DNA of 42,701 nucleotides, taken from positions 1 to 42,701 of the forward strand of contig DYQT01000003.1 in NCBI GenBank assembly GCA_020719165.1, in the 5' to 3' direction. A program made the translations under genes and the position numbers. A model generated the notes under the pieces. It ran no database searches. It was given only the letters and a program-made list of their open reading frames with translations, and had not been told where the DNA came from. Position 1 is the first letter of the stretch. Each line of letters opens with the position of its first letter. This DNA comes from Draconibacterium orientale (GTDB lineage Bacteria > Bacteroidota > Bacteroidia > Bacteroidales > FEN-979). Positions 1 to 42,701 of the stretch are shown here, piece after piece.

Positions 1-14
1 GAATTTCTGCATTC

Positions 15-938
15 CTATTTGCCGAAATCTCGCATTGTTATTTGCCGTTTACAATCTTTTTTACTCAATCTTTTTATCATGATCAGCTCATACACGGCAT
101 ACATATAATGAGCCCATACACCGGCCAACATAACAAGCAGGGTTATAATCATCCACATCGGGGCGATCGGTGTCCATAGCTCACGGGAGGGGATTTCTGC
201 CTGGTAATACTGTTTAGGGACTCCCCAGTTAATTGTGTTTTGACCCTGAAGAAATCCGAATTTATCGTGTTCTTCGATTTTCGCGATCACCACAAGGTTG
301 CCCAATGAATCGCCGACAATTTCCTTTGGAAACTCCAAGGTTCCGACACCAGTTTCATCGAGGGCAATTTCACCGATTTTCAACAGACTGAAAAGCCTTG
401 GGATATAGATGATCACTGTTTCATTCGGGATGGCAACTGCTTCACCTTTTTCATTTTCCTGAGTGGCCGTTACTTTTAAAATTCTAAGGGAGTCTTCAAC
501 ATTGAACAAAAGTTTGATTTTTGCCGGTTTAGCCACCACAGAGGCTTCTGCCCAGGGATATTTATCAGTGCCAATGAAAGTTGCAGAATAGGAAACCAAC
601 CCCTCTTTATCAGCCGGAAAGTTTGAAATTGCGACTCTGCATGTGGCGATCCCTTCCTGGGTGGTAGAGAATTTTCCTAAACTCAGGTTTGTCTCCCCGT
701 TAGAGGCAGAAAAGGCTATTTGTGCGTTTTCAAGGGCCAGGGTAAAATCACCTTTTTTTATGGAAAGGACTGCACTTAGAATGACCGAATCGGAGTTACA
801 CAAATAATTCAGCGCCAATCGGGATTCAACCGGTAGTGCGAGAGAGTCTGTTTTTTCAGCGGCAAAAGAGTTCAATGGCAGCATGGCCATGGAAATCAAC
901 GTGACAAGAAAAACCGATATTACGATAACTCTTTTCAT
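15..938 (-). CDS. Exported protein with beta-rich (Ig-like) body and C-terminal TM anchor; last visible gene of the cytochrome cluster
   Basis: 307-aa ORF; N-terminal signal peptide (MKRVIVISVFLV...SFA); C-terminal hydrophobic helix PMWMIITLLVMLAGVWAHY; 29 bp downstream of the NrfD-like gene. Confidence 0.7.
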   Translation of the reverse strand: MKRVIVISVFLVTLISMAMLPLNSFAAEKTDSLALPVESRLALNYLCNSDSVILSAVLSIKKGDFTLALENAQIAFSASNGETNLSLGKFSTTQEGIATCRVAISNFPADKEGLVSYSATFIGTDKYPWAEASVVAKPAKIKLLFNVEDSLRILKVTATQENEKGEAVAIPNETVIIYIPRLFSLLKIGEIALDETGVGTLEFPKEIVGDSLGNLVVIAKIEEHDKFGFLQGQNTINWGVPKQYYQAEIPSRELWTPIAPMWMIITLLVMLAGVWAHYMYAVYELIMIKRLSKKDCKRQITMRDFGK

Positions 939-967
939 AGGTGATAATGAGTAATTCCGGTGAATGA

Positions 968-2281
968 TTAAACTAAAACATCTTCTTTTTTATTTTCTCC
1001 CTGAGTTCCGACAAGCGGAACGATGGTAATAAACTTGGAGGCCAGGGTGAAAAGGAGACAAAAGATGGCAACACCAGCCGCGGTGAGACTCCATTCGACC
1101 CAGGTTGCCGAATAATTCAGCCATTCGGGTCGCGAATCCTGAATGGGCAGATAAGGAGATTCAAGTGTTGGAACGACAATGATATACCGGTTGAGCCACA
1201 AAGCAATGATGACAACCACGGCAGTAAGTGTGATGTTGGTTATGGTACGGAATTTGGCAATACCGATAACAATCAAGGGTAAAAGAACCCCCACATAATT
1301 TGAAAAGATAAATGGCCAGTAGAATTCTTTAAAGAGCAGTTGGATGAGTAATTCATCATTTTTTTCAGAGCCGTACCACTTCGTGAGATAATCGCTGAAG
1401 GTAAAATAGCCAAAAAAAGCAGCGAGTACCAGCATGATCACGCCTACCGACACGAAATGCTTTTTCGTTATGTATTCTTCAAGGTGGTAAACCTTTCTGA
1501 AAACCCACATGCAAACGATTAATACTGCACTCCCGGAATACACTGCGGCTATTACGAAGTAGGGCCCGAAGATGGTGCTGTGCCAGCCAGGTTGCAGGGT
1601 AACGCTGAAAATCCATGCCAATACCGAATAAACGATGATGGCAATTGCGATAACCATTGCTGCCATGATGTCGGTAGCCCTGTTTAATCGCTTTTGCTGT
1701 TCGGGCGAGCCATTGTATCCAAGTGCCAGAACTTTATACAATTTTTTTCGCCAATTGGGAAGCCGTAGCAGTTCATAATCCCTGAGGGTTGCCAGATCGC
1801 GCAATAAAGAGAGATAGAGGAAGATAAAACACCCAAAAATGTCTGTTGTGATCGCAATAACGTCCCAGGTAATTGGAGACTGAATTCTGCCAAATATAAC
1901 CAGGTAATGCAATTTATCGAGCCTTCCGATACAGAGCAGGATAAAGCACGGGCCAATCAGCAATGCGATGATGGTAATAAATTCGGCCATACGAATGATT
2001 GGTTTCCGCCATGCCGTTTTAAACAGATGGAGTGTTCCGGAGATGAGGGCGCCGGCATAACTAATTCCCATGAAGAAGATGAAGTTCACAATATAAACCC
2101 CCCATACCACATTATCGCGCATGCCTGTAACTTCGTGTCCGTTAATGACTTGTGCAAGAAAAGCGAAAAAGCCCAATATGATAACAGCTACCAGGAAAGC
2201 GAGCCATGCATAGCCATATATGGAAGTCCGCTCGAGTTGCGGAGCAAAGTCTTTTAATGAATTATTTTGTTGCAGTTCCAT
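968..2281 (-). CDS. NrfD/PsrC family polytopic membrane protein (quinol oxidoreductase membrane subunit)
   Basis: About 10 hydrophobic segments; VVWGVYIVNFIFFMGISYAG, R-MAE, SPITWD and PGWHSTIFGPYFV motifs typical of the NrfD/ActC family. Confidence 0.9.
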   Translation of the reverse strand: MELQQNNSLKDFAPQLERTSIYGYAWLAFLVAVIILGFFAFLAQVINGHEVTGMRDNVVWGVYIVNFIFFMGISYAGALISGTLHLFKTAWRKPIIRMAEFITIIALLIGPCFILLCIGRLDKLHYLVIFGRIQSPITWDVIAITTDIFGCFIFLYLSLLRDLATLRDYELLRLPNWRKKLYKVLALGYNGSPEQQKRLNRATDIMAAMVIAIAIIVYSVLAWIFSVTLQPGWHSTIFGPYFVIAAVYSGSAVLIVCMWVFRKVYHLEEYITKKHFVSVGVIMLVLAAFFGYFTFSDYLTKWYGSEKNDELLIQLLFKEFYWPFIFSNYVGVLLPLIVIGIAKFRTITNITLTAVVVIIALWLNRYIIVVPTLESPYLPIQDSRPEWLNYSATWVEWSLTAAGVAIFCLLFTLASKFITIVPLVGTQGENKKEDVLV

Positions 2282-2283
2282 GG

Positions 2284-3246
2284 TTACGGGTTATTTTTTT
2301 TGCTATACGGAGTATCTTTATAGCGATCAATAATTTCCTGATCCATGTCGACAAAGCCTCTGTCAACTTCAAACTGACGGTCAACCGGAGGCAGATAATA
2401 AACGCATGGGCGTGTGCCAAGTGTTTCAAGATAGCGGTATCCTGCACGATCGTGAATTAGCTTGCTAAACTGATATGTTTCGGTACCGTTGGTCACGGTG
2501 TCTTCGTCAATGTCGCCAAAATAGATAACTCCCATGGGGCAGGCAGAGGCGCAATAGGGTATTTTACCAACCCGGATAAGGTCGGGGCAGAAATCACATT
2601 TTGAAACGGTACCCTCTTTTCCGGGGCTGCTGGCCTCTGGTGAATAGGGTTCTTTATCTTCATCGAATTCCGGGTAATGTTTCCAGGCAAACACGCGGGA
2701 AGAATAGGGGCATCCGGTCATACAGAATTTACAGCCGATGCAGCGTTCATTGTCGATGAGCACAATTCCGTCGGATCGTTTATAGGTAGCACCAACAGGG
2801 CAAACGCTCACACAGAGAGGATTGTCGCAATGGAAACAGGGTTTAGGGAACCAATAGGGCGCTGTTTTTTCAGAATCCTGGAGCAGATAGACCTTAATAA
2901 ACTCCTGCCCTTTAGGAAGATGATGTCCTTTCTGACATGCTTCCACGCATTTACGGGCATTTTTACATTTTCCAAGGTCAATGACCATCACAAATTTACG
3001 TCCGGGAATTCCGTTATGAGAATCTTCACGGGAAACGCGGGGCAATTTTAACAAACCCCGGTCAACCTCCATAATTTCGCCGTTGGTGGTAAGAACTTTT
3101 ACTTTTTCACCGGATTCTGAAGCTGATGTATCAACATAGGCAGCAACAAGACCACCGCCCAGAGCTGCCCCGGCGCCTGCTATCAACCCTTTTTTCAAGA
3201 ATTGACGGCGTGAATTTTTCTGGCTCTTATTCAATTCTTCTTCCAC
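2284..3246 (-). CDS. NrfC/DmsB/PsrB-type four-cluster Fe-S protein with Tat signal
   Basis: SRRQFLKK twin-arginine motif; Cys groups CKNARKCVEAC, CFHCDNPLCVSVCP, CIGCKFCMTGCP and CDFC...CASACP; C-terminal LGTRPCVYY. Confidence 0.92.
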   Translation of the reverse strand: MEEELNKSQKNSRRQFLKKGLIAGAGAALGGGLVAAYVDTSASESGEKVKVLTTNGEIMEVDRGLLKLPRVSREDSHNGIPGRKFVMVIDLGKCKNARKCVEACQKGHHLPKGQEFIKVYLLQDSEKTAPYWFPKPCFHCDNPLCVSVCPVGATYKRSDGIVLIDNERCIGCKFCMTGCPYSSRVFAWKHYPEFDEDKEPYSPEASSPGKEGTVSKCDFCPDLIRVGKIPYCASACPMGVIYFGDIDEDTVTNGTETYQFSKLIHDRAGYRYLETLGTRPCVYYLPPVDRQFEVDRGFVDMDQEIIDRYKDTPYSKKNNP

Positions 3247-3256
3247 TTTTTAATTA

Positions 3257-3880
3257 TTAGTGAGATTCGTGGTAACCATTGATCATGCTTTTAAAGTTGC
3301 TTGTAGGGGTTTTTCCGATGGTGCAAAAATAGACATGAACAAACATGATGATGCTGATACCAAATCCCGCGGTGATGTGAAGCAGGTCGGTCAGGTCAAG
3401 TCCGCTGATATTAAATATGCTGTAAACCGTCATCTCAGGATAAAGAAGACCCCATCCTGAAATAATCACAAATGGGACAAACCCGTACATAAGAACCACA
3501 TACGTAACCTGCTGCAGGGGGTTGAATTTACTTTCTTCATTAACCGGGAATGGAGCATCTTCTTTTTTAAATATTCCGATCGTATAGTATTTGAATTGTT
3601 TCATCAGCCGGTCAAAAAAGCCTTTAACAGGGATTACATAATAGGCTCCGTTGGGGGTAAAGAGGTTTCCAAGAAAAAAGAGGCCATAATTTATTGTAAG
3701 AAAAATTCCTGCAATATTATGGATGGATACTGCAGCATTGAATTTTACCACAGTCTGAGGATTTGAAAACTGGATACTTAATCCGGTTATGATTAAAAGA
3801 AGGCAGAGAAGGGCATTTGTCATATGCCAGATCCTGATCCACACAGGATACAAATAGAGTTGTTCAGTTTGATGCTTCAT
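3257..3880 (-). CDS. Cytochrome b/b6-domain membrane protein (CbcB/FdnI-like)
   Basis: RIWHMTNA, SIHNIAG, LLHIT and FVHVY His-bearing TM helices; KFNPLQ motif; four hydrophobic segments. Confidence 0.88.
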   Translation of the reverse strand: MKHQTEQLYLYPVWIRIWHMTNALLCLLLIITGLSIQFSNPQTVVKFNAAVSIHNIAGIFLTINYGLFFLGNLFTPNGAYYVIPVKGFFDRLMKQFKYYTIGIFKKEDAPFPVNEESKFNPLQQVTYVVLMYGFVPFVIISGWGLLYPEMTVYSIFNISGLDLTDLLHITAGFGISIIMFVHVYFCTIGKTPTSNFKSMINGYHESH

Positions 3881-3888
3881 TTTTTGCT

Positions 3889-4914
3889 TTATTTTTTTAT
3901 GCGCAGAGCCGCATGGATGATTATTACCAAAATTGTAAGTCCGAATATTATCAGGCTGATGATGTTAAGGGTATTGCTTTTGTCTGGTCCGATCGAGGTT
4001 GAATCGCCCATCAGGAGGCCTTTGATAACACCTTCTTTTTGAATTTTTTCGCTAACCTGATACTTATATAGAGAGGCATAGAGGATGGAGTTTTTCGAAT
4101 GGCAGGATTCACATTTTCTGACGGCATCTTTTTTAGAAACCACAAGATGAGCCACGACCAGGGTGTCTTCGTTACGGGCATGACATTCGATGCACCGGAC
4201 ATTGGTAAAGTGGGATGCCTGGTTGGGCAGCCATTCATGTTTACTTAAAATATTGGGTTGGGCCTTGTTGGTAAGCAATTGGTAATTTTGCAAATCCCCG
4301 TGACAGTTGAGACAAATCATATTGTCATAGGTTATTGTCTCTTTAAGATTCTCATTTGAGCGGGCATTTATTTTATATTCATGGGCATCGTGGCACATCC
4401 AGCATGTAAAATCCTCATTGTGTTTTAAAGAATGAACACTGGCCAGGAAGGCGGTATCGATTTTTTCAAATTCAAACATCGCATATTTTTCATCACCTCC
4501 GTGGCAATCGATGCAGTTGGCGATGGCCTCCATGCGAAGATTTCCGGCGTGGGGAAAGGTTTCATAATCTTCAGAATGGCAATCGGTACATTTGAATTCA
4601 CGGTGGTTTGAAACGTAGTATAAATCACGGTTTTTAACCAATTCCGTGTACATTTTCTTAGTCACTGTTTTTTCGGAATCCGGGTTTTCGTAAGAGTATT
4701 TCGACTGACCATGGCAGCTGAAACATTTCTCATTTTCAGCAGCATTTTTAAATTTTGAAAGATCTATTTTGGAAGGTGTTTCCGGCTCGGTTTGGTTGTT
4801 ATTATTTACCGGAGAAGAGGTACCGGATAATTTGATCAGTGTGAATGCCAGCAGGCATAACAGCATTAATAAAATAACAACCCAGGCAGGACGGATATTG
4901 GCTTTATTCATCAT
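3889..4914 (-). CDS. Heptaheme c-type cytochrome with C-terminal TM helix (CbcA-like)
   Basis: Seven CxxCH motifs (CFSCH, CTDCH, CIDCH, CWMCH, CLNCH, CIECH, CESCH); N-terminal hydrophobic segment; C-terminal helix IISLIIFGLTILVIIIHAALR with His. Confidence 0.9.
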   Translation of the reverse strand: MMNKANIRPAWVVILLMLLCLLAFTLIKLSGTSSPVNNNNQTEPETPSKIDLSKFKNAAENEKCFSCHGQSKYSYENPDSEKTVTKKMYTELVKNRDLYYVSNHREFKCTDCHSEDYETFPHAGNLRMEAIANCIDCHGGDEKYAMFEFEKIDTAFLASVHSLKHNEDFTCWMCHDAHEYKINARSNENLKETITYDNMICLNCHGDLQNYQLLTNKAQPNILSKHEWLPNQASHFTNVRCIECHARNEDTLVVAHLVVSKKDAVRKCESCHSKNSILYASLYKYQVSEKIQKEGVIKGLLMGDSTSIGPDKSNTLNIISLIIFGLTILVIIIHAALRIKK

Positions 4915-4950
4915 AGTTCACAAAAAGTTAACGGAGTTTGTCGGGAAAAG

Positions 4951-4992
4951 AAAATGGGTGCAGGCAGGAAGAATCCTGCCAACACCCATTTT
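4951..4992 (-). terminator. Intra-cluster stem-loop (terminator/attenuator or RNA-stabilising hairpin)
   Basis: AAAATGGGTG-CA-GGCAGGA-agaa-TCCTGCC-AA-CACCCATTTT; followed by a U-rich tract on the - strand. Confidence 0.6.
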
Positions 4993-5019
4993 GTGCATTA
5001 TTTTTGAATCATTTTGTAA

Positions 5020-5436
5020 TTACTTTTTCATTGTGCGCATAAAAGCAACAAGGGCCCAACGGTCGCTGGCTTCCGGAATTTTCTTTTCGTAGCCGGGCAT
5101 GTCATCGCGGCCTTTGTTGGTCCGATAAAAAATTTCGCCATCTGTTCCTGCCTGGAAGGCGGCACTTGAAAAGTCGCCCGACTCTGTCTTCAGAGAGGCT
5201 GCTTTTGGTCCATCGCCCAGGCCTTTGCTGCCGTGGCATGATTTGCAATGTTTTGCCCAAAGTTCTTTACCTGTGGCTAAGTCTGCTTTTGCAGGGGCTT
5301 TCATGGCTTTATCTTTATCGGGTACCGGCCATGGTTTAGCTTTTGCCTGTTGTGCCTGAAGTGAATTTCCAAACAGGAAAACCACAGCGATAACTGCAGC
5401 CATCATGATTGATGCTAATTTTTGTGTTGTTTTCAT
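5020..5436 (-). CDS. Periplasmic monoheme class I cytochrome c
   Basis: Signal peptide ending LQA; single CKSCH; GLGDGP motif; DDMPGY distal Met; Lys/Ala-rich. Confidence 0.9.
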   Translation of the reverse strand: MKTTQKLASIMMAAVIAVVFLFGNSLQAQQAKAKPWPVPDKDKAMKAPAKADLATGKELWAKHCKSCHGSKGLGDGPKAASLKTESGDFSSAAFQAGTDGEIFYRTNKGRDDMPGYEKKIPEASDRWALVAFMRTMKK

Positions 5437-5473
5437 TGTAATTTGAATTTAGGTTAAATAATTAGTTATTTGA

Positions 5474-6424
5474 TTAAAAGCCCCATAAACGGGTCATGTT
5501 AAATCCAAGGAGAATAAAGCCATTAAAAAAGTTGTTGGTGTTGTGCATCACGATCTCCGATGGTAAAATTCCCTGGGCGGCAGAGATGTACATATGAAAA
5601 GCATGCGTACTGGTTGAAACTTCCCAGCCAAGAGAGATATTGGCATAAGGTGCCTTATTTGTGGGAATTTCGAGCCAGTCATAGCCATCTCTGACAATAA
5701 AAGCAGGATCGTAATTGATAATGATGGGCTGTGTGTAGGCAATTACGATTGATGACTGCGGACTTACTTTGACCCGTCCAAGGAGAGAAAATGCGAAGGC
5801 ATCATTTCTGGCCGTAGAATCGACGCTCTGGTCAACCCTGTTGAAATGGGTGTAGCTGAGTCCCAATTGGGCTGCAAACATGTTGTTGAACCGGCGGGCG
5901 AACATAAACTCGTTGTAATATGCAAAACGATCAATAAACTTATAGTCGGTTCCGTAAGTGGTTTTGTTGGTGGCATTGAGCGACAGATTAAAGAAATAGG
6001 CAATGGTAAGGGGGAATCCCTCTTTGCGCTGGTGCATGAAAACATATTTCACCTGTAAGTCTTGCAACCTGCTGTTTTTGGTTGTTCCCAATCCGACAAG
6101 CAAGTTTTTGGTTATACTGAAGTTCAATCCGATGCGAATGTTGGAAGCGCCCCATAGCCCTGCCAGATCTGACCAGCCATTCTGGATGGTTCCGAATCGA
6201 TGCTGGAGGACGAATTCGAGGGTTTTTGCAGGAGGTATCGCCACGGTCATGTTATCCATACAGATGCCACTTTCAAAAGCGGCTTTGGCCAGCGGTTTTT
6301 GGGTAACTTCCGGTTCTGCGGGGATAGTATCCTGTGCAAGTGAAGTTCCCATCGCAGAGATCAGCATGATAACCCCGAGTAAAAGTTTTTTCATGATCGA
6401 TATTATTGATTGCATTTTTTTCAT
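5474..6424 (-). CDS. Outer-membrane beta-barrel protein (DUF5777-like)
   Basis: Signal peptide; LEFVLQHRFG, NIRIGL and STSTHAF motifs recalled from DUF5777; alternating beta pattern; C-terminal ...LGFNMTRLWGF ending in Phe. Start may be the later Met (MKKLLLG). Confidence 0.8.
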   Translation of the reverse strand: MKKMQSIISIMKKLLLGVIMLISAMGTSLAQDTIPAEPEVTQKPLAKAAFESGICMDNMTVAIPPAKTLEFVLQHRFGTIQNGWSDLAGLWGASNIRIGLNFSITKNLLVGLGTTKNSRLQDLQVKYVFMHQRKEGFPLTIAYFFNLSLNATNKTTYGTDYKFIDRFAYYNEFMFARRFNNMFAAQLGLSYTHFNRVDQSVDSTARNDAFAFSLLGRVKVSPQSSIVIAYTQPIIINYDPAFIVRDGYDWLEIPTNKAPYANISLGWEVSTSTHAFHMYISAAQGILPSEIVMHNTNNFFNGFILLGFNMTRLWGF

Positions 6425-6455
6425 TTTTAGGGTGAATTATATTATCATACCGGAG

Positions 6456-6836
6456 TTAGTTATTTTTAGCTCCTTCTTTGATCCAGTTATAAACAATGGC
6501 ATTGTCGGTAGCATTTCCATAGTTAACCATCGATCCGCCCGACAGCAGACAAGTGTATAATATACTGGTTTCAGGGCTTAATGCAACGACCATGTTGTTA
6601 TCAAAAAGACTTTGATATGATTTTCCGCTTCTCAGGTCGGGGGCAACCGAGCCATTATGGCAACCAGCACAGCTGGTGTTAAAAAACGGTTGGACTTTAA
6701 GAGAAAAGCTTGTCGAATCACCGGGAGGAGGTGGAGGCGGGGGTGAATCGGGCTGGATAGTAGCATATTCACAAGCGCCAAACAGAAAAATTCCCATCAG
6801 GATGGCAATCAGATTGATCAATTTATTTTTATGCAT
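6456..6836 (-). CDS. Monoheme cytochrome c lipoprotein with poly-Pro linker
   Basis: Lipobox LFGAC; PPPPPPP linker; CAGCH; GGSM distal Met; WIKEGAKNN C-terminus; start chosen at MHKNKL (ORF track extends to 6860). Confidence 0.82.
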   Translation of the reverse strand: MHKNKLINLIAILMGIFLFGACEYATIQPDSPPPPPPPGDSTSFSLKVQPFFNTSCAGCHNGSVAPDLRSGKSYQSLFDNNMVVALSPETSILYTCLLSGGSMVNYGNATDNAIVYNWIKEGAKNN

Positions 6837-6926
6837 ATTTTTAAGATTTAGGAGTTGCATTCTTGTTTATTCCACAGCTGCTCAGAGCACTATAGGAGCA
6901 AGAAATTTTTTATATGTATTTAACCT

Positions 6927-6963
6927 AAAAAGGCTTCAGGGATTCACCTGAAGCCTTTTTTTT
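6927..6963 (-). terminator. Rho-independent terminator after the hexaheme cytochrome gene
   Basis: Perfect 14-bp stem AAAAAGGCTTCAGG-gattca-CCTGAAGCCTTTTT with A/T tracts on both sides. Confidence 0.8.
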
Positions 6964-6978
6964 CAACAATGAATATGA

Positions 6979-8325
6979 TTACAAATTGTCATTCAACGCC
7001 TTGATTGAATTTGCTAAGAGTGCTCTAACATAATTGGTGTTGTGAATTCCAAGGCTGTATTCCCTTAAGCAGAACTGGAAGTTGATCAACGCACCCGTTT
7101 GAACCATCAATAATTTCGGGAACTTTGGTTTTGCCATATTCGTGGCGCTGGTGTTATAAGGATCTCTCCAATATCCGGAAGGATTTGTAGATGAGCTGTA
7201 AATATCGAGGTAGCCATCATAGTTACCGGTAGTTAAACCAGCCCAGAGATTTGCAGAGGTAGCATCAGCGTGAAGAATATCATGGCCGCCGCCGCATTCG
7301 TTAATTTTGGCGGCTAATTGGTTGAGCAGGTCCTTAATTTCGGTGCGGGGGTTTTTCCATTTTGAAGAATTGGCATCGATCGGGAGTGTACCGTGGCAGG
7401 AGGTGGTGTTACAGCCGTTGAAATTCCAGGTTGTACCTGAACTCAGGGCTGATTCTTTAGCATTGCGCATGTTGAAGGCATGTCCGCCGGCAATCCCGGT
7501 CATCGGATTGGCCATATGGCAGTCCTGACAAGTAGCAACGGATGTGTGCACAGAGTTTTCGTAGGGGACATCTCCGGCGTATTCAATTCCACCCTGACCC
7601 GCATAAACAGCGCTTACGGTGCCATAGTGAACGTGCATTCTGTAGGAGGGCTTCAGCATGGTGTTTTTTGCACCGGCTGCACTGTCATACATAACGGCTT
7701 TTGGGAACATTTTAACAGAGTCGTAATTGAGCAAACGTCCGGCAGGGTCGTTGCCACAGGTAAGCGGACGGGGCTGGTGACATTTAACGCATAAATTGCT
7801 TGATCCGCCACCCTGGGCCAGGTTGATGGTTTTAGTGCCGGCCCACATGGTCATGGGAACCGGGGCAACGGAAGTGAGGGCAATGTCGGACATACCATAG
7901 GTGGTATGCAGGCTGCTGTGGCAGGTATAACAACCGATTTCGCCAATGGCGTTGGCTGCATTGGTAACATAATCATTCGCCCATTTACCGTTTACAAAGG
8001 AAAATGTAGCGGGTGTGTTGTTTGCACATACATAAACGTATGCTTTTTGTTCGTGGCATGGGCCACATGTAACATTACCGGCCTCTTCGAAGGCAGCTTC
8101 GCCCCATGAGTGCTTTGAAAGCTCAAATTCTGTGGCAATTGCATCCACAACAGCTTTGGCATGACACTGTTTGCAAGTTTCACTGGCATCTTTACCATCA
8201 GTACCATCTTTACCTGCAGGGCCGGCAATCCCCTGAGGGCCCTCCTTGGTGCAGGAGGAAAGCATTAAACATGTCGCCACGACCATCAATCCGGCAGCAT
8301 AAAATAGTTTTTGTAAATTTTTCAT
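6979..8325 (-). CDS. Multiheme (5 CxxCH + 1 CX4CH) c-type cytochrome lipoprotein with short collagen-like linker
   Basis: Lipobox LSSC; GPQGIAGPAGKDGTDGKD G-X-Y repeats; CKQCH, CGPCH, CYTCH, CVKCH, CQDCH and CNTTSCH. Confidence 0.9.
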   Translation of the reverse strand: MKNLQKLFYAAGLMVVATCLMLSSCTKEGPQGIAGPAGKDGTDGKDASETCKQCHAKAVVDAIATEFELSKHSWGEAAFEEAGNVTCGPCHEQKAYVYVCANNTPATFSFVNGKWANDYVTNAANAIGEIGCYTCHSSLHTTYGMSDIALTSVAPVPMTMWAGTKTINLAQGGGSSNLCVKCHQPRPLTCGNDPAGRLLNYDSVKMFPKAVMYDSAAGAKNTMLKPSYRMHVHYGTVSAVYAGQGGIEYAGDVPYENSVHTSVATCQDCHMANPMTGIAGGHAFNMRNAKESALSSGTTWNFNGCNTTSCHGTLPIDANSSKWKNPRTEIKDLLNQLAAKINECGGGHDILHADATSANLWAGLTTGNYDGYLDIYSSSTNPSGYWRDPYNTSATNMAKPKFPKLLMVQTGALINFQFCLREYSLGIHNTNYVRALLANSIKALNDNL

Positions 8326-8392
8326 ACTCTTACAGTTTTTGTTTAATAATACGTTTGTGCAGCAGACAACTTGTGCAAAATTGTTTCGGGAA

Positions 8393-8400
8393 CAAAAATA
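8393..8400 (-). promoter_or_regulatory. Bacteroidota -7 promoter element for the cytochrome operon
   Basis: TATTTTTG on the - strand matches TAnnTTTG, about 70 bp upstream of the 8325 start. Confidence 0.6.
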
Positions 8401-8455
8401 TCAAAGTTTGTGAAGGGAGTTGTTAATAAGTCAGTGAGATTTGTTAATATATTAA

Positions 8456-8493
8456 CTGATATATCTCAATCCATGATTGACATATATCAATCA
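8456..8493. promoter_or_regulatory. Tandem FNR-like boxes
   Basis: TTGAC-ATAT-ATCAA (8477-8490, within the palindrome TGATTGA-N6-TCAATCA) and CTGAT-ATAT-CTCAA (8456-8469), versus consensus TTGAT-N4-ATCAA; 21 bp apart. Confidence 0.65.
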
Positions 8494-8514
8494 GTTCTAC
8501 AATTCAAGAATTAC

Positions 8515-8611
8515 GTAATGGATTTGTTGCCAGGAGTAATAGAGTGATAATTTTGGTTATGGGTTAAAAAATGACATTCCGACAGTGAAAGTATTATCAA
8601 CCGGTTTCGCT
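8515..8611. repeat. Direct repeat copy 1 (duplicate of the Crp/Fnr gene 3' end and downstream sequence)
   Basis: Matches 9400..9497 with 8 substitutions and 1 indel. Confidence 0.93.
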
Positions 8612-8641
8612 CCTGACTTCTGACATTTAGTGTGGTACAAC

Positions 8642-8733
8642 GCGAAGTACGAGTTACGAATGACGAAGTACGAATGACGAAGTACAAAGTATGGAATTAG
8701 CCGGACGTTGTTCGTCATTCGAACTTTGTCCTT
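8642..8733. repeat. Heptamer array (ACGAAGT/ACGAATG, 7 units) including 66-bp direct repeat copy A (8668..8733)
   Basis: gcgaagt acgagtt acgaatg acgaagt acgaatg acgaagt acaaagt, then inverted units ttcgtca ttcgaac tttgtcc. Confidence 0.85.
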
Positions 8734-8883
8734 CCCATTTTCGTGTGTATTTCTTACTTTGTCTTTCGTACTTTTCCCCCAGTTTCCAGCATAGCCGTTT
8801 TAATGCTCGCTATAAATATTGCCAGCAATTCTGTTTGGATTTCTGGTAACCATTAAGGCACTGAGAACACGCAGGAACACGAA

Positions 8884-9020
8884 GTCTTTGGTAGTTTTCA
8901 AAATGCTTCCGTTACCAATGGTACCATAGATTCCACTAAACCTCGGCCAGGGAATTTATGAACCTCGATCGCACAACCGACTATTTTATATGCAATCTCT
9001 TTGATCTGTTATTGAGTCAT
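8884..9020 (-). pseudogene. GxxExxY protein remnant (internally deleted, two stops)
   Basis: Minus-strand translation from ATG 9020: MTQ*QIKEIAYKIVGCAIEVHKFPGRGLVES-MVPLVTEAF*KLPK; aligns with ISGIILDTCITVHKIMGPGLLES of the gene at 42297; flanked by ~37-bp imperfect inverted repeats (8848-8884 / 9035-9072). Confidence 0.8.
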
Positions 9021-9190
9021 ATTCTTTACTTTTTCTCAGTGATCCTGAGTGAACTCAGGTGCCTCAGTGGTTTTCCTTTTTTCAAAAAAAGAATGAAAAA
9101 TAACCCAATGGACACCCATTCTGCATATCCATCTCAAAAAAATCAAGCATTACAGAGCACAATGTTTAAAAGTGCGGAAAACAGGGCGAT

Positions 9191-9256
9191 GTACAAATGA
9201 CGAAGTACAAAATTTGGGGTTAGCCGGCCGTTGTTCGTCCTTCGAACTTTGTACTT
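9191..9256. repeat. 66-bp direct repeat copy B
   Basis: gtacaaatgacgaagtacaaaatttggggttagccggccgttgttcgtccttcgaactttgtactt, colinear with 8668..8733. Confidence 0.88.
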
Positions 9257-9399
9257 AAAATGGGCGTTAGTGCGGTAAAAATCACAATTGTGAATTTCAT
9301 GTCATTCAAATTCAATTGCTTGAAAAATGTTAACACACTAAAAACAAGAAGCGTCAGAAGTCAGGACAGAAATCAATCAGATCAACAATTAAAAATCAG

Positions 9400-9497
9400 G
9401 TAACGGGTTTGTTGCCGGGAGCAACGGGGTGATAATTTTGGTTATGGGTTGAAAAAATGACATTCCGATAGTGAAAGTATTATCAACCGGTTTCGCT
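9400..9497. repeat. Direct repeat copy 2 (includes the last codons SETG* of the Crp/Fnr gene)
   Basis: Matches 8515..8611. Confidence 0.93.
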
Positions 9498-10178
9498 GAT
9501 CTGGCGAAGTTGTTTGATATTTAAAATCTCCAGGGTGTTTGTTGAGAGGGTGAGGATTCCTTCTTCTTTGAATTCTTTCAAAATACGGATAGCGCTTTCT
9601 TTAGACATGCCGGAGAGGTCGGCCAGATCCTGCCGGGAGATGGTCATTTCAAACGGATTTTGACAATAAATTTTATCTGCCAGATAAAAAATCACATCAG
9701 CTATTCGTCCATGCATCTGTTTCTGGGTGAGGCTGATAATTTGATCGAAATTGAAAATTGACTGCAGAGATACGCGTTTGATGAATTCTTCGGCAAAATC
9801 GGGATTAGCGCGAATAAAGGTTTTGAAAACACTCACATCAACCAGGCATGCGGTTGAATCCTGCACGGCGGCGGCAGAATAGTAATGGCGGTTGTCAACG
9901 TATATGCCTGGCCCGAAAATATAATCGAATGGTTTAATAAGGGAGAGAATCAGGTTTTTGCCATAACCTTCGATATATATTTTTGCCAGCCCGGAGGTTA
10001 CACAAACGAAATAGGGCGAAGGTGTTCCCTGTTTAAAAATAATCTCTCCTGCTTTATAACTAACCTGAAACCGGCTGCTGTTGATCAGTTCGATTTCAAG
10101 CGGACTTAAATTTTTAAAGATAAATGATTTACAATTACAATCGGCGCAGTTGGAAGAATGATGAATTTTATTTACCAT
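9483..10178 (-). CDS. Crp/Fnr family transcriptional regulator with N-terminal Cys cluster
   Basis: CADCNC N-terminus; cNMP-like domain (YKAGEIIFKQG); HTH ISRQDLADLSGMSKESAIRILKEF; TATCTTTG promoter box at 10219-10226. Confidence 0.93.
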   Translation of the reverse strand: MVNKIHHSSNCADCNCKSFIFKNLSPLEIELINSSRFQVSYKAGEIIFKQGTPSPYFVCVTSGLAKIYIEGYGKNLILSLIKPFDYIFGPGIYVDNRHYYSAAAVQDSTACLVDVSVFKTFIRANPDFAEEFIKRVSLQSIFNFDQIISLTQKQMHGRIADVIFYLADKIYCQNPFEMTISRQDLADLSGMSKESAIRILKEFKEEGILTLSTNTLEILNIKQLRQISETG

Positions 10179-10266
10179 CGGATTTGGCTGCTTGGGCCTG
10201 AATTTTTGGAATAGCAGACAAAGATAGTGCTAAGTTGATATAAAACAAATTATTTGACGTTATTTA

Positions 10267-11283
10267 TCAATGGGGGGGTTGAGAAATGTCAATACCGGAA
10301 AGATTTTCTGACACCAGGTATTCGGCAATCTGGACCGCATTGGTGGCTGCTCCTTTACGGAGGTTATCGGCGACAATAAAGAGGTTGAGCGAGTTTGGCT
10401 GTGATTCGTCGCGTCTGATTCTGCCAACGAAAACTTCGTCTTTTCCTGCTGCATCCATGGGCATTGGATAGATGTTGTTTTTAATGTCGTCGCGGATGAT
10501 GATTCCGGGGGTATTGCCAAGAAGTTCAGTAATGTCATCAATTTCGAAATCGTGTTCAAACTCCAGGTTGATTGCTTCAGAGTGGCCGCCTAAAACGGGA
10601 ACCCTGACGATGGTAGCGGTAATGCGGATCGAATAATCGTTGAGAATTTTACGAGTTTCATTCACCAGTTTGATCTCTTCGGAGGTATATCCATTGTTGA
10701 GAAAATCGCCCCCATGCGGAAACAGGTTGAGATCAATCGGGTAGGGATAGGCCATCTCTCCTTTAATTCCCTTCCGTTCATTTTCAAGTTGCATGACGGC
10801 TTTGGCGCCGGTTCCCGTAACCGATTGATAGGTAGATGCAACGATTCTCTTGATATGGTATTTCGCGTGTAGCGGAGCCAGTACCAGAACCATCTGAATG
10901 GTGGAACAATTGGGATTGGCAATAATCTTGTGACTCCTGGTAAGGATAGAAGCATTTATTTCAGGAACGATCAGCGGAACCTCATTATTCATTCGCCAGG
11001 CTGATGAGTTGTCGATTACCGTGATGCCAGCCGCTGCATATTGCGGAGCCCATTCCCGGGATGCGGCAGCGCCTGCAGAAAAGATGGCAATATCGGGCTT
11101 CGCGGCAATAGCCTGTTCGTGTGTGTGAATAAAATAACGATGGTTGTTGAACAGCACAGGAAGACCTTGTGATTTAGGGGAGGCAACAGGGATAAAGGTT
11201 TCGGGATAAAACGCATGTTCGTCAAGAACTTTTAGAATTTCCCGGCCAACAAGTCCGGTAACACCGACAATTGCCAGTTTCAT
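10267..11283 (-). CDS. asd: Aspartate-semialdehyde dehydrogenase
   Basis: AIVGVTGLVG, IDNSSAWRM, IIANPNCSTIQ, STYQSVTGTG and DNLRKGAATNAVQIAE; true start MKLAIV at 11283; promoter box TACCTTTG at 11302-11309. Confidence 0.96.
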   Translation of the reverse strand: MKLAIVGVTGLVGREILKVLDEHAFYPETFIPVASPKSQGLPVLFNNHRYFIHTHEQAIAAKPDIAIFSAGAAASREWAPQYAAAGITVIDNSSAWRMNNEVPLIVPEINASILTRSHKIIANPNCSTIQMVLVLAPLHAKYHIKRIVASTYQSVTGTGAKAVMQLENERKGIKGEMAYPYPIDLNLFPHGGDFLNNGYTSEEIKLVNETRKILNDYSIRITATIVRVPVLGGHSEAINLEFEHDFEIDDITELLGNTPGIIIRDDIKNNIYPMPMDAAGKDEVFVGRIRRDESQPNSLNLFIVADNLRKGAATNAVQIAEYLVSENLSGIDISQPPH

Positions 11284-11317
11284 GGGTGGAGATTTTTTTG
11301 GCAAAGGTAAAGGAAAA

Positions 11318-11370
11318 AAATAGCGAATAGCGAAATAGCGAAATGGTGAAATAGCGAAATAGCGAAAACG
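11318..11370. repeat. Octamer tandem repeat (AAATAGCG) x~6 in the divergent promoter region
   Basis: aaatagcg aatagcg aaatagcg aaatggtg aaatagcg aaatagcg aaaacg. Confidence 0.85.
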
Positions 11371-11437
11371 AGTGGGATTTTTATTAACAGGTGTATTACC
11401 TTTTTGAAAAATCCTGATTAAGCGGAAAATTGTAATT

Positions 11438-14062
11438 ATGAAAACTTCAAATTTCTGCATTTTTTGCATTTTTTGCATTGTCTGCATTGCTTTCATTGTT
11501 TGCATTCCTGTTCTCGCCCCGGCTCAGGTGAAGGATAATTTTTCGGATGGGGATTTTACAGAAAACCCAGCATGGGCAGGCGATGCCGGCCATTTTGAGG
11601 TAAATTTAGCCGGGCAGCTTCATTTGTTTGCTGCCGGAAGTGATACCTCTTTGATGGTGACCCGAAACGATCGTGTGATCGAGACGGAGTGGAGTTTCTG
11701 GATGAAGCTCTCTTTCAATACCTCCTCTAATAACTTCGCGCGAGTTTATCTGATGTCAGATACAACTGCCCTGGCTTCCAGTTTAAACGGGTACTTTTTG
11801 CAGGTCGGTGGCGGCGATGATTCTGTTTTTATCGTGAAACAAACAGGACTTGCTTTAAAAACAATCTACCGGTTCAGGTCTTATAAAACTTTTCATTCAA
11901 CCAATACTGTCCGGTTTAAAGTTACCCGTGATGAAGCAGGTCGCTGGGAGGCGTTGATTGACACAACCGGAGGCTACAAATATTTTCAGGACGGGACATT
12001 TTTTGAGGATTCATTTGTCACTACCCGGTGGTTTGGCCTCATGTGCCGTTACACATCCAGCAATGCAACGAAATTTTATTTTGATGATTTTTATATCGGG
12101 CCTGTGCTGTATGATACAATTCGTCCGGGAATAACCTCCATGGAGGCACTGTCGGCAAACGTTTTAAGGATTTCCTTTTCAGAGGCCATTCAAAGGCAGC
12201 CTGCTGAAAACGTGGAGAACTATCAGCTAAAATTGCATGGCATCCGGCCCGACTCGGTCATTTTAGATTTAAGTACTCAATGTCATGTTTCTCTATTTTT
12301 GCATGATTCGCTGGCCGAGGGAACGTTTGACTCCCTTCGGGTTGTTAATATTGCCGACATCTCAGGAAATCTCATGCGAGACACCCTTGTTCAGGTTTGC
12401 TATTACCGGCCAAAAGCGTATGATATTCTGATCGACGAAATTATGGCGGATCCTGATCCTCCTGTAGAACTTCCAAACGGTGAATTCGTGGAACTTTACA
12501 ACCGGTCGGCATTTCCAATAAATTTAAAAGATTGGACGTTCAAATATGGGAGTTATATAAAATCGTTCCCATCCATCACCCTCTCTTCCGGGGGATATTT
12601 GCTTATTGTTAAGGATTCAGCCTTTTTGCATGTTGCGAACTGTGCGGTATTGTTCACATCTTCATCCTCTCTGTCAAATGAGGGAACTACCCTTATTCTG
12701 AAAGATCCGGGGGGTCATGTGATACATACGGTAACTTACAGTCCCGGTTGGTACCGCGGCTCTTTCAAAGAGGAGGGCGGGTGGTCGCTTGAGATGACCG
12801 ATCCGCTGAATCCATGTGGTTGCATGGATAACTGGGGGCCATCAACAGATGCATTCGGAGGCACACCTGGCAGGGCCAACTCTTCAAAGAAAACCAATGC
12901 TGACGAAACCGCTCCGGTTGTTCTGAGGGCGGTAATAACAGATTCTGCCAGGCTCAGCGTGACCTTTAGTGAGGCTATGGACAGCCTCTCCATGCTGGCA
13001 CCATCCAAATGGATCACTTTTCCTTCTGGTAAACACCCGGTGGGAGTACAACCGGTTGCACCTGATTTCAGCTCAGCATTACTTTCATTCAATGAATTGT
13101 TTGAGCATGGCATTATCTATAACCTTCGATTGTCGGGAACCGTGAAAGATTGCGCCCGGAACGAATGCGACACCACACGTTCGATCCGGTTCGCCTTTCC
13201 CGATTCTGTCGCTGCCCGGGATGTGGTGATCAACGAAGTACTAACCAACCCGGCGAGCGGAGGATCGAGGTTTATTGAGTTATTCAACAGATCGGAGAAG
13301 ATCATCGATTTGCAAACCCTGGTTCTTTCAAACCGCGATACCCTGGACGGTTTTTCAGAAAATGCAGTATCTCTGACTTCAGTCGGGTATCTGCTGTTTC
13401 CGGGTGATTATATTGCCTTCACATCGAGTCGTGAAGAGATCAATGACAGGTACCCTGTGCCATTTCCCGAAAACATCGCCGGCGTGAGCGGATTTCCGGT
13501 ATTCGGGGATGATACCGGCACCGTGATCGTTGCCAGGAAGGATAACCTGATGATCGTTGACAGAATGCAATACACTGCTGAAATGCATTATCCCTTATTG
13601 GCAACAACGGAGGGGGTTTCACTGGAACGTACCAGTCCCGACTGGTCATCGGAGGATCAAAACAATTGGCATTCGGCTGCAGAAACGGTTGGGTTTGCCA
13701 CGCCAGGTTATCAGAATTCGCATTGGGTAACGCAGGATGTAACAGATCAGGAAATTTTCGTTTATCCTGAAATATTTTCTCCCGACAATGATGGCCGTGA
13801 TGATCTGCTGATTGTGACTATCCGGCTTGATAACCCGGATTTTGCAGTGAATATGAGGGTTTTCGATTCAAGGGGACGATTTGTCAGGCAAATAACCAAT
13901 AATGTTTTCACTGGCAGCGAAGGTGTTTTTACCTGGGATGGGATGAGTTTTGCCAGAACCAGGGCCCCGCTTGGAATGTATATTTTGCTGGTTGAACTTG
14001 TTCGTCCGGACGGGGTGGTCAGAAAAATAAAAAGAACGGTGGTACTTGGGGGTGCGCTCTGA
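11438..14062 (+). CDS. Lamin-tail/Ig-like domain protein with T9SS type-B-like C-terminal domain
   Basis: Signal peptide; two LTD-like units (IDEIMADP..EFVELYN; INEVLTNP..FIELFN); TPG..NS motifs; C-terminal IFSPDNDGRDD...IFDSRGR...WDG...GMY. Confidence 0.85.
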   Translation: MKTSNFCIFCIFCIVCIAFIVCIPVLAPAQVKDNFSDGDFTENPAWAGDAGHFEVNLAGQLHLFAAGSDTSLMVTRNDRVIETEWSFWMKLSFNTSSNNFARVYLMSDTTALASSLNGYFLQVGGGDDSVFIVKQTGLALKTIYRFRSYKTFHSTNTVRFKVTRDEAGRWEALIDTTGGYKYFQDGTFFEDSFVTTRWFGLMCRYTSSNATKFYFDDFYIGPVLYDTIRPGITSMEALSANVLRISFSEAIQRQPAENVENYQLKLHGIRPDSVILDLSTQCHVSLFLHDSLAEGTFDSLRVVNIADISGNLMRDTLVQVCYYRPKAYDILIDEIMADPDPPVELPNGEFVELYNRSAFPINLKDWTFKYGSYIKSFPSITLSSGGYLLIVKDSAFLHVANCAVLFTSSSSLSNEGTTLILKDPGGHVIHTVTYSPGWYRGSFKEEGGWSLEMTDPLNPCGCMDNWGPSTDAFGGTPGRANSSKKTNADETAPVVLRAVITDSARLSVTFSEAMDSLSMLAPSKWITFPSGKHPVGVQPVAPDFSSALLSFNELFEHGIIYNLRLSGTVKDCARNECDTTRSIRFAFPDSVAARDVVINEVLTNPASGGSRFIELFNRSEKIIDLQTLVLSNRDTLDGFSENAVSLTSVGYLLFPGDYIAFTSSREEINDRYPVPFPENIAGVSGFPVFGDDTGTVIVARKDNLMIVDRMQYTAEMHYPLLATTEGVSLERTSPDWSSEDQNNWHSAAETVGFATPGYQNSHWVTQDVTDQEIFVYPEIFSPDNDGRDDLLIVTIRLDNPDFAVNMRVFDSRGRFVRQITNNVFTGSEGVFTWDGMSFARTRAPLGMYILLVELVRPDGVVRKIKRTVVLGGAL
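11453..11506 (+). repeat. In-frame 9-bp tandem repeat x6 encoding the signal peptide core
   Basis: ttctgcatt ttttgcatt ttttgcatt gtctgcatt gctttcatt gtttgcatt = FCI FCI FCI VCI AFI VCI. Confidence 0.85.
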
Positions 14063-14065
14063 CGA

Positions 14066-14755
14066 TTATATCATGGCTGTCGCGATGCAGGCAATGCTGA
14101 TTTTTGCGCCCGGAATTGAGGACAAGGTATGAATACATGCCTCAAGTGTTGCGCCGGTGGTGATCACATCATCGACAAGGATCAGGTGCTTTCCATGCCA
14201 TTTTTCAGGATAGTTCAGGGCAAAGATATCCTTCACGTTTTCGTATCGGTTGAACCTTGATTTACGGGTTTGTGTTTCATTCGATTTGGTGCGCATCAGC
14301 AAATGGTTGTTTACCGGAATATTCATGGAGCCGGATAAACCGATGGCAAATTGTTCGCTTTGGTTGTATCCCCGCTGCATGAATTTTTTTTTGTGCAGCG
14401 GTACAGGGACGATCGCATCGGCCGAATTAAAAAGCGGAGCGTATTTTAATGTTTGACCATATTGCTCACCCAGGTAGATTCCAATGTCTTTCCTGCCCTT
14501 GTATTTCAGTTGATGAACCAGTTGCTGCACTTTGCTTCCCTTGTTGAAATAGAGGAATGCCGCTCCGGTTTCAATATTCACCCTTCCCCAGAAAAGGCGA
14601 GACACCGGATTTTCAGCATCGAGGTGGTAATTTGTTTTTGGGAGATGATACTCGCAGAAATGGCACAAACCTGTTTCATGTTTCCATAAACTGTTGCCAC
14701 ATGCCGCGCAGATTCGCGGAAAGATGAGCGAAATAAAGTCGCTGATATAGATCAT
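14066..14755 (-). CDS. comF: ComF family protein (phosphoribosyltransferase-like)
   Basis: CAAC..CHFC zinc ribbon; VPVPLH, RGYNQS and LVDDVITTGATL; start chosen at MIYISDF. Confidence 0.92.
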   Translation of the reverse strand: MIYISDFISLIFPRICAACGNSLWKHETGLCHFCEYHLPKTNYHLDAENPVSRLFWGRVNIETGAAFLYFNKGSKVQQLVHQLKYKGRKDIGIYLGEQYGQTLKYAPLFNSADAIVPVPLHKKKFMQRGYNQSEQFAIGLSGSMNIPVNNHLLMRTKSNETQTRKSRFNRYENVKDIFALNYPEKWHGKHLILVDDVITTGATLEACIHTLSSIPGAKISIACIATAMI

Positions 14756-14874
14756 TTTTTTGTTTCTGCTTAATCGGAAAAAATGAAAAAGGTAATACAC
14801 CTGAAGGCGTTATTTTTCAACATCCGGCCAAAATTGAAAAAAATCATGTAGGTTTGATTAAAATTTTCCCGGGA

Positions 14875-16578
14875 ATGAAATCTCCTCCGATTCTTGAAAT
14901 TCGCGACTTGTCGGTTGGCTTTACAACCAATCGACGGGAACAGACTGTTGTCGATCAGATTTCATTCAATCTGCACGCATCAGAAACCCTTGCCGTGGTA
15001 GGAGAATCGGGCTCTGGAAAAACAGTTTCCGCGCTGGCGGTGTTAAAGCTGATTCCATCACCTCCGGGCAATATTTCGAGCGGAGAAATTATTTTCAGGA
15101 ACAGGGAAGGCATGGTGGCCGATCTTCTGCAACTGGATGAGCGGGCCATGCAAAAAATCAGGGGACGCTCAATTTCCATGATTTTCCAGGAGCCCATGAC
15201 CTCCTTAAACCCGGTTTTTACCTGTGGCGACCAGGTGATGGAGAGTGTGCGGGTTCACCTGGAATACACGAAAAAGGAGGCCCGCGATAAGGTACTGGAA
15301 TTATTCGGGGAGGTGTTGCTTCCGAGGCCGGCTGATGTTTTCAAATCATATCCGCATCAGCTTTCCGGTGGTCAGAAACAACGGGTGATGATTGCCATGG
15401 CGATATCGTGCAATCCGGATATTCTGATTGCCGATGAACCAACTACGGCGCTGGATGTGACCGTTCAGAAAACCATCCTCGAATTGATGAAAAACCTGCA
15501 GGTTTCCCGCAGCATGAGCATCCTGTTTATCACGCACGATTTGGGGATTGTGGCGGGTTTTGCCGACCGGGTTCTGGTAATGAACAAGGGAAAAATTGTG
15601 GAGGAGGGGAGTGTTGGCGATATTTTTCGAACACCGAAACATCCCTACACCCGTGGATTATTGGCCTGCCGGCCGCCACTCGATGTCAGGTTAAACCGTC
15701 TTTCAACCATAGAGAAATTTTTAGAGCAGGAGCGGGTGGAGTCAGAGGGGATTGTTACGCCGGATCAACGCAAAAACAGACATGAAAGGCTTTATGCGCT
15801 CGAACCCATTCTGAAAGTTGAGAAACTCAGCAAGCGGTTTGGAGCTTTTACAGCTCTTGCCGATGCAAGTTTTCTGGTATATCCGGGAGAAACGCTTGGA
15901 ATCGTTGGTGAGTCGGGAAGTGGAAAAACCACCCTGGCGCGGGTGGTTCTTGAGCTTATTCCTGCCACAGCCGGCAGAATTTTATATCACGAAGAGGATA
16001 TCACGCAACTGGGCGCCAGAAATCTTAAGAGGTTGCGCAAGGATCTTCAGATTATTTTTCAGGATCCCTATTCTTCCCTGAATCCAAGGATTGCCATTGG
16101 TATGGCCATTCTGGAACCAATGAAAGTTCATGGTTTGCATCAAAACGACACGAAACGAAAAGCCAGGGTTTTGGAGTTGCTTCAAAAGGTTGGACTCAAC
16201 CCCGATCATTATTACCGCTATCCACATGAGTTTTCGGGAGGGCAGCGACAACGGGTTTGTATTGCCCGCGCCCTGGCTGTTGAGCCGCGGCTGATCATTT
16301 GCGACGAGTCGGTGTCGGCGCTCGATGTCTCCATCCAGGCGCAGGTGTTGAATTTGCTGAACGATTTGAAACGGGATTTCGGGCTAACCTATATTTTCAT
16401 TTCACATGATCTTTCGGTGGTAAAATTCATGTCGGATCGTTTGATCGTGATGAAAAACGGCAGCATCGAGGAGATGGGTGAAGCTGACGAGGTTTATGCG
16501 AATCCAAAGTCGGAGTATACGAGAATGTTGTTGGAGGCGATACCGGGGAGCGGATTACGGATTACGAATTACGATTGA
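14875..16578 (+). CDS. Dipeptide/oligopeptide-type ABC transporter ATP-binding protein (fused double ATPase)
   Basis: Two GESGSGKT Walker A motifs; YPHQLSGGQKQR and YPHEFSGGQRQR signatures; ADEPTTALD and CDESVSALD. Confidence 0.94.
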   Translation: MKSPPILEIRDLSVGFTTNRREQTVVDQISFNLHASETLAVVGESGSGKTVSALAVLKLIPSPPGNISSGEIIFRNREGMVADLLQLDERAMQKIRGRSISMIFQEPMTSLNPVFTCGDQVMESVRVHLEYTKKEARDKVLELFGEVLLPRPADVFKSYPHQLSGGQKQRVMIAMAISCNPDILIADEPTTALDVTVQKTILELMKNLQVSRSMSILFITHDLGIVAGFADRVLVMNKGKIVEEGSVGDIFRTPKHPYTRGLLACRPPLDVRLNRLSTIEKFLEQERVESEGIVTPDQRKNRHERLYALEPILKVEKLSKRFGAFTALADASFLVYPGETLGIVGESGSGKTTLARVVLELIPATAGRILYHEEDITQLGARNLKRLRKDLQIIFQDPYSSLNPRIAIGMAILEPMKVHGLHQNDTKRKARVLELLQKVGLNPDHYYRYPHEFSGGQRQRVCIARALAVEPRLIICDESVSALDVSIQAQVLNLLNDLKRDFGLTYIFISHDLSVVKFMSDRLIVMKNGSIEEMGEADEVYANPKSEYTRMLLEAIPGSGLRITNYD

Positions 16579-16601
16579 CGAATTACGATTGACGATTGAA
16601 G
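16553..16601. repeat. Heptamer tandem repeat x7 spanning the ABC gene stop codon
   Basis: gattacg gattacg aattacg attgacg aattacg attgacg attgaag. Confidence 0.85.
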
Positions 16602-16630
16602 TTGCAGAATTATACAATAACAAAGGGGTT

Positions 16631-18787
16631 ATGGCAAAGAAAAAGAGTTTAAGCGGCAGTGAAAAGAACACGTTTGTAAAGTCGGTGCTGGATGTTTTTC
16701 AGAACAATCCGTATAGCAGTTTCAACTACAAACAGGTAGCAGGAAGGCTGGGCATTAAAGACCGGGCAAGCAAAGACCTGATCGGCGTGATCATCGGGCA
16801 ATTGTTCAAAAAGCAGGAGCTTGCCATGAGCAAGCGGGGAAAATATCAGATCAACCAGGAGAGCCCGAGGTACACGAAGGAGATTAAAACGACCATCACA
16901 GGTACTGTCGATATGAAGCAAACCGGTAAGGCGTATGTAATCCCTGATGATAAAACGGAGGATATTTTCGTTGCTGCCACAAATACGAATCATGCGCTTC
17001 ATGGGGATAAGGTTCAGGTGTTTATTTTTCCCCGGCGGAAAGGCCACAAACTGGAAGGAGAAATCGGGGAGATTATCAAACGCAACAAAAAGCAATTTGT
17101 TGGTACGATTGAGACGTCAAAAAACTTTGCCTTTCTCAAGCCCGATAATGCATCGATGCCCGTTGATATTTTCATCCCCATTTCAAAACTGAACGGAGCA
17201 AAGAACGGGCAGAAGGTTGTGGTGGTCATTACGGAATGGCCTGCCCAGTCGGCAAACCCTTTCGGCGAAGTTAAGGAGGTTCTCGGAAAGCCCGGAGATA
17301 ACCGGGTGGAGATGCAATCGATTTTAGCTGAAATTGATTTCCCGCTCTATTTTTCTCCAAAAGCCGAAAAGGAGGCTGCCTCATTTCCCGAGGAGATTCC
17401 TGCAGCGGAAATCAGCAAGCGACGGGATTTCCGGGATGTTTTTACCATTACCATCGATCCGGAGGATGCGAAAGATTTTGACGATGCGATCTCCTGGAAA
17501 GCGTTGGAGAATGGTCATTGGGAGATCGGGGTGCACATCGCCGATGTATCGTATTATGTGAGGCCGGGTTCAGCTATTGAGGAGGAGGCTATTGAGCGCG
17601 GCACCTCCGTTTACATGGTTGGCCGCACCATTCCGATGCTTCCCGAGCGGTTGTCGAACGGGTTGTGTTCTCTGAAACAGGGCGTTGACAGGCTTTGCTT
17701 TTCTGTCGTATTTGAAATGGATGAAAAGGCCAAAATTTATTCCGAGTGGTTTGGAAAAACGGTGATCAGGTCGGATCGCCGGTTTTCCTATGAGGAGGTT
17801 CAGGCTATTATTGAATCAGGGGTTGGAGCATATTCATCGGAAATTGAGATTTTAAACAAAGTTGCATATAAATTACGGGATGATCGTTTTCAGAAGGGCT
17901 CCTTTAATTTTGAAACCCAGGAGGTACGTTTTAAGTTGGATGATCAGGGAAAGCCGCTGGGCATTTATTTGAGAGAGATGAAGGATGCCAACAAGCTGAT
18001 CGAAGATTTTATGTTGCTTGCCAATCGGAAAGTGGCTGAATATATTGGTAAGAAAAGGGAAAACCAAACAGTAAAAACCTTTGTTTACCGGGTTCATGAT
18101 ACGCCGAATCCGGAGAAGCTTGAAAACTTTACCCAGTTTGTAGAACGACTTGGTTACAAGCTTAAAATCAGTTCAAAAAAGTCGCTGGCCGACTCCTTCA
18201 ACAAATTGTTTAACGATATCAAAGGTACCGGTACCGAGACAATGATTGAAACCATTGCAATACGCACGATGTCAAAAGCCTACTATTCAACGAACAACAT
18301 CGGTCATTACGGATTGGCGTTTCAGTTTTATTCTCACTTTACCTCGCCCATCCGCCGTTATCCCGATCTGATGGTACACCGGTTGCTGTTCGATTACATG
18401 CATCATGCATCATCGGTTTCCAAAGAGGTGTATGAGCCGATGTGTGAACATGCTTCGGAAATGGAGCGCCGGGCAACCGATGCCGAGCGGATGTCGGTGA
18501 AATACAAGCAGGCTGAATATATGCTTGACAAAGTCGGACAACAATTTGACGCACTGATTTCCGGGGTGAGCAAATGGGGTATTTTTGCCGAGATCATCGG
18601 CACCAAATGTGAAGGGATGATCCGTTTGCGCGATCTGGAAGATGACTATTATTATCTGGACGAAGAGAATTATCAAATCATCGGGCAGCGGCACGGAAAC
18701 CGGTTTAAACTTGGCGACAAGCTCAGGATACGGGTTAAGCGCATCGATCTTGCCCGAAAACAAATGGATTACGAATGGATCCCCTGA
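16631..18787 (+). CDS. rnr: Ribonuclease R
   Basis: TIDPEDAKDFDDAIS, GVHIADVS and HFTSPIRRYPDL; C-terminal S1 domain; start at MAKKK. Confidence 0.96.
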   Translation: MAKKKSLSGSEKNTFVKSVLDVFQNNPYSSFNYKQVAGRLGIKDRASKDLIGVIIGQLFKKQELAMSKRGKYQINQESPRYTKEIKTTITGTVDMKQTGKAYVIPDDKTEDIFVAATNTNHALHGDKVQVFIFPRRKGHKLEGEIGEIIKRNKKQFVGTIETSKNFAFLKPDNASMPVDIFIPISKLNGAKNGQKVVVVITEWPAQSANPFGEVKEVLGKPGDNRVEMQSILAEIDFPLYFSPKAEKEAASFPEEIPAAEISKRRDFRDVFTITIDPEDAKDFDDAISWKALENGHWEIGVHIADVSYYVRPGSAIEEEAIERGTSVYMVGRTIPMLPERLSNGLCSLKQGVDRLCFSVVFEMDEKAKIYSEWFGKTVIRSDRRFSYEEVQAIIESGVGAYSSEIEILNKVAYKLRDDRFQKGSFNFETQEVRFKLDDQGKPLGIYLREMKDANKLIEDFMLLANRKVAEYIGKKRENQTVKTFVYRVHDTPNPEKLENFTQFVERLGYKLKISSKKSLADSFNKLFNDIKGTGTETMIETIAIRTMSKAYYSTNNIGHYGLAFQFYSHFTSPIRRYPDLMVHRLLFDYMHHASSVSKEVYEPMCEHASEMERRATDAERMSVKYKQAEYMLDKVGQQFDALISGVSKWGIFAEIIGTKCEGMIRLRDLEDDYYYLDEENYQIIGQRHGNRFKLGDKLRIRVKRIDLARKQMDYEWIP

Positions 18788-18820
18788 TTTTATTTTTCCC
18801 ACTCAACAAAATTCCATGCC

Positions 18821-20563
18821 ATGAAAAAAGCCTGTTTTTTTGTCGTTTTGTTTTTTGTGATTGTCCGGGCACTTTTTGCACAGGTTGTTCCCGGCGGCAT
18901 CGTTGACGAAGTCATTGATGATTATCTGAGCACTCCGGCTGCGGGTCATGTGAAAACTGTACCGGTAGTAGTTCTCAGGTATCTTCCAACGGTTGACGGG
19001 ATCAACCTTGATGTATCAAAGGCTACTGATTACTGGGATTTAGGGAATATCACCCTCAGCCAGCTTCAATCAAATATCGACACCTACCTTGCCGGGTTGA
19101 AATTCTCGCTTGAAGAGGGTTCAAAATTCCACGGATATAAAAATCCGGCGGCAGTGCCTTACCTGGGGTATAAGGTGTTGAAATTCTGGACAATCTATGA
19201 TCAGATACCAATCAGCAGCACCTACCAGATTGGCACTTCAGGAGAGGACCCTGTATTTGAACCCGATTTTATTAAGGTTTACAATGATTTCGGGCTTCAG
19301 CAATATATCGAAAACAATGGTGTTGAAGAGATATGGATTTGGTTTGGACAATGTGCCATGCCAGGCTGGCCTTCCTATAATCCTGCAATTCACCTTCCGG
19401 AAAATTACGTTGAATTTGTCGAATCCAACATGGCAAGTCCGGTAACCGGAGATATTTCAAACAGCCACCGGTTTCCCTATGATGTTCCCATTGCAGAAAA
19501 AACCGCAGTGGTGTATTGCTACAATTTTCGCAGATCCCAGGCCGAGGCAGTTCACAACCATGGTCATCAGCTTGAATCGATTTACAAATACGCGGCGGAG
19601 CAGCAGGATGGCAACTACAACCTTTTTGTTCATGATTTCAGCGGATGGGGAGTCAATTACTCCTCTCCTCCCCTGGGTCGTGCCGGTGATTGTCACCATC
19701 CACCGAATACGACAGATGACTATGATTACCTGAATCCGACCCTGGTGGAGAGTGACATAGAAGATTGGAGCCCGGCCGTGGGGCCGAAAAAATGGATCAA
19801 TGTTGACACCTGGGCGAACCTGGACTATCTGTGGCCTGCCGGACTTATTTTTCCTCAAATCATAGAATCACAGTGGTACATTTACTGGATGCAGAACATG
19901 CCCGGGTATCTGTCGGCGATTCCCTATGGCTCAAATTTCATGACCAACTGGTGGCAGCTTACCTCCGACTGGGATTCATGCAACAACAACGATGTGGGGC
20001 TGTACGCTGCTGTTCTATCCAACCTGCAGGTTGGCACTGCGACCATTGTTTCCGGTGCGGATAAATGTTACAATGCCACTCAAACGATTGCGGTAGCCGG
20101 GTCAGGGACTGTTTTCAAGGTAGAAAGCGGAGGGACATCAATCTTTATTGCCGGGCAAAAGGTCCAGTTGTTGCTCGGAACGAGGGTATTGCCCGGCGGG
20201 TATCTTCATGCCTATATTACCACCAATTCGGTTTTTTGCGGTGCAGCCTTTCAACCAATAAGCGAGCGCGAAATATCCGGGGAAATGGAACAATCTGCTC
20301 ATCCTGAATACCCGGAAACAGCGGGGATAAAGATTTATCCGAATCCAACCTCCGGTCTTCTCCAGGTGGAATTGCCTGAATTTCAAGCACCGGAAACAAC
20401 TTTCCTGACTGTTTATGACTTGATGGGAACGCCTATTCTCCGGCACATTATAAACCGGGAACTCAAACATCAGTTTTCGCTTGAAGCTTTGTCTCCGGGA
20501 ATATATTTGGTACAGGTGCAATATGATGGCATGTCGGAAAGTTTGAAAGTTGTGAAAAAATAG
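18821..20563 (+). CDS. Secreted T9SS type-A cargo protein with uncharacterised His-rich N-terminal domain
   Basis: Signal peptide; HNHGHQLE and CHHPPN motifs; C-terminal IKIYPNP...VYDLMG...GIYLVQV...KVVKK. Confidence 0.85.
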   Translation: MKKACFFVVLFFVIVRALFAQVVPGGIVDEVIDDYLSTPAAGHVKTVPVVVLRYLPTVDGINLDVSKATDYWDLGNITLSQLQSNIDTYLAGLKFSLEEGSKFHGYKNPAAVPYLGYKVLKFWTIYDQIPISSTYQIGTSGEDPVFEPDFIKVYNDFGLQQYIENNGVEEIWIWFGQCAMPGWPSYNPAIHLPENYVEFVESNMASPVTGDISNSHRFPYDVPIAEKTAVVYCYNFRRSQAEAVHNHGHQLESIYKYAAEQQDGNYNLFVHDFSGWGVNYSSPPLGRAGDCHHPPNTTDDYDYLNPTLVESDIEDWSPAVGPKKWINVDTWANLDYLWPAGLIFPQIIESQWYIYWMQNMPGYLSAIPYGSNFMTNWWQLTSDWDSCNNNDVGLYAAVLSNLQVGTATIVSGADKCYNATQTIAVAGSGTVFKVESGGTSIFIAGQKVQLLLGTRVLPGGYLHAYITTNSVFCGAAFQPISEREISGEMEQSAHPEYPETAGIKIYPNPTSGLLQVELPEFQAPETTFLTVYDLMGTPILRHIINRELKHQFSLEALSPGIYLVQVQYDGMSESLKVVKK

Positions 20564-20692
20564 GCGTTGCTCCATCGGGTCGGGTGCAGTTTAGTTTCCC
20601 TAAACGGGCAGCCCCACTTCGGGTTCAGAACGTCAATGAAAAATTGTTTTTCAATTGATCATCAGATCGTATATTTGTAAAAAAAAGACATA

Positions 20693-22150
20693 ATGAAACA
20701 TAAACTCCTGTTCCTGAATAGTATTATTTTATTTGTCGCGTTGCAATTGTTTGTCACCCCTTTTAATTGTTTCTCCCAGGTGAAAGATATCACCCTTACC
20801 ATCCACCTGCGCGGCGTTTACGAAAGTAAAATCAGTCTTTTATCCATGGCCGGGTCGAAAATCTATAGACCCATCATTGAGAAGCCGGGCATTAAGAACG
20901 GAGAAACAACCACGCTGAAAGTTTTGAAAGAGTACCTGCCGGGTGAGTTTGTTATTCGTTTCGATTATATGGAAAAGGAGTCGAGTACCCCTTATCCTTC
21001 AGAGAAGAGTGTATTTATGTATGAACAGGATCTGGAATTGTGGGTAAGCCCAATTTACTGCAACAATGCCGACAGCACCTGGTTTCAGAAGGGAGAGCTG
21101 GAAAATTCGACCTACGTGCGGTTTTCAAAAGAAAATGGCAAACAAAAGGAAAAGCTGGGGTTGTTGCAGAACTTTTTAATGAACTATGATGATACCGAAT
21201 CAACCGTTTACCAAGAGGGTATAAAGGCATATGAACAACGCCGGCAGGATTACAACAAATGGTTGAAAACCAAAGCCCAACAAGACAAAAAGTTGTTTGT
21301 AAGCAACATGTACGGGTTTCAGTATGTGCCGGAAATATCGTTGAAGGGAAGTGAGACCGACAGGATTAACAGCCTGATTAGTCATTATTTTGATGGTCTT
21401 GACTTTAAAGACCCCTTGCTGATAAAAACATCCAATTTAAACAAGTGGATGGACAATTATGTTAATCTTTATGGTCAATTATCTACTACAACAGCCTTGC
21501 GGGATTCATTATTTCCATTGGCGGGGAAAACGGCTATTGAAAAGGCAAAAAAAGGAGATCCGCTGGTTTATGGATGGATGGTGGACTATTTTTACCGGGG
21601 TTATGAGTCGAACGGGATCGATGCCGGTATGAAAATACTGGAACCCTATCTGAGCGACCCAAATTGTCTGACCACCAAAAGGCAGGAGATTGAGCGAAGG
21701 TTGAAAGGGATGGAGACACTTGTTCCAGGGAGTCAGGCCCCGGAAATTTCCATGAAAGATCCTGCAGGCAACCTCTTTGAACTATCCCGATATGAACCAG
21801 CCGGAAAATACATTCTGATCCTTTTCTGGTCGGCCGGATGCAGCCATTGTGTGGAAACGGTAGAGCAGTTATATCCCTGGCAAAGCCAGCCAGATGTTCA
21901 GAAAACCATGCAAGTGTTGGCCGTAAGTTTGGATGAAACCGATGCTGACGTGAAAGCATGGAAGGAGAAAACAACCAAATTAGAGGGCTGGAAACATCTG
22001 CATGATGCCGAGGGAGTGCGCAGCAAAGTGGCGGCCGATTACTATGTTCTGGCCACCCCGATAATGGTTGTGATTGATGCCAAAACGAAAAAAATTGTAG
22101 CTTCCCCTAATACCGTGGACGAATTGAGGAAAGCGATTCAAAAAAAATAA
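20693..22150 (+). CDS. Exported TlpA/thioredoxin-like protein
   Basis: Signal peptide; C-terminal PGSQAPEI...LFWSAGCSHC...ATP redoxin domain; promoter box TATATTTG at 20670-20677. Confidence 0.85.
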   Translation: MKHKLLFLNSIILFVALQLFVTPFNCFSQVKDITLTIHLRGVYESKISLLSMAGSKIYRPIIEKPGIKNGETTTLKVLKEYLPGEFVIRFDYMEKESSTPYPSEKSVFMYEQDLELWVSPIYCNNADSTWFQKGELENSTYVRFSKENGKQKEKLGLLQNFLMNYDDTESTVYQEGIKAYEQRRQDYNKWLKTKAQQDKKLFVSNMYGFQYVPEISLKGSETDRINSLISHYFDGLDFKDPLLIKTSNLNKWMDNYVNLYGQLSTTTALRDSLFPLAGKTAIEKAKKGDPLVYGWMVDYFYRGYESNGIDAGMKILEPYLSDPNCLTTKRQEIERRLKGMETLVPGSQAPEISMKDPAGNLFELSRYEPAGKYILILFWSAGCSHCVETVEQLYPWQSQPDVQKTMQVLAVSLDETDADVKAWKEKTTKLEGWKHLHDAEGVRSKVAADYYVLATPIMVVIDAKTKKIVASPNTVDELRKAIQKK

Positions 22151-22157
22151 ATCCGGA

Positions 22158-22886
22158 TCAGGCAAGTTTTTTCCGCTCCACCAGGTCGAAAAATGCTTTG
22201 TGATATGTTTCGCTGACAGGAATATACTGGTCGCTTATTTTTATCCGGTTCCGTTCAATAGATTCTATTTTGTCGAGGGCAATAAAAAAGGATTTGTGAA
22301 CCCGGCAGAACTGCGGTTCACGCAATACCTCTTCCAGTTTCCGGGCATTCATGAGAGTCATGATTCTCCGTGTTTTTGTGACAATCCGCCAGTAATCGCC
22401 CATGCCTTCGACATAAAGAACATCATTGTTTTCGATCCGTTCCATCCGGGTTTCGGTTTTTACGAAGAAAAACGACGGTTCCGCCGGTTTTGCTTTGGCA
22501 TTATCCGGTTTGGGGTCGCCGGCATCAAGTTGCATGCGTTCGCACACCTTGTTTACACCTTTGATGAAACGTTCAAAAGAGATAGGCTTCAGCATATAAT
22601 CTACCACATCGAGTTCAAATCCCTGGATGGCATAACGTTCATAAGCGGTGGTAAAAATTATGTAAGGCTTGTTTTTCAGGGCATTCAGCAACTGAATTCC
22701 GGAGAGTTCTTCCATTTGAATATCCAGAAAGATCAGATCAATTTTATTGGATCTGATATATTCGATGGATTCAATGGCATTGTCGAATGTTTTAAGCAGG
22801 TTCAGAAAAACCACTTTTGAACAATAATCTTTGATGATTTCAAGCGCCAGAGGCTCATCATCTATGGCTATACAGTTTACATTCAT
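22158..22886 (-). CDS. LytTR family response regulator
   Basis: IDDEPLA, FLDIQM, FTTAY and DYMLKP receiver motifs; FCRVHKSF LytTR domain. Confidence 0.95.
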   Translation of the reverse strand: MNVNCIAIDDEPLALEIIKDYCSKVVFLNLLKTFDNAIESIEYIRSNKIDLIFLDIQMEELSGIQLLNALKNKPYIIFTTAYERYAIQGFELDVVDYMLKPISFERFIKGVNKVCERMQLDAGDPKPDNAKAKPAEPSFFFVKTETRMERIENNDVLYVEGMGDYWRIVTKTRRIMTLMNARKLEEVLREPQFCRVHKSFFIALDKIESIERNRIKISDQYIPVSETYHKAFFDLVERKKLA

Positions 22887-23911
22887 ATAGAAATGGTTAA
22901 ATGGACACTATAAAGATCGTCATTTTTTACTATTTCCAGCTTGTGTTTGCCGGGATAAAGTAAATTCAGCCGGCGTTGGATATTATTTAATCCGATTCCA
23001 CCCATCTGATCTGTGGAGATATTGGTATTTTTTCGGATATAGTTGCTTACATCGAACAGGATTTGTTGCGATCCGACAGATAAATTGATCCGGATTCCCG
23101 GATTTGACACACTCCGGCTTCCGTGTTTGAAGGCATTTTCAACAAACGGGATAAGAAGCATGGGAGCAATGGTTAAACCGTCGACATTGCCTGTAATATT
23201 AAATTCCACGAACTCCTTATGTTTTATCCGGAGTTTTTCCAATGCGATAAAACTTTTCAGGTATTCAATTTCTTTTTCCAGCAAAACTTTATCGGTGGTG
23301 GCATCGTAAAGCATGTAGCGCATGATCGACGACATTTTCATCACAGCTTCAGGAGCATCTTCCGACTTTTTATAAACCAGAGAATAAATATTGTTCAGCG
23401 TATTGAATAAAAAATGAGGATTAATTTGCGACCGAAGCAAGGCCAATTCGCCCGATTGTTTCTCCAACAGCAGCTCGGTTTTAAGCTTTTGTGCATCAAA
23501 CCATCTGATGGCAAGTTGAATGAGCAGGGCATAAATGCCATAAATAGTGACCAATCGCACAGAGTTAAACCACCACCCTTTGTCGATGGCCAAAGATCCG
23601 GGAGGCTCAATATGGTTATACCCGATATATTTCCAAAACAGATATTCAATACCAATGCGTAAAGGAATGAGCACTGCTATAATTGCGATCAATAAAAGGG
23701 CTGGATAGAGCTTGTTTTTTCTGGCAAAGAACAAACCATAAATAAAGTAAAAGCTATAAAATGTTATTATGCTGGTAAATGGATATATGGTTATGTCGGA
23801 AAAGGGGTCGTACGATTTCTCCACATTAAACATGGCAACTACCAGCCAAATCTGGTTGAACATATAAAACCAGAAAGCGAAATGAATCAGGATTTTGTAG
23901 CGCTTCTTCAT
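22883..23911 (-). CDS. LytS/YehU-type sensor histidine kinase
   Basis: N-terminal TM helices; LRSQINPHFLFNTLNNIY, ENAFKHG and GIGLNNI; start chosen at MKKRYK; 4-bp overlap with the regulator. Confidence 0.93.
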   Translation of the reverse strand: MKKRYKILIHFAFWFYMFNQIWLVVAMFNVEKSYDPFSDITIYPFTSIITFYSFYFIYGLFFARKNKLYPALLLIAIIAVLIPLRIGIEYLFWKYIGYNHIEPPGSLAIDKGWWFNSVRLVTIYGIYALLIQLAIRWFDAQKLKTELLLEKQSGELALLRSQINPHFLFNTLNNIYSLVYKKSEDAPEAVMKMSSIMRYMLYDATTDKVLLEKEIEYLKSFIALEKLRIKHKEFVEFNITGNVDGLTIAPMLLIPFVENAFKHGSRSVSNPGIRINLSVGSQQILFDVSNYIRKNTNISTDQMGGIGLNNIQRRLNLLYPGKHKLEIVKNDDLYSVHLTISI

Positions 23912-24164
23912 GACATGTTGTTGCTGTTCAGGTACAAAATAACAACAGATAATGTCAAAAACCAAATGAAATCGGGACAAATCGATCATGTTGGTAGTTT
24001 GTCCGGTAATGGGTTGGTTTCTGCCGATTAAAAATCCTGCTCTGCCTGAACGCATGAGTCGGATTGGGCATAAGAACAGAGCCCAGTTAGCAACAATTTT
24101 AAACAGTCTTTAAATGTTTGTGTACATTTGAAAGATAAATTAGCTCTGCTTAATTTAACAAGGC

Positions 24165-25457
24165 TTGAAGATCCTGAACAATAAAACTTGCCGGTGGTTT
24201 TGGCTATTGCTATTTCTGCTTCAATTTGCAGGCACTGCTTCTATGGCCCAGAAACATTATAATTTTTTTTACGGAAAGGTTATTGAGACAGGTAAGAAAA
24301 CCGGGATGCAGGGTGTAAATCTTTCGGTAGAAGGATCGAAAATCGGAACTGTCACCGACAAAACAGGCGCCTTTTCTTTTTTCATCGACAGCCTCCCTGC
24401 CACCCTGGTCGTAAGTTATATCGGTTTTGAAACAAAAACCATTTTGCTCGATGCCACCTCTTTTTCCCTGACGCTGTATCTTTCACGAAAGGCGACAGAT
24501 TTACAGGAGGTAGAGATCAAGGCGGATGCCCGGGAGGCCTTTTTCAAAGATGAACATTACGCAGTGCTTGATTATGAATTGGACAGCAACATGGTTTATT
24601 TGCTGATTTACAGGCAAAACCGTTCAAACGCCGAATTGATTTGTAAAAATCTGGAAGGTGATACTATTGCTGCCTCGGCACCGTTTTATTTCAAACCGGA
24701 GAGGCTGTTCAAAGACTGCCTTGGTAAGCTGCATGTGTTGAGTCACGATTCGGGCTTTCAGGTATATCGCCAGGAAAAGCAGTTGCATCTCATCCACCCG
24801 GTGAACCTGAAAAAATTTGATGATGTACTTAAAAACTGCGTGGCTGCCACCCCGGAGGTGTTATTTTTTCAGAATGTCACTGACCACGGGCTGGGTGTAG
24901 AGTATTTTGGGGTGAACCGATTGACATTCATTAAAAAGCCGATCAGCAGAATCACGGATGAAAAAAAAATGAAGATGCTGAGACGAAATCCGGAAGATGC
25001 CCAACTTCTTGGCAGTCAGATACAACCCAGTGGACGGGATGAGTTTGTGACCTGGAATTATGTGCATAAAATATTGTACCGGCCAATTAAGACTTCCCTA
25101 TTCAGGATTGGACGTTATATCTGCATATTCAACACCCCGGATCGTCAGATGGAATTTTATGACAGTGCGGGCGCTTTTTCGTATAAACTTGCCTTACACA
25201 TCGACGAAGTCGGGGATGGCCGCTGGTCAAACGATATTCTGACGGATGAAACGGACGGGATGGTTTATACCTTTTTTATCCGGAACGGAACCTTCTCGAT
25301 TTACAAAATAAACATCAACAACGGTTTATTGAAATATCGCATGTCTCTTTTTCATGCATACCCCCGGAAGGTAAAGGTTTACAACGGTTGGGTTTATTAT
25401 TTGTATGATGTTGCCGGCGACCCGGACAATAAGATGCTGTACAGGCAGAAATTGTGA
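24165..25457 (+). CDS. Exported protein with carboxypeptidase regulatory-like N-terminal domain
   Basis: Signal peptide; GKVIE..GVNL..GTVTDKTGAF..SYIGFE..LQEVEI; TTG start; promoter box TACATTTG at 24123-24130. Confidence 0.8.
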   Translation: MKILNNKTCRWFWLLLFLLQFAGTASMAQKHYNFFYGKVIETGKKTGMQGVNLSVEGSKIGTVTDKTGAFSFFIDSLPATLVVSYIGFETKTILLDATSFSLTLYLSRKATDLQEVEIKADAREAFFKDEHYAVLDYELDSNMVYLLIYRQNRSNAELICKNLEGDTIAASAPFYFKPERLFKDCLGKLHVLSHDSGFQVYRQEKQLHLIHPVNLKKFDDVLKNCVAATPEVLFFQNVTDHGLGVEYFGVNRLTFIKKPISRITDEKKMKMLRRNPEDAQLLGSQIQPSGRDEFVTWNYVHKILYRPIKTSLFRIGRYICIFNTPDRQMEFYDSAGAFSYKLALHIDEVGDGRWSNDILTDETDGMVYTFFIRNGTFSIYKININNGLLKYRMSLFHAYPRKVKVYNGWVYYLYDVAGDPDNKMLYRQKL

Positions 25458-25517
25458 CACTGTTCCTGCAACTCCCATCCCTAAAAACGGGAGCGGGAGT
25501 ATTACATCTTACATTGC

Positions 25518-25545
25518 AAAAAAGGGCACCCTTTTGGGGCGCCCT
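25518..25545 (-). terminator. Rho-independent terminator of the S46 peptidase gene
   Basis: - strand AGGGCGCCC-caaaa-GGGTGCCCT followed by a T run, between convergent genes. Confidence 0.7.
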
Positions 25546-25566
25546 CTTCCGATTAAAAAAACTGAT

Positions 25567-27762
25567 CTATTTTACCAGTGTCAGTTCATTGACAAGGTTT
25601 GTTGCGCCGGCATATTTATCCATGATAAAGAGCACATAGCGAATATCAACATTGATGGTCCGTTGCATGTCGGGTTCAAACATAATGTCGCCGCTCATGG
25701 CTTCCCAGTTGCCATCGAAGGCAAGGCCGATCAGCTGGCCATCGCCATTGATAACCGGGCTTCCGGAGTTGCCGCCGGTGATGTCGTTGGTGGTAAGGAA
25801 GCAAACAACCATTTCACCATTTTCGCCATACTGTCCGTAATCTTTGGCTTTAAACAGATCTTTCAGTTTTTGGGCTACGATAAATTCATCATTGGTGGGG
25901 TCTTCCTTCTGCATCACACCTTTCAGGGTGGTAACATAATCGTAATGAACAGCATCGGCAGGATAATAATCAAGTACACTGCCATAGCTCATACGCATGG
26001 TAGAGTTGGCATCAGGGTATTTCACCAGTTTTGGATTCATTTCGCGCAAACCGGCAATAAACAAACGATTTGCCACGCTCACATTGCCACGTGCTGCTCC
26101 GTAGGCGGCAGCATATTTGCCCATGGCTGCATCCATCGATTGAGAAAGTTGCCATCCAAGGTCCTTTTTAAATACTTTCAAATTGGGTTTGTCAATGAAT
26201 TGGTTTGCTTTTTCGGGGGTAGCAAAAACGGATGTTTCATAAACTGCATTGGCAAAGGCAGTGAAATCATTGTTATAGTCCTTGGAAATGGTTGCAAAAA
26301 TAGAGGGTAACTCTGCTGCAGCGACATCGGTTGAATACAAACGCAGCATTTCTGCAAGTTTTTTCCTTTCGATGGCGAGGTCGAATTCTTTAAAATTTTG
26401 TTTCACAGCATCTTTCAATCCGATTTTCGTCTCCTCCAGAGCTTGTTTCTGTTTCTTTTCAAGATTTTCTTTGAGTCCGCCAAACTGTTCGGCCATTTGC
26501 ACCACATTAAGTCCGGCGCCGGCCAGGTTGGCGTAGAAGAATGGAATGGCTACCTTTTTCATTTCTGCATAGTTCTTTTGCAGGTTTTCGAGCACCTTAC
26601 CATATTTTTTCTGCAAGGCAGGATCGTTGCTGTACCATGTGGTGAAATCTTTTTCAATTACCTTTTTCTTATCTTCCACTTTATTCCGGACCAGCATTCT
26701 TGACTGACCGATGAAATTTTTCCAGGTATTGGCAATTCCAGCGTAATTGGCAGCATAAGCAATTTTAACTGCTTTGTCCTGATCCATTCTCTCTTTCATC
26801 ACTTCGAGTTCTTTTCCAAAAAGCTTAACCAGGGTAGGATAAAAAATCTCAAGGTTGTAATCAATTCCATAAGAGGTAAGATACCGCGAGGTTGATCCCG
26901 GGTAACCCCAGATCATCGCAAAATCGTTTTTCTTGATTCCCTTGAGGCTAATCGGAAGGTGATAGGTTGGTTTGATCGGAACATTCTTCTCAGAGTATTC
27001 TGCAGGTTTTCCCTCAGCATCGGCATATACCCGCAATACCGTAAAATCGCCGGTATGCCTTGGCCACATCCAGTTGTCGGTGTCGCCACCGAATTTACCG
27101 ATCGATGAAGGAGGCGCTCCTGCCAGACGAACATCTCTGTAGGTTTTAAAAACAAAGAGGTAATATTCATTACCACCATAAAAAGACTTTACCGAGGCTT
27201 CGTATTTTCCATCCTCTTCTGCTCTTTTCCTGATTCGCGTTGAAATTTTCTGTACCAGTTTGTTTCTGTCCGACTCCTTCAGGGTATCTGAGATCATGGG
27301 AATGATAGAGTCGGTTACATTTTCGATTCGTTGTAAAAACGAGGCACACATGCCATCGTTGGGAAGTTCTTCGCTAAATGACTTTGCCCAGAATCCATTG
27401 GTGAGATAATCGTGTTCTGTTGAACTTTGTTCCTGTACTGCTCCAAAACCACAATGATGGTTGGTAAAAAGAAGTCCCTGGCCGGAAACCAGTTCGGCGG
27501 TACAAAAAAATCCGCCACCTGCTCCTCCGTTGGAGAGTCCGACAATAGCATCTTTTAAACTGTTGTGGTTGATGTTGTATAATTCATCTGCAGTAAGGTG
27601 AAGTCCCATTTTTTGCATGTCGACGTAATTTAACCGTTCGAGCAGCAAAGGCAGCCACATTCCTTCGTCGGGTGGATTTTCGGCATAACTAATTGATCCG
27701 CAGGAAATAAATAAGACCATTGCGATCAGTGATAATTTTAATTTCAATAAACCTGTTTTCAT
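25567..27762 (-). CDS. S46 family dipeptidyl peptidase, DPP7-like
   Basis: DEGMWL, TNHHCG, DNWMWPRHTGDF and TTNDITGGNSGSPV; FDGNWE (Gly at the S1 position as in DPP7, not Arg as in DPP11). Confidence 0.93.
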   Translation of the reverse strand: MKTGLLKLKLSLIAMVLFISCGSISYAENPPDEGMWLPLLLERLNYVDMQKMGLHLTADELYNINHNSLKDAIVGLSNGGAGGGFFCTAELVSGQGLLFTNHHCGFGAVQEQSSTEHDYLTNGFWAKSFSEELPNDGMCASFLQRIENVTDSIIPMISDTLKESDRNKLVQKISTRIRKRAEEDGKYEASVKSFYGGNEYYLFVFKTYRDVRLAGAPPSSIGKFGGDTDNWMWPRHTGDFTVLRVYADAEGKPAEYSEKNVPIKPTYHLPISLKGIKKNDFAMIWGYPGSTSRYLTSYGIDYNLEIFYPTLVKLFGKELEVMKERMDQDKAVKIAYAANYAGIANTWKNFIGQSRMLVRNKVEDKKKVIEKDFTTWYSNDPALQKKYGKVLENLQKNYAEMKKVAIPFFYANLAGAGLNVVQMAEQFGGLKENLEKKQKQALEETKIGLKDAVKQNFKEFDLAIERKKLAEMLRLYSTDVAAAELPSIFATISKDYNNDFTAFANAVYETSVFATPEKANQFIDKPNLKVFKKDLGWQLSQSMDAAMGKYAAAYGAARGNVSVANRLFIAGLREMNPKLVKYPDANSTMRMSYGSVLDYYPADAVHYDYVTTLKGVMQKEDPTNDEFIVAQKLKDLFKAKDYGQYGENGEMVVCFLTTNDITGGNSGSPVINGDGQLIGLAFDGNWEAMSGDIMFEPDMQRTINVDIRYVLFIMDKYAGATNLVNELTLVK

Positions 27763-27926
27763 ACGTAATACTTTTTAGTGTTGAAGTTGATACTTTTATT
27801 ACCTGGTTTGTGGCTGATTTAAAATGGATTGCAATATTAGTAACAAATTCAGCACCATGGCTGTTTTTTTGACGAATGATGAAAATTATCGATGATCACA
27901 GTAATTTAACAGTTAAAACTGTGATT

Positions 27927-28883
27927 TTAGAACCTGTTTTCTGGTGAAAGGTTCATTACATCCCCTTTTGCGAATCGTAAAAAAACACCCAGCGGCAGTT
28001 TGCGGTGCGCACGGTCGGAGAGGTAGAATTCCCCCGATTGAATTCCTGAGATGTTACCGAAACGGGTCATGATAAGATTTTCGGGAATCAGCGCCGAAAA
28101 ACCCATGGAATAAAGGCTTAATACAAAGAACCCATTTTCAGGTTCAAGTAATTGTTTGCAAATGGCAATAATTTCATCGATGGAGTCTTCCAGTATCCAT
28201 TTTTCGCCGTCGGGGCCTCTTCCGTAAGCAGGAGGATCGAGGATGATGCCATCGTAACGGTTGCCCCGCTTTACTTCACGGCGAACAAAGTTCATGGCAT
28301 CCTCCACCACCCAGCGGATGTTGTCGAGTCCGCTTGCCTCCATCATCTCTTTGGCCCAGGTGATTACCGGCTTTACTGAATCGACATGAACCACATCGGC
28401 TCCGGCTGCCTTAGCCGCAAGTGAAGTGCCGCCGGTGTAGGCGAAAAGGTTTAAAACACGCAATGGGTCGGTGGATGATTTTCGCTTTTCGCTTTTCGCT
28501 TTTCGCTTTATTTCATCGTAAATGTAATTCCAATTGATGGCCTGTTCGGGAAATACGCCGATATGGCCGAAAGCTGTCAAACCGAGTCTGAAATTCAGGT
28601 TCATCTGCTTGTATCTGTAACTGATGGTCCACTGATCGGGCATCTTTGGCTTTCTTGCCCAGGATCCGCGTTCGTAATCGTCGCCGGCGGTTTTCTTGCC
28701 TTTCACACGCACATAACGGGCATGGGAAAGTTTTTCCCATTCGCTTTCAGGCAGTGATTTCTGCCATACCGCCTGAGGCTCCGGACGGATCAGGATGTAT
28801 TTTCCAAACCGCTCCAGCTTTTCGCGGTTGCCGGTGTCGATCAGTTCATATTCGGTCCAGTCGGTTGTGGTCAGGATTTCCAT
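27927..28883 (-). CDS. Class I SAM-dependent methyltransferase (RlmI/RlmK-like)
   Basis: YELID.G..EKLERFG, HIGVFPEQ, VLNLFAYTGG and ILDPPAYG. Confidence 0.9.
   Translation of the reverse strand: MEILTTTDWTEYELIDTGNREKLERFGKYILIRPEPQAVWQKSLPESEWEKLSHARYVRVKGKKTAGDDYERGSWARKPKMPDQWTISYRYKQMNLNFRLGLTAFGHIGVFPEQAINWNYIYDEIKRKAKSEKRKSSTDPLRVLNLFAYTGGTSLAAKAAGADVVHVDSVKPVITWAKEMMEASGLDNIRWVVEDAMNFVRREVKRGNRYDGIILDPPAYGRGPDGEKWILEDSIDEIIAICKQLLEPENGFFVLSLYSMGFSALIPENLIMTRFGNISGIQSGEFYLSDRAHRKLPLGVFLRFAKGDVMNLSPENRF
28479..28506. repeat. Perfect heptamer repeat (TTTTCGC) x4 inside the methyltransferase CDS
   Basis: Encodes KRKAKSEKRK on the - strand. Confidence 0.9.
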
Positions 28884-28892
28884 AAGAACGGA

Positions 28893-28918
28893 AAGTGTTA
28901 AGTGTTAAGTGTTAAGTG
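28893..28918. repeat. Heptamer repeat (AAGTGTT) x3.7 in the intergenic spacer
   Basis: aagtgtt aagtgtt aagtgtt aagtg. Confidence 0.85.
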
Positions 28919-28924
28919 GAGGGA

Positions 28925-29263
28925 TTAGCCGGCGTTTGGGAGTTTGTAGACAAGGATTCGGAGGGGGGTGTTGCCGGCATTGGTCCAGGCTCGTTGAACA
29001 CCACGGAGGAGATGTATGGTGGTGTTTTCAGTAACCAAAACCGAATCCTCTCCAACCGTCAGCCTGCCTGTTCCTTCAATCACAAAAAATACCACATCCA
29101 TGGGTTGTTCGTGCGGGTTCATGCCTTCACCCGGTTGAAGGGTTAAGTGGATCAGTTCACCCTGACCGGAGGAAAAGAGAATCCGTCCGTCGAATTTGAA
29201 GGGAACCCGGGGTGCATTGACCAGCAAGTCAATAGAATAAGTAGCGTTTGTTAGATCTTGCAT
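28925..29263 (-). CDS. Cupin domain protein
   Basis: LQPGEGMNPH...FFVIEGTG...WTNAGNTPLRIL; promoter box TAACTTTG at 29282-29289. Confidence 0.85.
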   Translation of the reverse strand: MQDLTNATYSIDLLVNAPRVPFKFDGRILFSSGQGELIHLTLQPGEGMNPHEQPMDVVFFVIEGTGRLTVGEDSVLVTENTTIHLLRGVQRAWTNAGNTPLRILVYKLPNAG

Positions 29264-29295
29264 TTGATTTTAATCTAAATACAAAGTTAATCAAA

Positions 29296-32208
29296 TTACC
29301 CAAACAAATCTTCAATTTCCTCCCGCGACATATCTTTCAGCGGGTTCCCGGAGGGAAGGAAAGTATCGGAGAGGGTTTGTTTGCGCTGCTGTAAAATCAG
29401 CATCTTTTCTTCAATGGTTCCGGTGGTGATGAATTTGTAAGCGATTACTTTTTTATCCTGTCCGATGCGATGAGTACGATTGATGGCCTGCATTTCCGCC
29501 GCCGGATTCCACCATGGGTCGAGCAGCATCACATAGTCTGCTTCGGTGAGATTAAGCCCGGTACCGCCGGCTTTAAGCGAAATCAGAAAAAACTGGTGTG
29601 TTGGCTCCTGCTGGAACTTTTTAACCACCATTTCCCGGTTGGTTGTTGCCCCGGTGAGCAGGGAATATGGGATTCCCTCCATGTCAAAATGGTTGGCAAC
29701 CAACAGCAGATGCTTGACGAAGGATGAGAAAATCAGCGTTTTATGACCCTCTTCACGGAGTGTTTGAGCCACGCGGATGATCTCCTCAAATTTTCCGCTG
29801 CTGTGCTGGTAGTCAGCATCGGCAAGCTTAGGATGGTTGGCCATCTGGCGAAGGCGGATCAGCGCTTTTAATATCATCAGGGAGGTTGCGGATGATTTTC
29901 CTGATTCGATTTGCTGGAAAACCTCATTTCTGACGGCCGATTTTTCTATATCATACCGCGAATTTTGTTCCTCTGTCATTTCGCAGTACCACTCTTCAGT
30001 GGTCAATGAAGGCAGATCGGGTTCTGCTTCGAGTTTGGTACGGCGCAGGATAAACGGTGCAACCAACTTTTTTAATCGTTCGGAGGCGTTTGGGGATGCT
30101 TCCGGGGTGTTATTGGCGGCAGAGGATGCAGGTTCATTGGTGTTGGTTTCCACCCATTTTGTAACATATCGTTTCTGAAATTTGGCCAGGGGGCCGAGCA
30201 ATCCGGGATTTAGAAATTCAAGTTGCGACCAGAGGTCGGTCAGGGAGTTTTCGATGGGAGTGCCGGTGAGCACCAGGCGATGCTCCGATTTCAACTGGCA
30301 AACTGCCCGGCTGATGAGCGCCTGGGGATTTTTAATCATCTGGCTTTCATCAAGAACAATGTAATAAAACCGATACTGCATGAGGAGGTTAAAATCATTG
30401 CGCAGGGTGCCATAAGTGGTTAATATCACATCTGTTGCGCCAAAAAGCCCCACAGAGGTCGTCCGTTGCAGGCCCGTATGCTCCATAACGGTAAGAGATG
30501 GAGCGAACCGACGAATCTCATTCTTCCAGTTATGAATCAGAGATGCCGGCATAACAATGAGCGAAGCGGCATGCGGGGAATCGTTGCACGATAGCAGCAG
30601 TGCCAGCGTCTGAATCGTCTTTCCAAGCCCCATGTCGTCGGCCAGACAGCCACCAAAACGGTTTTCATGTAAAAAACGCAGCCACCGGAATCCTTCAGTT
30701 TGATACGGACGTAAAACAGCATGCAGCGTTGTTGGAATGTTTACCGGATTTGACGGATCGGGAGCCAGCCTGATTAATCGTTCAGAAAGAAGTTTGTTTT
30801 CCGGAGTTCCAAGATCTTTGATGATTTGCACATGATGCAAAGGAAGCCGGAGCTGGCTGTCAACGACCTCAGAAAAGTAGAGCAGATCGTTGTACCGTGC
30901 ATACCACTCCCATGGAAGTACGACAATTTCTCCGCCGGGAAGCGGAAATTCACGAATTCCATCAAGAAGATAGGGGCTAAGTTGTATAAAAGGAACTTCA
31001 CGGTTCCCGAAATAAACCACTGCTTTCACATCAAACCAGTCTTCACCCGGCTCAACACGGATGTTGCTGGAAATAGTTCCAGTGAAAAACCTCACAGGGG
31101 CACGGTTGGTGGTGATGGAAATACCCAGTTCGTTCAGGGTTGTTGCATTTACGTTCAGCCACTCGACAAGCCCGTAAAGATCAAGGTTTTCAATTCCGGA
31201 TGTTCCGGGAAGGGTTAAGGTATTTTCGTTGTGCTTTATCAGTCCCGTTGACAGGCATCGGGCGATCATCCCGGCTTCCCAGGCCGAATCGCGTGTGGTT
31301 TTGGAAAACACAACCGCCTCATCGTCCATCTTCAGGTCAATAAAAACCTTTTGCGATTTCCCGGCCATGATCCGCTTCTCACCATACTGGAAATAAACTA
31401 CCAAAATCGCTCTCCCCTGCCAGTCAACTTCGGCTGACAATTCAATTCCGCGCTCAGGGTTCATTTCCTGCACCTGAAATCCGGTTGCTTTTACCTGTCC
31501 GGTTTTCAGGGTTTTCATGATGAAAGTTTCAAAGTACTTTTTCTCGGCCGTGGCCGGAATGAGAATGACCTCTTTGGTTAGAAATGGTTCGATTTTTTTT
31601 CCATCAAAACCTTCCGGGAGATGAAGTAACCGTTTTTCTGCCTTAAACCAGCAAGGGTTACGACAAATTATCGCATTGCCGGGCGATTTCAGCCTGATCT
31701 TCTGGTCGTGTTGAAAAAGTTCGAGCAGATAGTTTGATCCGGCCTCTGTTTTGGTAAAACAAAACCAGGGCTCGGCCGGGTCGGGACTTCCATTCAACCG
31801 GTTTTTATAATAGACTCTTGAAGAACCCTCATGCTCGAACATGGGAATATGGTGCTGAATTGCAATCCTGAGAATTTTATCCAGTTGCCCGTCGATAAAC
31901 GGGCGGATTTGAAGTGAAAGCAACTCTTCTGGCAGCGTCATTAAAAACTCTTTCATCGATGCTGTTTTCCGGCCAAACTGCCGGTGAATTTCAGCATCGG
32001 TGAATGTTTGCGATAATGAGATGATTTCGTTGAAGGCATGGGAACGATCAGCTCCTGAATCGGCGGAGGCAAACCATCTGAGCCGGTTTTGCAAAACAAA
32101 CCAATCTGGTGCCTCCCGCGAAACTTCCCATGGGGTTGCAATTATGCCGAACTGCCGGTGGTGTGTGATCAGCAGAATTGCATGATCATCTGCTTTCAAT
32201 CCATCCAT
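29296..32208 (-). CDS. SNF2-family helicase/ATPase
   Basis: LRPYQ, LADDMGLGKT, LDESQ, LTGTPIEN, LKAGGTGLNL, DPWWNPA and HRIGQ. Confidence 0.95.
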   Translation of the reverse strand: MDGLKADDHAILLITHHRQFGIIATPWEVSREAPDWFVLQNRLRWFASADSGADRSHAFNEIISLSQTFTDAEIHRQFGRKTASMKEFLMTLPEELLSLQIRPFIDGQLDKILRIAIQHHIPMFEHEGSSRVYYKNRLNGSPDPAEPWFCFTKTEAGSNYLLELFQHDQKIRLKSPGNAIICRNPCWFKAEKRLLHLPEGFDGKKIEPFLTKEVILIPATAEKKYFETFIMKTLKTGQVKATGFQVQEMNPERGIELSAEVDWQGRAILVVYFQYGEKRIMAGKSQKVFIDLKMDDEAVVFSKTTRDSAWEAGMIARCLSTGLIKHNENTLTLPGTSGIENLDLYGLVEWLNVNATTLNELGISITTNRAPVRFFTGTISSNIRVEPGEDWFDVKAVVYFGNREVPFIQLSPYLLDGIREFPLPGGEIVVLPWEWYARYNDLLYFSEVVDSQLRLPLHHVQIIKDLGTPENKLLSERLIRLAPDPSNPVNIPTTLHAVLRPYQTEGFRWLRFLHENRFGGCLADDMGLGKTIQTLALLLSCNDSPHAASLIVMPASLIHNWKNEIRRFAPSLTVMEHTGLQRTTSVGLFGATDVILTTYGTLRNDFNLLMQYRFYYIVLDESQMIKNPQALISRAVCQLKSEHRLVLTGTPIENSLTDLWSQLEFLNPGLLGPLAKFQKRYVTKWVETNTNEPASSAANNTPEASPNASERLKKLVAPFILRRTKLEAEPDLPSLTTEEWYCEMTEEQNSRYDIEKSAVRNEVFQQIESGKSSATSLMILKALIRLRQMANHPKLADADYQHSSGKFEEIIRVAQTLREEGHKTLIFSSFVKHLLLVANHFDMEGIPYSLLTGATTNREMVVKKFQQEPTHQFFLISLKAGGTGLNLTEADYVMLLDPWWNPAAEMQAINRTHRIGQDKKVIAYKFITTGTIEEKMLILQQRKQTLSDTFLPSGNPLKDMSREEIEDLFG

Positions 32209-32597
32209 TTCCCGATGAAAAACCCTGCCAGACTAACAATAGTGGTTAAAACCATTCCCCAGACGAGGTCGACCAGGGTAATGATCATTGGCCAGTCTTT
32301 TATGGTGGCCAGGTTGGTAAGGTCGTAGGTGGCATAGGTGATCAATCCGAATAACGCCGCCTTTACCAGCATCATGGGCAAGGCATTTTCTTTTATTCCC
32401 GGAAGTACAACAAAAACAAGTATTCCAAAGATGAACAGGAAATAGAAAATCAGCGCGGCATACCAGTTCACATCAGGCGCCATGAGAAAACCAAGGTGCT
32501 TTTTGTAAAACGAACGTGAAATCACGCCCAGCCAAAGCAGATCAACCGCAAAAAAGACGGCCAGCGTGGCAAAATAGAGTTTAAGGTAATAAATCAT
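32196..32597 (-). CDS. DUF2177 family membrane protein
   Basis: DLLWLG, YATYDLTNLAT and DLVWG motifs; start chosen at MIYYLK. Confidence 0.85.
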   Translation of the reverse strand: MIYYLKLYFATLAVFFAVDLLWLGVISRSFYKKHLGFLMAPDVNWYAALIFYFLFIFGILVFVVLPGIKENALPMMLVKAALFGLITYATYDLTNLATIKDWPMIITLVDLVWGMVLTTIVSLAGFFIGKWMD

Positions 32598-32668
32598 GAG
32601 GAATAATTTGCATGGTTCAAAGGTAAGGAAATTATTGCCAACGAATCTTATATTCCTGTTTAATCCCG

Positions 32669-34195
32669 TTAATGTTTTGAAAATAACAACTTGCTTCTTT
32701 TTGCCAGCCACCACGCCATAAATCCGCTGATGAGGATAAAGAGGGTGGCCAATCCAACCAACGGAACCACCAATATATAAAACGGACCGAGAATGGGCTC
32801 GAAAATACGCCCGGTATGAATTTCAAGGCAGGTGTTCCAAAGCGAAATGGGACTTGCTTCAATTACAGACTGTGGTAACTGGGAGAAAGGGTTATTGCCC
32901 TGCAGGGCGAACATTCCTTGGGCGAAATCAAAAACAACACTTGAAGAGTCGTTGCATTTGACATATCCGGCAACGCTGACATTTCCAAATGGAGGCCCTG
33001 TGTCGTTGTTGCCAGCAAACGCTGTTCGGGTAATGGCATCCAGGATGTGGCCGGAAGCTGGTTCCCATTCATAAATGCCACTGAATGAACCCACAAGATA
33101 CCTTCCTGACCCGGTTTTCTCAAAAACATTGATTCCCATAACGCTCACAGGCGGTTGCACTTCGAATAGTTTCAAATCACTGCGGAAATGATCATCGGAA
33201 TAATAAATACCTTCGCTCGTAGCTACCAGATATCGATCCTGTACCTTATCGTACAAAACATCGCGAAACCGGTCGAACCATGGATTGGGGTTGTCGAGTT
33301 CGGTATATTTTATCTTACCAACTCTTTCTCCTGCAATGGGAATAAGCAGAGGAGGCCGGAGAAACATGCCTGTGGCCGTGTTGAGCAGCAGGATGAGGAT
33401 GACCCATGATCCGGCAAGGTTGTGCCATTTAAGTGAAGACCTGTTGAAGTGTTTCAGTTTCGACCGCAGCAGGTCATCTTTCATGCTTTTCAGCAGGTAG
33501 GGTGCGAAGAAATAAATCAACCCGGTGATGCAAAGCATGATGAATACGATGCCGGCGCCATCAACGATCAGTTTCCCTGCAGTCCCGTATATTTCACCGC
33601 TATGAATAACCCAGAGTGTCTTGAAAAGGTCAACTTTCCCGTCACTGTTCTCCCCTTTTGGAACAGTAATTTCAAAAAAGTTCTGAAAACCTGAATTGCT
33701 GGTGGCATAAAAAAGATTTGACCGGGTCATTACCAGCAGACTGTCGCCTTTTTGCAGAATTTTAACTACCCGAACTGATTTAGCAGGCAGAATAACTTTT
33801 TCCCATCTGTGGTGTTGAAAATGATACAGCCCGAAAAGAGTCCCTGCAAAGAGACCCGAAACCGGCGACCATGACAGAGAATTTATTTTTCGGTTATCAA
33901 CTCCTTTGGGAAAGCCGGCGTTCATGTCATGAAACGACCGGAAGGAGCTGTTGGTGAGCCACACCCCGATGTTTCCGAAAACCAACACGCTGTCGCCTCC
34001 CGATTTCACCGATCCTTTTACCGCAGCCAGGTTCCAGTTGTTGTAGCGGTATCCCGGGGGTAGGAGTTTCCGACTGAGATCGAATCGCGACAACGAATCC
34101 CTGTGGTTAAGCACAATTCCCGAAACTGCAAAAAGCAGGATGAACAAGGTGGCAAAGAGGCTAACCCATTTGTGGTATTTCCGGAAAAACTTCAC
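32669..34195 (-). CDS. PepSY-associated TM helix domain protein
   Basis: RKYHKW..SGIVLNH, IHSGE, KWHN..TGMFL and EIHTGRI His-bearing helices. Confidence 0.85.
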   Translation of the reverse strand: MKFFRKYHKWVSLFATLFILLFAVSGIVLNHRDSLSRFDLSRKLLPPGYRYNNWNLAAVKGSVKSGGDSVLVFGNIGVWLTNSSFRSFHDMNAGFPKGVDNRKINSLSWSPVSGLFAGTLFGLYHFQHHRWEKVILPAKSVRVVKILQKGDSLLVMTRSNLFYATSNSGFQNFFEITVPKGENSDGKVDLFKTLWVIHSGEIYGTAGKLIVDGAGIVFIMLCITGLIYFFAPYLLKSMKDDLLRSKLKHFNRSSLKWHNLAGSWVILILLLNTATGMFLRPPLLIPIAGERVGKIKYTELDNPNPWFDRFRDVLYDKVQDRYLVATSEGIYYSDDHFRSDLKLFEVQPPVSVMGINVFEKTGSGRYLVGSFSGIYEWEPASGHILDAITRTAFAGNNDTGPPFGNVSVAGYVKCNDSSSVVFDFAQGMFALQGNNPFSQLPQSVIEASPISLWNTCLEIHTGRIFEPILGPFYILVVPLVGLATLFILISGFMAWWLAKRSKLLFSKH

Positions 34196-34215
34196 GGTTT
34201 GATGATTGTAACAGG

Positions 34216-34473
34216 TTACTGTTTTTTCATAAAACAGCTGTGCACCATCCCGTCGTTGCCTTGTTCAGAATGAACCTCGTATCCTGCTGCAACCATCTTT
34301 TCAATCATGGGTGAGGGGGGAAACGGGGTGATGATTTCAAAGATTTCTTCCGGTTGCAATGCAGCACATTCTTGTTGAACCTGCTCCAGCGGATGCAGGC
34401 CCTGGGCCAGCAATGGCCTGGCATCCAGTGATCGTTTAATATTTTCCTTTTTTAACCATTCGGGGGTGTTCAT
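34216..34473 (-). CDS. Small DUF2249/TusA-like protein
   Basis: LDARPLLAQGLHP...IITPFPPSPMI. Confidence 0.7.
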   Translation of the reverse strand: MNTPEWLKKENIKRSLDARPLLAQGLHPLEQVQQECAALQPEEIFEIITPFPPSPMIEKMVAAGYEVHSEQGNDGMVHSCFMKKQ

Positions 34474-34487
34474 ATTTTCTTTTTTTT

Positions 34488-34507
34488 CACCGGGTTGAAA
34501 CCCGGTG
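34488..34507. repeat. REP-like palindrome
   Basis: CACCGGGT-tgaa-ACCCGGTG, intergenic. Confidence 0.7.
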
Positions 34508-34536
34508 TTGGTTAATGTTTGCGGGTTAATAAAGTG

Positions 34537-35775
34537 TTAATTGTTTTTACGATAAGAGAGCAATCGCTGATCGCCACTGATCTTGCGTTTTTCCGTCAGA
34601 TCCTGCGACATTTCGAGTGTTCCCAGGTATTCGCCATTTTCGTTGCGAAGGGCGAAATATTCGATGTGGATAAACTTTCCGCCCATTTGAATCCAGAAAG
34701 GGGCGCTGTCGGCTTTGCCACTTTTAAAATCAGCCACAATCTGATCAACAACATGAACACTTGAAGGCGGATGACACATCCGCACATCACGGCCCAAAAT
34801 TGCCCGGTTACGGTCGAAAATCCGCTCTTTTCCCTGGGAGAAATATTTAACCTTGTCGTTTCGGTCAACAAATGTGAGATCGACAGGCAGGGTGTTGAGT
34901 ATGGAAAGCAGCTCCTCAGAGGTGAATTTTCCGCTGGGAAGATTGATGGAGCCCTCTTCGGCTGAGGTTTCTTCTATAATTTCCACCCCTTGTGGTTTCC
35001 AGGCGATGGTTGGATCATACAGGCAATAGCCTATTTCATTGGTTTGCCGGTAGATTTGATACCAGTCTGTTTCTGTAAGTTTATCAAGGGCCATCGGAAA
35101 GAGAATCTCCTCTTCTTTCATGATCATGTCGGTAATGGCTTTGGCCGCCGGGGCCAGGTGGAGTTCCACCTTCATCTGGATCATCTCCGGGGTAAATTCG
35201 CCCGGCATGTTGAGCGCATTTATGGCATTCTTAAGCAGGTCGCGGGTTTCGTCGTGTTTGCCCCACATAACTGTTGGCGGGCCTGTGATTCCGTATTTCT
35301 CAAGAAATGGAAAAAGGAGGTTTTCTTTGCGGCGATAGTGTTTGTCAACATCCATCAGTTTGTTGAAAAGACCTTTCAACGTATTCAGGAGCTTTTCTGG
35401 TTCTGATCCTGAAAGCCCGGTTTCCGTCAGGGCAAAAAGTGCATGAAGTTCTCTGACAACCTTTTCCAATTCACGGTTTTCTCCTTTAAAGGTGTCGACC
35501 GGATGGCCTGGCGCCACAATCTTCATTCCCGAAAGGTCAATATGCCCTTCCAATGCCTGGCTGTGGATGTCGCATAGCCGCAAAACCTCCGATTCGGGAA
35601 GACCTTCGCTGATCAGTTCCTGTTCTACCTCAACTACTTCACCATAGGGTATTTTGGTCAGAAGTTCAATCATGCGGGCTTTCACCGCTTCCGGTGCAAC
35701 GCCATCGTGCAGTTGCAGAATCATGTGTTTAAGCAGATCTTTTCTGCTCCGGGAGTTGTTTATTATTTCGCTCAT
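34537..35775 (-). CDS. DUF438 / hemerythrin / PAS domain protein
   Basis: EQELI..G..RLCDIH, GHPVDTF..EN, HYRRKENLLFP and VMWGKHD; C-terminal PAS (LPVDLTFVD..CHPP). Confidence 0.9.
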   Translation of the reverse strand: MSEIINNSRSRKDLLKHMILQLHDGVAPEAVKARMIELLTKIPYGEVVEVEQELISEGLPESEVLRLCDIHSQALEGHIDLSGMKIVAPGHPVDTFKGENRELEKVVRELHALFALTETGLSGSEPEKLLNTLKGLFNKLMDVDKHYRRKENLLFPFLEKYGITGPPTVMWGKHDETRDLLKNAINALNMPGEFTPEMIQMKVELHLAPAAKAITDMIMKEEEILFPMALDKLTETDWYQIYRQTNEIGYCLYDPTIAWKPQGVEIIEETSAEEGSINLPSGKFTSEELLSILNTLPVDLTFVDRNDKVKYFSQGKERIFDRNRAILGRDVRMCHPPSSVHVVDQIVADFKSGKADSAPFWIQMGGKFIHIEYFALRNENGEYLGTLEMSQDLTEKRKISGDQRLLSYRKNN

Positions 35776-35805
35776 AAAAAGTTAGTGTTTATATCATTGA
35801 CGTGG

Positions 35806-35825
35806 CCCCAGACTAAAGTCTGGGG
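35806..35825. repeat. REP-like palindrome
   Basis: CCCCAGAC-taaa-GTCTGGGG, intergenic. Confidence 0.7.
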
Positions 35826-35832
35826 GTGAGGG

Positions 35833-36162
35833 CTATCCTTTAATCATCGTTAGTACCATTTTGAACTTTTCCAGCGCATTTACTGCGTGAGGAATTCCGG
35901 CCGGCATGATGACAGCCTCGCCGGTGGATAAAATAAATTGTTCTTCGTTGATGATAATTTCGGCTTTTCCTTCAATCACCTGCAACAGCGCGTCGTAGGG
36001 TGCTGAATGGGTGCTCAGGCGCTGGCCATGGTCGAATGAGAACAGGGTTACCGTGCCAACCGGACGGTCAATAACCCGTTTGCTGATGATTCCCCCGGTT
36101 GAGTATTCTACTTTTTCGGGAAACCGGAACACGTTTGAGTGTTCAAAAATGCTTTTTTCCAT
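35833..36162 (-). CDS. Cupin domain protein
   Basis: TLFSFDHGQRLSTHSAP...MPAGIPHAV...FKMVL. Confidence 0.9.
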   Translation of the reverse strand: MEKSIFEHSNVFRFPEKVEYSTGGIISKRVIDRPVGTVTLFSFDHGQRLSTHSAPYDALLQVIEGKAEIIINEEQFILSTGEAVIMPAGIPHAVNALEKFKMVLTMIKG

Positions 36163-36202
36163 AGTTGTTTGTTTTTATCACCTAACTGAAGTCCGGTGAT
36201 GG

Positions 36203-37063
36203 TTAAGTCCAGTCTTCTTCAATAATTTCTCCCTGAACGCTAATAATCGCCTTTTTAATGGGAACATTCCGGCCTGCATTGGTACGTGCCGACTGGGCCA
36301 TGTGAAGCAGGCTGCCGCAGCAAGGAACTTCCATCATCACCACGGTGAGCGAGTTGATTTTGGTATCAGCAATCATGGAGGTTAATTTCTGGAGGTATGA
36401 TTCTTTGTTGCTGTCGAGTTTCGGACAGGCAATTGCCAGGGATTTGCCTTTGAGAAACCGGGAATGGAAATTTCCCATGGTAAAGGCGGCGCAGTCGGCG
36501 GCAAGCACCACATCGGCATTTTTGAAGTAGGATGCCTGCGGGTTTAGTAAATGTAGCTGAACCGGCCACTGGCGCAATTCGGATGGAATTTCCTGTTGAA
36601 CCGCTTTGCTGTGCGTTTCAACAGGTGCCGGAACAACGCTTTCAACGCGGAAATCCCTGGCCATTGAGCCAGGGCACCCGCATTCCCCATTTGAATGTTG
36701 TTCTTTTTTTTCAGGACTCATTGTAATGTTGTTTTCTTTTAAATAATCGATCGCTTGTTGCAAAAATTCGGTTTCGTTGTGGTCGCGCAGGTGATCCAGA
36801 TGGGCGAGAATGGTGTTCCTTCCTTTTGGAACCATGATTTCCATCACCTTGCGTTCATCATAGGGAGCTGCCTCGCGTTCAATGATGTCTATGGCACCTT
36901 CGGGGCAATGACCGATGCATGCACCCAGTCCATCACAAAACAGATCGCTGATCAGTCTGGCTTTCCCGTCAATGAGCTGCATGGCTCCTTCATGACAATT
37001 TGGAATGCAAATGCCACAGCCATTGCATTTTTCTTCATCAATCTGAATAATTTTCCGCTTCAT
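36203..37063 (-). CDS. 4Fe-4S ferredoxin-domain protein (type often linked to hcp)
   Basis: CNGCGICIPNCHEGA, CDGLGACIGHCP, CGCPGS, QWPVQL, AADC, IACPKLD and MEVPCC. Confidence 0.9.
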   Translation of the reverse strand: MKRKIIQIDEEKCNGCGICIPNCHEGAMQLIDGKARLISDLFCDGLGACIGHCPEGAIDIIEREAAPYDERKVMEIMVPKGRNTILAHLDHLRDHNETEFLQQAIDYLKENNITMSPEKKEQHSNGECGCPGSMARDFRVESVVPAPVETHSKAVQQEIPSELRQWPVQLHLLNPQASYFKNADVVLAADCAAFTMGNFHSRFLKGKSLAIACPKLDSNKESYLQKLTSMIADTKINSLTVVMMEVPCCGSLLHMAQSARTNAGRNVPIKKAIISVQGEIIEEDWT

Positions 37064-37113
37064 ATTTATATATGTAATTAGGTATTTGATTGCCTCATTG
37101 TGGGCAAAAAAAT

Positions 37114-37512
37114 TTAGAGGTACGATTGCAATGTTTGTTCGTTTAAAAACTTTTTGAATTCAGCGGTTAGTTTATTCACAACGGTTCCCATCAAACATTT
37201 GTCGAATCCACACAGATCGTAAGATAACGGGCATTCCCCTATGTCAAGCTGTCCCTCGATAGATTGATAAATATCCAGCAGACTGACATTTTTGGGTTCC
37301 ATTTTCATCGAAAATCCACCTGAAGGACCCCTTACCGATTTCAGCATGTCGTTCTTAACCAGGCGTTGTAAAACTTTTGCGATATGATTCTTTGAAAATC
37401 CTGTAATTTCGGCGATCTTTACCGCATTGATTCCATTTTCAGATCGCGCAATCAAAACCATGCTGTGAATTGCGATTGAAGAGGCTTCGGATAAGGCAAA
37501 AATCTTTGACAT
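37114..37512 (-). CDS. Rrf2 family transcriptional regulator with three Cys
   Basis: HIAKVLQRLVK..SVRGPSGGF; CPLSYDLCGFDKC; promoter box TACATTTG at 37537-37544. Confidence 0.93.
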   Translation of the reverse strand: MSKIFALSEASSIAIHSMVLIARSENGINAVKIAEITGFSKNHIAKVLQRLVKNDMLKSVRGPSGGFSMKMEPKNVSLLDIYQSIEGQLDIGECPLSYDLCGFDKCLMGTVVNKLTAEFKKFLNEQTLQSYL

Positions 37513-37882
37513 AAATCATTCAAGTATTTGAATACGCAAATGTAGATACAATTTTTCTAACTTTTACAAAAATGTAGAAATAATTTATAATATCATATAA
37601 AATGTTGTAAATCAAAATAATGAATAAAGCACAAACACCAATTCCGCACGATTTATTTAAACTCGAACGATGAAAACTGTTTATTTATTCACACTGATTT
37701 TGGGTTTTCCGGGGTTTTGTCGGAAGAAAAATAGAAGATTTTGTAGTTAACCCTGCCGGAAACCATTATCGCATGAATCTTGACAAGAATAATTGATAAT
37801 CAGGAGTTTATATGGCTGAAATCCGCAGTCCGGATGAGATCCGTGTGGTGAAGAGTATAAAAAATTGAACACAGCTGATTTT

Positions 37883-38683
37883 ATGGTCAAAGTTATTTCA
37901 AGTTTACAGAACCCGCTTGTAAAAAATGTGCTTCTGCTTAGCGACAAGCCCCGTGCCCGGAAAGAACAAAACCGGATTGTGATTGAAGGTTATCGTGAGA
38001 TCCGACTTGCCATTATGGGCGGGTTCAACATCACCAATCTTTTTTACGCACCCGAACTGATTTCAACCGCCGAAGTTGCGTCGCTTGATCTGCCGGGCAA
38101 TCACACAGAATTGGCGGAAGTCACAACAGATGTGTTTAACCGGATGGCTTACCGAAAAGATGCCGGCGGTGTTATTGCCCTGGCTGAACCCAGAAGACTC
38201 AGGTTTGAAGACCTTCATCCCGGCAGCCAACCCCTTCTGCTTGTGCTTGAAACAGTTGAAAAACCGGGCAACCTTGGAGCCCTGCTCCGCACTGCCGACG
38301 CGGCCAATCTCGATGCGGTGATCATTTGCGATCCGCAAACTGACATCTACAATCCAAACGCCATACGTTCAAGTATCGGCTGTATCTTCACCATGCCGGT
38401 CGTTACAGCTTCATCCGACGAGGCCATTGCATGGATGCGCAGGGAGGGAATTAAAACCTTCGGAACAGCGCTATCAGCCAAAGATCATTATCACCATGCT
38501 GATTTCAATCAGCCGGCGGCCATCATCATGGGATCTGAAGCAAACGGATTGAGCCAGACTTGGCTTGAGGGGGCCGTCGCTCTCATTAAAATTCCGATGA
38601 TGGGCAAGATTGACTCGATGAATGTTTCGGCATCAGCCGCCATTGTGATTTTTGAAGCCAGGAGGCAACAGGGGTTCCGGTAG
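37883..38683 (+). CDS. TrmH/SpoU family RNA methyltransferase
   Basis: ISSLQNP, VEKPGNLGALLRTADAA, MGSEANGL and IPMMGKIDSMNVS. Confidence 0.94.
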   Translation: MVKVISSLQNPLVKNVLLLSDKPRARKEQNRIVIEGYREIRLAIMGGFNITNLFYAPELISTAEVASLDLPGNHTELAEVTTDVFNRMAYRKDAGGVIALAEPRRLRFEDLHPGSQPLLLVLETVEKPGNLGALLRTADAANLDAVIICDPQTDIYNPNAIRSSIGCIFTMPVVTASSDEAIAWMRREGIKTFGTALSAKDHYHHADFNQPAAIIMGSEANGLSQTWLEGAVALIKIPMMGKIDSMNVSASAAIVIFEARRQQGFR

Positions 38684-38685
38684 GT

Positions 38686-39561
38686 TTATTTGTATTTTTC
38701 GTCGGCAGGTTTCATTGATAAAAAGCCTTTGGGCATTTTGCTTTTGAAGTCGATGAGTTTGCCAGTAACCGGGTGACGGATCGAAAGATAGAAGGCATGC
38801 AGCCGAATCCGGCGCTCGTAGGTTGCATCAGCGCCATAACGCCGGTCGCCGACAACGGGGCACTGCATTTCCGACAGATGAACGCGTATCTGGTTCTTGC
38901 GTCCTGTTTCCAGCTCCACCTCCAGCAACGCGTAATCGGGGGTGCGATCCATCACACGGTAATGGGTTATGCCCAGTTTGGCCCCCTCCTCCACCTTTAC
39001 TGAATATACCCGTTGGTCGTGACCTTCGACCAACCAGCTCCGGATGGTCCCTTTGTCCTCTTTCGGTTGTCCCTCCACCAGTGCATAGTACAATTTTTTC
39101 GTATCCATCCAGTGATTCTTGATCTCCTCCTGAAGTTTCTCACTCTTGGCAAACAGCAGGATTCCCGAAACCTCTCTGTCGAGCCGGTGAACAACAAACA
39201 AACGCTCTTTCCCTTTTGAATTTTCTTTCACATAGGCAGCCATCTGCTGGTAGAAAGAGGTACCGCCAAGTCCCCGGTCGCCAATGGTGAGTAAACCCGC
39301 CGGTTTAACGGCCACGAGTATTGCATTATCTTCAAAAAGAACCTGGTAAGGCGGTTTAACTTTATTAATCTTGACGACCTGTTTAACGTATTCAACCGAA
39401 TCGCCCGGCTTGAGCAACGCGGCTGGGTTGGTGACCATTTTTCCATTCACCCGCACATTGCCATGTACGATTTTGTTCTTCACCGTGGTTTTTGATGCCG
39501 ATTGAAGTTCAGCAAGCAGGTGATCCAGCAGGGAGGTATCTTTTGATATTTTAACTTTCAT
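38686..39561 (-). CDS. RluA/RluD family pseudouridine synthase with S4 domain
   Basis: KPAGLL, VHRLDREVSG, ETGRKNQIRVH, GDRRYG and LHA; start chosen at MKVKIS. Confidence 0.94.
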   Translation of the reverse strand: MKVKISKDTSLLDHLLAELQSASKTTVKNKIVHGNVRVNGKMVTNPAALLKPGDSVEYVKQVVKINKVKPPYQVLFEDNAILVAVKPAGLLTIGDRGLGGTSFYQQMAAYVKENSKGKERLFVVHRLDREVSGILLFAKSEKLQEEIKNHWMDTKKLYYALVEGQPKEDKGTIRSWLVEGHDQRVYSVKVEEGAKLGITHYRVMDRTPDYALLEVELETGRKNQIRVHLSEMQCPVVGDRRYGADATYERRIRLHAFYLSIRHPVTGKLIDFKSKMPKGFLSMKPADEKYK

Positions 39562-39691
39562 AAGTTGGTAATGAGGGAAATGTGGCAAAGATACAACATG
39601 TTTTACCATCCATTATGAGCAGATTATCAACTTTTTGCGCTCATTTGAAAATTTATCGTACCTTTGCACACCTTTAAAAATCGTATAAAAC

Positions 39692-41767
39692 ATGCCATTA
39701 AACAAGCTTAGAAATATAGGAATTGCGGCCCACATCGATGCCGGAAAGACCACTGTTACCGAACGAATCCTGTTTTTTTCAGGAACGAATCGCAAAATGG
39801 GGGAGGTGCACGACGGAGCAGCCACCATGGACTTTATGAAACAGGAGCAGGAGCGCGGCATCACCATCGCCTCCGCTGCCATCACCTGTGCCTGGAAAGG
39901 TCACCAGATCAACCTGATCGACACTCCCGGACACGTTGACTTTACCATTGAGGTAGAGCGCTCCCTGCGCGTAATCGACGGCATGGTGGCCGTTTTTTGT
40001 GCCGTTGGAGGAGTTGAGCCTCAGAGCGAAACTGTGTGGAATCAGGCCGACCGTTATCGGGTGCCTCGTTTTGCTTTTATCAATAAAATGGACCGCACCG
40101 GTGCCGATTTCCCGGCCGTGGTTGCCCAGATGAATAAATATCTCGATGCCAATGCTGTTCCTTTCCATGTTCCGATGGGAGCCGAAGAGCATTTTGAAGG
40201 TATCATCGATGTTATTTACCGTAAAGCCTATATGTTCAGGGAGATGGAGCAGATAGAGGCTGAAATTCCGGAAGAATACAAGCAAAAAACCGAAGAGGCA
40301 CGTGCCTGGGCCGTTGAAAAGCTTGCTGAATTCAACGATGAAATCATGGATTTATTCATGGAAGATAAGGAAGTAGCCCCTGAGCTGATGAAGAAAGCGC
40401 TGCGGGAAGCGACCCTCAAGTTGTTGATCACTCCTGTGTTTTGCGGTGCTGCCTATAAAAACAAAGGTGTTCAGATGTTGCTTGATTCGGTGGTAGATTA
40501 TCTTCCATCCCCGGTGGATGTAGGAGCTGTGACCGGTACCGACCTTGACGATCCGGAAAAACTTCACACATGCCATCCCTCACCAAAGGAGCCATTTTCG
40601 GCCCTGGCATTCAAACTGATTCACGACCCCTTTGTTGGCCAACAAACATTCACCCGTATCTTTTCGGGAACCATCAGAAGCGGAATGCAGGTTTTCAATG
40701 CCACCAAAGGCAAGCACGAACGTATTGGCCGGATTTTCAGAATTCATGCCAAAGACCGGGAAGAAATTTCGGAAGCCGGCCCGGGCGATATTGTGGCGCT
40801 CATCGGCATGAAAGTCACCAAAACCGGCGATACCCTGTGCGGCGACGAGCACCGTTTTTTGCTTGAAACCATTCACGTTCCGCCCAGTGTCATTGAGTTG
40901 AAAATAACTCCGGCCAAGCGTGCCGACCAGGCCAAACTTGGAGAAGCGCTTCACAAACTCACCATGGAAGATCCCTCCTTCAATGTCCGTTTTGACGATG
41001 AAACCGAGGAAACGGTCATTGCCGGCATGGGTGAGTTGCACCTTGAGATCATTGTTGACCGGTTGTTAACTGAATTTAAAGTTGAAGCCATCGTGGGTGA
41101 ACCTGCTGTAGCCTTCCGCGAAACCATCACCAGCGAAGTTGAAACGAACTACAAACATTCGAAGCAAACGGGAGGCAAGGGCCAGTTTGCCCATGTGCTG
41201 ATGCGTATGGAACCGAATGAAGGCAAGGGGTATGAATTTGTCGAAAAAATTAAAGGCGGAAACATTCCGGCAGAGTATATCCCATCTGTTAACAAGGGGA
41301 TTTTAAAAACCCTTGAGCGCGGTGTGATGGCCGGATATCCGGTGGTTGATGTGAAAGTGGTACTGCTTGATGGCAGTTTCCACCCCGTCGACAGCTCCGA
41401 CATGGCATTCCAGACATGTGCTTCCATTGGATTCAAACAAGGGTTTATGAAAGCGGATCCCGTGCTGCTTGAACCCATGATGAAGGTTGAAGTGAACACT
41501 CCCGACGAATACATCGGCGATGTGGTGGGCAATCTCAATCGCCGTCGCGGTAAAATTGAAGCCATGCGCCGTTACCGCAAGGGATCACAAAAGGTCAATG
41601 CATTTGTTCCACTGATGGAGATGTTTGGCTATGCGACTCAGTTGCGCAATATCTCAAGCGGCCGCGCCAACTATTCCATGGAATTTTTCAAATACACTCC
41701 CCTGCCAAAATTGCTGCAGGAAGAGGTGTTGAAAAAAATTGCCGACGAAAAGAAGGCGGCTAAATAG
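39692..41767 (+). CDS. fusA: Elongation factor G (stand-alone paralog)
   Basis: [37 protein letters not shown] and VDSSDMAF; promoter box TACCTTTG at 39659-39666. Confidence 0.95.
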
Positions 41768-41776
41768 TCGGGGGCA

Positions 41777-42109
41777 TTAACCTCTTATATAATGAGGCAT
41801 TTCAGCGGGAATTTCAAGCGAAAGTTCGATGATTCCCCTGAATTCTCCCTCTTTGAACCAGGGTGACTGGTAAAGGATCTTCTTCTTACCCTTTTTTTCG
41901 ATGGTGTAAACGTTTTTCTGACCGGTTGTCATGATTTCCATGATCTTTTTGCGGGAAGTTTCATTGTGACACGCCAGCAGGTCCTGTCCGATCAGGCTGC
42001 TGCCTCCGTCTTTTTCATATTGTGTGATGGCTCTTTCATTCATATAGATAATTTTTCCCTGCGCATCACTGACGATGACATTGCCGTCGAGCTTTTCGAT
42101 CCATTCCAT
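41777..42109 (-). CDS. Single PAS-domain protein
   Basis: VSDAQGKIIYMN..LIGQDLLACH..NVYTIEKKGKKKILYQSPW. Confidence 0.85.
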   Translation of the reverse strand: MEWIEKLDGNVIVSDAQGKIIYMNERAITQYEKDGGSSLIGQDLLACHNETSRKKIMEIMTTGQKNVYTIEKKGKKKILYQSPWFKEGEFRGIIELSLEIPAEMPHYIRG

Positions 42110-42296
42110 ACTTTGTTTTTTTGGCGAAGGTAGGTGGTTTTATCATGAGTAAATGGGTGAGCAGGGGTTCCGAATGATTTAAATATTTCGGGTCCTTCAC
42201 AAAGAATTAAACCGCAGAGGCGCAGAGGCGCAAAGAAGTTATGAACAATTGTACCACTATTTCATGAAAACCCGATTAATTCAAAATTCATGAAAA

Positions 42297-42683
42297 ATGG
42301 AATACAATAAAATTTCCGGGATCATTCTCGATACCTGCATCACCGTGCATAAAATTATGGGTCCAGGTCTTCTTGAATCAATTTATGAACAATGCCTGAT
42401 GAAAGAATTTGAGCTCAGAAATGTTAATGCGAAGCACCAGGCACCAATTTCCTTGAAATACAAAGGATATGAATTATCAAGGGAACTTAGAATAGACATT
42501 CTTGTTGAAAATGAAATTATCCTTGAGCTTAAATCCACAGAAATTATGCATCCTGTTTATGAAGCTCAAATCATTTCCTATCTGAAATTGACCAATAAAA
42601 AACTTGGGTTTCTGGTTAATTTTAATGTCCCTGTTTTAATAAACGGGTTTAACCCGACTTGCACCCCAAGCTTCGGAACTTAG
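42297..42683 (+). CDS. GxxExxY protein (PD-(D/E)XK-like), possibly with a replaced C-terminus
   Basis: GPGLLESIY, RIDILVE..ILELKS and AQIISYLKL..GFLVNFN; upstream AACCGCAGAGGCGCAGAGGCGCAAAG repeat. Confidence 0.9.
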   Translation: MEYNKISGIILDTCITVHKIMGPGLLESIYEQCLMKEFELRNVNAKHQAPISLKYKGYELSRELRIDILVENEIILELKSTEIMHPVYEAQIISYLKLTNKKLGFLVNFNVPVLINGFNPTCTPSFGT

Positions 42684-42701
42684 CCTGTGCCAGGTGGTTC
42701 G

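Follow-up and report, generated by a model that had tools for sequence, protein, structure and literature searches.

Gene content of the cluster

The window (the whole 42,701-nucleotide stretch of Draconibacterium orientale DNA that we analysed) carries nine co-oriented minus-strand genes at positions 15–8325, accompanied by a gene for a Crp/Fnr-family regulator (Table 1). The gaps between the nine genes are only 2–118 bp. A first-pass annotation, made from the DNA sequence alone, had listed these genes, and all are present where it placed them, on the minus strand and with the features it described. It had also stated that no catalytic subunit is encoded. Consistent with this, the window shows no gene for a molybdoenzyme, NrfA or a hydrogenase. 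In the 10 relatives whose contigs were read past X, no catalytic subunit was seen there either; X is followed by a gene for riboflavin kinase, by gldH and by a gene whose sequence reads as that of a sensor kinase.

Table 1. Features of the cluster, with positions in the window
Feature	Position	Strand	Basis
R: Crp/Fnr-family regulator	9483–10178	-	PF00027 + PF13545
FNR-type palindrome TTGATATATGTCAA	8477–8490		1 mismatch to TTGAT-N4-ATCAA; 152–165 nt 5ʹ of the H6 start codon
Second, weaker FNR-like box	8456–8469		2 mismatches; alone not above chance
H6: hexaheme c-type cytochrome lipoprotein with collagen-like Gly-X-Y stalk	6979–8325	-	Lipobox Cys25; 5 CXXCH + 1 CX4CH
m: monoheme c-type cytochrome lipoprotein (PSCyt1/LIC11213-like) with Pro-rich tether	6456–6860	-	Lipobox; 1 CXXCH
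B: DUF5777 outer-membrane barrel, ~12 strands	5474–6424	-	PF19089, E 4.3e-63
c: class I monoheme cytochrome c with signal peptide, probably His/Met ligated	5020–5436	-	PF13442, PF00034
H7: heptaheme cytochrome c, CbcA-like	3889–4914	-	7 CXXCH; N- and C-terminal hydrophobic helices, the C-terminal one a membrane helix
b: four-helix diheme cytochrome b, thiosulfate-reductase-cytochrome-b-like (CbcB-like)	3257–3880	-	PF01292, E 7e-25
C: TAT-exported four-cluster iron-sulfur protein (NrfC/DsrO-like)	2284–3246	-	Fer4_11, TAT signal
D: NrfD-family integral membrane quinol-interacting subunit	968–2281	-	PF03916, E 1.4e-30
X: exported protein with signal peptide and C-terminal membrane helix, always after C-D	15–938	-	No family
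Contig-end repeat replacing the last residues of X	1–53		Same 53 bases end contig C118

Conservation and modularity

H6 is encoded in 189 species-level genomes. All nine genes are present in 32 of the best 80 H6 loci, in four different gene orders, and the synteny search proposed in the first-pass annotation thus finds a co-conserved gene set. Near H6 in the best 80 loci we counted R 65 times, B 57, H7 and b 55 each, m 52, c 48, C 37, and D and X 36 each; this grouping exceeds chance. Record titles place the related loci in MAGs from lakes, peat and similar settings, and the gene set is shared by many uncultured lake and peat Bacteroidales. B was not seen near H6 in 23 of the 80 loci, some of which have full 10-kb flanks, which indicates that H6 can stand with R alone.

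A subset of the genes has a wider distribution. In all 10 genomes that have X but lack H6, m, B, C, D, X and c form a unit. Nine lipoproteins encoded 5ʹ of this H6-less unit were scanned: four are EB_dh heme-b proteins, three are YceI proteins above the Pfam cut-off, one is a YceI protein below it and one is PSCyt1-like. One further scanned neighbour is an HlyD-type protein. The cluster is therefore modular: an m-B-C-D-X-c unit that is more widespread in Bacteroidota is here joined to H6, the CbcBA-like pair and R. Since H6 takes the place of the EB_dh/YceI lipoproteins 5ʹ of m-B, the arrangement suggests that the terminal carrier has been swapped within one system.

The regulator and its candidate binding site

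The first-pass annotation had pointed to a Crp/Fnr gene and FNR-like boxes upstream, and conservation of both the gene and the box supports a dedicated regulon. R adjoins H6 in 65 of the 80 best related loci, and its Cys11, Cys14 and Cys111 are kept in at least 97% of 66 sequences. A TTGAT-N4-ATCAA box with no more than one mismatch lies 5ʹ of H6 in 55 of 84 cases, as compared to 66 of 2000 random 250-nt windows, and sits at a fixed distance from H6 across relatives.

Inner-membrane modules and the class I cytochrome

The two putative quinol-oxidizing modules are H7 + b and C-D-X. H7 combines its seven CXXCH motifs with seven further invariant His residues, and among 60 sequences, 88% retain His334 in the C-terminal helix; in b, His19, 54, 168 and 182 are kept in at least 96%. 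The score of b against PRK15006 is 182 bits, under the cut-off of 204. Sixteen Cys of C are kept in 40/40 sequences, and C scores 170 bits against DsrO, again below the cut-off. X matched no family in profile searches; its alignment shows a RELWTP motif and a helix with conserved Trp, Gly, His and Tyr. In relatives, X ends in KRLSKKDKPLF. The last ~13 residues of the window X are different, owing to a 53-base repeat that opens the window and recurs at the end of another contig. In c, the CXXCH motif and Met113 are kept in all 52 aligned sequences, and c appears to be a His/Met cytochrome. The four-gene unit C-D-X-c is duplicated in one genome (G219).

The lipoprotein cytochromes

The six heme sites that the first-pass annotation assigned to H6 are confirmed, with the correction that the sixth is a CX4CH motif. 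All five CXXCH motifs and the CX4CH motif are invariant among 24 homologues, as are six further His residues, and the H6 hemes are apparently all bis-His ligated, judging from the alignment. The pairing of six motifs with six extra invariant His in H6, and of seven with seven in H7, favours electron transfer over catalysis. A Gly-X-Y run of at least five repeats is present in 75 of 86 H6 family members. PF22113, a model of MtrC/MtrF domain II/IV, was matched by 18 of 24 H6 members at E ≤ 0.001; H6 of the window scores 28.1 bits, under the cut-off of 30. We found no relative of H6 among solved structures, and its predicted model, which is of low confidence, has no significant fold match.

In the alignment of m, no sequence departs from the lipobox Cys or from the CH of the heme motif, and nearly every sequence has Met or His at the likely distal-ligand position. 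The window protein has Met there, other members have His, and m of this clade appears from this position to be a His/Met cytochrome. Its match to NF047812 (E 7e-14) is below the cut-off. In relatives, m lies directly 5ʹ of B. The surface-export motif of Bacteroidota lipoproteins is K-(D/E)2. The residues that follow the lipobox of H6 and m (C-T-K-E-G, C-E-G-P and C-E-K-Y) do not match it.

H6-like genes also occur in other classes of the phylum, where all nine loci examined are porin-cytochrome-like clusters. In each, the H6-like lipoprotein adjoins a 12–14-heme cytochrome and a heme-free protein, with a 4–6-heme protein between in 8/9 (none in L041). The heme-free protein is intact at ~425–458 aa in 8/9 (it is split in L034) and ends in Phe in 5/5 checked. 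One H6-like member passes the MtrC/MtrF domain cut-off (34 versus 30 bits).

The DUF5777 barrel

The AF2 model of B (pLDDT 81.6) has 12 strands, and its Foldseek neighbours are NanC, KdgM, the COG4313 channel, FapF and OmpG (E 1e-6 to 1e-4). As modelled, B is too small and narrow to sheathe a multiheme cytochrome; hence, the outer-membrane step cannot be an MtrAB-type sheath if the model is right. The cluster encodes no soluble periplasmic multiheme cytochrome. Given this and the ~12 strands predicted for B, no known path for electrons across the outer membrane fits.

DUF5777 is far more common than H6, being present in 163 of 401 Bacteroidota genomes as compared to 25 of 401. It usually lies beside a small monoheme cytochrome (m-like at 21 of 30 sampled DUF5777 loci), and the combination is widespread in Bacteroidota without multiheme cytochromes. 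These observations suggest that the role of m-B is general rather than specific to metal respiration. At the two or three loci scanned, YceI and OB-fold genes lie between the DUF5777 gene and the m-like gene. No fused form of m and B was found among proteins of 645–2000 aa.

Discussion

What is the function of a cluster that joins these modules? We propose that it encodes an anaerobically induced respiratory branch in which electrons would pass, without the help of a catalytic enzyme, from menaquinol at the inner membrane to outer-membrane-tethered c-type cytochromes. These would in turn reduce an acceptor that is extracellular or accessible from the envelope, for example Fe(III), Mn(IV) or humic quinones. 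We give this reading about an even chance of being correct. R would bind the conserved box 5ʹ of H6 and turn on the operon at low oxygen. Two modules with the composition of quinol dehydrogenases, the CbcBA-like bc-type pair H7 + b and the NrfCD-type C-D-X with its own single-helix subunit X, would feed the periplasm, across which the class I cytochrome c would ferry electrons. The outermost carriers would be m, with one heme and a Pro-rich tether, and H6, with six hemes and a collagen-like stalk, and the 12-strand barrel B would be the obligate partner of m. The first-pass annotation had proposed a complete conduit for extracellular electron transfer (EET). The inner-membrane logic, gene inventory and co-conservation of that proposal stand, but neither the completeness of the conduit nor the analogy to porin-cytochrome systems at the outer membrane is supported, given a B modelled with 12 strands, no periplasmic multiheme cytochrome and the spread of DUF5777 with an m-like cytochrome among Bacteroidota without multiheme cytochromes. 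The annotation had also suggested looking elsewhere for cytochrome c maturation and menaquinone genes; the genome has those of system II and the futalosine pathway. His/Met cytochromes are usually of high potential. Hence, c and the m of this clade, both apparently of this type, fit poorly with a low-potential route of the CbcBA type.

An unlikely alternative is that the acceptor is small and soluble and is respired in the periplasm, with the lipoproteins facing the periplasm, H6 as terminal reductase and no crossing of the outer membrane. B would then serve as a channel, admitting such substrates as chelated Fe(III) or Mn(III), small quinones or flavins, and its closest folds are indeed channels for small solutes or hydrophobic compounds (NanC, KdgM, COG4313, OmpG). 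The lack of a canonical surface-export motif in H6 and m and the lack of a trans-outer-membrane cytochrome in the cluster point the same way, as do hemes that all appear to be bis-His ligated, like those of non-specific metal and quinone reductases. However, H6-like proteins elsewhere occupy the position of the outer cytochrome in porin-cytochrome-like clusters, a plain periplasmic reductase would rarely carry a collagen-like stalk or a Pro-rich tether, and the strict pairing of m with B suggests physical partnership rather than mere shared use of a channel. It seems less probable still that the genes are not one pathway, and that R-H6 and H7-b are merely neighbours of a general Bacteroidota module, m-B-C-D-X-c. 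The electrons of that module would go to redox partners that are secreted or reside in the envelope, either heme-b lipoproteins of the DOMON type or quinone-binding ones of the YceI type. They could serve, for instance, to break down polysaccharides oxidatively, to assimilate iron or to maintain the redox state of the envelope. Consistent with this, the module occurs without H6 or H7, and with EB_dh/YceI lipoproteins upstream, in 10/10 H6-less genomes with X; R-H6 is found alone at some loci; and H7-b occurs without C-D-X (55 versus 37 of 80 loci). In Cellvibrio, proteins with YceI-like and c-type cytochrome domains are described as secreted electron donors to LPMOs. Nonetheless, rearrangement into four orders has not separated the nine genes, which are tightly spaced on a single strand in the window, and the position of H6 suggests a carrier swap within one system.

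Electrons could also flow inward. The m/B pair and H6 would then oxidize Fe(II) or reduced humics, and electrons would pass via c to terminal oxidases or uphill via C-D to quinones, as in the proposed Cyc2-Cyc1-ACIII route of iron oxidizers. We see only a slim chance that this is correct. Both c and the window m look like His/Met cytochromes, a monoheme cytochrome paired with a barrel recalls Cyc2, and control by an FNR-type regulator would be in keeping with a microoxic setting as well. Moreover, the genome encodes two heme-copper oxidases, cytochrome bd and a canonical ACIII, the last on a contig (C340) away from the cluster. Set against this, m and B are separate proteins, B has 12 strands as compared to the larger barrel predicted for Cyc2, and other members of the m family have His where the window m has Met. 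In addition, the CbcBA-like module is described as a quinol oxidase for the reduction of external acceptors.

Comparison with known systems

The proposed branch resembles several known systems in part. Cyc2 of iron oxidizers likewise pairs one heme with one outer-membrane barrel, but Cyc2 is a fused monoheme cytochrome-porin with a larger predicted barrel, whereas m and B are two proteins encoded by adjacent genes, m being a long-tethered lipoprotein and B having ~12 strands. With NrfCD-type modules (NrfCD, NosGH with NosC1/C2, and the ActB2-ActC core of ACIII) the cluster shares C, D and an acceptor monoheme cytochrome c; it differs in lacking NrfA, NosZ, ActA, ActB1 and ActF, and in having X, an additional subunit that matches no known family. 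Cellvibrio Cbp2D and Cbp2E are described as secreted proteins with YceI-like quinone-binding and c-type cytochrome domains that serve as extracellular electron donors to LPMOs. The wider DUF5777 family similarly encodes a small c-type cytochrome with a YceI-like protein. The window cluster has neither a YceI gene nor a carbohydrate-binding module, and the parallel extends only to the wider m-B family.

As in MtrCAB of Shewanella and Pcc/Ext of Geobacter, the order would be from quinol oxidase to periplasmic carrier to a barrel encoded beside lipoprotein cytochromes. Furthermore, the match of H6 proteins to the MtrC/MtrF domain model is weak but recurrent (18/24 members), and H6-like genes lie in PCC-like clusters of other classes. 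The barrels of known porin-cytochrome conduits have 20–26 strands. In contrast, B has ~12, the cluster lacks a periplasmic multiheme cytochrome of the MtrA/OmaB type, and the window H6 falls below the Pfam cut-off. The first-pass remark that no EET pathway is well defined in Bacteroidota is a fair statement, although PCC-like operons and “possible pathways for EET” in Bacteroidetes/Prolixibacteraceae bins are already in print.

The closest likeness in the inner membrane, by description rather than direct sequence comparison, is to CbcBA of Geobacter sulfurreducens, and the Geobacter-like logic proposed for these modules in the first-pass annotation is borne out to that extent. A preprint describes CbcBA as a bc-type menaquinol oxidoreductase that is required for EET below about -0.21 V, with hallmarks that H7 + b shares: seven hemes, a His-bearing C-terminal anchor and a “thiosulfate reductase-like” cytochrome b. 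The cluster differs in that b has four conserved His of its own and the regulator is of the Crp/Fnr rather than the sigma-54 BccR type. The same text lists homologues in Prolixibacter, Marinilabiliales and Labilibaculum, and presents those of Bacteroidetes as a possible marker of EET.

Gene content and cofactor sites

The window is a complete contig (C375) of a source genome that is 81% complete and divided into 520 contigs. Family scans agree with the gene identities that the first-pass annotation gave to the cytochrome cluster (see table). Its nine minus-strand genes are separated by gaps of 2-118 bp. The rest of the window, when scanned, proved to carry genes of housekeeping type and others typical of Bacteroidota, with a T9SS sorting domain and an S46 peptidase among their products.

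Features of the cytochrome cluster and its upstream region
Handle	Position	Strand	Product or match
H6	6979-8325	-	hexaheme lipoprotein
m	6456-6860	-	monoheme lipoprotein
B	5474-6424	-	outer-membrane barrel, DUF5777 (PF19089), E 4.3e-63
c	5020-5436	-	class I cytochrome c
H7	3889-4914	-	heptaheme cytochrome, seven CXXCH
b	3257-3880	-	cytochrome b (PF01292), E 7e-25
C	2284-3246	-	TAT-exported multi-cluster ferredoxin, closest to DsrO; 320 aa
D	968-2281	-	NrfD (PF03916), E 1.4e-30
X	15-938	-	exported anchored protein; no family matched
R	9483-10178		Crp/Fnr regulator
FNR-type box (window copy)	8477-8490		TTGATATATGTCAA

In H6, the lipobox cysteine, five CXXCH motifs, one CX4CH motif and six further histidines are all invariant among 24 homologues. 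Six motifs with six further invariant histidines fit six bis-His hemes and leave no open catalytic site. A run of Gly-X-Y triplets follows the lipid anchor, with at least five triplets in 75 of 86 family members. The lipoprotein m keeps its lipobox and a proline-rich tether; its heme motif is CXXCH in 27 of 32 sequences and CX4CH in 5, and nearly every row of the alignment has Met or His in the column of the probable distal ligand. The alignment of c shows conservation of CXXCH and Met113. H6 and H7, the latter with a hydrophobic helix at each end, are the only multiheme proteins of the cluster; c and m have one heme each.

Co-conservation and regulation

A profile search with H6 identified relatives in 189 species-level genomes. 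The best 80 of these loci were analysed; all are from metagenome-assembled genomes of Bacteroidales/Prolixibacteraceae type, from lake, peat, soil-survey and similar assemblies according to their titles. When ten window proteins were compared with these best 80 loci by tblastn, R was found at 65, B at 57, H7 and b at 55 each, m at 52, c at 48, C at 37, and D and X at 36 each, many of the loci being interrupted by contig ends. All nine genes are present at 32 of the 80 loci, in four orders. The window's order accounts for 20 of these complete loci; nine have H6 facing an inverted c-X-D-C-b-H7-B-m block, two have b-H7 divergent from m-B-C-D-X-c-H6, and one has H6 in last place. The set that the first-pass annotation had grouped together is thus co-conserved. 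G131, a genome of the same class but a different family, shows the b-H7 / m-B-C-D-X-c-H6 order with unrelated regulators at both ends; we do not count it as independent, because it is possibly a duplicate of one of the 80 loci.

Most H6 genes are preceded, 125-206 nt upstream, by a box of the form TTGAT-N4-ATCAA. With at most one mismatch, the box occurs in 55 of 84 H6 upstream regions, compared with 66 of 2000 windows of 250 nt drawn at random from these loci; hence, the FNR-like box first seen in the window is a conserved feature. FNR holds a [4Fe-4S] cluster on four cysteines, three N-terminal and one central. R keeps Cys11, Cys14 and Cys111 in at least 97% of sequences and Cys16 in only 38%, and there is no conserved fourth cysteine. 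Against R, the FnrL and Fnr models stay well short of their cut-offs. A scan of positions 1-10400 for sigma-70 promoters and terminators gave counts at chance level.

Between H6 and R there is also a direct duplication of ~133 bp (8479-8611 and 9365-9497; 83-94% identical, 886 bp apart), which takes in the FNR-box region and reaches into the 3' end of crp. The two copies bracket an insert of ~750 bp with internal repeats (8650-8733, 9187-9256). The crp-H6 spacing in relatives is only ~250 bp.

Flanking genes and capacity of the host genome

The first-pass annotation had raised the possibility that a catalytic reductase partnering NrfCD lies immediately left of the window. We reject this candidate from the synteny of relatives, since none lies beyond X in those read. 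In the 10 close relatives for which the far flank was read, X ends in ...KRLSKKDKPLF, and next come a stand-alone riboflavin kinase (E 7.6e-42), a divergent gldH and then a putative sensor kinase, the last read from sequence. The riboflavin kinase (PF01687; e.g. L047:18485-18940) is 3' of the cluster on the same strand at 21 of the 80 loci (L044-L065), all with the window's order, and it persists where C-D-X is absent (L056); a tblastn search of the window's own genome, which is incomplete, gave no copy. In the single-contig genome G219, a C-D-X-c unit occurs twice in tandem, followed by a putative hemA, read from its first residues. Bases 1-53 of the window are a repeat that also ends contig C118 (G000:C118:8170-8222), after which the contigs diverge, and the last residues of X are replaced. 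This shared end suggests that a mobile element or repeat has inserted just after the cluster. C118 has nine ORFs on one strand; the one that was scanned matched no Pfam family.

Cytochrome c maturation and menaquinone synthesis, for which the first-pass annotation had proposed a look elsewhere in the genome, are represented by a fused ResB-CcsA-type gene and by two VitK2_biosynth genes of the futalosine pathway; neither the menB nor the menA models scored above their cut-offs in this assembly (81% complete). The genome also encodes two heme-copper oxidases and cytochrome bd as terminal oxidases. There are two further cytochrome clusters. One (C226; L178) encodes 15- and 19-heme proteins beside a ferredoxin-flavoprotein oxidoreductase-like gene and secreted proteins of no family. 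The other (C88; L179) encodes a 7-heme NapC/NirT-like protein, a 328-aa secreted protein and a 120-aa lipoprotein.

The barrel and its associated lipoproteins

B matches PF19089 with 213 bits (cut-off 23.1), and its AF2 model (pLDDT 81.6) is a barrel of ~12 strands. The nearest solved folds, NanC, KdgM, the COG4313 channel, FapF and OmpG, are small channels and translocators. A complex prediction for B (31-316), m (31-134) and heme scored 0.01, and bears on their pairing neither way. DUF5777 is present in 163 of 401 sampled Bacteroidota genomes, compared with 25 for H6, and an m-like monoheme cytochrome is near DUF5777 at 21 of 30 sampled loci from across the phylum (L123-L152). A recurrent set accompanies DUF5777: a PSCyt1/Haem_bd-like monoheme cytochrome, an OB-fold (tRNA_anti-like) protein of ~145 aa and a YceI-like protein of ~185 aa. 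The placement of the OB-fold and YceI-like genes between the m-like gene and DUF5777 comes from two or three scanned loci.

X is found in 13 of the 401 genomes. All 10 of the X-bearing genomes that lack H6 have the order lipoprotein, m, B, C, D, X, c. Nine of the upstream lipoproteins were scanned and comprise four heme-b proteins of EB_dh/CBM9 type, four YceI-like proteins (three above the cut-off and one below it) and one PSCyt1-like protein; a tenth scanned neighbour upstream of m-B is an HlyD-type protein. From this order, m-B-C-D-X-c is an older unit, which would connect the quinone pool with a barrel in the outer membrane and its tethered heme, and H6 occupies the place of its variable outer lipoprotein. 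At one locus (L036:11053-12288, G219), an H6-like six-heme lipoprotein is separated from m-B by an EB_dh-type (heme-b, DOMON-like) lipoprotein.

The m and B proteins diverge much faster than H6 (alignments A2 and A3 compared with A1). Where H6 is 70-77% identical to that of the window, m and B are often only ~40% identical, and B there has 360 aa, not 316. This points either to an exchange of two m-B subtypes or to fast evolution of the pair.

H6 and its relatives elsewhere in the phylum

H6 scores 28.1 bits against the MtrC/MtrF domain II/IV family (PF22113; cut-off 30); among 24 close homologues, 18 reach E <= 0.001. The residues after its lipobox differ from the Bacteroidota surface-export motif. 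The H6 structure model has low confidence (pLDDT 56.5). Foldseek found no match to this model at E <= 0.001; its top weak rows, which are leads only, were a Carboxydothermus S-layer undecaheme cytochrome, OcwA and NrfA-type reductases. An H6 profile found nothing significant among solved structures (best E 0.015).

H6-like lipoproteins in other classes of the phylum begin with Gly-X-Y, have five or six hemes, and stand at the end of a gene set at all nine loci examined; one exceeds the MtrC/MtrF domain II/IV cut-off (34 vs 30 bits). These sets variously include an 11-heme protein, a small protein with 3-4 hemes and a 12-14-heme protein. Eight of the nine (all but L041) encode a 4-6-heme protein, with a lipobox-like start in those read. 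A heme-free protein of ~425-458 aa is conserved between loci, intact in eight of nine (split in L034), and ends in Phe in the five checked. Several of these loci (within L032-L042) have a ~748-aa protein after the H6-like gene; the one scanned (L033) is a CcmF/NrfE-type heme lyase, which may serve the CX4CH site kept by all H6 proteins. The window's genome, at 81% completeness, has no homologue of the larger barrel or 14-heme protein of these sets.

A candidate electron-export branch

What does the cluster do? The explanation we favour, to which we give an even chance, is a regulated electron-export branch that has no catalytic subunit and passes electrons from menaquinol to cytochromes tethered at the outer membrane. 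The oxidants respired through it would be extracellular or envelope-accessible. The parts with their cofactor sites, the co-conservation, the regulon and the modular ancestry are observed; we infer which way electrons flow, where H6 and m are located, which acceptor is used and, most of all, the step at the outer membrane. Since B is too small for the known mechanism, either this step is new or acceptors are reduced in the periplasm. A periplasmic reductase system supplied through B has the small-channel folds nearest to B in its favour; we consider it unlikely. That the genes are independent modules and not one pathway is less likely still: m-B-C-D-X-c does occur apart from H6, and all nine genes recur together at 32 loci in several arrangements. 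Electron uptake, which would run the same carriers in reverse, is the least probable; the CbcBA-like pair speaks against it.

The outer-membrane step might take a form that we put forward as a doubtful but specific proposal. The DUF5777 barrel and its tethered monoheme lipoprotein could be a new, phylum-wide outer-membrane redox gate, fed by a dedicated NrfCD-X-cytochrome c quinol dehydrogenase and fitted with an interchangeable terminal lipoprotein. Electrons would move across or along the outer membrane with no multiheme wire threaded through it. Such a gate might use a bound lipophilic quinone, or a heme at the mouth of the 12-strand barrel. Its terminal lipoprotein would be H6 in Bacteroidales of anoxic waters, and a heme-b EB_dh/DOMON-type or YceI quinone-binding protein in other Bacteroidota.

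Bacteroidales are major polymer degraders of anoxic lake water, peat and sediment. To our knowledge, little is established about how they dispose of electrons without nitrate or oxygen. A conserved cluster with putative FNR-type regulation that would tie the quinone pool to outer-membrane cytochromes bears on this question. H6, the CbcBA-like pair and m-B-C-D-X-c are candidate marker genes for iron, manganese and humic respiration in the phylum, and a defined gene set for deletion or expression work. FeGenie-type searches, which use proteobacterial models, probably miss these genes. Whether the outer-membrane step is new or reduction is periplasmic, the outcome would alter how such gene sets are read in metagenomes.

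Our literature search found the term DUF5777 in no paper, and found no paper describing the cluster, H6, the m-B pair or the C-D-X-c unit; the supplements of a reservoir study (PMC10504345) and of a boreal-lake preprint may do so. A figure legend of the former names Phs, NrfD, 4Fe-4S and MHC, and the latter reports 606 novel multiheme clusters. A preprint on EET in peat leaves Bacteroidota unmentioned. Two relatives, L062 and L064, have an extra 497-aa six-heme membrane cytochrome after X (L062:18343-19836, L064:18433-19926), with a NapC/NirT-type N-terminus in L062 and a like start in L064; it would be a candidate third quinol dehydrogenase.

Comparison with known systems

In known porin-cytochrome conduits of the MtrCAB/Pcc type, a barrel of about 20-26 strands encloses a multiheme cytochrome. 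The cluster differs in two respects: the modelled ~12-strand B would be too narrow to sheathe a cytochrome as MtrB does, and there is no soluble periplasmic multiheme cytochrome of the MtrA/OmaB type. On both counts, the candidate complete conduit of the first-pass annotation fails in its strong form. It also differs from Cyc2, since m and B are separate ORFs 31 nt apart and not one fused polypeptide; a search for fused, longer DUF5777 proteins, itself a weak test, gave no hit in the range 645-2000 aa. Alternative complex III (ACIII) combines the pentaheme ActA with an ActB that bears a molybdopterin-like domain and with ActF, its second NrfD-like subunit. C has FeS domains only, and the cluster has one NrfD gene. 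We therefore ruled out C-D-X as ACIII, which is encoded separately on C340 (an 863-aa ActB-like ORF).

The likenesses are at the inner membrane and among the relatives of H6. C has a Fer4_11 domain, a TAT signal and 16 invariant cysteines; a TAT-exported four-cluster ferredoxin with the NrfD membrane subunit D is the composition of an NrfCD-type quinol dehydrogenase, and C-D-X with c is predicted to be an NrfCD-type quinol:cytochrome c module carrying an extra subunit. The sets around H6-like genes of other classes have the same layout as Geobacter-type porin-cytochrome clusters, which a published account reports in Ignavibacteria, and this layout places the H6 family, by association, among outer EET cytochromes.

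H7 has seven CXXCH motifs conserved in at least 97% of 60 sequences, seven further histidines, and a C-terminal hydrophobic helix that carries His334 in 88% of them. The adjacent b (next to H7 at 55 of 80 loci) keeps four histidines, and its best model match is PRK15006, a thiosulfate-reductase cytochrome b (182 bits, below the cut-off of 204). The CbcBA preprint describes a seven-heme cytochrome whose C-terminal helix contributes a His, adjacent to a four-helix diheme cytochrome b that annotations usually call thiosulfate-reductase-like. According to the same preprint, extracellular respiration at the lowest potentials depends on Geobacter CbcBA; Prolixibacter, Marinilabiliales and Labilibaculum have homologous clusters; and cbcBA is put forward as an EET marker. 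Compared by description, H7 has the published seven hemes and the His-bearing C-terminal anchor, and b is of the four-helix diheme, thiosulfate-reductase-like type. Hence, the H7-b pair fits the published account of Geobacter CbcBA, with homology resting on the preprint's own statement.
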